Shown here: piece by piece, positions 1-64,000 of the stretch | Position numbering within the stretch: position 1 is the stretch's first letter | How the letters are laid out: the number at the start of each line of letters is the position of its first letter | Assembly: GCA_949292905.1 (NCBI GenBank) | Contig: CASFAV010000008.1 | Location: 41,332-105,331, forward strand | Length of the DNA: 64,000 nucleotides | Direction of reading: 5' to 3' | Source of the DNA: an uncultured Eubacteriales bacterium | GTDB taxonomy: Bacteria > Bacillota > Clostridia > Christensenellales > DTU072 | Program-made: the position numbers and the translations under genes | The notes under the pieces: generated by a model | Told to the model about the DNA's origin: nothing | The model's database searches: none | The model's input: the letters and a program-made list of their open reading frames with translations, nothing else

Positions 1-2
1 AT

Positions 3-941
3 CTTTCGTTCAACCCGTTGTTTTTATACGGCGGCGTTGGACTCGGCAAGACTCACCTTCTTCATTCGATAGGCAATTACGTGAGCGAGCACCTTCCTCA
101 TCTGAAAGTGCTGTACACCCCTACCGAAAATCTCACCAACGATTACGTCGAAGCCATCTCCAACAACCGCACCGACAAGGGAGCCTTCAATCTCCACTCC
201 TTCCGCGAGAAATACCGCTCCGTCGACATGCTTATGTTAGACGACGTGCAATTCCTTCAGAAAAGGGTGGGACTCCAGGAAGTCGTATTCCATATATTCA
301 ACGATCTCTATCAGGCAGGCAAGCAGATAGTGCTCACGTCTGACAGACCGCCTTCGGAGATATCCACTCTCGAAGACCGTCTGCGTTCGAGATTCGAAGG
401 CGGACTTATAGCAGACATCGGGACCCCGAATCTCGAGATGAGGATCGCCATAATCCGCAAAAAGATGGTTCTCGAGAAAATCGCCGTCAACGACGAAGTA
501 GTCAATTATCTCGCCGAAAAGATCGATTCCAACATTCGCGAACTGGAAGGCTGTCTTGCCAAAGTGGTCTTTTACGCCAAGCTCAAAGGGCTTGCTTATC
601 CCGATCTCGAAACGGCGAAGGAAGCTCTCAAGAATACCGTTCAGAAAAAGACCGGCATCGATTCTTCCGACATAATTGCGGCGACGTGTTCATATTTCAA
701 CATATCGCAGGCTGACATAATAGGCAAGAAAAAGACCAAAAACCTCGTAGAAGCGAGGATGATAGCGATATACATAATCAACGACATGTTGTCCTTGCCG
801 CTCGTATCCATAGGTCAGATATTCGGCGGCAGAGATCACACGACCATAATACACGCAAGGGATAAAATAGCCGCTCTCATCAAGGAGAACGCCGAAACGG
901 CTAAAGCCGTAAAGGACATAAAAAACTCCCTCAACGCTTAA
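3..941 (+). CDS. dnaA: Chromosomal replication initiator DnaA (5'-truncated by window edge)
   Basis: Frame is open from the window edge: FNPLFLYGGVGLGKTHL (Walker A), LMLDDVQFL (Walker B), RLRSRF arginine finger, domain IV GGRDHTT. Confidence 0.99.
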   Translation, partial: LSFNPLFLYGGVGLGKTHLLHSIGNYVSEHLPHLKVLYTPTENLTNDYVEAISNNRTDKGAFNLHSFREKYRSVDMLMLDDVQFLQKRVGLQEVVFHIFNDLYQAGKQIVLTSDRPPSEISTLEDRLRSRFEGGLIADIGTPNLEMRIAIIRKKMVLEKIAVNDEVVNYLAEKIDSNIRELEGCLAKVVFYAKLKGLAYPDLETAKEALKNTVQKKTGIDSSDIIAATCSYFNISQADIIGKKKTKNLVEARMIAIYIINDMLSLPLVSIGQIFGGRDHTTIIHARDKIAALIKENAETAKAVKDIKNSLNA

Positions 942-1206
942 ATCAAACGACGCATTCCCCTTCTGAACGGAATAAAATTTCCTTTCGGAAAAATCGGATC
1001 CTCGTTAATCGACGCGCCATGTGTTTATGTGGACAATCCGTCAACATAAAATGCGGAGTTTATCAACATAGGCTAACCGAAAAAACCGCCTCTTATACTG
1101 TCATTCAGGTATAAAACGACGCCTTTTCGGTTACGGTAAAAAGTAATCCACAAACCCACAGCGTTTATTATAATAATTAAACTTAATTATATATAAGGAG
1201 AAGTAT
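942..1206. promoter_or_regulatory. oriC (dnaA-dnaN intergenic) with DnaA boxes and DNA unwinding element
   Basis: Near-consensus boxes TGTGGACAA (1028-1036) and TTATCAACA (1060-1068). Overlapping tandem boxes TAATCCACA/AAACCCACA (1144-1160) are followed by GCG and TTATTATAATAATTA trio-like repeats and an AT-rich tract, the same layout as the B. subtilis basal unwinding system. Confidence 0.85.
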
Positions 1207-2307
1207 ATGAAGTTCATCGCTAATTCTTTGGAGTTATCGGACGCATTGATAACAGTGAGCAAGGCAATATCCGGAAAAAGCAATATACCCATTCTCGAAG
1301 GAATAAAAATATCCGCAAGCGGAGACGAAGTGACGCTGTCCGCAACAGACCTCGAGCTTTTCATCGAAACGAGGATAAAAGCGAGCGTGAAAATGGAAGG
1401 CGAGACCGTCGTTACCGGAAAATTATTCACCGAATTCGTGAAAAAGCTCGTCGAAGTGGAAGAAATAGAGATAGAGAAGTATTCGACGTCGCTCGTAGTA
1501 AGGTATAACGGCAACGAGTCCGAATTCCAATGCATGGAAGACGACACCTATCCGGAGATAAAGACGGTGTCTGACGAGACGAGTTTTCTCGTGAGAGAAA
1601 GGGATCTGAAGGAAGCGATAGAAGGAGTCATATTCTGCGTTTCCACCGAGGAGACGAGACCTATCCTCAAAGGATGCCAGATAGCCGTAAAAGGCGAAGA
1701 ATTGACCTGTGCTGCGCTCGACGGATACAGACTCGGAATAACGAAGTGCGAAGTATTCAACCCTACCGGCGACGTGAGCATCGTAGTGCTCGGAAAGACT
1801 CTCAACGAAATAGTCAAGGTATTCGACGACAAAGAAGAAAAAGTGAAAGTAGCGGTGCAGAAAAACTACGTCATGTTCGATATGGCGCACACCAAGATAA
1901 TCACGAGGCTTCTGGAAGGCGATTTTATTCAATACGAAAAGATATTGCCGCAATCCAGAAATACCGAGATAGTGGTCAACAAGAACGCGCTTGAAGCAGG
2001 ACTCGACAGAGCTACGATCGTAGCGAAGAACAAGAAAAATTACCTTAAGATGAAATTCGAAGGGGGAAAAATAGAAATAAATTCCGCCTCAGAAGTGGGC
2101 AGGATCCGCGAAACCGTGGATTGTAAGCAGGAAGGTAAGGATATGGAGATAGCGTTCAATTCGAGGTATCTTTTCGATGCCTTCAACAGGATAAAGGAAG
2201 ATTTCATCAAAATCAATCTTACCGGCTCCAACGCGCCCGCCGTGATACTCCCCGTAGAAGGCGAAAAATACGTATATCTCGTGCTGCCGCTCAGAATGAT
2301 AGGCTGA
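1207..2307 (+). CDS. dnaN: DNA polymerase III beta sliding clamp
   Basis: 366 aa; IPILEGI, ATDLE, ALDGYRL, IAFNSRYL, YLVLPLR motifs; AAGGAG RBS; directly after dnaA. Confidence 0.99.
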   Translation: MKFIANSLELSDALITVSKAISGKSNIPILEGIKISASGDEVTLSATDLELFIETRIKASVKMEGETVVTGKLFTEFVKKLVEVEEIEIEKYSTSLVVRYNGNESEFQCMEDDTYPEIKTVSDETSFLVRERDLKEAIEGVIFCVSTEETRPILKGCQIAVKGEELTCAALDGYRLGITKCEVFNPTGDVSIVVLGKTLNEIVKVFDDKEEKVKVAVQKNYVMFDMAHTKIITRLLEGDFIQYEKILPQSRNTEIVVNKNALEAGLDRATIVAKNKKNYLKMKFEGGKIEINSASEVGRIRETVDCKQEGKDMEIAFNSRYLFDAFNRIKEDFIKINLTGSNAPAVILPVEGEKYVYLVLPLRMIG

Positions 2308-2341
2308 TAGGCATAAAGCGCCGGATAATAAAGAAACATAT

Positions 2342-2370
2342 AAATAACGCCTTAACGGGCGTTATTTTTT
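2342..2370 (+). terminator. Rho-independent terminator after dnaN
   Basis: AAATAACGCC-TTAACG-GGCGTTATTT hairpin followed by a T run. Confidence 0.8.
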
Positions 2371-2649
2371 ATACCGAAAGATATTACTACTTACCCGGAA
2401 AAGGCGGTAAGAAAAAGAAATAATGCGTAATAAATAAGCATTACGTTTACCGAAGATAATATCACACGCTTGCGTTTACCCGAAGGGAATATAATAATCT
2501 TTTCGTTTACCCGAAGAAAATAAAATAACCGGCATAACGGAAGGAATGAAAGAGCAATAGAAAGTAATCAATATAAAGAAAGCGGCATGAAATACACGTA
2601 TTAAAAGAGTAAATATATTCTCTTTTAATATGTCGAAAAGCAACGATTT

Positions 2650-2697
2650 TGTGGATAAGTATAGTGAGTTATCCACATTCAGATATAGTTATCAACA
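2650..2697. promoter_or_regulatory. DnaA-box cluster downstream of dnaN
   Basis: TGTGGATAA 2650-2658 and TTATCCACA 2669-2677 (both perfect), TTATCAACA 2689-2697. Confidence 0.8.
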
Positions 2698-3295
2698 TAA
2701 TAATATCGATTAATATTAAATACCCTAACGAGTGACGGTATGTTAAATATTGATATATACCGTTATTTATATCCGATAGGCGCGCGTATAACATATATAA
2801 GACGTGCCCTATTCTCTACGCACAAACGTAAAGCCTATTCATATACTTTATTCGGTCTATAAGAACAGTTAATATATCTGATCGGTTAGACTAAATATAT
2901 CTTGACGGATATAAGCACGTATGCGCGTAAGCTTTATTATAAATAACAATAATAGTTTTTGTTAAAGAATCGAAGCAGATCAGAATGTCGGTCGAGTCAA
3001 ACGAAATAATAATTATTCGGAATATTTCTGAATATAGAGCTGAACGAATCACTGAAAAAACTACCTATCCGTGATGAGTATATAACGTAGAATAAAACGA
3101 CTTCATTTATATTAATTATTTATGTCGATCGAATCATACACCATAAAAGTATGAGTGAGAACCGGATGAATTCTAATAGTTAACGCATATTCGGCAGATA
3201 TATAGTTAAGACGATCATAGTAATTGAGATACAATGTTATAGCGAAAATATATTATATTGATATAGAGTATGTGAAAATGTGGACAAATACATAT

Positions 3296-3311
3296 TGTTT
3301 CACGTGAAACA
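3296..3311. promoter_or_regulatory. parS site 1
   Basis: TGTTTCACGTGAAACA, perfect match to the ParB/Spo0J parS consensus. Confidence 0.93.
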
Positions 3312-3533
3312 GTATGAGTACTGCTCTTGTTAACGCCTATCGCACGCAGAATATACGATCAATATACTTTCCGGATATACATTTTTATATACAACAGAAA
3401 AAAGTCGCTGTCGGCTGATATATTGTAAATCAAATTTATATGTCTGTCTTTATGCTCCGAAAGTATCGGTTTATGGAGTATATTTCAGAATTTTTATAGA
3501 CATTACATTTGTAACAAGCGATTATTATGTGCA

Positions 3534-3549
3534 TGTTTCACGTGAAACA
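3534..3549. promoter_or_regulatory. parS site 2
   Basis: TGTTTCACGTGAAACA, perfect. Confidence 0.93.
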
Positions 3550-3708
3550 ATAGATTATTTTGAATACATTTACTGTATTATAATAATTTCAACTGCCATA
3601 GTGTATACGACGGAAATAAAATGCAATATAAAACGTATTGTACTTAAGGCAATGCGGTTATAGTTTGTAATATAAACATTGCATACCGCTTCAAGGGAGC
3701 TTGCCTTA

Positions 3709-3992
3709 TATTCTATTCACTGTGTGTAATGTCCGATTAATCTGAACCACTATTGCCCGAAATAAGGCGGTAGATATGCTGCAGTATTAAAGATTTGTGT
3801 TAATATCAGAACCGATACTCGGTCCTAATAGGAAACATAACGAAGAGAGCACTTTGTATTCTATTCACTGTATATAATGTCATAATTCAGCTTTAGACCA
3901 ATATCCGAAGTAAGCAGGAATATATACGGTTGTATTTGATATTTATATTAATATCGGAACCGATACTTTGTCCGAATCGGAAGCATAACGAA
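3709..3992. repeat. Degenerate tandem duplication, 148-bp period, two copies
   Basis: TATTCTATTCACTGT at 3709 and 3857; both copies end TTAATATC(A/G)GAACCGATACT...GGAA(A/G)CATAACGAA at 3844 and 3992. Confidence 0.85.
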
Positions 3993-4233
3993 ACCGATCG
4001 AAACCGATTTAACCTACATGTATGCTATCGGTCAAAATAATTTGATATATATCATAACATAAAGAGGATTAAATAACTCGTGAATCTATCGTGAATCGAA
4101 TGAAATTATTATCTAATAGCGGCGACTTTATGGCAGGTGATATGATTAAAATTATTTAACCGGTAATATATAAACGGAAAGCAATAACGAAACACGTATA
4201 TAGTTATCAATGCTTACACGTTGAAAACCTAAA

Positions 4234-4249
4234 TGTTTCACGTGGAACA
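4234..4249. promoter_or_regulatory. parS site 3
   Basis: TGTTTCACGTGGAACA, within the TGTTNCACGTGAAACA consensus on the reverse strand. Confidence 0.92.
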
Positions 4250-4370
4250 AAGGCACTTAATACGTTGTATACCCGATTATGTGCGGAACGTTGCATATAC
4301 AATTATTATTACAGTTGCGGAAATCGTCAGACCGGCTATAATTGCGGCAATGACAAATAAAAAGCGCCAA

Positions 4371-4386
4371 TGTTTCACGTGAAACA
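4371..4386. promoter_or_regulatory. parS site 4
   Basis: TGTTTCACGTGAAACA, perfect. Confidence 0.93.
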
Positions 4387-4886
4387 ACAACTGATAATAC
4401 AATAGAATCCACTATATATACGAAATTTGTAATGTAATATGAATATTTATGTTTTCATATTATCCGTTTACGAATATTCCATATTCTTATTATACTTCTA
4501 ATCTTATACGGCGACGGGTGCTATCAACCACAAAGTATATCAAATTAACCCGCTATGCCGCGACCGTATCATTATTCAAGATCAACGATATTTATCCTAT
4601 ATCGGAGATCATAACACCTATGCGGTTGATATCTTATTTGTCCACTTAAATAATTTACGCTTACGAAGTATCTTCGTTTGAATTAGTTATCTTCGATAGT
4701 GTGCATGTTCAACATTATGTGGGTGCGCCGCTTACCGTGAAGTTGAATGGATATTGAATATCGGATATACATGCGGAGTTGTCGACATGTCATTATTCTT
4801 TCCGTTCTTCCACATTATTGACGGCATATCTGAGAATTTATCTCTCAAATGGCGTAGCGGATCTATATATGCTTCGGAGTTTGTGA

Positions 4887-4902
4887 TGTTTCACGTGAGA
4901 CA
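4887..4902. promoter_or_regulatory. parS site 5 (one mismatch)
   Basis: TGTTTCACGTGAGACA. Confidence 0.8.
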
Positions 4903-5040
4903 GAGGAAATAGATATCTTTATATAACCGAAATATATAGCCCATATCGGTCATAATCAAAGTACAGCAAGTTATCTGACAGAAACTACGATATGACATAG
5001 GTGTATGCCGAAACAAGGGTAGTAGGTCCCGAACGGTAGA

Positions 5041-5056
5041 TGTTTCACGTGAAACA
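5041..5056. promoter_or_regulatory. parS site 6
   Basis: TGTTTCACGTGAAACA, perfect. Confidence 0.93.
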
Positions 5057-5139
5057 TATCCCGTATGAACGTTTTGTTCATATATCGTATTGGTTATTCA
5101 GTTATCGCAGATTCCTCAGCATAATGTGATTCGCAAGGT

Positions 5140-5155
5140 TGTTCCACGTGAAACA
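5140..5155. promoter_or_regulatory. parS site 7
   Basis: TGTTCCACGTGAAACA. Confidence 0.92.
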
Positions 5156-6534
5156 ATGTATAAAATATGTATAAAATAGTCGCAATATACGATTATGATT
5201 AAGAATATATTATATTTATCTTTATTACAGCGTTAATATTGGATATGAGATATCGCTATATATAGTCCGTCCGGACTTACTGCGAGTCGTCAAACGCTTA
5301 ATAACGTAATAAGCTATGACGCCGTTTTGCATAATAAAGCGATTCTTTCCGAGTACCGGTTCGCCGGTCATACCGTCATATATGTTGGGTATCCGCGCCA
5401 TACGGCAGAACTTACGATATTTACACTGAGTATGCGAACACGGATCGCTGCTGTCGTTATACCGCTCGTTACGCCCGTTGATTGAGTTCGGTATAGGTAT
5501 GTCCGTAAGCGCGTCCGCCTTTCCTTTCGGCGGTACTCCGAGTCAGATAGAGATATCTTTCTACTCGCGTATGTTTGTGGAAAGTAAACGTAGCTTTTAC
5601 GCACGTTGTATAAGCCGTCAGTGCGGCATAACGGACGACGGCACTTCATCTACGGAGTCGGCAACGCGCACTGTGGGCTTTCCTGCGCCTTCTGAAGGGC
5701 GGATCCGTGTGCAATATAGATATTCTGTTTTGTCATGACAGTAAGTCAGGCGCCCGGATTGTATTTCCGAAAGCTATACCGTATTCCGTACCGTGTCGCC
5801 CGATCGTATCGGCATCGGTATCGCTTATTCCGATTCAGGGAGCGCAGAGGATAGAGTCGGAATGTTCTGGGAGTTTATCTCGTTCACGTACACGCCTACT
5901 GTTCCGATAGGGTAAGAATCAAGTATTGAAGTTTACCGTAACGGCGGTATAGCCTGTGCACATCCATAGACCGCGCACGATGATGTCGCCCGCGCCGTAC
6001 GCTCTTAAACCGACACTTCAGACCGCTTTGTATACGCCTTCGATATATCCGTACGTAGAAAGTTTTGAGCTGACGTTAAGCGATACGAGGAATGCGACGG
6101 TATACTTAAAGACGATGCTTTAGCGAAAGAACGGATTTATAGTAAAACAAAAGGTGAACTACTCGGTTTGACATAGGCGGTGGAGGTTTCAAAAAGCGCG
6201 CCGTGCCCAAAAGCCGTTGAAACGGTTTATATGGATCCGCGAGCTCGGCAAAGGACAAACGTAAGTATACGGGGTGAAGGAAACTTTGTGAGTGTCGCGA
6301 AGCGGCGAAGGGATAAAGGCACAGCCGAAGCGACGTCGCGGATGATGAATAAAGCGGCATTTATTACGACAGGGGAGAACGGTGGGTAATGCGGGCTCGG
6401 TAAGCGCCTGTTACGGTGCGGAAAGAAATTCAGCTTGCTGCTCCCGTGCGGTGCGGTCAATACATGCGGGAAGCAATAAGTCTGATCGGGCTGTCTTGTT
6501 CGATACCATGTCGATATCGGAGAGATAATTCGAG

Positions 6535-6859
6535 TTGTCCACATAAATCCGGTTTTCCGAAACGATAGGTAGTAAAAACGACGGTTTCAAGCCCGAAAAG
6601 CGGAATAAGCTTTGCAATATAGTGCGAAGTTGTCCACATAAAAGAATTTGCGAGCAAGCTCCGCCTATAGGCGCGTCAAGACCGTAAACGTGCAAAGAAG
6701 GTAGGGATAAGAAGGCAGACAGAACGTCATTCGATATGTGGGAGCATTCGTATATAGGTTGAATCGCGGCGCATATCGCCGGAGTGATCATAAACAAGCC
6801 GCAATAATGTAAAAAAACAGGCAGGAAAAGCGGGAGAAAAGAATAAAAAATGTGGATAA
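6535..6859. promoter_or_regulatory. Dispersed DnaA boxes
   Basis: TTGTCCACA 6535-6543 and 6630-6638; perfect TGTGGATAA 6851-6859. Confidence 0.6.
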
Positions 6860-6866
6860 CTCAAAA

Positions 6867-6882
6867 TGTTTCACGTGAAACA
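6867..6882. promoter_or_regulatory. parS site 8
   Basis: TGTTTCACGTGAAACA, perfect; 7 bp from a perfect DnaA box. Confidence 0.93.
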
Positions 6883-7452
6883 ACGCATATCGGCAGGCAC
6901 ATTTCGACAAAATCAAAATATATTTTACGCAAGAAAATTGCAAAATACAGAAGAAAACAGATAAAAAATAACAGATTAAAAGCGAATGTGTTTTCATTTA
7001 CGGTGTGGAGAAAGCGGGTGATAAAAAGGATAAGGAGCGAGAGAAGAGATGCTTTGGAGAGCTCGCGGAGAAGTTCGAGGCAGGTGAGCGCGGGAGTCGT
7101 GAACTGGCACTATATCGACGCAACGCATGCGGCGTGGCTGTAGATAGTTGTCGAGCGGTAAATGCGGTGATCGGCGCGGGCGGGAGAGGACGAGAGGCCA
7201 GAGTGCAGAGTTAGAAGGCGGTCGGCGTGTACCTGCGCCTGTGGGCGTCCGATGTTCCATATGGAACGCATAAAAAACAGGGAGAAAGGAGCCGTTTTGC
7301 CCGGATAAAATAAAGGGGTCGTCCCGAAAAATTCCCGAGCGCAAAAGCGTCGGAAAAAGCCTTAATTCGCTCAAAATAAGCCAAAAAATGCACGTTTTTG
7401 GGGGTGAAAAGGGGCTGTAGAAAACTTCTTCCGAATATTATAAAGAGATAAG

Positions 7453-7468
7453 TGTTCCACGTGGAACA
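7453..7468. promoter_or_regulatory. parS site 9
   Basis: TGTTCCACGTGGAACA, perfect palindrome. Confidence 0.9.
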
Positions 7469-8013
7469 TAAATTTCGGCAGAAAAACCCACTAAAAATAT
7501 CCTTGTTTTAAGCAGATTTTGTAAAACGCTTGATTTTGTATTGTTTGCTACGGTATTGCGAAAATGTCCTGTTTATGGGACAGCAATTCGGGCGGATTTT
7601 TGCAGATTTTCGGCAGTATTTTTTTTACGAAAAAAAGCAGAAACTTTCCTTTTCGAGTTAGACCGTCGCCGTCGGTCGGGGGAAAGCTTACATTACGGCT
7701 TCCTTTTTCCGCCTTTTCCGGGCGGCGCGTATCGGAACCGACGTGTACGTTTGACTGTAGCAGACTTTGCCCGCACGGCGAAACCGCGAACGGCGTTTCT
7801 TGTCGGCGTGATTTTTCGGTCGCGTTTTTTTGCGTATTCGCTATCCCCGTAAGGCTTCGTCTTGGGGCAACGTAACGCCCGAGTTTACGCCTGCCGCGTA
7901 CTCGGTCGGCGTTGCACGATTTTTATGTCGGTTGCCGAAAACTCTTCTTCGCGCGCGAAGGCTTTTATGAAAAAGCGCCCCGTGAAGGGCGCCGTTTATT
8001 TCCGACGACGGCT

Positions 8014-9321
8014 TCATTCGAAGCAGAGGATCCCCAACGCTTCCTTATATATTTCGTACATTCTGCGGAACGAGTCGAGCGGTATGCGTTCGTCGCGCAT
8101 GTGGATATACGACTTTTCGCCCGGAAATATCGGGCCGAACGCCACCCCGCACGGAAGTACTCTCGCGTATGTCGCTCCCCCTATCGCTATGGGGCGGGCG
8201 TCTTTGTCGCCGGTCACGTTCTTGTACGCCGTAAGCAGTCCCTTTACGAGCGGGTGATCTTCGGGAACGTAAAGGGGATCGTGGAAGTTTTTGAGCGTGA
8301 TATGCGCTTCGGGTAGGGCTTTTGCGAGTTTAGCGGCTATTTCGTCGCGCGACGCGGTTATCGGGTAGCGGATATCGGTATCGACCACGAGCCTTTCGCC
8401 TTCCGTTCTTGCCGCTCCCGCGTTCAGCGTAAGCGCTCCCGACTCTTTGTCGGAGCAGGCTATTCCCGCGCCGGAGCCGTCGCTTGCGGAAAATACTTTG
8501 CACAGCTTCTTTGCGTATCCCGACGTTACGGAGAGTATCGTAAGCATCGCGGTCAGGGCGTTGACGCCGCTTTCGGGAGAACTGCCGTGCGCGCTCACTC
8601 CGCGAGTCACTATCCTGAGGACGTTACCGTCCCGCTCAGTTTCCGCTCCCGCGTCGCGCGCGGCTTGTTCGAGCTCGACGGAATATTCCGCTTCCGCCAC
8701 GGCGTGATCGGGCACGATATTGGCGCGCGTTCCCGAATTAAGATAAAGAAGTCCTTTCGGAAGGGGCAGTTCCGCCGAAAAGAACGCCACGCCCTTTTCG
8801 CAGTTGATGACGGGGAAGTCGGCGTCGGGCGAAAATCCTTCCGCAGGCATTTCTTCGCGCGCCCTGTAGGCGTCCATACATTTCCAGCCGCTTTCTTCGT
8901 TGGTGCCGAGGATAAAGCGGAGACGTTTTTTTGGTTTGCGCCCTTCGTCGAGAAGCTCGAGCGCGGCAAAGAACGCGGCTACGGCGGGGCCCTTGTCGTC
9001 TTCCGCGCCACGCCCCCAAACGGCGTCTCCGTCAATTTCGCCGCCGAACGGATCGTGGCTCCAACCCTCGGTAACGGGTACCACGTCAAGGTGACTCAGT
9101 ATCCCGAAAAGCGGTTTATCTTTCTCGCCGATCTCCGCGTAACCGTAATATCCGTCGCCGTTGAACGTGCGGAAACCGTTGTTTTCCATAACGCCGAGCA
9201 TGTAATTCAAGGCGTTTGCGACGCCTTTCCCGAAAGGCGCGCCGCAGGCGGGCTCGCCCTCAACGGAATCGAAACGCAGTAATTCCCGAAGACATTTCAC
9301 GGCTTCGTCGAAGCGATCCAT
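8014..9321 (-). CDS. pepV: M20 family dipeptidase (PepV/Sapep-like)
   Basis: SHLDVVP, GRGAEDDKGP, GTNEESG, PDADFPVINCEKG, GGATYAR, H-x-x-DE motifs; GGAGG RBS. Confidence 0.9.
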   Translation of the reverse strand: MDRFDEAVKCLRELLRFDSVEGEPACGAPFGKGVANALNYMLGVMENNGFRTFNGDGYYGYAEIGEKDKPLFGILSHLDVVPVTEGWSHDPFGGEIDGDAVWGRGAEDDKGPAVAAFFAALELLDEGRKPKKRLRFILGTNEESGWKCMDAYRAREEMPAEGFSPDADFPVINCEKGVAFFSAELPLPKGLLYLNSGTRANIVPDHAVAEAEYSVELEQAARDAGAETERDGNVLRIVTRGVSAHGSSPESGVNALTAMLTILSVTSGYAKKLCKVFSASDGSGAGIACSDKESGALTLNAGAARTEGERLVVDTDIRYPITASRDEIAAKLAKALPEAHITLKNFHDPLYVPEDHPLVKGLLTAYKNVTGDKDARPIAIGGATYARVLPCGVAFGPIFPGEKSYIHMRDERIPLDSFRRMYEIYKEALGILCFE

Positions 9322-9454
9322 ATTACCTCCTTAACCCTTTTGCGGGGAAAATTATATAAATATTATACACACTTCGGCGCGGATGTGTTATTATTTATTT
9401 CGTAAAGCGGTAAGGAATTACGGCGAAAATTGTAAACGGAGCGGGAAAAGCCGA

Positions 9455-10207
9455 ATGGGAGCGGGCAGAAGACAACGAATGAGGGAAAAGGTGCATCTTA
9501 ACGGGATAGCGGGGCTTGCGCAACACGAGATACTGGAATTTCTGCTCTACCCGTACGTGCCGCAGAAGGATACCGTGCCGATAGCGCACGCGCTTCTTGA
9601 GGAATTCGGCACTCTCGACAACGTGTTGCACGCGACGGAAGAAGCTTTGCTCACGGTAGCGGGGATGCCCAAACTCGCGGCGCTCACGTTCCCGCAATTC
9701 CGTCACATAGTTGCCCGCGCCGCAGCCGACGCCGCCGCAGACTGCGGCAAGATCACGGACGCCGTTTCGGCGGCGAAGTATTTCAACGCGATGATAGGCG
9801 GCGAGAAGGTGGAAAAGACGGTCGCGGTATTCCTTACGAACAGGGGCAAGATCATCTGTGCCCGCGAGCTCAACTCCGGCACGCCCGTGGAAACGGACGT
9901 GGAGATACGCAAGATAGCTTCCGCCGCACTCAATACCAACGCCGCGGCGGTCATATTGGGGCACAATCATCCTTCGGGCGACGTGACGCCGTCGGAAGCG
10001 GATATATCGAGCACCGAATTTCTCGGGAAAATATTGCGCCCGTTGGGCGTGGCGCTTCTCGATCACCTCGTAGTGTCCGGGAACAAGTATCACAGCATGC
10101 TGCGAGGAGGCTCCTTCGGGGCGCGCCCGGACAGGGGCTCGCTCAACGAAGCAGGAGCGCCGTTCACGTACGATACCGGAGACAAAGAGCGGATATCCGA
10201 TGACTGA
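9455..10207 (+). CDS. radC: RadC family JAB-domain protein
   Basis: GRRQRMREK N-terminus, HEILEFLL, intact HNHPSGDVTPSEAD JAB motif, LLDHLVV. Start set at in-frame ATG 9455. Confidence 0.9.
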   Translation: MGAGRRQRMREKVHLNGIAGLAQHEILEFLLYPYVPQKDTVPIAHALLEEFGTLDNVLHATEEALLTVAGMPKLAALTFPQFRHIVARAAADAAADCGKITDAVSAAKYFNAMIGGEKVEKTVAVFLTNRGKIICARELNSGTPVETDVEIRKIASAALNTNAAAVILGHNHPSGDVTPSEADISSTEFLGKILRPLGVALLDHLVVSGNKYHSMLRGGSFGARPDRGSLNEAGAPFTYDTGDKERISDD

Positions 10208-10232
10208 AACCGGCATAAGCGCCGGTTTTTTT
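10207..10232. terminator. Terminator between convergent radC and amidase genes
   Basis: AAACCGGC-ATAAGC-GCCGGTTTTTTT hairpin. Confidence 0.75.
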
Positions 10233-10236
10233 GCGG

Positions 10237-10956
10237 CTATTTGAGGGAAGAGGAGATATATTCGTTGACCGAGCGCGCCACTACGTAAGCGAGCGTGCGG
10301 CGGTAGCCGTCGTCAGTCAAAAGTTTTTCGTCTTCCGGATTGGACAGGAAGCCGCATTCCACTATCGCGGAAGGGTAAGAAGTGCAGTTCAGGATGTAAT
10401 AATCGCCGCCCAAAGCGGAATATGTCCTGCCGGTATTGTCCGAATTGAGCTTATTGAGCGCGTTCTGCACCGTCGAAGCGAGCGCTTTCCCCTCCGTCGA
10501 GCCCGCGGAATAGAATACCTGCGCGCCCCTTCTCGAAGAGGAAGGGAAGTTGTTGCAATGTATGCTTATAACGCACAGAGGTCGTGTCGCCGCGATGACG
10601 TCGCGGCGCCTTTGCATCTCCTCGCGTTTATTGTACAGCGCCGCTTCTTCGCTCTCTTTCACCGTGCCGGCTTCGCCTTCGTCGTTGCGGGTGAGCACCG
10701 TTTCGTATCCCAGAGCGTTCAGCTCGCTTGCGACGAGTCGGGCAACCGTAAGATTGATTTCGGCTTCCGTAACTCCGGTATTTACGCCCGTGACGCCGCC
10801 GTCGGCGCCGCCGTGCCCGGCGTCTACGACCACGACTTTGCGTACCCCGGGCGAATACGCCGCGGCGATGGCGAAACCGAGCGCCGTAAGCACCGCCGCG
10901 ACGAGAAGGACTATCGCCGTTGTCCACAACACTTTTTTTCTGATGACGATCATCAT
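10237..10956 (-). CDS. N-acetylmuramoyl-L-alanine amidase (Amidase_3, CwlD-like germination amidase)
   Basis: N-terminal TM segment; [43 protein letters not shown]. Confidence 0.9.
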
Positions 10957-11040
10957 AGCGTTCTCCGTTGCGCCCGAAGGTTTCCTGTCCGATATCCGTC
11001 GGGCGCCTTTAAGTCATATTTCGACAATCTCCGCAAGAGG

Positions 11041-11081
11041 TTATCCACAAAGAGGGAGGCTTTTCCACAGAGTTGTCCACA
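11041..11081. promoter_or_regulatory. DnaA-box cluster upstream of rpmH
   Basis: TTATCCACA 11041-11049 (perfect), TTTTCCACA 11061-11069, TTGTCCACA 11073-11081, all in one orientation. Confidence 0.8.
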
Positions 11082-11083
11082 AT

Positions 11084-11112
11084 ATTTTATGCGACCCGTT
11101 TCCGTTTATGAC
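11084..11112 (-). promoter_or_regulatory. Possible sigma-E-type promoter for the CwlD-like amidase
   Basis: Minus strand reads GTCATAAA-N13-CATAAAAT, resembling the B. subtilis sigma-E consensus. Confidence 0.4.
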
Positions 11113-11168
11113 CGAAGTTAAAGGAATTCCGCTACCTTCCGCGCCTCGCGATTATAGCGGAGTTTTGC

Positions 11169-11197
11169 TTGACAGCGGTATGGTTTTACATTATAAT
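11169..11197 (+). promoter_or_regulatory. sigma-A promoter of the rpmH operon
   Basis: TTGACA-17 bp-TATAAT, perfect consensus. Confidence 0.85.
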
Positions 11198-11266
11198 ACT
11201 AAAGCGCGTTTTCTTTTACGCGCGCATAAAAAGAAACAAATCCATCAAATCGAGGAGTATATCATC

Positions 11267-11401
11267 ATGAAAAGAACTTATCAACCCAAGAAAAGACAAA
11301 AGAGCAAAGTCCACGGTTTCCGTCAGAGAATGTCCACCAAGGGCGGCAGAAAGGTGCTTTCCCGCCGCAGAAGAAAGGGCAGAGCCGCCATCTCCGCATA
11401 A
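11267..11401 (+). CDS. rpmH: 50S ribosomal protein L34
   Basis: [39 protein letters not shown]; GAGGAG RBS. Confidence 0.99.
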
Positions 11402-11739
11402 TGCAGAGAGCCTACCGACTTAAAAAGAACGCAAGTTTCAGCTACGTTTATCGCAAAGGTCAGTCTTACGCCCATCCCCTTCTCGTGCTCGAGTTCGTGC
11501 CCGCCAAGGGTATCAAAGTCGGGGTGAGCGTAAGTAAAAAGGTAGGCAAAAGTGTCGTAAGAAATCTTGCCAAAAGAAGGATCTACGAAAGTTTCGCCCG
11601 GCTGATACCGGAGATCGAAGGCGAATACACTTACGTCGTGGTGGCGCGGAGCGCCGTCGCGGAAGCGTCTTTCGCCGAGATCGGCGAAGCTCTCCGTTCT
11701 CTGCTCGTCAAAGCGGGACATATCGCAGCCGATGTTTAA
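11401..11739 (+). CDS. rnpA: Ribonuclease P protein component
   Basis: RLKKNASFSYVYRKG, VGVSVSKKVGKSVVRNLAKRR; follows rpmH. Confidence 0.97.
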   Translation: MQRAYRLKKNASFSYVYRKGQSYAHPLLVLEFVPAKGIKVGVSVSKKVGKSVVRNLAKRRIYESFARLIPEIEGEYTYVVVARSAVAEASFAEIGEALRSLLVKAGHIAADV

Positions 11740-11977
11740 GCGTTTAGCGAAAATATTGATACTCGGATACAAGAAAGTGCTTTCGCCCGTCATGGGCAGG
11801 GATTGCATTTATACTCCGACCTGCTCGATGTACACGCTCGACGCCGTCAATAAATACGGCTTCACGGTAGGGTGTTTCAAAGGGCTCGCGCGCATCCTGC
11901 GCTGTAATCCTTTCCGCAGGGGAGGTTTCGACCCCGTCAAAGAAAATTTGAGAGGTGCCGCAAAATGGACTTTATGA
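11732..11977 (+). CDS. yidD: Membrane protein insertion efficiency factor YidD
   Basis: CIYTPTCSMY...RILRCNPFRRGGFDPV. Confidence 0.95.
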   Translation: MFKRLAKILILGYKKVLSPVMGRDCIYTPTCSMYTLDAVNKYGFTVGCFKGLARILRCNPFRRGGFDPVKENLRGAAKWTL

Positions 11978-13035
11978 GTCTGGCAACAGAACTTAACCTT
12001 GTCGGTAAGCTCGTCTACAACGTCCTTTACAAATGGGTATTGTCCTGGGGCGTGGAAAGCGAGCTTATCGGACCTTTCGCGTTGACGGTCATCGTGTTCA
12101 CGGTGATACTTACGCTCATCACGATGCCTTTGGACGTGTGGCAAAAACTCATTTCGAGAAGCAACGCACGCAAAATGGAGGCGATGAAGCCCGAACTCGA
12201 AAAGGTCAACAAGCTTTACGAAGGCGATAAGGCGATGCTTATGCAGAAGCAGCGCGAACTGTATTCCAAATATAAGTATTCCGCCACGAAAGCCTGCCTG
12301 CCGATGATAGTGACGATGGTACTCTTCCTCGTCGTTTTCGGAGGCTTCAATTCGGCGGTCAAACACTATAACTCCGCGGTCTTCGACGATCTGCACAACG
12401 TCTACGAAACCACGTATTCCGCAAGCTATAACGCCGCCGTCGAGGGCGGCGCGGGCGCGGAGGAAGCGGTCACGGCTGCCACGACAGCCGCGGAGAACGC
12501 CGTCGTAGAAGCGTATAAGCCCGAAAAATTCCTGCTTACGCAGAACATATTCATGCCCGACACGTGGGCGGATCCCATTCCCGACGCTTCCACTTACGCG
12601 GGAACGGGCATGGGCAAGCTCGGTATAACCGACGTCGATTCGGCCGTTTACGAGAAGGTGATGAGGCCGCTCATCGAGAAATACAACGTCACCGAGAAAG
12701 GCAAAAGCGCTTGGAACGGGTATCTGATATTGCCCGTTCTGGTACTCGTATTGAGCTTTGTGTCATCCAAACTCATCAAGTCGCCCGATCAGCCGCAGAT
12801 GGCGGGACAGAGCGAAGAGCAGGTCAAAATGCAGCAGAACCAGATGAAGATGATGGCGTTCGTCATGCCCGTGATAATGGGCGTGTTCTCGCTTTTCTAC
12901 AGCACGGCTTTCTCGCTGTATATGTTCATCAGGAGCTTTCTGAACCTTGCGTTCAATCTGACCTGGAACATCGTTCAGAAGAAGCGCGACGCCGAGGAGC
13001 GCGACAGGATAATGAGCACTACCGTGAAAAAATGA
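11965..13035 (+). CDS. yidC: YidC/Oxa1 family membrane protein insertase
   Basis: ITMPL..Q, MEAMKPELEK, QRELYSKYK, CLP and several TM helices; canonical position. Confidence 0.92.
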   Translation: MDFMSLATELNLVGKLVYNVLYKWVLSWGVESELIGPFALTVIVFTVILTLITMPLDVWQKLISRSNARKMEAMKPELEKVNKLYEGDKAMLMQKQRELYSKYKYSATKACLPMIVTMVLFLVVFGGFNSAVKHYNSAVFDDLHNVYETTYSASYNAAVEGGAGAEEAVTAATTAAENAVVEAYKPEKFLLTQNIFMPDTWADPIPDASTYAGTGMGKLGITDVDSAVYEKVMRPLIEKYNVTEKGKSAWNGYLILPVLVLVLSFVSSKLIKSPDQPQMAGQSEEQVKMQQNQMKMMAFVMPVIMGVFSLFYSTAFSLYMFIRSFLNLAFNLTWNIVQKKRDAEERDRIMSTTVKK

Positions 13036-13071
13036 CGCGGTCAAGGGGGAACGGGATAAAAGGAGTCAGCG

Positions 13072-13920
13072 ATGAAGAAAGAAAACGTATTTGAAGGCTC
13101 GAGCGTGCAGGACGCGATAGAAAAGGGACTCGCGGCGCTCGGCATAACCGAAGAGGAAGCGGAGATCAAGGTCAAGAGCAAAGGGGGATTTTTCACGAAA
13201 CCGAGCGTGGAGATAACCGTGAAAGAAAAGACCGAAGCGGAAGCCGACGTCGCGGAAGAAGAGCTCGCGACCGTTGAGGAAGAAGCCGCCGAAGAAGGCG
13301 GAAAAGTCGCGCTTACCGAAGAAGAATGCGCGGCGGCGGAAGGGAGAGTACGCGCGTTCATAGACGGTCTGCTCGAAGAGATGAGGCTCGATTGCACCGC
13401 CGAAGTCACCCGCGAAGGCGAGGAGATAGACGTGCGCATCAGCGGTAAGGGCGCAGGTTCGATAATAGGCTACAGAGGGGACGTGCTCGACGCCGTGCAG
13501 TATATGGCGTTATGGATAGCGAACAATTCCGTTAAGGAATTCATAAGAGTTTCCCTCGACGCCGAGAATTACCGCAAGAAGAGGAACGAAACTCTTACAA
13601 ATCTCGCCATGAGGCTCGCGCGCAAAGCGGCGCGCACCGGAAGAAGGGTGTCGCTCGAAGCGATGAATCCTTTCGAAAGAAGGGTGATACACACGGCGCT
13701 GCAGAACGACAAATTCGTTCGCACCGAATCGGAAGGGGAGGGAAGCTACCGTCACGTAGTGATAATCCCCAAGACCGAGAACGCGCCCAGATCGCGCAGA
13801 CCGAGGGAAGCCTCTTACGGCGAAACGCCGCAGATGACGTACGGAACGAGCGCCAAATTCCGTAAAAAAGGCGCGGTCAAGACCAAAACCTACGGAGCTC
13901 CTTCCAAAAAACCTTATTAA
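13072..13920 (+). CDS. jag: RNA-binding protein Jag/EloR (KH + R3H)
   Basis: Jag_N domain (AIEKGLAALG), IIGYRGDVLDAVQY, MNPFERRVIHTAL, TESEGEGSYRHVVI. Confidence 0.96.
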   Translation: MKKENVFEGSSVQDAIEKGLAALGITEEEAEIKVKSKGGFFTKPSVEITVKEKTEAEADVAEEELATVEEEAAEEGGKVALTEEECAAAEGRVRAFIDGLLEEMRLDCTAEVTREGEEIDVRISGKGAGSIIGYRGDVLDAVQYMALWIANNSVKEFIRVSLDAENYRKKRNETLTNLAMRLARKAARTGRRVSLEAMNPFERRVIHTALQNDKFVRTESEGEGSYRHVVIIPKTENAPRSRRPREASYGETPQMTYGTSAKFRKKGAVKTKTYGAPSKKPY

Positions 13921-13940
13921 ACAGAAAATAATTTTCCGCA

Positions 13941-15266
13941 ATGAAGGACACCATAGTCGCGCCGGCGACCGCAAGCGGTACGGCGGCGGTAGGAATCATA
14001 AGACTGAGCGGAGAAGACGCGCTCGCCATCGCGGCGAAAGTATTTACCGCGAAGGGGTGGAGCGCCGCGAGCGCGGAGCCTTATAAAATGTATCTCGGCA
14101 AAGCGGATGCCGGTAAATTCGCGGACAGGGCGTTTTGTATGTATTGCAAAGCGCCTAAATCGTATACCGGAGAGGACGTCGTCGAATTCCATCTGCACGG
14201 CGGCAAGGTGATAACGGAAGGACTTATGCGAAGGCTCGTCGCGCTCGGCGCGCGCCCCGCGCTTCCCGGAGAATTCACCAAAAGGGCGTACCTCAACGGC
14301 AAGCTCGATCTTGCCGAAGCGGAAGGGATAGAGGATATGATCTTCGCGGGCTCGGAAGCGGAAGCGATGCAGGCTTACCGCATGATGGGCGGCGAAATAA
14401 GCAAGGGCATTGAGCGTGTAAAGGAGCTTCTGCTCGAAGCGGCGGCGAATATCGACGCGGTGCTCGATTATCCCGAGGAGCTCACCGAAGACAACGCGCC
14501 GCTCATACGCGCCGCTCTCACGCGCGCGAAAGAGGAACTCGACAAACTGTACGAGGGCAGCAAGAACAGGCGTATCCTCAAAGAGGGCGTAAGTCTCGTT
14601 CTCGCGGGACTTACGAACGTCGGCAAATCGAGCCTTATGAACGCCTTATTGAAGGACGACCGCGCCATCGTGACGGACATAGCGGGCACGACGCGGGACG
14701 TATTGAGGGAGAGCTTCGAGCTCGAAGGGGTGACGGTCAACGTGTCGGATACGGCGGGCATACGCGACGGGAACGACGAGGTGGAGAGGATCGGTATCTC
14801 ACGCGCGGAGCGCGCGATAGAAGGCGCCGATCTGGTGCTTTTCGTGACCGATCTGTCCGTTCCGGAGAGCGCCGAAGAACGGGCGCTGTACGAGAAGATA
14901 AAGCATAAAAAGCATATCCGCGTGGCGAATAAGGGCGACGCGGCGCGCTATCCGCGCGAATGCGACATCGTCACGGAAGCGAAAACGGGCGGCAATATCG
15001 ACGAACTGACCGAGCTCGTAAGCGAAAAACTGGAGCTGAAAAAGAGGCTGGAAACGCCGATACTGACGCGTGAAAGGCAGATATACGCCGTAAAAGCGGC
15101 GGCGGAGCACGTGGGAGCGGCGCTCGAAACGATGGACGCGACGGGGCTCGACTGTCTTGCCGTGGACGTGAAAGCGGCGTGGGCGGAGCTTTGCGCGCTG
15201 ACCGGAGAGGACGTGGCGGAGAGCGTGGTGGACGAAATTTTTTCGAGATTCTGCGTAGGTAAATAG
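13941..15266 (+). CDS. mnmE: tRNA modification GTPase MnmE
   Basis: DTIVAPAT, GEFTKRAYLNGKLDL, GLTNVGKSSL, GTTRD, DTAG, NKGD, C-terminal FCVGK. Confidence 0.99.
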   Translation: MKDTIVAPATASGTAAVGIIRLSGEDALAIAAKVFTAKGWSAASAEPYKMYLGKADAGKFADRAFCMYCKAPKSYTGEDVVEFHLHGGKVITEGLMRRLVALGARPALPGEFTKRAYLNGKLDLAEAEGIEDMIFAGSEAEAMQAYRMMGGEISKGIERVKELLLEAAANIDAVLDYPEELTEDNAPLIRAALTRAKEELDKLYEGSKNRRILKEGVSLVLAGLTNVGKSSLMNALLKDDRAIVTDIAGTTRDVLRESFELEGVTVNVSDTAGIRDGNDEVERIGISRAERAIEGADLVLFVTDLSVPESAEERALYEKIKHKKHIRVANKGDAARYPRECDIVTEAKTGGNIDELTELVSEKLELKKRLETPILTRERQIYAVKAAAEHVGAALETMDATGLDCLAVDVKAAWAELCALTGEDVAESVVDEIFSRFCVGK

Positions 15267-15268
15267 AA

Positions 15269-17167
15269 GTGAACGGAGAATACGACGCGATAGTTATAGG
15301 CGCGGGGCACGCGGGAGCGGAAGCGGCGCACGTACTTGCAAAAACGGGCAAAAAGACTTTGCTTTTGTCGCTGTCTTTGGAGGCGGTGGCTTTCATGGCG
15401 TGCAATCCGAACGTGGGCGGCACGGCGAAAGGGCATCTCGTCAAGGAAGTGGACGCCCTGGGCGGCATAATGGGCGAAATAGCGGACAAAGCGACGATAC
15501 AGCGCAGAATGCTCAACGCGGGCAACGGGCCGGCGGTACACAGTTTAAGGGCGCAGGTGGACAAAAATCTCTACCACAGGCTGATGAAAAGGGCGCTCGA
15601 ACGCACCGCGGGTCTCGACATAACGGAAGCGGAAGCGTCGGAGATACTCGTCGAAAACGGCGAGGTAGCGGGCGTCAGGACCGCGCTCGGCAAAGTTTAC
15701 CGCGCGCGAGCGGTGGTGCTTGCCACGGGCGTATACCTCGACGCAAGGATAATAACGGGCGAATACGTGCGCGCGACGGGACCCGCGGGCTTTATGAAAA
15801 GCTCTGCGCTTACGGGCAGTCTGCTCGCGTTGGGGCTCGACATAAGACGCTTCAAAACGGGCACGCCGATGCGTATACTGTCGTCCTCGATAGATTATTC
15901 CGTTATGGAGAAGCAACCGGGAGAAGAGGGCTTGCCGGCATTTTCGATGCTCACCGAAGGCAACGTGCGCAACGATATGAACTGCTGGCTCACGTACACG
16001 AACGCGCGCACGCATAAAATCATATTGGACAATCTCGACCGCGCGCCGATGTATAACGGCGAGATAAGCGGCGTGGGACCGCGATACTGCCCTTCGATAG
16101 AGACGAAAGTGGTGCGCTTCGCGGATAAGGAAAGACATCAGGTATTCATAGAGCCCGAGGGCGCGGACACCGAGGAAATGTACGCGCAGGGTTTGAGCAC
16201 CTCCCTTCCTTACGACGTGCAGGAGGAGATGGTACATTCGATACGCGGACTCGAAAACGCGAAGATCACCCGCTACGGCTACGCGATAGAATACGACTGC
16301 CTCAACCCCCTCGAACTGAACGCAGCTCTCGGCGTGAAAAAATACAAAGGACTGTATTCCGCAGGTCAGATCAACGGAAGCAGCGGGTACGAGGAGGCGG
16401 CGGCGCAGGGGCTCGTCGCGGGCATAAACGCTTCGCGCTACCTCGACGGGAATGTGCCTTTCGTAATGCGTAGGGACGAGTCTTATATAGGCGTTCTTAT
16501 CGACGACCTCGTGACGAAAGGGACAGAAGAACCTTACCGCATGATGACCTCGCGCGCCGAATACAGACTGCATTTAAGGCAGGACAACGCCGACTTGAGA
16601 CTTACCGCGAAAGGGAGAGAGCTCGGCACGGTAGACGACGAAAGGTATTCCAAATATTTAAGTAAGGTTGCCGAAATAGAAGATATACGCAAGGCGCTCA
16701 AACGCCGTTACAAGCCGGAAGAGGTAGCGGAAGCGTTCGGGGCGAAGGGCGAGAGCGTGCCGAAAGCGAGCATAAGCGGCGAAGAGATACTGAGGCGCGG
16801 AAGGCTTAACGAAAGCGACCTCGTAGCGATAGACCGCGAATTCGCGAAGTACTCCTACGACGCCTTTTTCAACGTGGCGACGGAGATAAAGTACGAAGGC
16901 TATCTCGTCAAGGAACAGCGCACGATACGCGAGGCGCAGCGAATGGAGGAGAAGAAGCTTTCGCCGGACATAGACTATTCGAAGATAGACGGGATAAGGC
17001 TGGAAGCGCGCCAGAAGCTCGACGCGGTGAAGCCTTTGACGGTGGCGCAGGCGGCGCGCATAAGCGGGGTGAATTCGGCGGACGTCACCGTGCTTCTCCT
17101 GTGGCTCCGTAAGCGCGAAGCGGCTAAAACCGCGGGCGCGAAAGACGGTTCCGACGGCGACGAATAA
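15269..17167 (+). CDS. mnmG: tRNA uridine 5-carboxymethylaminomethyl modification enzyme MnmG (GidA)
   Basis: GAGHAG, MACNPNVGG, RFKTGTP, GPRYCPSIE, AGQINGSSGYEEAAAQG; GTG start. Confidence 0.99.
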   Translation: MNGEYDAIVIGAGHAGAEAAHVLAKTGKKTLLLSLSLEAVAFMACNPNVGGTAKGHLVKEVDALGGIMGEIADKATIQRRMLNAGNGPAVHSLRAQVDKNLYHRLMKRALERTAGLDITEAEASEILVENGEVAGVRTALGKVYRARAVVLATGVYLDARIITGEYVRATGPAGFMKSSALTGSLLALGLDIRRFKTGTPMRILSSSIDYSVMEKQPGEEGLPAFSMLTEGNVRNDMNCWLTYTNARTHKIILDNLDRAPMYNGEISGVGPRYCPSIETKVVRFADKERHQVFIEPEGADTEEMYAQGLSTSLPYDVQEEMVHSIRGLENAKITRYGYAIEYDCLNPLELNAALGVKKYKGLYSAGQINGSSGYEEAAAQGLVAGINASRYLDGNVPFVMRRDESYIGVLIDDLVTKGTEEPYRMMTSRAEYRLHLRQDNADLRLTAKGRELGTVDDERYSKYLSKVAEIEDIRKALKRRYKPEEVAEAFGAKGESVPKASISGEEILRRGRLNESDLVAIDREFAKYSYDAFFNVATEIKYEGYLVKEQRTIREAQRMEEKKLSPDIDYSKIDGIRLEARQKLDAVKPLTVAQAARISGVNSADVTVLLLWLRKREAAKTAGAKDGSDGDE

Positions 17168-17182
17168 GAAAAACGGATCACG

Positions 17183-17204
17183 GCTCGGAAGAGCCGTTTT
17201 TTTT
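17183..17204 (+). terminator. Rho-independent terminator after mnmG
   Basis: GGCTC-GGAA-GAGCC hairpin followed by T8. Confidence 0.75.
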
Positions 17205-17274
17205 CGCTCGCATATTGAAAAGGGAAGGAAAACATAGTAAAATTTTAACGACAGATCTGCGCCGGAGGCGAATT

Positions 17275-18615
17275 ATGGAAGAATTGAAGGGCTTGAAAGT
17301 AATAGTTGCGGGCGCGGGCATAGGGGGACTCGCGGCGGCGGCGGAGCTCGGCAAAGCGGGCGCCGCGGTGACCGTTTACGAGAGGGCGGATTCCGTGGAC
17401 GACATGCGTTACCCGTGGCACGACGACGTTCAGCCGGAGGCGTTCGTACGGGCGGGGCTCGAGGTGCCCGAAGGCAGTTTCCGTAAGAAGAACTGGACGT
17501 TCGTCACTCCCGACGGTTCCGTGAGAAGAATGTACGAAGAGGAAGAAAAAGCCGATTTCTCGGTGTGGAGAAGGGCTCTCAACAAAGAACTCGTCGCGCG
17601 CGCCGAAAAATACGCCGAGATAAAGTTCTCGGTAGCGGTAGAGGGCGCGATCGCGGAAAACGGGTGCGTAAAAGGCGTGATCGCGAACGGCGAAAAGATA
17701 TGCGCCGACCTCGTTATAGACTCGCTCGGCGCTTTTTCCGTTTTGAAAAAGGACGTCCCCGGGGTGACCGTGCACGGAGAGGACGAGATATTCGTTACCT
17801 ATCGCGCCTTCCGCAGGAAGAACGCCGACGCGCCGGAAGCGGTGTACACGAACAAAGTGTATCTGAAACATAAAGGAGAACGCGGGATAGCGTGGGCGAT
17901 ACAGGACGGCGACGAAGTGGACGTGCTGGCGGGAAGACTGGGCGGCGCGAGCGAAGAGGAATTCGCTTCCGCGATCGCTCATCTCGAAAAAGAGAATCCG
18001 ACCATAGGCGCGGAAACGATTATCGGCGGCGGCATGTACCGCATACCGGTAAGGTATCCCGCGACGCGGATGGTCGCGGACGGATACGCCGCGATAGGCG
18101 ACGCGGCGTATATGACCGTACCCATGCTCGGCAGCGGCATAGCGACGTCGCTCGCGGCTGCCGGAATGCTCGCGAAATGCCTTAAGGACGCCGCGGGAAA
18201 GAGCGTCGGAGAAGCTGCTTCGATAAAAAATCTATGGAATTACGAGAGAGAGTTTTATCTTACCTACGGCGCGGAATTCTGCGGAGTGGACGTGACGAAA
18301 AGGGGAGTATTGGAATTTCCGGACGAATTGCTGGGGTGGTTGCTTTCGTCGGAAGTGCTCACGAACGACGACGTTTGCGCGCTCGCGAAAGGCAAATTTC
18401 TCAACGTGGGCGCACGTGACGCGTTGAAGAAGGTAAAAGCAGCGGGGCTTGGAAAACTTCCCGCGCTTCTCAAGATCAACGCAATGCTCACACGCGGCAA
18501 GCGCGCGATAAGGATAGCTCGTAAGATACCCTCCGTTTACGAACCGCATGCCGTGGACAAGTGGGAAAGAAAGCTCGTAAAAGCCGTGACCGGAAAAGAT
18601 ATGTTTCGTCAATAA
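17275..18615 (+). CDS. FAD-dependent oxidoreductase (geranylgeranyl-reductase/FixC-like)
   Basis: VIVAGAGIGGLAAA..VYER Rossmann motif and IGDAAYMTVPMLGSGI FAD motif; GGAGG RBS before ATG 17275. Confidence 0.85.
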   Translation: MEELKGLKVIVAGAGIGGLAAAAELGKAGAAVTVYERADSVDDMRYPWHDDVQPEAFVRAGLEVPEGSFRKKNWTFVTPDGSVRRMYEEEEKADFSVWRRALNKELVARAEKYAEIKFSVAVEGAIAENGCVKGVIANGEKICADLVIDSLGAFSVLKKDVPGVTVHGEDEIFVTYRAFRRKNADAPEAVYTNKVYLKHKGERGIAWAIQDGDEVDVLAGRLGGASEEEFASAIAHLEKENPTIGAETIIGGGMYRIPVRYPATRMVADGYAAIGDAAYMTVPMLGSGIATSLAAAGMLAKCLKDAAGKSVGEAASIKNLWNYEREFYLTYGAEFCGVDVTKRGVLEFPDELLGWLLSSEVLTNDDVCALAKGKFLNVGARDALKKVKAAGLGKLPALLKINAMLTRGKRAIRIARKIPSVYEPHAVDKWERKLVKAVTGKDMFRQ

Positions 18616-18654
18616 ACAAAAGCTCCCGCAGAAGAGGGAGCGTCGGATCGGCTG

Positions 18655-19509
18655 TTAATCTTCGGCGTAAACCGCGGCTTCCGATCTTTTCGGGCGGTGC
18701 CTGCGCACTCTGCGCTTGTGTCCCCAGTTCACCACCGTATAACTGCGGTGGCTCGTTATGTGCGGGAGCGGCAGACCGTTGGTGTGCCTTACTATTTTTT
18801 CTATACAGTCCACGGCGTCCTGCACTTTGTCGCGCGGCACCGGCGCCACGAAATGCGTGGCGTATATCGCGTCGTAATCCTTGCCCCGCAATATGCGTTG
18901 CAAGGTCGTTTTGAGTTCTTCCGTCTTCGCCGCGCGCCTTATGCTCAGATAGGTGCACGGATTGTACGTGTCCCCCACGAAAAGAAGCCTGTTCTCCACC
19001 GCGAGATAGCTGAGCGCTCCGCGCGTCAGCCCCTTCGACTCGTAGACGCGCACCGTCTTCCCGCCGAGATCTATGACGTCGCCTTCCGATACGGATACCG
19101 TTTCGGGTTCCGCGCCGCGTACCCAGCGGCAATTACGGAATCTGATGACTTTCAGCTTGAAGAAAAATTTAAGGCTGTGCAGATAATTTTTGCGGGCGCG
19201 CAACGTGCTCGATTTAAGATAGGGCTTTTCCTTTTCCGACAGGTAGATTTTGTCGAATTGCGCCCTGCCGCCCGAGTGCCACGGAAGCGCCGTCGTGAGC
19301 GCCGCTTCCACCGGACGGTTGCCCGCAAGAGGCGCGATGACGCTTCTTAAATCGTTCACCCCCGCTCCCGTATCGATAAGCAAAGCCTTCTCGCTTCCGA
19401 TTATCAGATAACAATTCGCCACGTTGTATTCGTTGATGCGGTACACGCCTTCCCCGATACATTCGATATCGTATCCCTCGCGCCGCGTCCTTCTGCTCCT
19501 GTCGAACAT
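18655..19509 (-). CDS. MBL-fold protein with degenerate metal-binding motif
   Basis: CYLIIGSEKALLIDTGAG, GDVIDLGG, LLFVGD and final ATH match the MBL fold; HxHxDH reads TALPWH. Confidence 0.85.
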   Translation of the reverse strand: MFDRSRRTRREGYDIECIGEGVYRINEYNVANCYLIIGSEKALLIDTGAGVNDLRSVIAPLAGNRPVEAALTTALPWHSGGRAQFDKIYLSEKEKPYLKSSTLRARKNYLHSLKFFFKLKVIRFRNCRWVRGAEPETVSVSEGDVIDLGGKTVRVYESKGLTRGALSYLAVENRLLFVGDTYNPCTYLSIRRAAKTEELKTTLQRILRGKDYDAIYATHFVAPVPRDKVQDAVDCIEKIVRHTNGLPLPHITSHRSYTVVNWGHKRRVRRHRPKRSEAAVYAED

Positions 19510-19629
19510 AGCCGCTCCTTCGGTTTTTCACCATTATAACACGAAAACGCGCGTTGGTATAATATTATTGAATTATCTTCGACGAAGTTGTATAATATTC
19601 CGGTAGAATTACCTTCACGGAGGTCAATC

Positions 19630-20451
19630 GTGTATCCTTACGAAATAGGCGGCTTTATTACATTATACGGTATTCTGGTGGGCGCGGGCGTGCTCGCCTG
19701 CTTCATCGTGTTCTGGTGCCTTGCCAAAAAAGATAAACTCGAAAGCCGTTATACGGATTTCATTACCGTAGACGGCGTCGTGACCGCCGCGGCGGGCTTC
19801 GGCTTCGCCGCGCTTTTCCAGTCGATATACAGTTATATAGAAAATCCGGAAGCCGGCTTCGGCTATAACGGACTCACCTTCTACGGCGGACTCGTCGGCG
19901 GAGCGGCGGTGTTCGTCTTGCTCGCCTTCCTTTTCCGCAAGCGCTATCAGAGCAAAATGATAGATATCGTCAGCAACGTTCCGCTCGGCATCCTTATCGG
20001 ACACGCCTTCGGCAGAGTGGGGTGCTTCATGGCGGGTTGCTGTTACGGCAAACCTACCGACAGCCCCATCGGGGTACGGTTCGTGGATCTCGAAACGGGC
20101 GGACTTACCGAAAAGGTCATTCCCACAAATTTAATAGAAGCGGTATTCCTTTTCATCGTTTTCGGTATCCTTCTCGCCATATATCTGAAAAAAGCACATC
20201 CATATAACCTCCCCCTGTATATGATACTTTACGGCATATTCCGTTTCGTTATCGAGTACTTCCGCGACGACGACAGAGGGGAGTTCGTACCCGGTATGAG
20301 CCCGTCGCAGTTCTGGTCGGTGATACTCGTCATAGGCGGCGCGATACTCATTCCGATACTCAAGAAGCTGTGGGACAAGAGGCAGGCGTATCTCAAAGAA
20401 CATCCGATCGTCGAACCGCAAGAAAAGAAAAAAACGGCGAAACAAAATTAG
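19630..20451 (+). CDS. lgt: Prolipoprotein diacylglyceryl transferase
   Basis: YG, GLTFYGGLVGG, AFGRVGCFMAGCCYG, PTNLIEA, YGIFRFVIEYFRDD; GTG start after GGAGG. Confidence 0.93.
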   Translation: MYPYEIGGFITLYGILVGAGVLACFIVFWCLAKKDKLESRYTDFITVDGVVTAAAGFGFAALFQSIYSYIENPEAGFGYNGLTFYGGLVGGAAVFVLLAFLFRKRYQSKMIDIVSNVPLGILIGHAFGRVGCFMAGCCYGKPTDSPIGVRFVDLETGGLTEKVIPTNLIEAVFLFIVFGILLAIYLKKAHPYNLPLYMILYGIFRFVIEYFRDDDRGEFVPGMSPSQFWSVILVIGGAILIPILKKLWDKRQAYLKEHPIVEPQEKKKTAKQN

Positions 20452-20464
20452 GTTGTTCCGACAG

Positions 20465-20491
20465 ACGCGGCGGTATCCCGCCGCGTTTTTT
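20465..20491 (+). terminator. Terminator after lgt
   Basis: ACGCGGCGG-TATC-CCGCCGCGT hairpin plus T run. Confidence 0.8.
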
Positions 20492-20613
20492 ATGTCCTAC
20501 GGAGGCAAACCTCTTACCGCGCTTTGCGCGGCGGCGCGACTTTTGTCGCGTAAGAGGGGAGCGCGCCGATTTCGCGCCGATTTCCGCAAATCGGCGCGGA
20601 ACGCGACTAACGC

Positions 20614-20642
20614 TTGCGGAACCGTTTACCTTATGCTATAAT
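20614..20642 (+). promoter_or_regulatory. Putative sigma-A promoter of secA
   Basis: TTGCGG-17 bp-TATAAT with extended -10 TG. Confidence 0.6.
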
Positions 20643-20717
20643 GTGTAAGATTATATATTAACCGCGCAACGCGCCCGCACGGGCAATATCCGCGCGCGCG
20701 GCAACAATGAGGCAAAA

Positions 20718-23375
20718 ATGGGTTTAGCAGATTTTCTGTTCAGAAGCGAAAAGAAACGCCAGCTTAAAAAGCTCGAAGTCACGGCGGACAAAATAGAGAA
20801 ACTTTCCGATAAGTACAAGGCGATGAACGACGATGAGCTCTCCGCGCAGACCGCGGCGCTCAGGGCTCGCTACTCCGCGGGCGAGACGCTCGACGAGCTT
20901 CTTCCCGACGCTTTCGCCGTGGTTCGCGAAGCCGGCGAGCGCGTTCTCAACATGCGCCACTTTCACGTGCAGTTGCTGGGCGGCATAGTCCTTCACCAGG
21001 GCAGGATAGCGGAGATGCAGACGGGCGAAGGTAAAACTCTCGTCGCCACTCTTCCCGCATACCTCAACGCGCTTTCCGGTAAAGGCGTGCACATCGTTAC
21101 GGTGAACGATTACCTCGCGAAGCGCGACGCCGAGTGGATGGGCAAGATATACAAGTTCCTCGGCATGACGGTGGGCGTCGTCACGCACGATATGTCGAAC
21201 GAGGAACGGAAAGCCGCTTACGCCGCCGACATAACTTACGCCACGAATAACGAGATAGGTTTCGATTATCTTCGCGACAATATGGTCACGGAGCGCGAGA
21301 AAGCCGTTCAGCGCGGACACGAGTTCGCGATAGTGGACGAGGTGGACAGCATCCTCATCGACGAAGCGCGCACGCCGCTCATCATTTCCGCCATGGCGGG
21401 CGAGTCGGGAGAGCTTTACGTGCAGACCGACCGTTTCGTCAAGAGCCTCGACGGCGAAGAGGACGTCGTCATGGACGAGAAGGACAACCACGTCTTCCTC
21501 AGCGAACAGGGAGTGGAGAAGGCGGAGAGGTATTTTCGCATCGACAACCTCGGAGACGCCGAGAACGCGGAGCTTTCGATGCGTATCAATTCTGCGCTTC
21601 GCGCAAATTACCTCATGCACCTCAATAAAGACTACATCGTCGAGAACGGCGAAATAATCATAGTCGACGAATTCACGGGGCGCAAGATGAGCGGCAGACG
21701 CTATTCCGACGGGCTCCATCAGGCGATAGAGGCGAAGGAGCAGGTCGCCATCAAGAAAGAGAACAAGACGATAGCGACGATAACCTTCCAGAATTTCTTC
21801 AGGCTTTACAAGAAGCTTTCGGGCATGACCGGAACGGCGATGACGGAGGAAGCGGAATTCAGAGGGATATACGAGCTCGACGTCGTGCCGATACCTCCGA
21901 ACCTCAAAGTCGTCCGCGTGGACGAAGCGGACAAGATCTTCCGCACCAAAGCGGAGAAATACGCGGCGGTCATCGAGGACGTGCGCGGAGCGCACGAAAA
22001 GGGACAACCGGTACTCGTGGGCACCACGAACGTGGCGGCGAGCGAGGAGCTTTCGGATCTTCTCCGCAGGGAGCGCATACCGCACAACGTACTGAACGCC
22101 AAGCACCACACCGAGGAAGCGGCGATAATCGCTCAGGCGGGCAGAGAGGGCGCCGTCACGATAGCCACCAACATGGCGGGGCGCGGAACGGACATACTGC
22201 TCGGCGGCAACCCCGAATTCATGGCGAAGCAGAAGATGGAGAAAGAGGGTTTCGCGCCCGAGCTCATAGAAACGGCTTCCGCGTTCAACGCGGTGAGCGG
22301 CGAGGAAGAAGCGGGCGCGAGAGCGCGTTATAACGAACTCATCGCCGAATTCAAGAAGGAAACGGACGCCGAGAAAGAGAAGGTGCGCGAGCTGGGCGGT
22401 TTAAGGGTGATAGGTACCGAAAGGCACGAAGCCCGTCGTATCGACAACCAGTTACGAGGAAGAAGCGGACGTCAGGGCGATCCGGGCTCGTCGTGCTTCT
22501 ATCTTTCGTTCGAGGACGATCTGTTGCGCATTTTCGGCGGCGACAGACTGAAAGGGCTCATGGGCGAAGGGCAGATGTTGCAGGTTTCGATACTTTCGAG
22601 GCAGATAGAGGTGGCGCAGCGCAGATGCGAGGAAAACAACTACGCGATACGTAAGCACGTACTTAATTACGACGACGTCATGAACAAACAGCGTCAGCTC
22701 ATCTACGCCGAGCGCAACGCGGTGCTCGACGGGAAAGACGTGCACGAACAGATCCTGAAGTATTTCGAACCTCTTGCGTTGAGCATAGTGGGAACGTTCG
22801 TCAATTACGACGAATCGGAAGAAGAAGTGGATATCGCCTCCTTCAATTCGGCGCTCGAGCTCAAATTGCTCGAGAAAGGCACCGAACTCATCACGCCCGA
22901 GCTTCTTACCGAGCTCAGCGAGGAGAAAATAGAGGAGCTCGTACTCGAAACGACGATAAAGCAGTACGAAGCGAAGATCAAGAAAGCGGTCGAGAACCAT
23001 ATCGATTTCAAGCGTACCGAGAGGAACGTCCTGCTCAACCAGGTTGACAAGCAGTGGATGAACCACATATCGAATATGGACGCGCTCCGCAAGGGGATAG
23101 GGCTTCGCGGCTACGGGCAGAAGGATCCCGTCATGGAGTACAGGCGCGAAGGCTTCGAGATGTTCGACGCGATGATAGAGACGATACAGGACAATACGGC
23201 GATGATCCTCGCCAAGCTCGACATAGACGCGGCGATAGAGAGGATAAATCTTTTCACGCGCGAGCAAAAGCGCCGCGTGACCGTGGTGAATACGGAGAAG
23301 AGGAAGCAGCCGGGGCGCAACGATCCCTGCCCCTGCGGAAGCGGCAAGAAATATAAGAACTGTTGCGGGAGATAG
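20718..23375 (+). CDS. secA: Preprotein translocase ATPase SecA
   Basis: EMQTGEGKT, DEVDSILIDEARTPLIIS, TNMAGRGTDI, RIDNQLRGRSGRQGD, SEC-C motif GRNDPCPCGSGKKYKNCC. Confidence 0.99.
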   Translation: MGLADFLFRSEKKRQLKKLEVTADKIEKLSDKYKAMNDDELSAQTAALRARYSAGETLDELLPDAFAVVREAGERVLNMRHFHVQLLGGIVLHQGRIAEMQTGEGKTLVATLPAYLNALSGKGVHIVTVNDYLAKRDAEWMGKIYKFLGMTVGVVTHDMSNEERKAAYAADITYATNNEIGFDYLRDNMVTEREKAVQRGHEFAIVDEVDSILIDEARTPLIISAMAGESGELYVQTDRFVKSLDGEEDVVMDEKDNHVFLSEQGVEKAERYFRIDNLGDAENAELSMRINSALRANYLMHLNKDYIVENGEIIIVDEFTGRKMSGRRYSDGLHQAIEAKEQVAIKKENKTIATITFQNFFRLYKKLSGMTGTAMTEEAEFRGIYELDVVPIPPNLKVVRVDEADKIFRTKAEKYAAVIEDVRGAHEKGQPVLVGTTNVAASEELSDLLRRERIPHNVLNAKHHTEEAAIIAQAGREGAVTIATNMAGRGTDILLGGNPEFMAKQKMEKEGFAPELIETASAFNAVSGEEEAGARARYNELIAEFKKETDAEKEKVRELGGLRVIGTERHEARRIDNQLRGRSGRQGDPGSSCFYLSFEDDLLRIFGGDRLKGLMGEGQMLQVSILSRQIEVAQRRCEENNYAIRKHVLNYDDVMNKQRQLIYAERNAVLDGKDVHEQILKYFEPLALSIVGTFVNYDESEEEVDIASFNSALELKLLEKGTELITPELLTELSEEKIEELVLETTIKQYEAKIKKAVENHIDFKRTERNVLLNQVDKQWMNHISNMDALRKGIGLRGYGQKDPVMEYRREGFEMFDAMIETIQDNTAMILAKLDIDAAIERINLFTREQKRRVTVVNTEKRKQPGRNDPCPCGSGKKYKNCCGR

Positions 23376-23381
23376 GAGAGT

Positions 23382-24482
23382 ATGGATTTTTACGCGGAGA
23401 AAATAAAGCTCGGCGAACTTAAGGATTCCGTCGAGAGATCGGCTGCGGCGCTCGACACGGAGAAGCTCGCAAAGGAGCTTACCGAACTGCGCGCCGAGCA
23501 GGAGAAAGAGGGCTTCTGGCTCGACCTCAACAAAGCCAAATCCGTCAACATGCGCATAGCGGAGAACGAGCGCAAGCTGGGCGAAGTGAGCGCGCTACGC
23601 AAAAAAGCGGAGAACATAGCCGAACTCATGGAGATGGCGGAGGAGATGGAAGAAGAGGGCGCGGCGGCGGAGATAACGGCTCTGCTCGAAGAACTCTCGA
23701 AGGAAGCGGAAGCGCTGTTCCTCGACACTCTGCTCAACGGTAAGTACGACGGACTCAACGCGATACTTACCTTACACGCGGGCGCGGGCGGCACCGAAGC
23801 GCAGGACTGGGCGGAGATGCTGTACCGTATGTACCGCCGATACGCCGAGCGCAAGGGCTACGCCGTAAGCGTGCAGGACTATCAGGCAGGCGACGAGGCG
23901 GGCATCAAGAGCGTAACGTTCACGCTTTCCGGAACCAACGCATACGGGTTCCTGAAAGCCGAAAAAGGGGTGCACAGACTCGTAAGAATAAGTCCTTTCG
24001 ACGCCAACAAGAGAAGGCACACGAGCTTCGCTTCTCTGGAAGTCATGCCGGAGATAATAGACGACGGCGAGATCAAGATAAATCCCGAGGATCTTAAAAT
24101 AGATACCTGCCGTTCGTCGGGAGCGGGCGGGCAGCACGTCAACAAGACGGAGTCCGCGGTACGCATAACGCACATACCTACGGGAATAGTCACCTGGTGT
24201 CAGAACGAGCGCAGTCAGGTGCAGAACAAGGAGACGGCGATGCGCATGCTGTACAGCAAGCTCGTCGAGCTCAAAGAGCGCGAGCAGATGGAAGAGGCGA
24301 TGAGCCTGAAGGGCGAGATCAAGAAGATAGAATGGGGCTCGCAGATAAGGAGCTACGTTTTCTGTCCCTACACGCTCGTCAAGGATCACCGCACGGGGTA
24401 CGAGAATACCGACGTGAACGCGGTGATGGACGGCGACATAGAGGGGTTCATATACGACTATCTCATCAAGGCGAACGGTTGA
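23382..24482 (+). CDS. prfB: Peptide chain release factor 2 (continuous ORF)
   Basis: SPF recognition motif (RISPFD), [17 protein letters not shown]; follows secA. Confidence 0.97.
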
Positions 24483-24540
24483 CGTTCACACCGGTGGAAG
24501 CATAAAAATCATTCGGTAAACCGATACGGAGGAAGCAAAA

Positions 24541-25824
24541 ATGTTGGATATCAATCTAATCAGAAGCGACAGCGCGAAGGTGAGCGCGGCGCTCGCGAAG
24601 AAAGGCTGCGCGGTAGATTTCGCGGAGATGCTCGGTTGGGACGCCGAGAGGAAGGCGGCGAAGCAGTCCGTCGAGGAGCTGAAAGCGAAGCGCAATAAGG
24701 TGAGCGCGGAGATACCCAAGCTCAAGAAAGCGGGCGAACCCGTCGAAAAGATATTCGAGGAGATGCGCGCTTTGGGCGACGAGATAGCCGTAAAGGACGC
24801 GAGAATAGCGGAGCTCGAAGGGAAGATCAACGACTTCCTTCTGGGACTTCCCAATATGCCCGACGACGATCTTCTCGCGGGCGAGAAGGAGAACAACCAA
24901 GTGATCAAGGTGGTCGGCAAGCCCACCGAATTCGGTTTCAAGCCGAAGAATCACGTCGATCTTTGCGTCGATCTCGGGCTCATCGACTACGAGCGCGGCG
25001 TCAAGCTTTCGGGCGGCGGCTTCTGGCTTTACCGCGGCATGGGCGCGCGGCTCGAGTGGGCGCTTCTCAACTATTTCATAGACGAACACCTCAAGGACGG
25101 TTACGAGTTCATACTTCCTCCTCACCAGCTCGGTTACAACTGCGGACTGGGCGCGGGGCAGTTCCCCAAGTTCGCCGACGAGGTGTACTGGCTCGAAGGG
25201 GAGGCGGACAGGAAGAAGAACCGCTTCATGCTTCCCACCGCGGAAACGGCGCTCGTCAATATTTACGCGGGCGAGATAATGGACGAGAGCATGCTCCCGC
25301 TCAAACTTTTCGCATACACTCCCTGCTACCGCAAAGAGGCGGGAAGCTACAGGAGCGAGGAACGCGGCATGATACGCGGACACCAGTTCAACAAAGTGGA
25401 AATGGTGCAGTACGCCAAGCCCTCCGAATCGGGCAAAGCGTTCGAGGAGCTCGTTGCGAAGGCGGCGAGGCTCGTGGAAGGACTGGGACTGCATTTCAGA
25501 GTGAGCAAGCTTGCGGCGGGCGACTGCAGCGCGTCGATGGCGAGGACTTACGATATAGAGGTATGGATACCGAGCATGGGTATATACAAGGAAGTGAGCT
25601 CCGTATCCAACGCCAACGACTATCAGGCGCGCCGTAACAATACCCGTTACCGCGACTCCGCTACCGGCAAGACCGCGTTCGTGCACACGCTGAACGGTTC
25701 GGGACTCGCCACGAGCAGGGTGATACCCGCAATAGTGGAGCAATTCCAGAACGCCGACGGCAGCGTCACCGTGCCCGAAGTGCTCAGGAAATACCTCGGC
25801 GGCATAGAGAAGATCTCGAAATAA
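24541..25824 (+). CDS. serS: Serine--tRNA ligase
   Basis: MLDINLIR, LPTAE, CYRKEAG, RGHQFNKVE, EVSSVSN, HTLNGSGLA. Confidence 0.99.
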   Translation: MLDINLIRSDSAKVSAALAKKGCAVDFAEMLGWDAERKAAKQSVEELKAKRNKVSAEIPKLKKAGEPVEKIFEEMRALGDEIAVKDARIAELEGKINDFLLGLPNMPDDDLLAGEKENNQVIKVVGKPTEFGFKPKNHVDLCVDLGLIDYERGVKLSGGGFWLYRGMGARLEWALLNYFIDEHLKDGYEFILPPHQLGYNCGLGAGQFPKFADEVYWLEGEADRKKNRFMLPTAETALVNIYAGEIMDESMLPLKLFAYTPCYRKEAGSYRSEERGMIRGHQFNKVEMVQYAKPSESGKAFEELVAKAARLVEGLGLHFRVSKLAAGDCSASMARTYDIEVWIPSMGIYKEVSSVSNANDYQARRNNTRYRDSATGKTAFVHTLNGSGLATSRVIPAIVEQFQNADGSVTVPEVLRKYLGGIEKISK

Positions 25825-25825
25825 G

Positions 25826-26617
25826 ATGGTCAACGCGAAGGGGTGCGCCGCAGGGCTCCTGTTGGGGTCGGTACTGCGGGCGATAGTAGCGGTATTGTCA
25901 GGTATCGCCAAAGCGATCGGCGCCGTCCTGTGGTATACGGGACTGTGGGTGCCCGCTTTGTACGCGCTGTTCGGCGGCGTGCTCTATCTCGTTTGGAAAT
26001 TCAATCCTTTCTCCGGCGGATTGTACGAAACGCTGTACCTCGTGGGCTTCGCGCTGTGCGTGGTAATATTCCTGATAATCCTTTTACGCAATGCCGTCGT
26101 GAGACCTTTCAAAAGCATAGCCGAAGGCTTCCGCAATCCTATCTGGAAAAAGCAGGACGACGAGGCGAAGAAGAAAGAAAAAGAGTGCGAGGAGATCCCC
26201 GAATGGGAGAAAAAGCGTGAGGAAAAGCGCAGGCGCAAGGCGATAGAACGCGGAAGGAGGATCACCGAGGAGCGCGCCCGTAAGGAAGCGGACAGAGAGC
26301 GCGCGGAGGACTCCGAGGACGACGAGCCGGTGCGCGCGAGACGCCGCGATTACGACGAAATCGCCTCGACGGGCAACCTCGACGACATATACGGGTACCG
26401 AAAGACGAATTCTTCGAGAGAAAGCGAGTACGATCCTTTCTACGACGACCTTTACGGGTACGGGAAAGCGGGCGCCGCGGAGGAGCCTAAAATATACTTG
26501 TCCGCAGTGGAAGCGGACACGCTCATACACGAATATTCCGACCGTTTCGAGGTGTACGACCTCGACGGCGGGAAAAAGACTCTGAGAAGCATAGAGTACA
26601 AAGACGGACGGAGATGA
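25826..26617 (+). CDS. Hypothetical membrane protein (N-terminal TMs, charged C-terminus)
   Basis: Coupled between serS and the next ORF; hydrophobic N-terminal third; host-like codon style. Confidence 0.75.
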   Translation: MVNAKGCAAGLLLGSVLRAIVAVLSGIAKAIGAVLWYTGLWVPALYALFGGVLYLVWKFNPFSGGLYETLYLVGFALCVVIFLIILLRNAVVRPFKSIAEGFRNPIWKKQDDEAKKKEKECEEIPEWEKKREEKRRRKAIERGRRITEERARKEADRERAEDSEDDEPVRARRRDYDEIASTGNLDDIYGYRKTNSSRESEYDPFYDDLYGYGKAGAAEEPKIYLSAVEADTLIHEYSDRFEVYDLDGGKKTLRSIEYKDGRR

Positions 26618-27498
26618 CGACTGCTGCGGTTAAAGAAAAAAAGAGCGGAAAGGTACGCGCCTGGGAGCTCGACGCGCTCCGCGGGCTCGCCATCCTGCTC
26701 GTCGTATGGGATCACACGATGTACGCTATCGGGTACATCTTCTATTCCGGCGGCTGGGAATATTCCGCAAGCGAAGCGTTGATAAAGTTAGGCGAGTTCG
26801 CGCTCGATTACTGGGGCTCGGACTGGCGGCTTTTCGGCTGGCCGGTATTCGTATTCATTTTCTTTTTCGTATCGGGCACCTGCACCGCGTTCAGCAGGAA
26901 CAACTTTTGGAGAGGTTTAAGGCTCGCGCTCGTAGCGCTCGCCGTTTCGGGGGTAACGTACCTTCTTCAGGAATGGCTGGACATGGGCAACGTCTATATA
27001 CAATTCGGCGTCTTGCATTGCCTTGCCCTCTGCATACTCCTTTTCGCGGTGCTCGAAGCCTTCCTGAAGCTCACCGCTTCGCGCAGTAAATATTATAGGT
27101 TTATCAAGGCGGGCGTTTACGCCGCCTGCGCCGTGGCGCTCCTCATCGTCAACTATACCTGCAACGTCACCCTGCACGAGGTCAACACTTCCTATACCAC
27201 CGTGCCGGATACGACGCCTATCACGGGTATGTTCTTCTATACCGACGGCTGGTGGACGGCGGACTACTTCCCGCTGCTTCCGTTCTTCGGCTTCTTTATG
27301 ACAGGCGCGGCGATCGCGCCGATACTCTATAACGAGAAGAAGTCCCTTCTTCCCGGGCTCGACGGGAAGTGGAACAGGTTCCTCACAGTTCCGGGCAGGT
27401 ATTCCATATATATATATCTTTTGATACAGGTGGTCGCCGTGAGCGTGCTGTGGGTGGTGACCTACGCCGTGACCGGCGAGATCTATTTTTTCGGATAA
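26614..27498 (+). CDS. DUF1624 / heparan-alpha-glucosaminide N-acetyltransferase-domain membrane protein
   Basis: RAWELDALRGLAI, FGVLHCL, DYFPLLP, GRYSIYIYL. Confidence 0.85.
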   Translation: MTTAAVKEKKSGKVRAWELDALRGLAILLVVWDHTMYAIGYIFYSGGWEYSASEALIKLGEFALDYWGSDWRLFGWPVFVFIFFFVSGTCTAFSRNNFWRGLRLALVALAVSGVTYLLQEWLDMGNVYIQFGVLHCLALCILLFAVLEAFLKLTASRSKYYRFIKAGVYAACAVALLIVNYTCNVTLHEVNTSYTTVPDTTPITGMFFYTDGWWTADYFPLLPFFGFFMTGAAIAPILYNEKKSLLPGLDGKWNRFLTVPGRYSIYIYLLIQVVAVSVLWVVTYAVTGEIYFFG

Positions 27499-27502
27499 GC
27501 CG

Positions 27503-28348
27503 ATGAAATGTTATCTTTGTCCCAATATGTGCGGCGTCGATCGCGCCGTCGAAAGAGGCAAATGCCTCGCGGGCGAAAAAGCCGTAGTCAACAGGGCGGC
27601 GCTCCACTTCTACGAGGAGCCGCCGATAAGCGGCACGCGCGGATCGGGGACGGTATTCTTCGGCGGCTGCGTGATGAGGTGCGAGTTCTGTCAGAATCAC
27701 GAGATAAGCCGCGCGCCCGAAGGGAAGGAATATACGCCGGAGGAGCTTGCGGCGCTGTATCGCAGGCTGGAGAGGGAAGGGGCGCACAACATAAACCTCG
27801 TCACGCCCACTCAGTGGAGCCGCGAGATAAGGGCGTCTTTCGACGTCTACCGTCCCGCCGTGCCCGTGGTGTACAATACGTCGGGATACGAGCGGAAGGA
27901 GATAATACGCGAGATGTCCGACTACGCGGACGTCTTTCTTCCCGATTTCAAATACTCCGACGAAGCGCTCGGAAGGAAGCTTTCATTACGCGCGGACTAT
28001 CCGCGAATAGCTCTCGACGCCATAGAAGAGATGCTGAAGGCAAAACCCGCGCTTTACGAGGACGGACTCATCAAGAGGGGCGTGATAATAAGGCATCTCG
28101 TATTGCCGGGCTTCGTACAAAACAGTATCGCGGCGCTCGACATGCTCGCGGAGCGCTTCGGGAAGGATATAACGGTGAGCTTAATGTCGCAGTTCACGCC
28201 CGTTACCGGCAAGACGATAACGCGCAAGCTTAAACCCATCGAATACAAAGCTGTCGTCGCGCACGCAGGGAAGCTCGGCATAGAGGACGTATATATCCAG
28301 ACCGCCGATTCCGCGTCCGAGGAATTCATACCGAAGTGGGAAAAATAA
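27503..28348 (+). CDS. Radical SAM protein, PflX-like
   Basis: CYLCPNMCGVDR, EEPPISG, CVMRCEFCQN, GAHNINLVTPT, IIRHLVLPG. Confidence 0.92.
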   Translation: MKCYLCPNMCGVDRAVERGKCLAGEKAVVNRAALHFYEEPPISGTRGSGTVFFGGCVMRCEFCQNHEISRAPEGKEYTPEELAALYRRLEREGAHNINLVTPTQWSREIRASFDVYRPAVPVVYNTSGYERKEIIREMSDYADVFLPDFKYSDEALGRKLSLRADYPRIALDAIEEMLKAKPALYEDGLIKRGVIIRHLVLPGFVQNSIAALDMLAERFGKDITVSLMSQFTPVTGKTITRKLKPIEYKAVVAHAGKLGIEDVYIQTADSASEEFIPKWEK

Positions 28349-28401
28349 AAAAGCGTGTCCGACGAGGAGAAAATTCCTTAAACGGGCGAGGGGAGCGGCG
28401 T

Positions 28402-28431
28402 AAAAAAAAGGAGCGGAACGCTCCTTCTTTT
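28402..28431 (-). terminator. Terminator after ftsH
   Basis: AAGGAGCG-GAA-CGCTCCTT hairpin preceded by an A8 run on +, i.e. a U tail on the minus strand. Confidence 0.75.
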
Positions 28432-28462
28432 ATTGAAATACGTGCGGATCGGTAAGAGGGCG

Positions 28463-30646
28463 TTATTCGTCCTTCTTATCCTCTTTGTCGTCCGCTTCGC
28501 CGTCCCGCTCGTCGCTCGCGGGCTTGTCGCTTTCGTTGGCGGTATCGCTTTCCGCGGGCGTTTCGGCGACTTCCTCTTTCGCTTCCGCGGGCGTTGCGGG
28601 CGCTTCGGCGCCGTCCGCCTTTTCCGTCTCTTCCTTTTTCGCGGTCGCCGGTTCTTTCACGATTATGTCGGAGGAATTCCCGAGTACGGGAGCCGGACGC
28701 AGCGCTTCTTCGCGCGCCTTCGCTTCCTCTGCGAGCTTGGCTTTCTTTTCGTTGATGTACGCCGTCACTTCCGCGGGCGTTTTTCCTTCGATGAGCATAT
28801 CCACTTCGTCGCCGTAGATCGTTTCGTGTTCGTACAAGAGTTCCACCATCGCGTGGAGCACGGCGGTATTCTCGCTCAATATCTTATAAGCGCGGTCGTA
28901 GGCGGTATCCACTATCTTGCGGATCTCCGAGTCGATGAGCGCCGCTATCTCGTCCGAATAGCTCGCCTGAGTCTGGTAATCCCTTCCGATGAATACTTCC
29001 TGCTCGCCGCCGTAATAGACGTTAGAGAGGGCGGGGGACATACCCCATTCGGTGACCATGCTGCGCGCTATCGAAGTGGCTTGCTTGATGTCCATCGAGG
29101 CTCCCGTCGTGATATCCTTGATGATGAGCGCCTCGGCGGCTCTGCCGCCCATCGTCATCGCTATCGTGTCCACGAGGTGCGAATAGGTGGTGTGCGAGTC
29201 GTCCGTCTTCGGTCTGCTTATCGTGTAGCCCGCCGCCATTCCTCTCGGAATGATGCTCACTTCCTGTACGGCGTCGCAGTTCTTGAGGAGCCTTCCCACG
29301 AGCGCGTGTCCCGCTTCGTGATAGGCGGTGATGCGCTTATCCTTCTCGGTTATCACGCGCGAACGTTTCTGCGGTCCCGCTATGACCTTGTTGATGCCTT
29401 CGAGGATATCCTTCATCTGTATTATCTTGCGGTCGTCGCGCGCGGCGATGATCGCGGCTTCGTTGAGCAGGTTCTCTATGTCCGCGCCGCTGAAGCCCGT
29501 CGTGAGCCTCGCCAGATTGCGGAAATCCACTTCGGGGGAAACGGGTTTGTTGCGCGCGTGAACGCGGAATATTGCCTCTCTTCCTTTGACGTCGGGGAGA
29601 TTGACGTAGATCTGACGGTCGAATCTGCCCGGACGGAGCAGGGCGGGATCGAGTACGTCGGCGCGGTTGGTAGCCGCCATTATGACGATGCTTTCGTTTT
29701 CTTCGAAGCCGTCCATCTGCACGAGCAGCTGGTTGAGGGTCTGTTCGCGTTCGTCGTTGCCGCCGCCGAGGCCGGCGCCTCTCTTACGTCCCACGGCGTC
29801 TATTTCGTCGATGAACACTATACAGGGCTGAGTCTTTTTCGCCTGCGCGAAAAGGTCGCGCACGCGGCTCGCGCCCACGCCCACGAACATTTCGACGAAG
29901 TCGGAGCCGGATATCGAATAGAAGGGCACTCCCGCTTCGCCGGCGACGGCTTTGGCAAAGAGCGTTTTGCCCGTTCCGGGAGGGCCTACGAGCAGCACGC
30001 CTTTAGGTACGCGCGCGCCCACTTCGCGGAATTTCTTGGGGGATTTGAGGAATTCGACGATCTCCTTGAGCTCCAGCTTTTCTTCTTCGGCGCCCGCCAC
30101 GTCCGAGAAACGCACCTTTACGTTCTCGCTGAGCTTGGATTTCGTTTTGCCGAAGTTCATCGCGCCGCCCATGCCGCCGCCCTGCTTGCGCAGAGTCACT
30201 ATCATGTATATCGCGAGACCCGCGAGCAGAAGAAGCGAAAGAACGGGGAAAATGTAACTGCGGAAGCTGTTGGCGTTGGGATCGTTGAGCCAGATGTAAG
30301 GCAACGTAAAATCCGCGTTATCCTGATTCTGATAATTCTCTATCGTTTCGGTGAAATCGTCGCGGTATTTGACCACGCAACTCGCGTTGGCGAATTTACC
30401 CGATTTGAAATTCTCGATGTTTTTCTCGTCCGTTTCGGAGGCGTACAGCACGTTGACGGTGTAACTGCCCGTAAAATATATCCCCGCCACCTTGCCTTCT
30501 TGTATTTCGGTGACCAGGCGGTCGTACGAGATGACCTCCACTTTGTTGCCGCTGAGGTTGGTGATAAGCAACGCGAGCAATATCACGAGAAGTATCCCCG
30601 CCGCAAGTATTAAAAAGGTTCTTCTATTGTTAGGTTTATAATCCAT
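28463..30646 (-). CDS. ftsH: ATP-dependent zinc metalloprotease FtsH
   Basis: Two TMs, [40 protein letters not shown]; acidic low-complexity tail. Confidence 0.99.
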
Positions 30647-30791
30647 TTGACCTCACGATCGGTCCGGAGAAGCAGGACGCCTTTCCGCCGGATCATTATT
30701 ACGATAATATAGCATTATAACATAACGTTCTCGGAATATCAACGATAAATGTACCCGATAAAGTGATATATGTTGTAATAAGGAGTGAAGG

Positions 30792-31280
30792 TTATGTGTG
30801 CGCCGCCGCGCGGCGTACGTCGGAAGCGGGGGAACGCAGCTCGCTCACGAGCAACGCTATCTTGCGGGCGATGACGGCGCTCATGCGCTCTACGAGCGCG
30901 TAGGGGACGTTCATCAAAGCCCCCAGGTTGTCCGAGCTTCTCTCCGCCACCACTCCGAGTATGCCGATGTCCCCGATGGCGCCGAGATTTTTATTGAGCG
31001 CGCCGCCCGCTCTGAGCCCTTTCGAGGAGTACTTGATTTTGCCCACGTCGCGCTTGTCGCCCACACAGGCGTCCACCGCTATCACCAGACTTTCCCGATG
31101 GCGCTCCGCAAGAAAAGCCGCATATCGGGTATAATTAACTCCGTTTACGGGAGCCCGAAGTCCGCCGTAGACATACGCGTGCACTCCGTAACTCTCCTTG
31201 AGAAGATCGGCTACCATGGGACCCAGACTGTCTCCCACGACGCCGGACGAACCTATACAGATCACAACGGGTAAAGACAT
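30792..31280 (-). CDS. yyaC: Spore protease YyaC-like (DUF1256)
   Basis: VICIG....GDSLGP, VYGGL..PV, IAVDACVG, GGALNKNL..IGDIGILGVV. Confidence 0.85.
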   Translation of the reverse strand: MSLPVVICIGSSGVVGDSLGPMVADLLKESYGVHAYVYGGLRAPVNGVNYTRYAAFLAERHRESLVIAVDACVGDKRDVGKIKYSSKGLRAGGALNKNLGAIGDIGILGVVAERSSDNLGALMNVPYALVERMSAVIARKIALLVSELRSPASDVRRAAAHT

Positions 31281-31478
31281 AGCATATTTATATCCCGTAG
31301 AGGGCGGCGATATGCACGCGGGCGCGATATCCGCGCAAATAATCGTCGGTTTTTCTCCCGCGCGGCGCGCACCGAGCGCGCGAACGCACGGTTACATAAT
31401 TTTAACTTGCAATTTATATTAAGGCTATGCTATACTGCTAATATACTTATGTGAGCGTGCTTCCACGCGGAGGTTGAA

Positions 31479-32318
31479 ATGAACTGGAGTATTATCGTCG
31501 ACATCGTTATCGTCGCACTTGTGGCTATTATACTCATTCTCGGAGTCAAACGCGGCTTCGTCAGATCGGTAGTCGGTCTCGTATCGACGATCGCCGTTCT
31601 TGCGGGCGCCGTCCTTCTGACTTCTCCCGTCACGGGGCTGATCACCGCGGGTACCGACTGGGATACTCGGTTAGCCGATTCTATCGAAAGTCCCATTGCC
31701 GAGAAGCTCCCCAACGCGTATGCTACCGTTTATTATACGGACTTCGACGATAACCCCGAGATCGATCTGGAGCTCGTCTATAGGATTAACGGCGAAGAAC
31801 GTCCCTTCGACGAGATATTCGACGACAACGCCGTTATCAAGCAGCTCGGACTAGTCAAGCTCATTCGCCCCGCCGTCGAGAATATCCTTCATCAGAACGC
31901 CGAAAACGATAACGTCGCGCTCGACCATTACGACAACACGATCGCCTTCGTCGACGGCGTTACCGTGCCCATCGCCACGGCGATAATTATGGTGGCGGTC
32001 TTTTTCGCGTTGCTCATCGTATTGTGGATATTGCTCTGGATCATTCTCAAGATATTCAAGAAGATCGTAAGCAGGATATATATCGCGCATTTCGTCGACA
32101 AGATGCTCGGCGGCATTTTCGGTCTCGCGATGGGCGTGCTCGTCGTTCTCATCATCCTTACCGTCATTCAGGTACTTTCGCCGCTTTCCGTCATGGAGCC
32201 CGTCAACAACTTCCTCGAGGATACCGTCGTTACCAAATTCGTTATGGATAACAACTTCCTGTATCAATTCATTGCGGAAAGCATAAACCTCGAAAGTTTG
32301 ATGTCCAAGATAAATTAA
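31479..32318 (+). CDS. CvpA family membrane protein
   Basis: IVDIVI...GVKRGFVRS N-terminus and VDKMLGGIFG motif; GGAGG RBS; TTGCAA/TATACT promoter-like pair at 31407-31436. Confidence 0.8.
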   Translation: MNWSIIVDIVIVALVAIILILGVKRGFVRSVVGLVSTIAVLAGAVLLTSPVTGLITAGTDWDTRLADSIESPIAEKLPNAYATVYYTDFDDNPEIDLELVYRINGEERPFDEIFDDNAVIKQLGLVKLIRPAVENILHQNAENDNVALDHYDNTIAFVDGVTVPIATAIIMVAVFFALLIVLWILLWIILKIFKKIVSRIYIAHFVDKMLGGIFGLAMGVLVVLIILTVIQVLSPLSVMEPVNNFLEDTVVTKFVMDNNFLYQFIAESINLESLMSKIN

Positions 32319-32330
32319 CGGAGGACTTTT

Positions 32331-34502
32331 ATGGGTAAAAGCATCGTCAAAGTATTCGTGGGCATAATCATCGGTATCGTCATAGCCGTGCTTGCCGCGG
32401 GCGGCGGGTTGTATTATCTGCTCACCAAGGAAGGCACGATGGGCAAGATCGAAGAATCCGGTGTGGGACAAAGCCTTTCGCTCGAATTCAGCGACGAGCA
32501 GAAGGAGATGAGCGTCCTCGCTTATGCGCAAGCGGTCATCGAAGCGGTGGCGGATCTTTCCGGCAAGCCGATAGGCGACATCGAGGATCTCGTCGGCACC
32601 CGCAAGCTCAGCGAGACCATTTCCGACGCCGTGGGCATCACGCCCGAGACTGTGCGCACGAGCTCGATAGGAGATCTCGGCAAGACCATTTCCGCCAATC
32701 TCACCGTGGACGGCATGAGCGACAAGTTCTCCATAGCGCTTCCGGACGACATACCTCTTTTCACGAGCGAAGATTTCCTCGGGCAACCGGTGAGCGAAGC
32801 GTTCGGGGATCTGAGCGCATACACGATGGATAATTTCATAACGGTGGTCTACGACGAGGACGCCACGGCGGAGAATCCCGCTTCGAGCAAACTTATCCAG
32901 AAGATCGGGCAAAAGACGCTCAACGAAGTGTCTTCCGACATGGACGCCATAATTCAGGACACGACGATAGGCGAAGTGATAGAAGTGGACGAAGCCACCG
33001 CTTCCCCCGTGATGAAGTATCTCAAGGACTGGAAGATAGGCGAACTCGACAAAGCGGAAGCGCTGGACGATAACGGCGATCCGATACCCGGAACGGGCGG
33101 CGCGCTTCAGAACATGAAGATTTCCGACGCGGTGGAGATAACCGACGCGTCGGCTCCGGTGCTCAGGTATTTCCGCGACAACGAAACGAAGCTCGACGAG
33201 ATAGACGCCGCGCTCAAAACGATGACGATAGGCGACTCTGTGGAGATATACGAGGAGGACGTATACGCCGAGGACGGCGTAACCGTGCTCCACGAGAAGA
33301 GCTCGAACGTACTTATTTACTTAAAGGACAAAAAGCTTGACGAACTCGATACCGCGATCAGGGCGATGAAGATATCGGACGCCGTCGAGATATACGAGGA
33401 AGACGTGTACGACGAGGACGGCACGACGGTGCTGCATCCGAAATCGCACGCCGTGATGATAGCGATCAAAGATCTTACGCTCGACGAGCTGGGCGACAAG
33501 GCCGCGCTTCAGGAGAAAATCAACACCGTCAAACTCGGCGAAGTGATAACGGTGACGGACGACTCCGAACCCGTGCTCAAGGCGCTCAAGGACACCGAGC
33601 TCGGCAATCTCAACGAAAAAGTCGCCACGCTCACGCTGGGCGAAGTGATAACGGTGACGGACGATTCGGAGCCCATACTCAAGGCGCTTAAAGACACCGG
33701 GCTCAACGAGATAAACGCGAGGATCGCGGAGCTTACCGTACGTGAAATTTTCAGGGACTACGACACCGGTATTTTATCGTTGGTCGATCCCGACACCAAA
33801 ATAAACGCCATAGAAAGCGCGTTGCGCATTTCTGTGACGGACGCGACGATATACGCGTTGATGCAGACGGGACTTTTCGAATACACGATAAACGGCGGCG
33901 ACAACACGAGAGAGGGTTACGTCAAGAAGACCAATATCCATAACGCCGACATCAAAGCGGTGGTCACCGCCTTCGGATACGGTGATTTCAGCACGGTGGC
34001 TAATCCCGTAATCTATCTGTATCAAAGCAACGTAAGCAATAACGACTATTACAACGCGGCGCTTACAGCAGGCGCGAGAGTGGTGGATATAAGCGATCTC
34101 GGCGCGGTCGTAGAGAACGATTATTATCTTCTCACTCCCGAAGTCGTGACCGGGATACTTACCGCAGACGGCGGCTCCGTCGAATACGGCGCTTCGATAT
34201 GGGTTGACGACGGCTTGAAGCTGAAGCTTTCGGACGGAAGCGCGAATTACGACAATCTGTTCAGCCTCGTCTACGACGAAGGCGCGAGCGGCGAAATAGC
34301 GTTTGCGGATACCGCGTCGTTCGTGAACGACAGGGGCGGATACGCATATTTCTTCTGCCCGACGATAACGGTGAACGGCGTGGCGTACGACGGCACGAAC
34401 GGACCCGAAATAACGTTCAAGACGGTGAAAAAGGATTCCGCCACGGTCAACGCCAATGCTCTCATAGAGTTGGCGAAAGCATACGAGCAGCCGGCGCCGT
34501 AA
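32331..34502 (+). CDS. Hypothetical membrane-anchored acidic repeat protein
   Basis: N-terminal TM; internal repeats of 34 and 48 aa; GGAGG RBS. Confidence 0.85.
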   Translation: MGKSIVKVFVGIIIGIVIAVLAAGGGLYYLLTKEGTMGKIEESGVGQSLSLEFSDEQKEMSVLAYAQAVIEAVADLSGKPIGDIEDLVGTRKLSETISDAVGITPETVRTSSIGDLGKTISANLTVDGMSDKFSIALPDDIPLFTSEDFLGQPVSEAFGDLSAYTMDNFITVVYDEDATAENPASSKLIQKIGQKTLNEVSSDMDAIIQDTTIGEVIEVDEATASPVMKYLKDWKIGELDKAEALDDNGDPIPGTGGALQNMKISDAVEITDASAPVLRYFRDNETKLDEIDAALKTMTIGDSVEIYEEDVYAEDGVTVLHEKSSNVLIYLKDKKLDELDTAIRAMKISDAVEIYEEDVYDEDGTTVLHPKSHAVMIAIKDLTLDELGDKAALQEKINTVKLGEVITVTDDSEPVLKALKDTELGNLNEKVATLTLGEVITVTDDSEPILKALKDTGLNEINARIAELTVREIFRDYDTGILSLVDPDTKINAIESALRISVTDATIYALMQTGLFEYTINGGDNTREGYVKKTNIHNADIKAVVTAFGYGDFSTVANPVIYLYQSNVSNNDYYNAALTAGARVVDISDLGAVVENDYYLLTPEVVTGILTADGGSVEYGASIWVDDGLKLKLSDGSANYDNLFSLVYDEGASGEIAFADTASFVNDRGGYAYFFCPTITVNGVAYDGTNGPEITFKTVKKDSATVNANALIELAKAYEQPAP
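33243..33720 (+). repeat. Intragenic tandem repeats (144-bp pair and 102-bp pair)
   Basis: GAGATATACGAGGA(G/A)GACGT at 33243 and 33387; GGCGAAGTGATAACGGTGACGGACGA at 33537 and 33639. Confidence 0.85.
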
Positions 34503-34543
34503 ACATACCCGAACGGATATAGAAGGAGAAAAAATTTCCCGTT

Positions 34544-35521
34544 ATGAAAATTACCGTAAAAGGTGACAACGTAAACCTTCGCGAATATTTGGAGCGCGAA
34601 GGTTTTCGCTTCCCCTGCGGGGGGAAGGGTAGTTGCGGCAGGTGCCGGATATCGGCTCCGTCGCTTCCCGTAACGGACAGGGACAGAAAGTTTCTGACTC
34701 CCGACGAGATAGCGCGCGGCGTGCGCCTCGCGTGCGACAAGGTCGTTAACGGCGTAGCGGAAATCGAAGCAGATATCGGTAAAGGCGAAGCCGAAGTCAA
34801 AGCCGAGCGTTACGAGCGCGCAGACGCATACGCGGTATTTTGCGACAACGCGACGTATATAGGGCTTCAGGACGGAGGAGAGGTATTAGACGGATCGGTG
34901 CTTCCGCCCGTCGAAGCGAGGTACGCTTATCTGCGCGGCGCGGCGCAGAAGGAAACGATAGAGCTATTCGAGAAGCACTCGCTTGCGAAGGCGGACGTAT
35001 TCCTGCTTGCGGCTTCGCCCGCGCGGTTCACGGAGCTTACGGGGATAGCGGAGCGGTTTGACGAGGGACAGACGCTCGGCGCGGAGCTCATGTCGATGCC
35101 CGCCGAGGACGTATATCTTCCTCCCGCGCCGAAAACGCTTATAGGAAGCGACATAGTGCTCGAATTCGCGTTGCGCAAGGCGGGTGAATTCGTCGTAAGC
35201 GGCAGGTATTTTGCATATCTCGACGAAGCGAGCCTGCACGTCGCGTACGTCGCGAGCGAGGACGCGGCGATAAGGACGGCGACGACGGTGTGTTTCATTA
35301 ACAAATTCGCGCCTGCGCGCGCGAGTTATATCGGTATAGACGAAGCGGCGGCGGCTTGCGGACTTACGGCGGAGGAGTCGCGGATACCTACGAGCGCCGC
35401 GAAAGCGCTCGATTCCAACCGCTTCAAGGCGAAACTCGACAGAATTGCGAAGAAAGCGGAAGAAGTGCGTCTTGCCGACGACGATATGTGGCAGCGGATA
35501 TTGTCCGAAATAACGGCGTGA
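34544..35521 (+). CDS. 2Fe-2S ferredoxin-domain protein, shortened RACo/ASKHA-like
   Basis: PCGGKGSCGRC...G.RLAC 2Fe-2S motif and YLPP....IGSDI as in corrinoid reductive activators; only 325 aa. Confidence 0.75.
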   Translation: MKITVKGDNVNLREYLEREGFRFPCGGKGSCGRCRISAPSLPVTDRDRKFLTPDEIARGVRLACDKVVNGVAEIEADIGKGEAEVKAERYERADAYAVFCDNATYIGLQDGGEVLDGSVLPPVEARYAYLRGAAQKETIELFEKHSLAKADVFLLAASPARFTELTGIAERFDEGQTLGAELMSMPAEDVYLPPAPKTLIGSDIVLEFALRKAGEFVVSGRYFAYLDEASLHVAYVASEDAAIRTATTVCFINKFAPARASYIGIDEAAAACGLTAEESRIPTSAAKALDSNRFKAKLDRIAKKAEEVRLADDDMWQRILSEITA

Positions 35522-35557
35522 GCCGCGACGGGAACGCTTGCCGGGATCCGATAACGG

Positions 35558-35585
35558 AAAGGACGCCTCACAGCGTCCTTTTTTA
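35558..35585. terminator. Terminator between convergent genes
   Basis: AAAGGACGC-CTCACA-GCGTCCTTTTTTT. Confidence 0.75.
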
Positions 35586-35611
35586 TGCGCGCGGAGCGCG
35601 TGAGAGCGTCC

Positions 35612-36001
35612 TCAGCGCAAGTTCCCGAGAAGCGCCGAAAATCTCGTTTCGAGCGCGACGAGCCTGTCGTATTCTCCGTCGTTCGAGTCCGCCCTGAGCG
35701 TGTCGAGCGCGATGAAAAGTTCTATTTCGAGATCTATGAGCCTGTTGAAGCCGCCCTGCGGTTGCAAACTGCGGTAGGAGGGTATCCTCCGCGTTCCCGC
35801 AAGCGCGGAGAGCGCGGCGAAAGAGGCGTTTTTCAGGCTTCTTAGATAGGACAGGAGCCGTTTACGCACGGGATTAAGCGTCTCGAGTATGGCAAGCTGC
35901 TCTTCCGCCATGGTAGCCGCTTCTGCCGCCGCGGGGTCTTTAACGCCCCTCAGCTTCTCGTTATACGCCCTCGCGAGATCTTCCATATAGTTTTCGTCCA
36001 T
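35612..36001 (-). CDS. Hypothetical protein, possibly sporulation-expressed
   Basis: ORF MDENYMEDL... after a GGGGG RBS-like run; upstream minus-strand GCAC-N17-CATATAAT (36018-36046) resembles a sigma-K promoter. Confidence 0.6.
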   Translation of the reverse strand: MDENYMEDLARAYNEKLRGVKDPAAAEAATMAEEQLAILETLNPVRKRLLSYLRSLKNASFAALSALAGTRRIPSYRSLQPQGGFNRLIDLEIELFIALDTLRADSNDGEYDRLVALETRFSALLGNLR

Positions 36002-36049
36002 GACAAACCCCCGCGTCATTATATGCGGGGGCTGTCAGAAACGTGCGCT

Positions 36050-38359
36050 TTATCTTTCGGCTTTTTCGGAGAGGGTGCGCGGCTTGTAGAGAAGCAGGAG
36101 CGCGCCCGAGATACATACTATCACGCTCGAAGCGTTGTGTACGAGCGCGCCCGACACCGCGTTCAATACGCCGAAAGCGGAGAGGAATACCGACGCCACG
36201 CTTATCGTGAGCGAAACGGTAAGGTTTACGTATATCGTTTTCAGCGTGCGGCGCGCGAGCCTGAGGAGATAGGGAAGCTTCCTCACGTCGTCCGACATCA
36301 GCGCGACGTCGGCGGTCTCTATTGCGACGGAAGAGCCCATGGCACCCATCGTGACGCTTGCGTCCGCCACGGCGAGAGAGGGAGCGTCGTTCACGCCGTC
36401 GCCCGCCATGAGCACCTTTTTGCCGTCCGCTTTGAGAGCCTCCACGACGCCCACCTTTTCTTCCGGCAGCAAGCCCGCGCGAACGGAGCTTATGCCCGTG
36501 AGCGCCGCTATTTTCTCCGCGTGACGCTCGTTGTCGCCCGTCAGCATCAGCGTGGATATGCCCATCGATTCGAGCTCGGATATCATCGTTGCGGCACCCG
36601 TTCTCACGGTATCGGTCACCGCAATAGCGCCTTTATATTCTCCGTTCACGGTCACCCCCACGACGGTGGCGCTCAGAGAGGAGAGGAGATCGTAGCTTTT
36701 TACGGGGACGCGATCTTTGAGTTCGTCGAGTTTCGTAACGGTTATTTCCTTCCCTTCGACCACGGCGGAGATACCCGAACCTACGCGCGCCACGACGTTG
36801 TCGGAGGCGAGCTTCCGTCCCTTATTCGCTTTCGTGATCGCTCTCGCTATCGGGTGCTCGCTTTTTTCTTCCGCCGCGGCTGCGAATTCCAGAAGTTCGG
36901 CTTCGCTTATTCCTTCGGGATATACCGCTTCGACGGCAAGCTTGCCTTCGGTGAGCGTGCCCGTTTTGTCGGTGGCGAAGACATTGACTTTAGCCAAAGC
37001 TTCCATAGCCGTGCCGCTCTTTATCAGTATGCCTTTGCGGCTCGCGTTGCCTATGCCTGCGGCTACCGCTATCGGCGTCGCGAGCGTAAGCGCGCACGGA
37101 CACACAACGACGAGTATGGTGATGGCGCGCGAGACGGCTTCGACCACGCCCGCTTTCGCCGCGAACAGCGTTAGGAAAAAGACTATCACGCTCAGCGTGC
37201 AGGTGACGGGCACGAAATAGCTCGCCCATTTATCGGCAAGGCGCACGATGGGCGCTTTGTTCTTTTCCGCCTTCCTGACGTAATCGATGAGCTTCGAGAG
37301 GGTGGTTTCGTTGCTCTTGTGCGTGACCTCTATCTCGAGCGCGCTCTCGAGATTGCGCGTTCCCGCATATACCGCGAAGCCTTCGGAGGCTTCCGCGGGT
37401 ACGAATTCGCCCGTTATGCTCGAGGTGTCCACGCTCCCCGAGCCTTTTACGACCACGCCGTCCACGGCGATAATTTCTCCGGGGCGCACGAGCACGCGCT
37501 CGCCGACTTCTATATCGCTTACATCTTTTTCTCTGATGCCTTCGTCGGTCACGACGTCGGCGCGCGTAGGACGCATGGCGATGAGATCGGCTATCGCGGA
37601 GCGCGATTTACCGGAAGTCACCGTTTCCACGAGCTCGCCTATCGCCATAATGAACGCTATTTCGCCCGCCGCGAAGAAGTAGGAGTCGGTGTGACCCGTC
37701 TCTCCGATGACGCCCGCCGCGGTGAGCACGCCCATGATAAGACTCGCCGTCATCGCAATGCTTATCAGCAAAGCGGAAGTTATCTTGCGCTTTCTGAGGT
37801 TTTTGAAGGCGCCGCGGAAAATAGGAAGTCCGCAGACTATCACCGCCACCCACGCGGGATCGGCTATCGCGGTGAGCGGCAGGGGAGCGTACACGTCGAA
37901 ATGCGCCATAAGATACGAAGCGACGAGGAAGGGGAGCGAAACGAGGATAAGTATTATCTGTTCCCGCAACTCCTTCTTGTAATCTATCTCGGCGGAACGG
38001 TTATGGTCTATGCCGCAACCGCAGCTTTCGCCTTCTTCGTGTTTATGACGGTGCTCGTGTCTGCCGCATCCGCACCCGTCGCCGTGCTTGTGTCCGTGTC
38101 CGCAACAGGCTTCGTCGTGCCCGTCGCCGTGTGCGTGTGCTTGACCGCAACAGGCTTCGTCGTGCCCGTCGTCGTGCTTGTGCCCGTGTCCGCAACAGGC
38201 TTCGCCGTGTTCGTCGTCGTGCTTGTGCTTACAGTGCGTAGTCCCTTCAATGCGTTCCGCACTTTTACTACACTCGCGGGAAGAGTTGTCGCGGTCGCCG
38301 CAAAGGTTGCCGCTTCCGAGCTTATCGCGCTCAATGTCCGAGTAGTCTTTCTTTTTCAT
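36050..38359 (-). CDS. Heavy-metal-translocating P1B-type ATPase with His/Cys-rich N-terminus
   Basis: TGE, VVCPCAL, DKTGTLT, SEHP, MLTGD, GDGVNDAP; GGAGG RBS. Confidence 0.96.
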   Translation of the reverse strand: MKKKDYSDIERDKLGSGNLCGDRDNSSRECSKSAERIEGTTHCKHKHDDEHGEACCGHGHKHDDGHDEACCGQAHAHGDGHDEACCGHGHKHGDGCGCGRHEHRHKHEEGESCGCGIDHNRSAEIDYKKELREQIILILVSLPFLVASYLMAHFDVYAPLPLTAIADPAWVAVIVCGLPIFRGAFKNLRKRKITSALLISIAMTASLIMGVLTAAGVIGETGHTDSYFFAAGEIAFIMAIGELVETVTSGKSRSAIADLIAMRPTRADVVTDEGIREKDVSDIEVGERVLVRPGEIIAVDGVVVKGSGSVDTSSITGEFVPAEASEGFAVYAGTRNLESALEIEVTHKSNETTLSKLIDYVRKAEKNKAPIVRLADKWASYFVPVTCTLSVIVFFLTLFAAKAGVVEAVSRAITILVVVCPCALTLATPIAVAAGIGNASRKGILIKSGTAMEALAKVNVFATDKTGTLTEGKLAVEAVYPEGISEAELLEFAAAAEEKSEHPIARAITKANKGRKLASDNVVARVGSGISAVVEGKEITVTKLDELKDRVPVKSYDLLSSLSATVVGVTVNGEYKGAIAVTDTVRTGAATMISELESMGISTLMLTGDNERHAEKIAALTGISSVRAGLLPEEKVGVVEALKADGKKVLMAGDGVNDAPSLAVADASVTMGAMGSSVAIETADVALMSDDVRKLPYLLRLARRTLKTIYVNLTVSLTISVASVFLSAFGVLNAVSGALVHNASSVIVCISGALLLLYKPRTLSEKAER
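38075..38230 (-). repeat. 45-bp tandem repeat encoding EACCGxxHxHxDGxx x3
   Basis: CCGCAACAGGCTTCG at 38100, 38145 and 38190. Confidence 0.9.
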
Positions 38360-38433
38360 ATATCCTCCGACAAGAAGAAATGCAATATATTTCTTCTGAT
38401 TTTCTTATTCGTTTTTCATGTCGTCCGCGCCGG

Positions 38434-39225
38434 GCGTTTCCCTGCGCTTTACAGCCTTCCCGTATTTTCCGTTCATCGCCGATACCGCACCGAAGCGGGG
38501 AGGGAGAAACAACGGGTACCGATACCGTACCGAGGTAGGGTATCGAGAGAAAAGGAAACGGGGCAAGCTCGATCGCCTGCGGCAGGGGGCTACCGAGCGT
38601 ACCGTCGCGCCGTGGTGCGGGCGTTTATAATCGTATGTTACACGCCGTGCCGTCATATCTCCCCGTGTAACGGGATACAGCGCGGAAAGCATTTCCAACC
38701 CTCTCGCCCGTTGCGTGTGAGTCCTTTCCCGTGTCCCGTACGTTGCCGCATAGCGGGGCGGTTTGCGCGGTGAACTTTATCCGCTCCGTACTTGCGTTCC
38801 GCCTTTAACGGGGGAAGCTCCTTACTTCCGCTATATGACGCGCCGCGTAATTTCCGTGTTTAACGGGATACAGCGCGGAAAGCATTTCCCGCCGCTTTTG
38901 CCCGTAGGGGCGTTTCTTTCGCTATCCCGCGCGTTACGGCATAGCAGGGCGGTTTGCATTGCGAAAACTTTATCCCGTGACCCGCCGTTTTGCCTTGAAC
39001 GCCTGTGCGTTCGCGTTGCGCGTTTCCCTGTGCTTCGCCTCTTGCCGTAGCTCCGTCTATTGTCGATACCGTACCGAGGTAGGGTATCAAAAAACAGGTA
39101 CGGGGATAACATTGATCGCCTGCGGCAGGGGGCTACCGAGCGTACCGTCGCGTCGCCGGACGTTCCGCATACCATCGTCGAACGAAGCTTACATATCCGG
39201 CGATACTGTACCGAGGCAGGGTATA
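38434..39225. repeat. Intergenic mosaic of structured direct repeats (modules D, A, B, C)
   Basis: A=GATACCGTACCGAGGTAGGGTATC (38521, 39065; variants 38481, 39202). B=39 bp identical (38571, 39114). C core=29 bp identical (38668, 38861). D=GCGTTTCCCTGYGCTT (38434, 39020). Confidence 0.9.
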
Positions 39226-39477
39226 TGTGCTTGCGGAGCAAGACGTATCGAAGGAGCCGGAGGCAGGGAAGTATAACGTAAGATCGTAACGGCGAATGCC
39301 GAATAAACGGAATTTCGGCTACCGTATATGAGCAATCGAGAGCCCGTTATGTATATTAGTATGCGCCATTTGTTTTCGTCCGCAGTCGGGACCGGCGCGA
39401 TTTCGTATTCAAGGTGCGTAGCGAAGGGGGATTACAAAAGTGTTTCCGCTTCGCGAAAGTCGGCTGTACCGCTTTTT

Positions 39478-39759
39478 TCAGTTGATGAATTTCTCTATTA
39501 TCGAGCTGAACGCTTCCATCACGTCCGATTCGCCGCGTTCGATACTGTCTTTCACGCAGTGAGTTAGGTGGTCCTTGATGACGATGTTCCCCACCGTCTT
39601 GAGCGCGCCCTTCGCGGCGAGCAGCTGCGTGAGCACCGCGTCGCAGTCCGCGCCGTCTTCCACCATTTTGACGATACCTTTTATCTGACCTTCTATCCTT
39701 TTCAGGCGCTTGATAACGTCTTCGTTGTATTCGTGCTTGTTCACGCAGGCTTCGTTCAT
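39478..39759 (-). CDS. csoR: CsoR/RcnR family metal-sensing repressor
   Basis: RLKRIEGQIKGIVKMVE...C.AVLTQL, HLTHCV (Cys/His/Cys ligands). Confidence 0.93.
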   Translation of the reverse strand: MNEACVNKHEYNEDVIKRLKRIEGQIKGIVKMVEDGADCDAVLTQLLAAKGALKTVGNIVIKDHLTHCVKDSIERGESDVMEAFSSIIEKFIN

Positions 39760-39802
39760 TTCCGAATTCTCCTTTCCCGAAGGGGCTTGCCGCCGCTTTC
39801 GT

Positions 39803-39819
39803 ATACCCCCAGGGGGTAT
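39803..39819. promoter_or_regulatory. CsoR-type operator
   Basis: Palindrome ATACCCCC-A-GGGGGTAT just upstream of csoR; matches known C/G-tract CsoR operators. Confidence 0.85.
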
Positions 39820-39957
39820 CTACAAGGATTATACCACCATATATTGCGGCATGCAAGCGATTCTTTGAAAAAATTTAGAAAAATCGGGAAATTCGCTTTA
39901 CATTTCTATTTTTTATATATATAATAATCAAGCATTTCGTCGGAGCCCGCTCCGGCG

Positions 39958-39997
39958 TATCCTTGCTCCCGCGGGAGCCATAAGTCCAGAAGGAGGT
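39958..39997 (+). promoter_or_regulatory. S6:S18 ribosomal leader (autogenous control RNA)
   Basis: TCCTT-GCTCCC-GC-GGGAGC-CATAAGTCCAG-AAGGAGGT: stem sequestering the rpsF SD, with an inner hairpin and CC-containing loop. Confidence 0.65.
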
Positions 39998-40005
39998 ATA
40001 AGACA

Positions 40006-40290
40006 ATGACTAAATACCAGTTGCTTTTCATCATCGAGAACGGTATTGACGACGAGGCGAAAGAAGCTGTCGTGACCAAGTTCACCGACCTAATCGCAAG
40101 TCTCGGCGGAACGGTAACCACGGTCGACAAATGGGGTACTCGCAAGTATGCGTATCCTATCAACTACAAGACCGAAGGCTACTACGTGAGAATGCTTTTC
40201 GAAGCAGATCCCACCGTGCCGCAGGAAGTCGACAGACAGATGAGAATTAACGAGAATATTGTCCGTCAGCTCATCACCAAGCAAGCGTAA
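40006..40290 (+). CDS. rpsF: 30S ribosomal protein S6
   Basis: KYQLLFII, DKWGTRKYAYPINYKTEGYY, RQMRINENIVR. Confidence 0.98.
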   Translation: MTKYQLLFIIENGIDDEAKEAVVTKFTDLIASLGGTVTTVDKWGTRKYAYPINYKTEGYYVRMLFEADPTVPQEVDRQMRINENIVRQLITKQA

Positions 40291-40308
40291 CGGCGAGGGG
40301 GAAGGACG

Positions 40309-40737
40309 ATGAACAAAGTTATTCTGATAGGCAATCTTACCAAAGATCCCGAGCAGCAGTACACCGCGAACAATATATGCGTATGCAGATTCACGGTAGC
40401 GGTCAACCGTTCCTACAGCAGCAGCGACGGTTCCCGCCAGACCGATTTTCTGCCCGTGGTATGTTGGCGCAACCAGGCGGAAAACTGCGCGAAGCACCTC
40501 AAGAAAGGAAGTAAGGTAGGCATCTGCGGATCCGTACAGACGAGGACGTACGACGACAGAGACGGCGTCAAGAGGTACGTAACCGAGATAATAGCCGACG
40601 AAGTCCAGTTCCTGTCCACGAGAAGCGACGACGAACGCGACGCGCTTCCGGACATACCCGAGGTAACTTCGCAGAGGAAACCGCGCATGGAAGACGCACG
40701 TCCCGTGGAAGTGAGCGACGACGATCTTCCTTTCTGA
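40309..40737 (+). CDS. ssb: Single-stranded DNA-binding protein
   Basis: MNKVILIGNLTKDPE, FTVAVNR, C-terminal DDDLPF. Confidence 0.99.
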   Translation: MNKVILIGNLTKDPEQQYTANNICVCRFTVAVNRSYSSSDGSRQTDFLPVVCWRNQAENCAKHLKKGSKVGICGSVQTRTYDDRDGVKRYVTEIIADEVQFLSTRSDDERDALPDIPEVTSQRKPRMEDARPVEVSDDDLPF

Positions 40738-40761
40738 TAACGAATAAAGGAGAAATCGAAT

Positions 40762-41064
40762 ATGGCAGTCAAAGAAGGAGTAAAAGCAAGACCTTTGGGC
40801 GGCAAGCGTCCCCCGAAGAAGAAGGTATGTCCTTTCTGCGTGAACAAAGTGGAAGAGATCGACTATATCGCGCTCGCGAAGGAGATGGAGAAGTCTTCCG
40901 AACGCAGCTTCAAGGACGGCGAGAAGCGCACCCGTTACATCACCGAGAAGGGCAAGATCCTTCCTCGCAGGATGAGCGGCGTATGCGTCAAGCACCAGCG
41001 CGCGCTTTCGCAGGCGATCAAACGCGCCCGTTTCATGGCGCTTCTGCCCTACAAAGCGGACTGA
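40762..41064 (+). CDS. rpsR: 30S ribosomal protein S18 (zinc-binding type)
   Basis: [37 protein letters not shown]. Confidence 0.97.
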
Positions 41065-41087
41065 TCCGACGCACGACAATCAATCCC

Positions 41088-41114
41088 AAACGCCCCGCAA
41101 GACGGGGCGTTTTT
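41088..41114 (+). terminator. Terminator after rpsR
   Basis: AAACGCCCCG-CAAGA-CGGGGCGTTTTT. Confidence 0.85.
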
Positions 41115-41215
41115 ACGTAGTTACAATATAAATTCAAACAATGCGTATGCAATGAAACGGTATTGAAAAAGAACGCAAAAAGAGTTAAAATATATAAAAA
41201 CACAAGGGCAAAAAT

Positions 41216-42409
41216 ATGAGCGAGTTTTGTTTCAGAGCGGTCGGACAAGGTTTATTTTATACGGGTTCGCTGTATAACGGGGCGTTCAATTTCGTATACG
41301 ATTGCGGCAGCGAAAGCGGAGAGCGCTATTTGAATAACGCTATTGACGAATATCTGTCGGAATTGAAGGAAAGGCACGGAAAAGCCGAGATAGATTTTGT
41401 TATGATATCGCATCTGCATTGGGATCATTTCAGCGGCATACATAAACTCGCGCGCGAAGCGAGAATCAAAAAGATCTATTTACCGTATATTGCGGATAAC
41501 CCCGATATAATTAAGGTTATTTTGTTTCACGAAATATTTATACGAGACGGCGCAACCCCAAAAAACATAGAGTGGGCGCAAGAAGTCTATGATTTCATGT
41601 TCAATTTATACGTAAGAAATAACGGGGAAAACGAATTCAGACCAGAAAAAGCACTACAAACAGACAATTTATATGGGACGCCGGAAGTAGTGTTGACGAA
41701 ACAACATATAAGGTTCTCGGTTGACGGCTTTGCGAAAAATGATTGGAATGGTGTCGGCGGGTGGGTTTTCGAGGTGTTTTACGAGACGGCGAAAAAGGCA
41801 GATATAAAAAGGCTGAATGAAGAATGCGGTGCGTTGTTGTCGACACATGGGGCAGATAATATAGAAGAATTAGTGAGCAATAACGGAGCCGCGGCGTTGA
41901 AAGCACTGGCGGACATGTATAAAAACATTTTCAAAGGCGGTAATAAAATAAACGAAACCTCGTTGGTTTTATTACATTATCCGAGCGAAACGGGGACAAC
42001 ATTATATCAGAACAGCCGCGCGAACAGAAAGACTTTATTGACGGGCGACGCGCTTATAAAAGGGGATTTGTCGGAAAAAGTAAGAGGCACAAAGGTTGCG
42101 GTGTTGCAAGTCCCGCACCACGGTTCGTTAAGGAATTGGCAATCGACGAGCCGAAGCAACATAAGCGCGCAAACGTATGTGTTAAATTTCGGTTTGGGGA
42201 ATAAGTATAAGCATCCGAGTTATGCCACGGTTGAAGGAATAATCGAAAAGGGCGGTAAAATATATTGCGTAACGCAGGTTCAAAAATATATTTACAAAAT
42301 AAAAGACGGAAGCTACTTCGGCAGAAAGAAAATAGCATTAACCGAACAAAGGAATTGGCGGGGAACGTCTCACAAGAGCAACATTTTAACAATCGCAGAC
42401 GTCATGTGA
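41216..42409 (+). CDS. ComEC/Rec2-like MBL-fold metallo-hydrolase, stand-alone
   Basis: VGQGLFY, YDCGS, ISHLHWDHFSG, LLTGD, QVPHHGS, HP; visibly AT-richer than its neighbours. Confidence 0.88.
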   Translation: MSEFCFRAVGQGLFYTGSLYNGAFNFVYDCGSESGERYLNNAIDEYLSELKERHGKAEIDFVMISHLHWDHFSGIHKLAREARIKKIYLPYIADNPDIIKVILFHEIFIRDGATPKNIEWAQEVYDFMFNLYVRNNGENEFRPEKALQTDNLYGTPEVVLTKQHIRFSVDGFAKNDWNGVGGWVFEVFYETAKKADIKRLNEECGALLSTHGADNIEELVSNNGAAALKALADMYKNIFKGGNKINETSLVLLHYPSETGTTLYQNSRANRKTLLTGDALIKGDLSEKVRGTKVAVLQVPHHGSLRNWQSTSRSNISAQTYVLNFGLGNKYKHPSYATVEGIIEKGGKIYCVTQVQKYIYKIKDGSYFGRKKIALTEQRNWRGTSHKSNILTIADVM

Positions 42410-43189
42410 CCTAAAAGCGGCGTCAAAACATAAATTTCGACACCTTACCTTGATTAACGAATAGTCATTTAAGCGCAGTCGGCGCCCGCAACCAAGCAAG
42501 GGCTTGCGCCGCGCCTTGTGCGGCGATATACGGAGCGGAAGGGATATCGGAATTTATTACGGATATTCCTTCCGAAACGTATATGTCCGATAAATAGATT
42601 ATCGGGCACAAGCCCGCATACAGGAACGTATACTTATATTACCCTGCGTACTGCACCCTTGACAGGATACGAGGTACATATCCCCGACTTAAAGTATATA
42701 GCGACCTATGGTAGCTCCGCGGCAAAGATTTTGCGATGATTCCGCTCAAAGTTCCGACGGGAACGCAGGTATTGCGCCCGCCTACCGGACGGGCGCACCA
42801 TCAGGTTGCGGCTACCTGACGGATAGCCGCGCCCTTAAACACCTTGCGGAAACGTCTTTTCGTCCACTTACGTCGGGAGTGTCGCTCAATGCAGTATTGC
42901 AATCTTCGCTCCTACCCTCGTAATTGAACGAAAATCCTGTTCCCTCAGGCGCAAAATGCGCTATATATGCAAATCGTTATTATGCGGATATTTAATTATA
43001 TTTGCCTTATTTAACGAAACGCCTTTTTAACGTAGTTGGCACCCGAGGGAGATATATTTTTGTCTGCTTCGAAGCGTAGGAGCGAAGAACTACGGTCTCG
43101 TGTCGAGCGACACTCGCAAGGAAGCAGGCGAAAAGATACTCCCGCAGGGTGTATACGGGCGCGCTCATCCGGTAGGTGAGCGCAACCTA

Positions 43190-43230
43190 AAAGAATAGCG
43201 TTCCTTGAAGTTGTCTCGGAACGCTATCTT
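43190..43230 (-). terminator. Probable terminator after PFOR
   Basis: AAGAATAGCGTTCC...GGAACGCTATCTT inverted repeat. Confidence 0.6.
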
Positions 43231-43271
43231 TATTATCGGTTAAATATTGCGCGAGAATTTAGCCCTCCGCG

Positions 43272-46796
<3,525 letters not shown>

Positions 46797-46925
46797 TTAG
46801 TATGGTTTAAGTTTGATTTGAATGATTTTCGGTTTAATATTTAATATACACCTTGTCCATTATAACTTCCGCGCGCGCGGAAGTCAACGAAATACGCGCG
46901 AATAGAGCCGTAAAAAGCTTGCGGC

Positions 46926-48593
46926 TCAGTCCTCTTCGGTGAAGGAGGGGTTGAGGGGCTCCGGCACGAGGTATTTGGGGTCTTTGCTTTCGGCGGATTT
47001 TATCGCGAAAACGATCGCGCAAGCCGCGCCCGCGACCAACCATATCGGCAAGAACGCCGCGAACAGGACTACCGCGCCGATGACGATGCCGGGCGCCTTG
47101 TTGCTGCGGAAAACGGGGAGTTTGACGCGCGGCGCGGGGGGATTTTCGGGATCGAGGGTGGCGGTATAGTCGTCGATGCCGTTATTGTAGAGCAGCGGTT
47201 CTATAAGCTCCGCCACCGTGGCGTAGCCGGTGATCTTCTTGAGGTTGACGCGGAAAAGGCGTATAAGTCCGTCGATTATCGAGATAGCGCCCATGATTAT
47301 GCGGTATTCGGGGGAGGCGGGGTCTATGTCGGCGTTGCCTGCGTAGAGGTTTTCTACCATTTTCATAATGACGGGAACGACTTTTTCTTTGGCTTTGTCG
47401 CCGAGTTCCTCTTTCGTGACGCCGCATTCCTTGCGGCAGAGCCTTCTCGCTTTGCCGAAAGTGAGGTTGTTTATGAATTTACCGAAGGGGCGTATGAGGA
47501 ACCAGAGCTTATGCACGGTATAGGGACGTATCGAAATGCCGTTTGCGAAATACGCGAAGGTCTTTTCGTCGGAGCCCATCGCGCGTATCATGTGTTCGAC
47601 GGTGCCGAAGAAGCCTTCCCGGCAATATTCGGGAAGGGATTTTCCCTTGAGATCGTAGCGCGATAGGGTGGTCAGGGTGACGGTCTCCACTTTGACGGTG
47701 CCGTCCTCGAAGAACTCCGCTTTGCGGAACTGCGGCGGGAAGCCGCAGAGAGCGGAAGTGGACACGTCGTAGACGGGCTTGCCGTTACGGGCGGTGACGA
47801 AGGAGATGTCGTGAACGTGGCTGTGCCCCGTGAATATCACGGAAACGCCGTATCCGGCGAGCTTTTCGGCAAAATCCCTGCCGTATGCGAGAAGGTCGTT
47901 TTTCCCTATGATGCCGAACATCGGCGAGGGGGCGATAAGCGGGTGATGGGTGGCGAAAAATATTTTTTTGCCGTCTGCTTCGGCGCGGGCGACTTCCTTG
48001 TCGATCCAAGGATAGAGGGAGTCGGGATAGCCGCGGGGCTGACCTTTTTTCGCGGTTTTGAAGTCGTCGTTCATCGCGAAAAGCCGCCAGTTGTCGTCGA
48101 GATCGTATGTATAAGAGAAGGTATAGTCGTCGACGGATACGGCGTCGTTTCTCCCGTACGGCGCGTAAAGCGCGCGCAGATCCTCTCTTTCGAGACAGGG
48201 GACGTTTCTTTCGGGTTCGCCTTTTTCGTTGTAGCCGGTGGCGTATCCGATGTATTCGGGCTTGCATTGATCTATGCCGAAGCCTCTGTCCTCTCTGTCT
48301 TTATAGTCGTGAGTGGAGGTGAAAGCGAGTATTTTAAGACCTTTAGCGGTGTATTCCTCGAGAATTTTGATAAGATCCTCGTGACTTACGATCTCGCCGT
48401 TTCGGGTGAGGTCGCCGGTCAGAAGCACGGTATGACATTCCTTGTCGGCGAGCACCGTGTCGAAGGCTTCGCGCAGGATCTCTTCCGATTCGCGGAATTG
48501 CATCTGGTCGTTGACGCGCGGAACGGAATAGGGATCGCACTTCCAGTTGCGCCTGGAGTAGTAATGCAGATCGGTCATTATGTAAAGTTTCAT
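46926..48593 (-). CDS. Calcineurin-like metallophosphoesterase with C-terminal TM
   Basis: MKLYIMTDLH, TGDLT, STHD (GNHD-equivalent), THHP, TGHSH; GGGAG RBS before ATG 48593. Confidence 0.88.
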   Translation of the reverse strand: MKLYIMTDLHYYSRRNWKCDPYSVPRVNDQMQFRESEEILREAFDTVLADKECHTVLLTGDLTRNGEIVSHEDLIKILEEYTAKGLKILAFTSTHDYKDREDRGFGIDQCKPEYIGYATGYNEKGEPERNVPCLEREDLRALYAPYGRNDAVSVDDYTFSYTYDLDDNWRLFAMNDDFKTAKKGQPRGYPDSLYPWIDKEVARAEADGKKIFFATHHPLIAPSPMFGIIGKNDLLAYGRDFAEKLAGYGVSVIFTGHSHVHDISFVTARNGKPVYDVSTSALCGFPPQFRKAEFFEDGTVKVETVTLTTLSRYDLKGKSLPEYCREGFFGTVEHMIRAMGSDEKTFAYFANGISIRPYTVHKLWFLIRPFGKFINNLTFGKARRLCRKECGVTKEELGDKAKEKVVPVIMKMVENLYAGNADIDPASPEYRIIMGAISIIDGLIRLFRVNLKKITGYATVAELIEPLLYNNGIDDYTATLDPENPPAPRVKLPVFRSNKAPGIVIGAVVLFAAFLPIWLVAGAACAIVFAIKSAESKDPKYLVPEPLNPSFTEED

Positions 48594-48740
48594 AAACGCC
48601 CTCCCGTAAATTTTGCGGTCAAACCGCATTATTTTATATAATATCATATCTTTCGCGCGCGCACAAGAGAAATTCGCTTTACAAATCGGCGAAAAAGTTA
48701 TAATATAAAATAAGAAATCGTTTTTAGGAGGACCGCGCAG

Positions 48741-49709
48741 ATGAATGTAGGCGGCATAATCGGCGTAGTGATCGCCAGTTTGATAGTTGCATGTGCGGTG
48801 ATAGTGGGGGTATTCTTTTTGCTCGGGTACGTAACGTTCGCGAGTTTCATTCGTCGTCGCAACAACGACAACGATTTGAGTAAGGCGCCCATATTTGCGG
48901 CTTTGGGACCCGATTTTGCGAAATACAGGGAATTTGTCCAAGGGAAAGCCGAAGAGTTCGAGAAGGTGCCTTTCGAGTGGGTGAGCGTGAAGTCGAAAGA
49001 CGGGCTGAAGCTTTCGGGAAGGTATTACGCGCAGGAAGGCGCCGAAGCCACCGTGATATGCATGCCCGGTTTCGGACCGTCCGCGTATATCGATTGCGGG
49101 CAGTTCGGTAATTACTGGAGAGCCAAGGGCTTCAATCTGCTTTTGGTGACCAACCGCGCGAGAGGGGAGTCCGAGGGACAGTATCTCGGCTTCGGCACCC
49201 TCGAAGCGGAGGACCTCAAGGTGTGGGTAGCCGCAGTGGTAGCCAAAAATCCGGAAGCGAAAATATTCATACACGGCTGTTCCGCGGGCGCTACCGCCGC
49301 GATGCTCGCCTCGGCGAAAGATCTTCCCGGCAACGTCAAAGGCATAATCGAGGATTCGGGCTATACCCGCACATGGGACATATTCGTATATCAGATAAAG
49401 CAGATATACAAGCTCGCCCCCTTCCCGATACTGCACATAGCGGAGCTTTTCACGAAAAAGAAAGCGAAATACAATTTCCGCGCGAGCGCGGTGAAAGCCG
49501 TCGCGATGTCGAGCGTGCCGATACTTTTCATACACGGAGCAAGCGATAAGCTCGCGCCCACGTATATGTGCAACGCGTTGCACGCGGCGTGCACGGCGCC
49601 GAAGGATATCCTCGTGGTGGAAGGCGCGGGGCACATGCAGTCGTATATGCGCGCGACGGAAGCCTACGAAGCCAAGCTCGACGAATTCGTGGAAAAGAAT
49701 CTGCATTGA
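48741..49709 (+). CDS. Alpha/beta hydrolase with N-terminal TM (YqkD-like)
   Basis: DGLKLSG, HGCSAG nucleophile elbow, EDSGYT, PILFIHG..D, GAGH. Confidence 0.92.
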   Translation: MNVGGIIGVVIASLIVACAVIVGVFFLLGYVTFASFIRRRNNDNDLSKAPIFAALGPDFAKYREFVQGKAEEFEKVPFEWVSVKSKDGLKLSGRYYAQEGAEATVICMPGFGPSAYIDCGQFGNYWRAKGFNLLLVTNRARGESEGQYLGFGTLEAEDLKVWVAAVVAKNPEAKIFIHGCSAGATAAMLASAKDLPGNVKGIIEDSGYTRTWDIFVYQIKQIYKLAPFPILHIAELFTKKKAKYNFRASAVKAVAMSSVPILFIHGASDKLAPTYMCNALHAACTAPKDILVVEGAGHMQSYMRATEAYEAKLDEFVEKNLH

Positions 49710-49852
49710 ATCGCGAGCCGAGCGAGACCGTTTCAAAACGAAGAACGCGCCGGAAGCGCGTTCTTTTATTTTTATATTTTGTTTCGGGGCGCTCTTGCGG
49801 GCGCGCCGCGCCCGCAAGAGCGGCGTTGTTGAACGCCGCCCGTTTCCGATGA

Positions 49853-51292
49853 TTATTGAGCCACGGTCACGTTGACGGTCTCGGAATTTTCGCCGAGATC
49901 GAGCCCGCCCGATATCGTGACGGGTTTGTCGCCCAGACCTATAAGCGTGACGTTATCGACGCTCATCGGCTTCGAAAGCTCGTAAGAGCCGGGCGCAAGT
50001 TCCACGGTGATACCGTCGGGATGCGCGTAGGAGAGCACGCTTTCGAGAGACGCCGCGTTCATCGAGTAAGCGTACAGATATACGTTATATCCGCCCGCCG
50101 AATAGTCGGAATAAATATAGCACTCGCTGCAGTCGGTAAAGCGCGAAGAGTCTATTATCTCCCTCGCGTCGACGCTAACTTTCACCGAAGCGCTCGCGCC
50201 GGCGGTGTTCTGCGCGTTGTAGGGGAAAGCGAGTCCCGCAACAACGTTCACCGCAACCGAAGACCAGTTCTCGTTCTCGTAGCCGTAGCCCGTAAAGGAG
50301 TTGTCGCGGATAACGACGGCGCTCCCTTCGTCGGTACCGGCGTAGAGTATGAGACCGTTGGCTATCGCCTGAGTCGCGTCGAGAGCGTCCTCGGCGGGAG
50401 CCACGAATTCGTTGTGCTCGACGGTCACCTTGTTGGATACCGCGGTAAGTCCGTTACGGTGTGCCGTAACAGAGTCTCCGGTTACCCAACCGCGATTGTT
50501 TATGCGAAGTCCTCTGACGGTGACGTTGTCGGCGTCCACGAATACCGAGCCGTAAATAACGGGTTTTTCTTCGCCTGTGCCGACGAGTTTAACGCCCTTC
50601 GTAACGCGGAATATCGTGTAGCCCGAAGCGCGGTCCGCAGAGCCTATCGTGCCGCTTATCGCTATAGCGGAGCCTTCCTCGGCTTCCTCCAAAGCGGCGG
50701 TAAGCTCGGCGGCGTTCTTGACGGTGACGGCGGGTTCCGTGACGGAAATTTGCACGGTAGCCGTTTTGCCCTGATAACTAACGGTCACCTCGCCGGTATC
50801 GGCGGACAACGTCGCGGGTTCTACGGTGTAATCCGTTATCGCGGCGCGCGTGCCGTCGTTATATACCGCTTCCACCTCCATTCCGTACGCGTAGAATCTT
50901 TCGCCCGCCACGTATTCGGTGGTAGCGGGTTTGGTCTTCACGTTCACCGACGTAAGCGATTTCTCCACGACGGTGAGAGTTATCTCCGTCGTTACGGTCT
51001 TTTCGCCTTCGGTGTAGGTCACGGTTACTTTCTGCTCGCCGAGTTTCTGATTGTCGAAGCCCGTGAGCATTTCGCGAGTGATCTCTATTTCGCGCGTAGA
51101 GCCGTCTTTGTAGGTCGCGACGAGCTTTTTACCGTTAAGGTCGGGCTCGGTGCCTTTGACGACGGGCGCGAACTGTGTCCCTTCCGCGAGCGCTATGCTT
51201 TCGAGCGAATCCTTGTCGTTACAAGCTACGACTAGAGCCGCTATTGCCACGCACAGCACCGCGATGAGAACTATTGTCAGCTTCCTTTTCAT
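49853..51292 (-). CDS. Lipoprotein with two bacterial Ig-like domains and a beta-helix domain
   Basis: Lipobox VVAC; TYKDGS...GFD...GEQKVTVTY and KP..TEY.AGE.F...GM Ig-like signatures; C-terminal pectin-lyase-like repeats; GGAGG RBS. Confidence 0.85.
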   Translation of the reverse strand: MKRKLTIVLIAVLCVAIAALVVACNDKDSLESIALAEGTQFAPVVKGTEPDLNGKKLVATYKDGSTREIEITREMLTGFDNQKLGEQKVTVTYTEGEKTVTTEITLTVVEKSLTSVNVKTKPATTEYVAGERFYAYGMEVEAVYNDGTRAAITDYTVEPATLSADTGEVTVSYQGKTATVQISVTEPAVTVKNAAELTAALEEAEEGSAIAISGTIGSADRASGYTIFRVTKGVKLVGTGEEKPVIYGSVFVDADNVTVRGLRINNRGWVTGDSVTAHRNGLTAVSNKVTVEHNEFVAPAEDALDATQAIANGLILYAGTDEGSAVVIRDNSFTGYGYENENWSSVAVNVVAGLAFPYNAQNTAGASASVKVSVDAREIIDSSRFTDCSECYIYSDYSAGGYNVYLYAYSMNAASLESVLSYAHPDGITVELAPGSYELSKPMSVDNVTLIGLGDKPVTISGGLDLGENSETVNVTVAQ

Positions 51293-51674
51293 ATTTACCT
51301 CCTTGAAAAGTTTTCGTTTGTAAATAATTTGCGCACGACTGCGGTTTTTATACGGAAAGGCTTGAACGGCGGCGGGGGGATAGCGGTCAAACGCACGGAA
51401 AGCGCCGCCTTTGAAAAAAATTATAGTAAAATATGCGTTTCGGGGCGTTATTCGCGAATAGTAAATATTGACTTCCGCCCGCGCGCGATGATAAGATATT
51501 ATATATCGCGCAGAGCGCGCGCGTTCAATAAGCGTTCATATCGTCGTATCGGGAGATACGGTCGCGGTGAAACGTACGGAAGTTTCCACGCGCGGGAGCG
51601 CGGGATTACAATAAATCAAATAAACATAGATCCTAAACATCGTCCGCGCCCCGATCGGGGCAAGGGAGGAATAT

Positions 51675-54600
51675 ATGTCTAATACCGGTAAATCTTATGG
51701 AAAGAAGATTGTTTTTGCGGTAATAACGCTTGCGCTGCTGTGTTATCTGGCGTTAGCGGCGAATGTAGTTGCGCCGATAAATGAAAGAGAGACGGCATTA
51801 GCGGCGGCTACGGACGGCATAGTACACGGAGCGGTATCGTCTCAGACGACGTCCGGAACGGCTATTGCAAACAGTACGGATTTTTATAACAACATAATCA
51901 ACGGAGCGCAGAACGGAACTTATTATCTTACGAGCGACTTTACTCTCGACGGATCGCATATGTTCGGACATACATCCACCTTCAGCGGAACGCTGTACGG
52001 CAACGGACATACGATCACCGTGTTATCGGGATACAATGCGGCGCGCAAAACCGAAAAAAACGGAATATTGTTTTCACAGGTGTCGGGAACAGTACGCGAT
52101 CTTACGGTTGTATTAGGTAACGGCGGAAGCACGGCACAGCGTATCGATATCGGTGACGGTAATACGGGATATTATGGAGTTATTACAGGCGCGCTTGCCG
52201 GAGGAATTATAAGCAATTGTCGCGTAGTGATACAATCCAACGTCGTTTTCCATGCGGCAACACAATCGAGCGGAACTCAAAACGTAGGGATCGGCGGTAT
52301 TGCCGGTGAAGTGTGGAACTCCGCATCAAAAATTCTTAACTGTACCGTAGAAAATTACGGCGCGATAGATTGTACGACTTATTCCGGCAGTTATACTTCT
52401 TATAACGGCCGCTCGGGGTACGCGGGTCATATCGCGGGTATATTTTGGCTCTCCGGTTCGGACACGGCGACGCTTCAAAATTTAATCGTGCGCGGTAACG
52501 GAAGAATACACGCCAACGGCGTAGGCGTGGTGGGATGCGGATCGAACGGAGGGTATAACGACTTAGATATAACAAATTATCTGAACGATTTTTCCGGATC
52601 ATACGAATATAACGGAGCGGGTGCCGCGTGGGCTTCGGACGCTATATTCTTCTATTCCAGCGGTAGCAATAGGACTATTTACAATTATTACAGCACTTCG
52701 GGCGCGACGTCGACGTCGTGGTCGTACTCGACCGACGCCGCCGAAAGCGGCAGGCTGACGCTATCTTCCGGATACAACATATATTTCGACGCTACATCCG
52801 ACGTAAACAATGCCGTAGCGTTCGTATATAACGGTTCGTATGATGTGATAACAAAAAAACTGTATTTTCAACCGGCTAACAGTTCAACGAAATATTATCC
52901 CGCGTATAGAGACGGAAATACAGAGGTATTTAAGGGGCTTCCTTCGGCGACAAGCACCTACAGCGCCACTCTCGGCACGTTCGCGTTCGATACGGTAGAG
53001 CCGCCGGTGGGCACACTGAACAAATGGGAAAGCGGATACGTTTCTGAGAGTTATTCACCATCAGGAGAACCGGAAAATTCAGAGTCGGGACTTTACGACG
53101 CGATAAGTAACAACAGGAACTGCCATCTCACTTCGGATATCAATATTACGGGCTTCCGCACGTTAAGTTATTCCGGTACACTCGACGGCAACGGACATAC
53201 GATCTATATTACTGTGTGTAACGAAAACTCCGCGGAAACCGTGGGCGGTCTTTTCGGCACGCTTACCGGAACCGTCAAAAATTTGAGAGTGGTCCTCTAC
53301 GTCGATTATACGCGGACCGCGACAAGCAATAAATTGGGCACGGGCATTATTGCCGGAAAACTCGGCGGAACCGTTGACAACGTATACGTTTACATACCGA
53401 GTAACGTGACTTTCGGAGCGACAGGCAGTCAGGAAGGTTATGTCGGAGCGGTCGCCGGAGTCGCCGACGGCACGTCGTATACTATAAAAAATACGACCGT
53501 GGATATCGACGGAAAAATACACCTCGACGGTTCTTGGGTTTATATGGCGGGCTTCGTGGGCAAGAGCGCGACGGGTTCTTCCGCGGTAACCGCGACGTAC
53601 ACCAACAATATCCTTAAGGGCGACGGCAGTTATTCGAGTAATACGAGCAACGGTACGGAGCCGATATATCTTGCCGCCACAACGGTATTATTCCAAGCGG
53701 GGACAGGCAATCCGCAGTCCACGATAAATATCGACGGATTTATCAACGCTTTTACAAGCGGTACGGCGAATTTGAACGATTATTCGATGTACGGCGTTCT
53801 GACGAAGAACGACAACGGTAATACGATGAGTAAATGGACGTACAACGTTTCGAACGTTTACGACTACGGCAGCCCGATGGAAGACGTCAATAACAAGGGA
53901 ATGACAACGGGCAATAACTATATCGATGTGTCCCAAAAAAGATCCACCGTGTCTACCGCGGTCGATTCTTATGCCATAGGCGTGACTCCTTATTTCCCGG
54001 CGGGGGATACGACGAATCTCGTGCTCGTCGCGGGCGACGGCACGGAAAGCGTTCCCAATCTCGTTTACGGCAATCATACGAGCGCAGCGGACGGGAACTA
54101 CAAAGTCGTTACGGTACCCAAGTCCGCTATTACCGCGCCTACGACCGTCACCCTTACGGAACCGATCACGCCTGCAACTCCTATAGCGGACCTCAACCAA
54201 TGGGAGCACGGTTACGTCGCCGATCCGATAACGGAGAACGAGATTCCGTCGGACTATGTCGGCGTTTCTTCGGCGAGCGGACTGAAAACGGCAATAGACA
54301 ACAATAGCAATATCGTGCTCACCTCGGATATCCTCAACTTCCGCGGCTTTACGCATACCGGCACCTATTCCGGCATTCTCGACGGCAACGGTCATACGAT
54401 ATATATCGTCAAAGCAAGCGCCGCAAGCGGGAACAATATCGGCGGGCTTTTCAGCACTTTGAGCGGAACGATCAAAAACGTCCGCATAGTCGTTATGGCA
54501 GGCGTTAATCTGCCGAGCTCAAGTTATGTGGGCGCGGTTGCGGGAGCGTTGAGCGGCGATGCGAAAGTAAATAACGTCAGCGCGATAATCAATTCCGGCG

Positions 54601-57600
54601 TAAGTCTGATATCGACCAAATCCGGGGACAATGCCGGCGGCGCGGGCGGTATCGCGGGCGGATTGCTAAGCGGCGCCGGAACGGTCGCGATAAGCAATTC
54701 CACCGTGGAGCTCAACGGGGAGTTGAACGCCACCGCCAAATGGACGTTTATCGGAGGCTTCGTCGGACACCTGAACGGCGGGAATATCAATTTTACCGAC
54801 GTGATCTTCAAAGGCACGGGCGCGCTTAACGGCACGGCGTCAGGTGGCGAGGGCGTGCATACCGCAGCCGTAGCCGTAGTCGGCGGCGGCGTTAAAGCCG
54901 TAACTCTCGACGGCTTGATAAACGCTTTTACCGGTACCAAGACGAGCAATAAGAGCGCATACGCGATAACGTTTGTGAGAAACGGTAGTAACGTGGCTAC
55001 CCCGACGATAAGCCATGTGTACACTTACGGCGGGAATTTCTCCAACGAAGGCGGTAAGACCTACGGCACGCCGGTGGACGTGTCCGCGATCAAAGCAGAA
55101 ATAAAAACGACGGTGGACGGCGAAACCGTTCCCGTGATACCGTATTTCCCGGTAAGCGCGGGCACGGGCAATCTGGTGCTCGTAGCGGGCGACGGGCAGA
55201 CCGTAGCCGGCATTTTGATGTACGGAAATATCGTTTCGACGGCGGATGAGGCTAACGGAAAATATTCCGTGATAATGATAGCGAAAGACAGTATCGCGGC
55301 AGGCACAGACGTAACGCTCACCCGTCCCCGCGTTTATGCGCCTACGATTTCCGGTAGCGACAGCAAAACATATAACGGGGAAGGGCAGGAATTCACGATA
55401 AACACGCTCACCGCGCCCGGCGGCATTACGCTCGGTGCTTCCGACTATGCGTTGACTTATGCCGTAGCGGAGGGCGCCGACGCATCGCTCGACAGCGGCA
55501 AGCCTTTGACCGTCGGCACATACACGCTCACCGTAACGCTTCAAGGTTATCTGTTCGAGTCCGGAGCAAATACGGCGACGCTCACCGTGAATATAACGAA
55601 ACTCGCTATCGAAGCGACGATAGATACCTCTTCCAAGGTGTACGGCGAAGCCGATCCCGAGCTTACGTTTACTACCGACGAGCTCGTCGGCGCGGACGAT
55701 AAGGACGATCTCGCGGTAACGCTCACGAGAGAGGCGGGAGATACCGTCGGCGCTTACGCGATAACCGGCGTATCCGCCGCCGTCAACTATACCGTTACGT
55801 TTACCAATAACGCCGAGAAGCTCTTTACGATAGATCCTCGTCCCGTAATCGTGACGCCGTTGTCGGGACAGGGCACTATCTACGGCGAAAGCGATACGGG
55901 CGATCTCGAATACGAGGTATCCGGCGGCGCGGGAACTACCGGCAGCGCGCTGATAGGGAGCGACGTTCTTTCGGGCAAGCTCGGAAGAGAGGAGGGTTCA
56001 GACGCACGTAGTTACGCGATAAACCTCGGTACTCTCACAAGCGAAAATAATTCGAACTATGAGATAACTCTCGCTTCGACGACGGTAAATTACGTTATAT
56101 CGCCGCGCCCGCTTCATTACGTCTTGTCCGTAAAGAATATGAACGGCAACGCAACCGACGGTTACTCGCTCGAATACGGCGCGTTCAGCGCGACCGCGAA
56201 TCTGGGCGTTTCCATAGTGAGCGGAGAAGGCTATTACGCGGTAGTCGCGGGCGAAAGCGTGACCGTGACGCCGAAGCTTCCGGGAGAAATCAAAAACGTC
56301 GGTACCTATACGATAAACGCTATCGACGCGGCTTACGGCGAAACCACACTCGAAAGCAACTACGAAATAAAACTCGACAATACGGTATCCTTCAAGATAG
56401 TGGCGAAAGCCGTAACGGTCGATATTAAGGACATAACCAAGGTCTACGGCGAAGCAAATCCCGTATTCGGTTCGGACAACTGGTCGCTCGCCGCGGGCTC
56501 CGTCATGGCGAAAGACGAAGATGAAACAATGCTTGACGTAACGCTTTCGCTTTCGGGCGACGGCGAGAACGTTATCGACGGTGGGTATGCCATAACCGGC
56601 AAGTGGAACAACTCCAATTATGCGGTAACCTTCAACGAGGGCACGCTCACGGTAGAGAAGCGCGCGATAACCGTAACTCTCAAGCAGGATTTCTCGAGCG
56701 TATACGGCGAGTCTCTTGCGGAAGTGACGGTCGCTACCGCGCTCACACTTGCGGAGGGGAGCCTTGCGCCCACGCTTCCCGCGCACTCCGATCTTGAGGC
56801 GGCGGGCTTCAGCATATCTTTTAATAAAAATATCTCCGACGCCGGCGTTTACAGCAGATATATTTTGGCAAGCTGTTCCAATGCGAATTATTCCGTGACC
56901 TGGACGGACGGTAGGCAAAGCGCCGATTATACCGTAACGGCGCGCCCCGTCAAATATACGATAACGTTAAGCGAGATGGGCGACGGTTACAGCCTTATCT
57001 ACGGCGAGTTCGTCGAGAGCACTCACGTCACGGTAAGCGGACCCGTGACCGAAGCGGGCTTCTACGACGTGTTGAGCGGCGACAGCATTACCGTTACGCC
57101 GTTCTATACCTATACTTCGCCGGGCGGAACGCAGACTCTTGCGGATATCAGCGCCGAAGTGAAAAACGTGGGTACTTATACCGTCACGGGCAATGTTGTT
57201 TACAACGGTAATACCCTTGAAAGCAATTACGCGGTGACCGTAGAGGTGGAGGCTCCCGGTAGGTTTTTTATAGAAAAGCGTCCCGTAGAGATTATTTTAA
57301 GTTCCCAAACCAAGACTTACGGCGATGACGATCCCGCGACTCTCGGCAAGTGGAGCGTGAGCGGAAGTCAGCCCGAGGGCGGCGGTATCGTGTACGGCGA
57401 AGATCCTCACGCGGTAATAACGGTGACGGACGTAAGCTACGGAGACGTCAAAGACGCAGACACTTATACTTTGACGGCGAAAGCAGAAAGCGCCAACTAT
57501 ACCGTAACCGTCGTTGACGGCTCAATGGAGATTAAGGCTAAAGAAGTGACGGTGACGATAACTTCCGCCGAAAAGACTTACGGCGAACCCGATCCCGCGT

Positions 57601-60600
57601 TCGAGTGGTCGCATACCGCGCTTGCGTACGGCGAACTTGCCGGAGTATTGGGCTTTACCGTTACGAGAGAGGAGGGCGAGGACGTAAAAGAGGGCGGCTA
57701 CGCCTTGAGCGGAAAAGCCACGAACGCCAACTATTCGGTGACCGTCGCGAAAGGGAGCGTACTGACGATAAATCCTCTCGAAATAAGTTTCACCGTGACG
57801 CCCGCGCAACTTCCCTACAATATGTACACGGCGGAAACGCTTCCGGAGCCCGCAATGCTCGGCGCGAGTGCTACGCCGAGTCCGACTACGCTTCCTTACG
57901 GCGATACCGTGACGGTGACTTTTACCTATACCACCGACGCGTCGACGATCGTGAACGCGCTTAAAGGAGAATATGCTTACATCGATACGGCGATAACGTT
58001 CCGTAAGAGCGACGGCACCACTTCTGCGGCAGGTAACTATACCGTTGCGGGTACTGTAGAATGTAAGCTCGTCGTCGTGTCGGGCGATCTTATCATAAAT
58101 CTCGACGCCTATTCCAAAACCTACGATTTCGCGGCGGGAGGCATAACGCTATCGCTTTCCTCTGTAAAAGTGACCGTCGCGAGCGGCGCTGCCGTAACGC
58201 CCGTGATCTCGGCGAAGATCCTTTCGTCCGACGGCTTGACGGAATATTTCGTTTCGGCAGACGGAAAAGTTATCATATCTTACGTCCCTTCTTCGGTAAA
58301 AGAGGAAACTTCGGTGAATCTTAAGTTTGTCGTGACGGCGGAAGCCGATGGATACGAGTCCGGAAAAGCGGAAACGACGATAACCGTTTCGAAAGCCGAT
58401 TACGATCTTACCGGAATAACGTTCGAGGACAAGACGGCGGGCTATAACGGAGCGGCGCACGAGATAACCTATACGGGCGAGCTTCCCAAAGGGCTTACCG
58501 CAGAGGTAACGCATACCGGCGACAACGTGAATTATACCGAAGCGGGCGCAACGTTCACGCTTACCTTCGATCTGACGGGCGAGGAGCATGACGAAATCAT
58601 TTATTACTCCTATAATTTACCCGCGGCGCGCACCGCGCTCCTTACGATAAATAAAGCGCCCGTTAAGATAACGGTCAATCCGCAGAGCTCCGTATACGAC
58701 GGGAAAACTCCCGCGGCAAGCGCGGTTAAAGGCAAGGATTACGCTATCGAGGGAACCGTTTACGCGCAGGACGGCGTTCTCGACGATCTCGGCGTCAAGC
58801 TTACCGTAAATCACGGCGCGCAAGCCGTCGACGCGGGCGAATACCCGCTTACCGTAAGCATTTCGAATGCGAATTACGCGCTTACCGCCGTAACCGGCAC
58901 CTATACGGTCACGCAGCGCCCCGTGTACGTACAGCTTACGAGCGCTTACGCGAGCAAGGTCTACGGCGACGACGATCCCGACTGGTCGCAGGTATTGCTT
59001 GCGGTAGAGCCGTACGATACCGGAGCAGCGGGCACGGGACTCGTAGGCGGCGACGGTCTAAATGCCTTGAATATCGAGTCCGTCACCCGCAAGAAAGGCG
59101 AAGCGGTATTGGAAGGAGGCTACGCCGTGACGGTCAGTTGCGCGGAAGGCGGCAACTATTATGTTGACGAATCGCGCCTTAACGCCTTCAATATCGATCC
59201 AAGACCGTTGACCGTAATTCTGAATAAGGACGCATTCGTGTCCGTATACGGCGAAGCGCTCGTTCGTCCGAACGCCGCGGATACCGCGCAACTCGCGCTC
59301 AAGGAAGGTTTCGAGCTTGTGGGCGAAGAAGCGGGTAAATCGCTTGCCGAAGCGGGCTTCAGCCTCGTGTTTACCGGCAATTTCGGCGGTAGCGCGGGCG
59401 GAATAGTCGGCGCGAGTTACACCGCCGTCGGCGTTTACCGCGAGGCGGTGAGACTCAGCTTCAACAACGATAACTATTCCGTTACCTTCGAGGGCGGATT
59501 TGTCGCGGACTACACGGTGACCAAGCGCCCCGTGTGGATAACCGTTACGCCCGTTACGGTCGAATACGGCGATAACGAAGAGCTTTCGTTTGAGGTAAAC
59601 GACGACGTTCAGCCCGCAAAAGGCGGACTCGCCACGGGCGAAGCGGCGGACGATATAGGTATCACGCTCACCCGCGAGGGCGGCGACAGACCTGATGTCG
59701 GCAAATACAATATCGATTGTATAGTCGGAGAGACCTCGAATTACGAAGTCAGCGTGATGAATTCTCCCGAAGTCGTTTACGAAGTTACGGCGCGCGAAAT
59801 CAAAATAATTATTAACGACGCGGAAAAGACTTACGGAGATGAAACTCCCGAATTTGAATGGAAGATTGCGGACGGCGACTCGATGGCTTACGACGACGAC
59901 GTAACGGCGCTCGGTATCGCGCTCACGCTTAAAGACGGCGCGGAAGGCGTCGACGCGGGAGAGTACACGATAACCGGAACTTCGTCCGCAGGTACGAATT
60001 ACCTTGTGATATTCGAAAACGCGACTTTCACCGTACATAAGAAGCAGGCGGTCATAGACGCGAGCGGAGTAGTGACGGAGTACGTATATACCGGAGGTTC
60101 CTTCTGGATCACGGAAGGCGCTACGCATAACAACACCGACGTCGAAAGCGAAACTTCGCAGCTCAAGTATCCCGATAAGAAATTCCTTAACGTATCCGAT
60201 TCCGGCGAATACAAAATAACGATAGGCGCAACCAAAAACTTCCTCGCCGCAGAGGCGACGATAACCGTAACGATCGCGAAAGCTACTATCGTATTCGATT
60301 GGTCGGGCGTTAAAGGAGAGTACGTGTACAACGGCAGCGAGCAGACCGTAACGGGCGTAAAGGTCAACGTTGACGGCGCCGCGGTGGAATACGCGAACAA
60401 CACGTTTACCGACGTTCCCGAGGGCGGGGTGCTCAATGTTACCGTTTCGGTAGCCGAAACGGAGAATATCATAGGCGCGAGCGAAACCCGCGCGATCCCC
60501 GTTCTGCGTGCGACGATAGATATGAGCGACGTAAGCTTCGACTCAGCGGAGTATATTTTCGACGCTACCGAGAAGGCTCTCACGGTGAGCGGAACGCTCC

Positions 60601-61481
60601 CGTGGGGAATAGAGGGCGTCAAGTACGCGGGCAACGCGCTTACCGAAGTAGGCACGACGGAAGCCGTCGCGGAATTCGTTTATAACGCCAACAACTTCAA
60701 CGCCGTCGAGAACAGGACAGCGACTCTCACGATAACTCCGCGCCCAGTGGCGATAGAGATAACTTCGGCTTCCAAGGTATACGGCGACGAAGATCCCGCG
60801 TATACTTTCGCGCTTGCCGCGGATCAGCCCTGCGAAGGCACCGATAAGGTGCTTGCGATGTGGGCGCTCAACGCCGTGGTCGCGCGCGATCAGGGCGAAG
60901 ACGCAGGCGAGTATGCGCTTACTCTTACCGGATACGATCGTAACTATTCCGTCACGATAGTTTCCGAAGGAAAGCTTACCGTAATTCCGCGCGATATAGT
61001 TTTCGCGGTGACGGGCGTATTCGAGTCGGTCTACGACGGGAACGAAAAGGAAGTGACCGTTGACGAGGCTCTCACCGTCGCGAGCGGCTCGCTCGCTCCG
61101 GTACACGCCGACATAGCCGCTTCCGGCGCGGTGAGCGTAAGCTTCGCGGAAGGCGTTAGCATAACGAATGCGGGACTCTACGAGAACGCCGTGATATTCA
61201 CCCTTATCGGCGGCAATTATGCGGCGACATTCGAGGGGACGACGGAGAACGTCGTTACCGCGGATTATACGGTAACGCGCCGCGAGATCACCGTTAAACT
61301 CCGCGACCAGAGACTGCTCAAGGAAGAAAGCATCGACAGTAAAGCTTACGACGTCACCGCGGGTACGCTCGTCAAGGGCGACGATCTCGGCATAACGATA
61401 TCCGCGGGCGCCGAACTCGACGTCGACAGATACGAGCTCGTCGCGGAATATACCAACCTTAACTATGCGGTCGCTTTTTAG
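51675..61481 (+). CDS. Giant secreted surface protein (three GLUG-like beta-helix modules and many MBG-like repeats), N-terminal part ending at an in-frame TAG
   Basis: Signal peptide; LTSD...(F/Y)SG.L.GNGHTI three times; repeated KxYGExDP...G.Y.I...NY.V....G.LT units; GGGAGG RBS. Confidence 0.9.
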   Translation: MSNTGKSYGKKIVFAVITLALLCYLALAANVVAPINERETALAAATDGIVHGAVSSQTTSGTAIANSTDFYNNIINGAQNGTYYLTSDFTLDGSHMFGHTSTFSGTLYGNGHTITVLSGYNAARKTEKNGILFSQVSGTVRDLTVVLGNGGSTAQRIDIGDGNTGYYGVITGALAGGIISNCRVVIQSNVVFHAATQSSGTQNVGIGGIAGEVWNSASKILNCTVENYGAIDCTTYSGSYTSYNGRSGYAGHIAGIFWLSGSDTATLQNLIVRGNGRIHANGVGVVGCGSNGGYNDLDITNYLNDFSGSYEYNGAGAAWASDAIFFYSSGSNRTIYNYYSTSGATSTSWSYSTDAAESGRLTLSSGYNIYFDATSDVNNAVAFVYNGSYDVITKKLYFQPANSSTKYYPAYRDGNTEVFKGLPSATSTYSATLGTFAFDTVEPPVGTLNKWESGYVSESYSPSGEPENSESGLYDAISNNRNCHLTSDINITGFRTLSYSGTLDGNGHTIYITVCNENSAETVGGLFGTLTGTVKNLRVVLYVDYTRTATSNKLGTGIIAGKLGGTVDNVYVYIPSNVTFGATGSQEGYVGAVAGVADGTSYTIKNTTVDIDGKIHLDGSWVYMAGFVGKSATGSSAVTATYTNNILKGDGSYSSNTSNGTEPIYLAATTVLFQAGTGNPQSTINIDGFINAFTSGTANLNDYSMYGVLTKNDNGNTMSKWTYNVSNVYDYGSPMEDVNNKGMTTGNNYIDVSQKRSTVSTAVDSYAIGVTPYFPAGDTTNLVLVAGDGTESVPNLVYGNHTSAADGNYKVVTVPKSAITAPTTVTLTEPITPATPIADLNQWEHGYVADPITENEIPSDYVGVSSASGLKTAIDNNSNIVLTSDILNFRGFTHTGTYSGILDGNGHTIYIVKASAASGNNIGGLFSTLSGTIKNVRIVVMAGVNLPSSSYVGAVAGALSGDAKVNNVSAIINSGVSLISTKSGDNAGGAGGIAGGLLSGAGTVAISNSTVELNGELNATAKWTFIGGFVGHLNGGNINFTDVIFKGTGALNGTASGGEGVHTAAVAVVGGGVKAVTLDGLINAFTGTKTSNKSAYAITFVRNGSNVATPTISHVYTYGGNFSNEGGKTYGTPVDVSAIKAEIKTTVDGETVPVIPYFPVSAGTGNLVLVAGDGQTVAGILMYGNIVSTADEANGKYSVIMIAKDSIAAGTDVTLTRPRVYAPTISGSDSKTYNGEGQEFTINTLTAPGGITLGASDYALTYAVAEGADASLDSGKPLTVGTYTLTVTLQGYLFESGANTATLTVNITKLAIEATIDTSSKVYGEADPELTFTTDELVGADDKDDLAVTLTREAGDTVGAYAITGVSAAVNYTVTFTNNAEKLFTIDPRPVIVTPLSGQGTIYGESDTGDLEYEVSGGAGTTGSALIGSDVLSGKLGREEGSDARSYAINLGTLTSENNSNYEITLASTTVNYVISPRPLHYVLSVKNMNGNATDGYSLEYGAFSATANLGVSIVSGEGYYAVVAGESVTVTPKLPGEIKNVGTYTINAIDAAYGETTLESNYEIKLDNTVSFKIVAKAVTVDIKDITKVYGEANPVFGSDNWSLAAGSVMAKDEDETMLDVTLSLSGDGENVIDGGYAITGKWNNSNYAVTFNEGTLTVEKRAITVTLKQDFSSVYGESLAEVTVATALTLAEGSLAPTLPAHSDLEAAGFSISFNKNISDAGVYSRYILASCSNANYSVTWTDGRQSADYTVTARPVKYTITLSEMGDGYSLIYGEFVESTHVTVSGPVTEAGFYDVLSGDSITVTPFYTYTSPGGTQTLADISAEVKNVGTYTVTGNVVYNGNTLESNYAVTVEVEAPGRFFIEKRPVEIILSSQTKTYGDDDPATLGKWSVSGSQPEGGGIVYGEDPHAVITVTDVSYGDVKDADTYTLTAKAESANYTVTVVDGSMEIKAKEVTVTITSAEKTYGEPDPAFEWSHTALAYGELAGVLGFTVTREEGEDVKEGGYALSGKATNANYSVTVAKGSVLTINPLEISFTVTPAQLPYNMYTAETLPEPAMLGASATPSPTTLPYGDTVTVTFTYTTDASTIVNALKGEYAYIDTAITFRKSDGTTSAAGNYTVAGTVECKLVVVSGDLIINLDAYSKTYDFAAGGITLSLSSVKVTVASGAAVTPVISAKILSSDGLTEYFVSADGKVIISYVPSSVKEETSVNLKFVVTAEADGYESGKAETTITVSKADYDLTGITFEDKTAGYNGAAHEITYTGELPKGLTAEVTHTGDNVNYTEAGATFTLTFDLTGEEHDEIIYYSYNLPAARTALLTINKAPVKITVNPQSSVYDGKTPAASAVKGKDYAIEGTVYAQDGVLDDLGVKLTVNHGAQAVDAGEYPLTVSISNANYALTAVTGTYTVTQRPVYVQLTSAYASKVYGDDDPDWSQVLLAVEPYDTGAAGTGLVGGDGLNALNIESVTRKKGEAVLEGGYAVTVSCAEGGNYYVDESRLNAFNIDPRPLTVILNKDAFVSVYGEALVRPNAADTAQLALKEGFELVGEEAGKSLAEAGFSLVFTGNFGGSAGGIVGASYTAVGVYREAVRLSFNNDNYSVTFEGGFVADYTVTKRPVWITVTPVTVEYGDNEELSFEVNDDVQPAKGGLATGEAADDIGITLTREGGDRPDVGKYNIDCIVGETSNYEVSVMNSPEVVYEVTAREIKIIINDAEKTYGDETPEFEWKIADGDSMAYDDDVTALGIALTLKDGAEGVDAGEYTITGTSSAGTNYLVIFENATFTVHKKQAVIDASGVVTEYVYTGGSFWITEGATHNNTDVESETSQLKYPDKKFLNVSDSGEYKITIGATKNFLAAEATITVTIAKATIVFDWSGVKGEYVYNGSEQTVTGVKVNVDGAAVEYANNTFTDVPEGGVLNVTVSVAETENIIGASETRAIPVLRATIDMSDVSFDSAEYIFDATEKALTVSGTLPWGIEGVKYAGNALTEVGTTEAVAEFVYNANNFNAVENRTATLTITPRPVAIEITSASKVYGDEDPAYTFALAADQPCEGTDKVLAMWALNAVVARDQGEDAGEYALTLTGYDRNYSVTIVSEGKLTVIPRDIVFAVTGVFESVYDGNEKEVTVDEALTVASGSLAPVHADIAASGAVSVSFAEGVSITNAGLYENAVIFTLIGGNYAATFEGTTENVVTADYTVTRREITVKLRDQRLLKEESIDSKAYDVTAGTLVKGDDLGITISAGAELDVDRYELVAEYTNLNYAVAF

Positions 61482-62228
61482 TCCGGCGTTCTCGTATATA
61501 CCGTGCGCGCGATCATCACGGCGGTGACGCCCGCAGATTTCTTATATACGGGCGAACCTTTCGCCATCGACGTTACCATCAACAGCACCTCGCCGCTCGT
61601 GTTCTATATAAACGGCGAATATTCCGCCAACAGATTCGTCGAGCCCGGACACTACGTGGTGACCATATCCGCTTCCGCGGACGACACTTACAGAGAGCCG
61701 CTCGCCGTGACGGTGGTATTCAACATACTCGCGCCGGAGATCAAGCACGAAGCGGACGGCGCGGAGATATCCGTCAGCACCGATACGGGCTTCTATCCCG
61801 AAGACTCTTTCGATATAATCCGCGAGCAGGGCAGAGAGAATTCGACGATAGCGGAAATGATATCGGGCGAATACACGATAGTGGACGGATACGTTCTGAA
61901 CGTAAGCACCGAAGGCGGCACGGTCACGCTCGGCGAATATATCAGGAACAACGCCGCAGGAGAAGATCTCGTCGTACGCATCAAGGTTCCCGAGGAATAC
62001 GCCAATTCCGCGACCGTGGAATGCGTGATAATCCGTAGCGGCGAAGCGAATATGGAGACCGTGGAAGTCAAGGACGGTTATATCGAGATAGCGGCGAATG
62101 ACGTGGAAGCGGTGGCGTTTATCGCGGAGCGCGAAACGCTTATCGCGGTGGTTATCGTCGTAGCGGTATTCGCGATAGCGATGCTGTTGCTCGGATGCTT
62201 CTACGTATTCCGCAAGAAGGCTTATTAA
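61482..62228 (+). CDS. In-frame C-terminal continuation of the giant protein with membrane anchor (nonsense-split or read-through)
   Basis: Same frame as 51675-61481, open directly after the TAG; no SD before GTG 61503; ends with a TM helix and RKKAY. Confidence 0.75.
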   Translation, partial: SGVLVYTVRAIITAVTPADFLYTGEPFAIDVTINSTSPLVFYINGEYSANRFVEPGHYVVTISASADDTYREPLAVTVVFNILAPEIKHEADGAEISVSTDTGFYPEDSFDIIREQGRENSTIAEMISGEYTIVDGYVLNVSTEGGTVTLGEYIRNNAAGEDLVVRIKVPEEYANSATVECVIIRSGEANMETVEVKDGYIEIAANDVEAVAFIAERETLIAVVIVVAVFAIAMLLLGCFYVFRKKAY

Positions 62229-62231
62229 GAT

Positions 62232-62432
62232 ATGGAAGAGTTGAAGGATAAAGTCATTCCCGAAGAGGGGAAGGAAACCGACGCGCCTTGCGCGGAGGAA
62301 ACGGCGGCAAAAGAACGCGCCGCGCGCGAAGCGCGGCGTAAGCGCATGGCGGCGATCGCCGCGGCGGAAGCCAAACGCAGATATTTCGAGTATTACGACG
62401 ACGTCAAGCACGACCGCAACAAGGAGTGGTGA
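62232..62432 (+). CDS. Small hypothetical protein
   Basis: 66-aa ORF starting 3 bp after the upstream stop; host-like codons. Confidence 0.5.
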   Translation: MEELKDKVIPEEGKETDAPCAEETAAKERAAREARRKRMAAIAAAEAKRRYFEYYDDVKHDRNKEW

Positions 62433-62626
62433 GCCCGGAAGACGGTTTATGCGCTTGCGCGCGCCCGAGGCGCGCGCATTTCGATTTTAAGGTATATTCC
62501 CTTACGGAGCCGGAAGGCGTTCCTTGCGGGCATACTTTGGCCGAAACGGCCATTACCCGGGCGCTGTTTTCCCTTCGATATGCGCTTTGACTTGATTTAC
62601 GCTCGCTTAAGGTATATTATATTTTT

Positions 62627-63307
62627 ATGGTCATCAAAGGTTTAAGAAAACTTACATTGCTCGATTTCCCCGACAAGGTAGCCTGCATTGTCTATACGGG
62701 AGGATGCAATTTCCGCTGTCCCTTCTGTCAGAACGCCGTTCTCGTCGAGGGCGGCGGCGAATATATTTCGAACGAAGAATTTTTCGCTTTCCTCAAAGAG
62801 CGCAAGGGGCGCTTGGACGGCGTGTGCGTAACGGGCGGCGAGCCGCTTATCCAAAAGGGGATAGCGGAATTTGCGGAAGCCTGCAAATATCTGGGTTACG
62901 CGGTCAAGGTGGACACCAACGGCTACATGCCCGACGTGCTCGAGGATATGTTCAAGAGGAAGTGCCTCGACTACGTCGCCATGGACGTAAAAAATTCAGC
63001 CCCTAAATATGCCCTCACCGCGGGGCTTCCCGGACTGGATATTTCACGCATAAACCGCAGTATCGATTTGATAATGAATTCGGGCGTAGATTACGAATTC
63101 CGCACAACCGTCGTCAAAGATTTCCACGACGAAAACGATTTCCACGAGATAGGAAAGCGCCTCAAAGGCGCCAAACGGTGCTATTTACAGAAGTTTCGCG
63201 ACGAGGGAGGCACCCTTATGGCGGGGCTTACCGCGCCTGCCGACGCCGAAATGAGTAAATACTCGGAAATACTCTCGGCGTATGTCGACGAGGTTAATAT
63301 TCGATAG
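62627..63307 (+). CDS. nrdG: Anaerobic ribonucleoside-triphosphate reductase activating protein
   Basis: KLTLLDFP, GCNFRCPFCQN, VTGGEP, DTNG, YEFRTT; adjacent to nrdD. Confidence 0.93.
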   Translation: MVIKGLRKLTLLDFPDKVACIVYTGGCNFRCPFCQNAVLVEGGGEYISNEEFFAFLKERKGRLDGVCVTGGEPLIQKGIAEFAEACKYLGYAVKVDTNGYMPDVLEDMFKRKCLDYVAMDVKNSAPKYALTAGLPGLDISRINRSIDLIMNSGVDYEFRTTVVKDFHDENDFHEIGKRLKGAKRCYLQKFRDEGGTLMAGLTAPADAEMSKYSEILSAYVDEVNIR

Positions 63308-63327
63308 GATTTTATACATTTATCCGG

Positions 63328-63386
63328 CTACAATATATTGTGTTCGACGGTAATATTTAGCAAGAATCGACCACAATATATTGTAA
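63328..63386. promoter_or_regulatory. Tandem NrdR boxes
   Basis: CTACAATATATTGTGT (63328-63343) and CCACAATATATTGTAA (63371-63386). Confidence 0.88.
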
Positions 63387-63393
63387 AAAGGTG

Positions 63394-63422
63394 TTGACAT
63401 CTTCCGCACGCTGTAATACAAT
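63394..63422 (+). promoter_or_regulatory. sigma-A promoter of nrdD
   Basis: TTGACA-17 bp-TACAAT. Confidence 0.8.
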
Positions 63423-63457
63423 AACTGCGTACGGAATTTTTTTGATCGGAGGATACC

Positions 63458-64000
63458 ATGTATCAGGTAGTTAACAGAGACAACAAGGTCGTCGAGTTCG
63501 ACGTCAACAAAATAATCAACGCCATTTCCAAGGCGTTCGATTCCCTCGACAAGCTGTATAACAGAAGCACGCTCGAGCTTCTCGCGCTTCGCGTGACCGC
63601 GGACTTCAGCCCCAAGATCAAGGACCAGAAAATAACCGTCGAAGACATTCAGGACAGCGTCGAGACGGTGCTCATACAGGCGGGTTACGCCGACGTCGCC
63701 AAGGCGTACATTCTCTACAGAAAGCAACGCGAAAAAGCGCGTAACGTCAAAGGCACGCTCCTCGACTACAAACAGATCATCGACAACTACCTCAAGGTCA
63801 ACGACTGGCGCGTGAAGGAGAACAGCACCGTAACTTATTCGGTGGGCGGGCTTATCCTTTCCAACTCCGGCGCGATAACCGCCAACTACTGGCTCAGCGA
63901 AGTTTACGACGAGGAGATAGCCAACGCGCACCGCAGGGCGGACATACATCTTCACGATCTTTCGATGCTCACCGGTTACTGCGCGGGCTGGTCGCTCCGT
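63458..64000 (+). CDS. nrdD: Class III ribonucleoside-triphosphate reductase (3'-truncated)
   Basis: Translated by hand: ATP cone (MYQVVNRD...VEDIQDSVE...VAKAYILYR), DWRVKENS, HLHDLSMLTGYCAGWSL; GGAGG RBS. Confidence 0.97.
   Translation, partial: MYQVVNRDNKVVEFDVNKIINAISKAFDSLDKLYNRSTLELLALRVTADFSPKIKDQKITVEDIQDSVETVLIQAGYADVAKAYILYRKQREKARNVKGTLLDYKQIIDNYLKVNDWRVKENSTVTYSVGGLILSNSGAITANYWLSEVYDEEIANAHRRADIHLHDLSMLTGYCAGWSLR

What the first reader, a model, noticed from the sequence alone, without database searches (positions are those of the whole stretch)
2308..8013. 5.7-kb gene-free, centromere-like island beside oriC holding nine parS sites
Seen: no credible CDS between dnaN and pepV. 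Positions 2300-5300 are much AT-richer than the flanking genes (two hand-counted 60-bp lines gave 27% and 42% GC, versus 48% and 62% in mnmE). Nine parS palindromes (3296, 3534, 4234, 4371, 4887, 5041, 5140, 6867, 7453) fall within 4.2 kb, seven of them within 1.9 kb. Known: ParB/Spo0J loads at parS, spreads over kilobases, loads SMC and can silence promoters; in B. subtilis parS sites are scattered widely around the origin region, some within genes. Inference: this lineage may keep a dedicated non-coding regional centromere next to the origin, where the sites are conserved while the spacers drift and genes are excluded by ParB spreading.
Basis: partly seen in the sequence, partly recalled or inferred. 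Interest (0 to 1): 0.85.

Follow-up and report, generated by a model that had tools for sequence, protein, structure and literature searches.

The report
Origin region holding all parS sites
A 5.7-kb stretch with no genes next to the replication genes of an uncultured gut Clostridia bacterium carries every chromosome-partition (parS) site of the genome together with the likely replication origin, an unusually large and concentrated version of a known arrangement in a lineage that has lost the ParA partition motor.

Summary
Window 2308-8013 has no credible gene. It holds nine parS palindromes, eight exact and one with a single mismatch, and the 1.95-Mb assembly has no other site at up to one mismatch. 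It is the longest ORF-free stretch in the genome, at 5712 bp against 2475 bp for the next. Contigs from three other studies cover it.

The island does not merely lie beside oriC. A DnaA-box trio with a palindrome at 2596-2697, conserved across the genus, lies inside it, and the cumulative GC-skew minimum falls there.

The block dnaA-dnaN-[DnaA boxes + parS array]-pepV is shared by other genera of the family with gaps of 1.2-1.8 kb. The gap is 4.4-6 kb only in part of this genus. Spacers do not align even where flanks are 75-88% identical.

The family has one Spo0J-type ParB and SMC. No ParA or Noc was found.

Best reading: a combined origin and ParB-loading zone, probably for SMC loading. Gene exclusion by ParB spreading is untested. 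I rate it a new variant of a known kind, of moderate interest.

The parts
3..941 (+). 3' part of dnaA (the window starts inside the gene)
   Evidence: Pfam Bac_DnaA 3.6e-49 and Bac_DnaA_C 6.4e-24. The full frame is C8:40875-42269.
1028..1152 (.). Three one-mismatch DnaA boxes in the dnaA-dnaN spacer
   Evidence: boxes at 1028, 1060 and 1144.
1207..2307 (+). dnaN (beta clamp)
   Evidence: Three DNA_pol3_beta Pfam domains, E 2e-32 to 3e-27.
2342..2367 (+). Terminator-like hairpin after dnaN, followed on the + strand by a run of T
   Evidence: Hairpin listed. The T run was read from the sequence.
2470..2528 (.). 31-bp tandem repeat, one copy missing in another strain
   Evidence: Repeat family D9. 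A contig of run X5 skips 31 bases between 2472 and 2504.
2596..2633 (.). Conserved palindrome (AAAAGAG..CTCTTTT) beside the DnaA boxes
   Evidence: Inverted repeat I20. The core TTCTCT is invariant in 8 of 8 genus sequences.
2650..2697 (.). DnaA-box trio (two perfect inverted boxes and TTATCAACA): likely oriC core, followed by AT-rich DNA
   Evidence: for the boxes. Alignment A1 shows conservation in G021, G016, G005, G004 and G015, and partial conservation in G001 and G018. This is the only stretch of the left part that aligns across the genus. The cumulative GC-skew minimum falls in the 5-kb bin that contains it.
2400..5300 (.). AT-rich non-coding part (about 33% GC) with seven parS sites
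3296..3311 (.). parS 1, exact
3534..3549 (.). parS 2, exact
3706..3992 (.). 148-bp tandem duplication (two copies, 77-89% alike), one copy missing in another strain
   Evidence: Repeat families D4 and D8. A contig of run X5 skips 148 bases between 3708 and 3857.
4234..4249 (.). parS 3, exact
4371..4386 (.). parS 4, exact
4887..4902 (.). parS 5, one mismatch
5041..5056 (.). parS 6, exact
5140..5155 (.). parS 7, exact
   Evidence: The site and about 60 bases of flank align with G021.
5400..7950 (.). Non-coding part of ordinary GC (about 48%), purine-rich on the + strand, with two parS sites and four DnaA-like boxes (6535, 6630, 6851, 7004)
   Evidence: No Pfam or homologue hits. Indels of 1-2 bases occur among strains. 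Only 6572-6999 and 7252-7596 align, at about 70%, and only with the close relatives G019 and G021.
6867..6882 (.). parS 8, exact
7253..7268 (.). Degenerate parS-like palindrome (three mismatches)
7453..7468 (.). parS 9, exact (TGTTCCACGTGGAACA): the pepV-proximal site, kept at that position in relatives
   Evidence: The same or a one-mismatch site type lies next to pepV in G016, G021, G015, G005, G004, G061, G056 and G041.
7974..7993 (-). Terminator-like hairpin after the dipeptidase gene (also reads as a hairpin on the + strand)
8014..9321 (-). M20 dipeptidase (PepV/Sapep-like), transcribed toward the island
   Evidence: Pfam Peptidase_M20. NCBIfam TIGR01887 at 395 bits.

Best explanation
The interval is the chromosome's origin region. 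It is a non-coding spacer between two genes that point into it, dnaN and the dipeptidase gene, each followed by a terminator-like hairpin.

Its dnaN end carries the likely oriC core: a conserved palindrome, three DnaA boxes and AT-rich DNA. The rest carries the genome's only parS array, nine sites spaced 99-1727 bp apart.

The single Spo0J-type ParB, encoded elsewhere on contig C4, would load at these sites as a CTP-dependent clamp and spread over the whole island, including the DnaA boxes. No ParA or Noc was found. The complex therefore most likely recruits SMC and organises or individualises newly replicated origins, as in the ParA-less Streptococcus pneumoniae. It is unlikely to be pulled by a ParA gradient.

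The block dnaA-dnaN-oriC/parS-pepV is old in the family. The multi-kb size is a later expansion in part of this genus, at least partly by tandem duplication.

Shown here: the sites, their exclusivity, the non-coding status, the conservation, the DnaA-box element, the GC-skew minimum, the ParB and SMC genes, and the failure to find ParA. Inferred: ParB binding, spreading, SMC loading and origin firing at the trio.
For: Sites and exclusivity:
- Nine sites against 0.10 expected by chance.
- No other site at up to one mismatch in the genome.
- All 17 half-sites in the island belong to the nine full sites.

Non-coding status:
- The longest ORF is 128 aa.
- 0 of 16 gap ORFs tested, from G000, G021 and G019, had a Pfam match above its gathering threshold. 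The only hit reported was a weak one to Amelin (E 0.014, 14.9 bits against a 25-bit cut-off).
- No homologue was found for the 128-aa ORF.
- tblastn with 7187 own-genome ORFs and with relatives' ORFs hit only the flanking gene ends or gave multi-frame DNA-level echoes.
- No Rfam family or tRNA.
- Indels of 1-2 bases occur among strains.

Origin:
- The cumulative GC-skew minimum lies at C8 40-45 kb.
- 16 of the window's 25 DnaA boxes lie in the first 11.1 kb.
- No boxes lie upstream of dnaA.
- The trio and palindrome are conserved in 8 of 8 genus loci aligned. In G001 and G018 the island lies upstream of dnaA instead.
- The only k-mers shared by the ten islands beyond shuffled controls are parS, DnaA boxes and the palindrome.

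Conservation:
- 13 of 22 genus genomes have four or more sites in one cluster.
- ORF-free gaps are 4.4-6.0 kb in G016, G021, G012, G001, G013 and G018, and 1.5-2.0 kb in G004, G005 and G015.
- The same synteny, with gaps of 1.2-1.8 kb, is seen in G061, G066 and G056.

Proteins:
- ParB has the ParB_N and HTH_ParB domains and the GERRYRA motif.
- It is closer to the Spo0J-position paralogue of other families than to the noc-position one: 209-241 bits against 138-142 bits.
- SMC is present.
- The only ParA-like hit is MinD.
- AAA_31 scores 51-66 bits in 24 of the 25 family genomes sampled (G019 had no hit at the threshold). In 15 of 16 other families it scores 221-251 bits, in a gene next to parB.

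Independent assemblies: contigs from three other studies cover the gap at about 97% identity and bridge both borders.
Against: - There is no binding, expression or replication data. No RNA run holding the stretch was listed, which says nothing either way.
- The oriC assignment rests on motifs, synteny and skew only. Three weaker boxes also lie between dnaA and dnaN, and another cluster lies at 10920-11081, so the unwinding site could be elsewhere or the origin could be bipartite.
- Five of 22 genus genomes showed no site at up to one mismatch. Three of them are 96% complete by marker genes. Either the region is unassembled there or their sites have diverged.
- In G001 the island is on a different contig from dnaN, so adjacency to dnaN is not universal, although it lies next to dnaA there.
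- The genome is a 16-contig assembly rated 99% complete, so a ParA gene in unassembled DNA cannot be excluded absolutely.
Confidence: 0.72

Rival explanations
1. The parS sites and DnaA boxes are functional, but the multi-kb size has no function. On this view the spacers are neutral DNA that accumulated by tandem duplication and decay between interspersed essential sites. The absence of genes simply reflects a convergent intergenic region that needs no promoters. ParB spreading plays no part in excluding genes.
For: - Other genera of the family manage with 1.2-1.8 kb and 4-6 sites. Part of the genus manages with 1.5-2.0 kb and 5 sites.
- The 148-bp and 31-bp tandem repeats differ in copy number between strains.
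- Spacers do not align, and no shared motif other than parS, DnaA boxes and the palindrome was found.
- The left part is AT-richer than most other ORF-free gaps, as expected from unconstrained drift.
- A review passage reports no effect of Spo0J loss on genes next to parS in B. subtilis.
Against: - Gaps of 4.4-6 kb persist in at least seven species of two subclades with different neighbours, on the dnaN side or upstream of dnaA.
- The gap is more than twice the next ORF-free stretch in a compact 1.95-Mb genome.
- The distances of the first four sites from pepV are nearly the same in G000 and G021 although the spacers do not align.
- Site number tends to rise with gap length: 3-6 sites in gaps of 1.1-3 kb, against 6-9 in gaps of 4.4-6 kb.
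Confidence: 0.4
2. The interval is a decayed prophage, plasmid insertion or pseudogene block that happens to carry parS sites.
For: The left part is AT-rich relative to the genome. The right part has gene-like GC and strand skew.
Against: - No blastn match in 50,697 phage records or 72,556 plasmid records.
- No significant protein-level similarity for any gap ORF tested.
- No paralogue-derived relic.
- No similar DNA elsewhere in 61 family genomes, apart from close relatives at the same place.
- The position between dnaN and pepV is syntenic across genera.
- The search methods would miss very old relics.
Confidence: 0.05
3. The gap hides unannotated small genes or a long non-coding RNA, and is therefore not gene-free.
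For: - More promoter-like sites than in shuffles: 31 against a mean of 17.6. This is expected in AT-rich DNA.
- Two stretches, 6572-6999 and 7252-7596, are about 70% conserved with G019 and G021.
- ORFs of 164-243 aa (stop to stop) exist in the equivalent part of G021.
Against: - No Rfam match at E up to 1.
- The G021 and G019 ORFs have no Pfam family above threshold and no counterpart frames in G000.
- 1-base indels among strains fall in the 7541-7875 ORFs.
- Similarity to relatives appears in several frames on both strands, which indicates DNA-level rather than protein-level conservation.
Confidence: 0.1
4. The interval is an assembly artefact or chimeric join.
For: The genome is a metagenome-type assembly. 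The parS repeats act as branch points in assembly graphs, and many loose ends fall at the sites.
Against: - Contigs from runs of other studies cover the interval. X6 covers 2182-4288, 4509-7298 and 7422-10000. X7 covers 5041-8716. X5 covers 1998-2904 and 4594-6049.
- A second sample of the same study (X2) matches with 0-1 differences.
- Both borders are bridged.
- Relatives G016, G012 and G001 show the same architecture within single contigs.
Confidence: 0.01

Closest known systems
ParA-less ParB-parS-SMC systems of Streptococcus pneumoniae and Staphylococcus aureus (review passages read in PMC7333895, and PMC7022226)
   Same: An orphan parB, origin-proximal parS sites and SMC are present, with no ParA. 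ParB-parS is thought to serve SMC recruitment and origin organisation.
   Different: [quoted passage not shown] Here there are nine sites in one 4.2-kb span inside a single 5.7-kb gene-free spacer that also holds the DnaA-box trio. Function here is inferred only.
Corynebacterium glutamicum parS cluster (passages read in PMC7083940)
   Same: All ten consensus sites lie in one origin-proximal cluster, and nine of the ten are intergenic. ParB-parS loads SMC.
   Different: That cluster spans 35 kb with genes in between, lies 73 kb from oriC and works with ParA. Here the span is 4.2 kb, no gene lies between the sites, the DnaA boxes lie inside the island, and no ParA was found.
Myxococcus xanthus parS array (passages read in PMC3778016)
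   Same: A dense array of many parS sequences (24) lies in one region near the origin.
   Different: That array lies upstream of parAB, about 30 kb from ori, with an essential ParABS system. Whether it is gene-free I could not see, because figures are not held.
Pseudomonas aeruginosa parS1-4 (abstract of PMC10419367 in the listing; review passage)
   Same: The ParB nucleoprotein complex around a small parS cluster overlaps oriC.
   Different: There are four sites among genes, and ParA is present. ParB there represses some neighbouring promoters rather than sitting in a gene desert.
Overlapping origin and centromere-like regions of Deinococcus radiodurans secondary replicons (abstracts only, listing)
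   Same: One cis region binds both DnaA and ParB.
   Different: Those are arrays of direct repeats upstream of parAB on secondary replicons. Here it is the main chromosome, the sites are canonical parS palindromes, and parB is encoded elsewhere.
Bacillus subtilis origin region (review passage; the rest recalled)
   Same: The same 16-bp parS consensus, a Spo0J-type ParB, SMC loading at parS, and DnaA-box clusters around dnaA-dnaN.
   Different: B. subtilis has about ten sites spread over hundreds of kb, several of them inside genes (recalled). It has Soj and Noc, and its oriC flanks dnaA (recalled).

Membership tests
Chromosomal parS (ParB/Spo0J binding site) | 16-bp palindrome matching TGTTNCACGTGNAACA | tested here: met
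   Eight exact sites and one with a single mismatch. The consensus itself was taken from the finding and is recalled as the Firmicutes-type parS.
Chromosomal parS (ParB/Spo0J binding site) | Origin-proximal position | tested here: met
   The sites lie 1-5 kb from dnaN and dnaA, at the cumulative GC-skew minimum of contig C8.
Chromosomal parS (ParB/Spo0J binding site) | A cognate ParB with an N-terminal CTP-binding domain and an HTH domain is encoded in the genome | tested here: met
   PF02195 and PF17762, the GERRYRA motif, single copy at C4. It is closer to the Spo0J-position paralogue than to the noc-position one.
Chromosomal parS (ParB/Spo0J binding site) | ParB binds the sites and spreads from them | not testable with these tools
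   This needs ChIP-seq or in vitro binding.
Complete ParABS partition system | A ParA/Soj ATPase partner | tested here: not met
   The only AAA_31 hit above cut-off is MinD (TIGR01968, 256 bits). Soj proteins of two related families hit only the MinD locus. The sampled genomes of the family score 51-66 bits, against 221-251 bits in 15 of 16 other families.
ParB-parS-SMC origin organisation | An SMC condensin is present | tested here: met
   An SMC hinge (93 bits) lies in a 1242-aa frame on C16. ScpA and ScpB were not searched for.
Bacterial oriC | A cluster of DnaA boxes | tested here: met
   Two perfect boxes and one with a single mismatch at 2650-2697, conserved across the genus and in other genera downstream of dnaN.
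Bacterial oriC | An AT-rich unwinding element next to the boxes | tested here: inconclusive
   The DNA to the right of the third box is AT-rich in all the aligned relatives. No defined repeat element was identified, and DnaA-trios were judged by eye only.
Bacterial oriC | A strand-skew switch and linkage to dnaA/dnaN | tested here: met
   for the skew. The island lies next to dnaN in G000, and next to dnaA in G001, G013 and G018.
Bacterial oriC | Initiation of replication at this place | not testable with these tools
   This needs marker-frequency analysis or an autonomous-replication assay.
Plasmid-type iterated centromere (regular tandem repeats, as in F sopC; recalled) | Head-to-tail repeats of constant period | tested here: not met
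   The spacings are 238, 700, 137, 516, 154, 99, 1727 and 586 bp, and the flanks are unrelated.

The most novel reading that the evidence does not exclude
After losing ParA and Noc, this lineage moved its parS sites from beside parB into the origin spacer. In part of one genus the spacer was then enlarged into a true regional, transcription-free ParB platform. On this reading the length and the site number of the island are selected. The multi-kb track between two convergent terminators would hold a large pool of sliding ParB-CTP clamps that covers the DnaA boxes. One nucleoprotein body would then couple initiation, SMC loading and origin separation, compensating for the missing ParA motor. 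Genes would be kept out because transcription and ParB occupancy interfere with each other.
Probability: 0.2. Interest if true: 0.75.

Novelty: new variant of a known kind. Interest (0 to 1): 0.55.

Why it matters
A review of the field lists as open questions why parS numbers vary when one site suffices, why the sites lie close together, and what drives their clustering (passage read in PMC7333895).

This family offers a natural series that bears on those questions. Related families with ParA have one to three exact sites beside parB. The ParA-less family has four to six sites in a 1.2-1.8 kb spacer downstream of dnaN that also holds DnaA boxes. Some species of one genus have six to nine sites in 4.4-6 kb of gene-free DNA.

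If the spacer length matters, this would be the clearest bacterial case of a dedicated non-coding centromere-like region fused to the origin. If it does not, it is a rare example of several kb of tolerated junk DNA at the most sensitive place of a small genome. Either outcome is informative, but both need experiments.

In the two literature searches aimed at this point I found no description of a multi-kb gene-free parS island that contains oriC. Only open-access papers and preprints are covered by those searches.

Tried and rejected
Gene relics:
- Pfam was run on 16 ORFs from the gap and its equivalents in G021 and G019. The only hit was a weak sub-threshold one to Amelin, which I take as chance.
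- The search for homologous proteins on the 128-aa ORF scored nothing. Only proteins of 70-224 aa were candidates.
- tblastn of relatives' ORFs and of 7187 own-genome ORFs gave only hits to the flanking gene ends, weak chance-level hits, and multi-frame echoes of DNA similarity with close relatives.

Mobile DNA: blastn in 'distant' mode against the phage and plasmid collections gave no match.

RNA: Rfam at E up to 1 gave nothing and there are no tRNAs.

Expression: no RNA holder was listed for the stretch. Run X7, labelled RNA-Seq, is probably DNA according to the tool. I make no statement on expression.

Further motifs: a k-mer comparison of ten islands found nothing beyond parS, DnaA boxes and the palindrome. 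One 10-mer pair, TCCCGAAAAA/AATTTTTCGG, was shared by 6 islands, which is at the level of the shuffled controls.

Considered and dropped:
- A Noc/NBS reading: the sites are canonical parS and the protein is closer to the Spo0J-position paralogue.
- A regular iterated plasmid-type centromere: the spacings are irregular.
- A Spo0A-box reading of TGTCGAA near 2631: it is not conserved in alignment A1.

Not done:
- No RNA-structure test of 7252-7596, because only three sequences were available.
- No search for ScpA or ScpB.
- No structure or complex prediction, which I judged uninformative for this question.
- Supplementary files of papers were closed. The parS tables of the papers cited may hold details that I could not see, for example whether the Myxococcus array is gene-free.

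Full report
OBSERVATION

A scan for TGTTNCACGTGNAACA finds nine sites in the 64-kb window, at 3296, 3534, 4234, 4371, 4887, 5041, 5140, 6867 and 7453. Eight are exact and 4887 has one mismatch. Chance expects 0.10 sites, and none of 100 shuffles reached nine.

The window lies at C8:41332-105331 of a 1,945,084-bp assembly of 16 contigs, rated 99% complete. A script scan of the whole assembly finds no further site at up to one mismatch. It finds only two unrelated two-mismatch hits, on C3 and C14.

Between dnaN (1207-2307, +) and an M20 dipeptidase gene of the PepV/Sapep type (8014-9321, -), no ORF exceeds 128 aa. The stretch without any stop-to-stop frame of 150 aa or more is 5712 bp. That is the longest in the genome, and the next is 2475 bp.

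GC is 29-37% over 2400-5200 and 43-54% over 5400-8000. The genes to the right are at 50-61%. The left part, at 33.3% GC, lies near the low end of 123 other ORF-free gaps, whose median is 43.7% and 5th percentile 31.6%. The right part, at 48.2%, lies above their median.

IS THE GAP REALLY NON-CODING AND REAL?

- Sixteen ORFs from the gap and from the equivalent parts of two relatives have no Pfam family above threshold. The single reported hit is a weak chance-level one.
- The longest ORF has no homologue among proteins of 70-224 aa in the large protein collection.
- tblastn with all 7187 own-genome frames of 90 aa or more hits only the ends of dnaN and pepV, plus weak chance-level matches.
- ORFs from relatives' loci give the same result, plus similarity in several frames on both strands to the close relatives G021 and G019. 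That pattern is what DNA-level conservation looks like.
- There is no Rfam family at E up to 1 and no tRNA.
- There is no blastn match in the phage or plasmid collections.
- No similar DNA occurs elsewhere in 61 genomes of the family (G000 included), apart from G019 and G016 at the same place and short parS flanks.
- Contigs of metagenome runs from three other studies cover the gap at about 97% identity. X6 covers 2182-4288, 4509-7298 and 7422-10000. X7 covers 5041-8716. X5 covers 1998-2904 and 4594-6049. They bridge both borders.
- A second sample of the probable source study matches with 0-1 differences.
- Those strains differ by 1-2-base indels at many places between 4728 and 8015. One strain lacks a copy of the 31-bp repeat (2470-2528) and a copy of the 148-bp repeat (3706-3992).

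The gap is therefore real and non-coding, and its length changes by tandem duplication or deletion.

WHAT ELSE IS IN IT

The cumulative GC skew of contig C8 has its minimum in the 40-45 kb bin, which is window -1330 to 3670.

Sixteen of the 25 DnaA boxes (up to one mismatch) in the window lie in the first 11.1 kb:
- three between dnaA and dnaN;
- two perfect inverted boxes and TTATCAACA at 2650-2697;
- single boxes at 3279, 6535, 6630, 6851, 7004, 8100 and 9363;
- a cluster of four at 10920-11081.

No box lies in the 7 kb upstream of dnaA.

Against the closest relatives the flanks align at 75-88% identity, but the gap does not. The exceptions are 2600-2706, the parS sites with a few flanking bases, 5139-5216, 6572-6999 and 7252-7596.

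The 2600-2706 element also aligns with the distant genus members G005 and G004. An eight-species alignment shows a conserved palindrome (AAAAGAG...ATTCTCTTTTAA), followed by TGTGGATAA, TTATCCACA and GTTATCAACA, and then by AT-rich DNA.

A k-mer comparison of ten islands finds nothing shared beyond shuffled controls except parS, DnaA boxes and this palindrome. All 17 half-sites in the island belong to the nine full sites. One three-mismatch palindrome lies at 7253.

I read the 2596-2697 element as the oriC core. This is an inference from motifs, synteny and skew.

RELATIVES

The closest named records are uncultured Clostridia MAGs. The holders of the stretch are bird, chicken and other gut metagenomes.

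Within the genus, 17 of 22 genomes, G000 included, have sites at up to one mismatch. Thirteen have four or more in a single cluster. Five have none, three of them rated 96% complete.

ORF-free gaps and site counts within the genus:

| Genome | Gap | Sites (≤1 mismatch) | Note |
|---|---|---|---|
| G016 | 4.5 kb | 8 | |
| G021 | at least 5.4 kb | 8 | contig end |
| G012 | 5.6 kb | 6 | |
| G001 | 6.0 kb | 7 | |
| G013 | at least 6 kb | 9 | split over two contig ends |
| G018 | at least 4.4 kb | 6 | contig end |
| G015 | 2.0 kb | 5 | |
| G005 | 1.5 kb | 5 | |
| G004 | 1.7 kb | 5 | |

In G001 the gene next to the island is dnaA, with the island upstream of it. G013 and G018 share the same gene order beside the island, which I read as the same arrangement. 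In all three, dnaN lies on another contig.

In G004, G005 and G015 a gene lies between dnaN and the island. Its G005 copy is a DNA polymerase IV gene.

In other genera of the family the same block is present: dnaA, dnaN, a DnaA-box trio, a parS array and a convergent pepV. The gaps are small: G061 1.6 kb with 6 sites, G066 1.8 kb with 4 and G056 1.2 kb with 4. G047 has 5 sites in about 3 kb next to pepV.

In the sampled genomes of other families of the order, one to three exact sites lie within a few kb of parB.

THE PROTEINS

G000 has one ParB-family gene (C4, 294 aa) between rsmG and gltX. It has the ParB_N and HTH_ParB domains and the GERRYRA motif.

It aligns over its full length, at 209-241 bits, with the paralogue that follows soj in other families. 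It aligns over only 180-210 aa, at 138-142 bits, with the paralogue that follows rsmG there. It is therefore a Spo0J-type ParB, and noc and soj are missing.

The only AAA_31 hit above cut-off in G000 is MinD (NCBIfam equivalog, 256 bits). Soj proteins of two related families hit only that locus.

Of the 25 family genomes sampled, 24 score 51-66 bits on AAA_31 and G019 had no hit at the threshold. Fifteen of the 16 other families score 221-251 bits, in a gene next to parB. That ParA was lost in the family is inferred from this comparison.

SMC is present.

HOW IT MOST LIKELY WORKS

dnaN and pepV both point into the island, and each is followed by a terminator-like hairpin. No promoter is therefore needed inside.

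ParB would load at the nine sites and spread over the few kb between the terminators, including the DnaA boxes. Without ParA, the likely outputs are SMC loading and origin organisation, as reviewed for S. pneumoniae and S. aureus.

Whether the multi-kb length and the absence of genes are selected, or are tolerated junk between interspersed essential sites, cannot be decided here.

For selection:
- the large size persists in at least seven species of two subclades;
- the distances of the first four sites from pepV are nearly equal in G000 (561, 1147, 2874, 2973) and G021 (627, 1231, 2869, 2978), although the spacers do not align.

For junk:
- the 1.2-2 kb versions exist elsewhere in the family;
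- tandem repeat copy numbers differ between strains;
- the spacers carry no shared motifs.

COMPARISON AND NOVELTY

Origin-proximal parS clusters are well known:
- ten sites in 35 kb in C. glutamicum, nine of them intergenic;
- 24 sites upstream of parAB in M. xanthus;
- a four-site cluster whose ParB complex overlaps oriC in P. aeruginosa.

ParA-less ParB-parS-SMC systems are known too.

What differs here is the combination. Every site of the genome lies in one spacer. That spacer also carries the likely oriC core. It has grown to 4.4-6 kb of gene-free DNA, the largest such stretch in a small genome. And it lies in a family in which neither ParA nor Noc was found.

My searches turned up no description of this combination. 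They cover only open-access papers and preprints.

I rate it a new variant of a known kind, with interest 0.55.

LIMITS

- All functional statements are inferences.
- Most relatives are fragmented MAGs.
- Kin are not independent, and the loss of ParA is a single event, so no statistics are offered.

Noticed in passing
window 10920-11081; also L028 8038-8177, L027 12075-12107, L029 3803-3835, L031 12700-12744, L030 9250-9282: A second DnaA-box cluster (three to four boxes, spaced about 12 and 20 bp in several genomes) lies 1-3 kb beyond the dipeptidase gene in G000 and in five other genera or species of the family. It could be the other half of a bipartite origin or a regulatory DnaA-box cluster.
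   Followed up: partly
G000 C4:244.7-246.4 kb (L023 8752-10393), and family-wide: parB directly follows rsmG. The noc-soj pair that lies between them in other families of the order is missing. No ParA-level AAA_31 score was seen in any of the 25 family genomes sampled, against 15 of 16 other families.
   Followed up: yes
L019 (G001), L020 and L021 (G013), L022 (G018), L012 (G005), L013 (G004): In these sister species none of the clustered sites is a perfect consensus. All carry one mismatch, often in the central CG or at position 6 (for example CACATG, CACGTT or TTTAAC). This may reflect a shifted or relaxed ParB specificity.
   Followed up: no
window 2470-2528 and 3706-3992: A 31-bp and a 148-bp tandem repeat each lack one copy in a strain from another study (run X5). 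The island's length is therefore polymorphic within the species.
   Followed up: partly
window 2596-2633, and alignment A1: A palindrome (AAAAGAG, 7-9 bases, CTCTTTT) just left of the DnaA-box trio is conserved in all eight genus loci aligned, including those where the island lies upstream of dnaA. It may be a binding site for an unknown origin factor or a hairpin.
   Followed up: partly
window 6000-7400: The + strand is strongly purine-rich (GC skew 0.15-0.34, AT skew up to 0.35) although no gene could be found. The parts at 6572-6999 and 7252-7596 are about 70% conserved with G019 and G021 only.
   Followed up: partly
G001: C3:50996-55107 (island and dnaA) against C8:48941-50035 (dnaN): In G001, G013 and G018, dnaA and dnaN lie on different contigs, and the parS island lies upstream of dnaA. 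The origin region has therefore been rearranged within the genus, and the island stayed with dnaA.
   Followed up: partly
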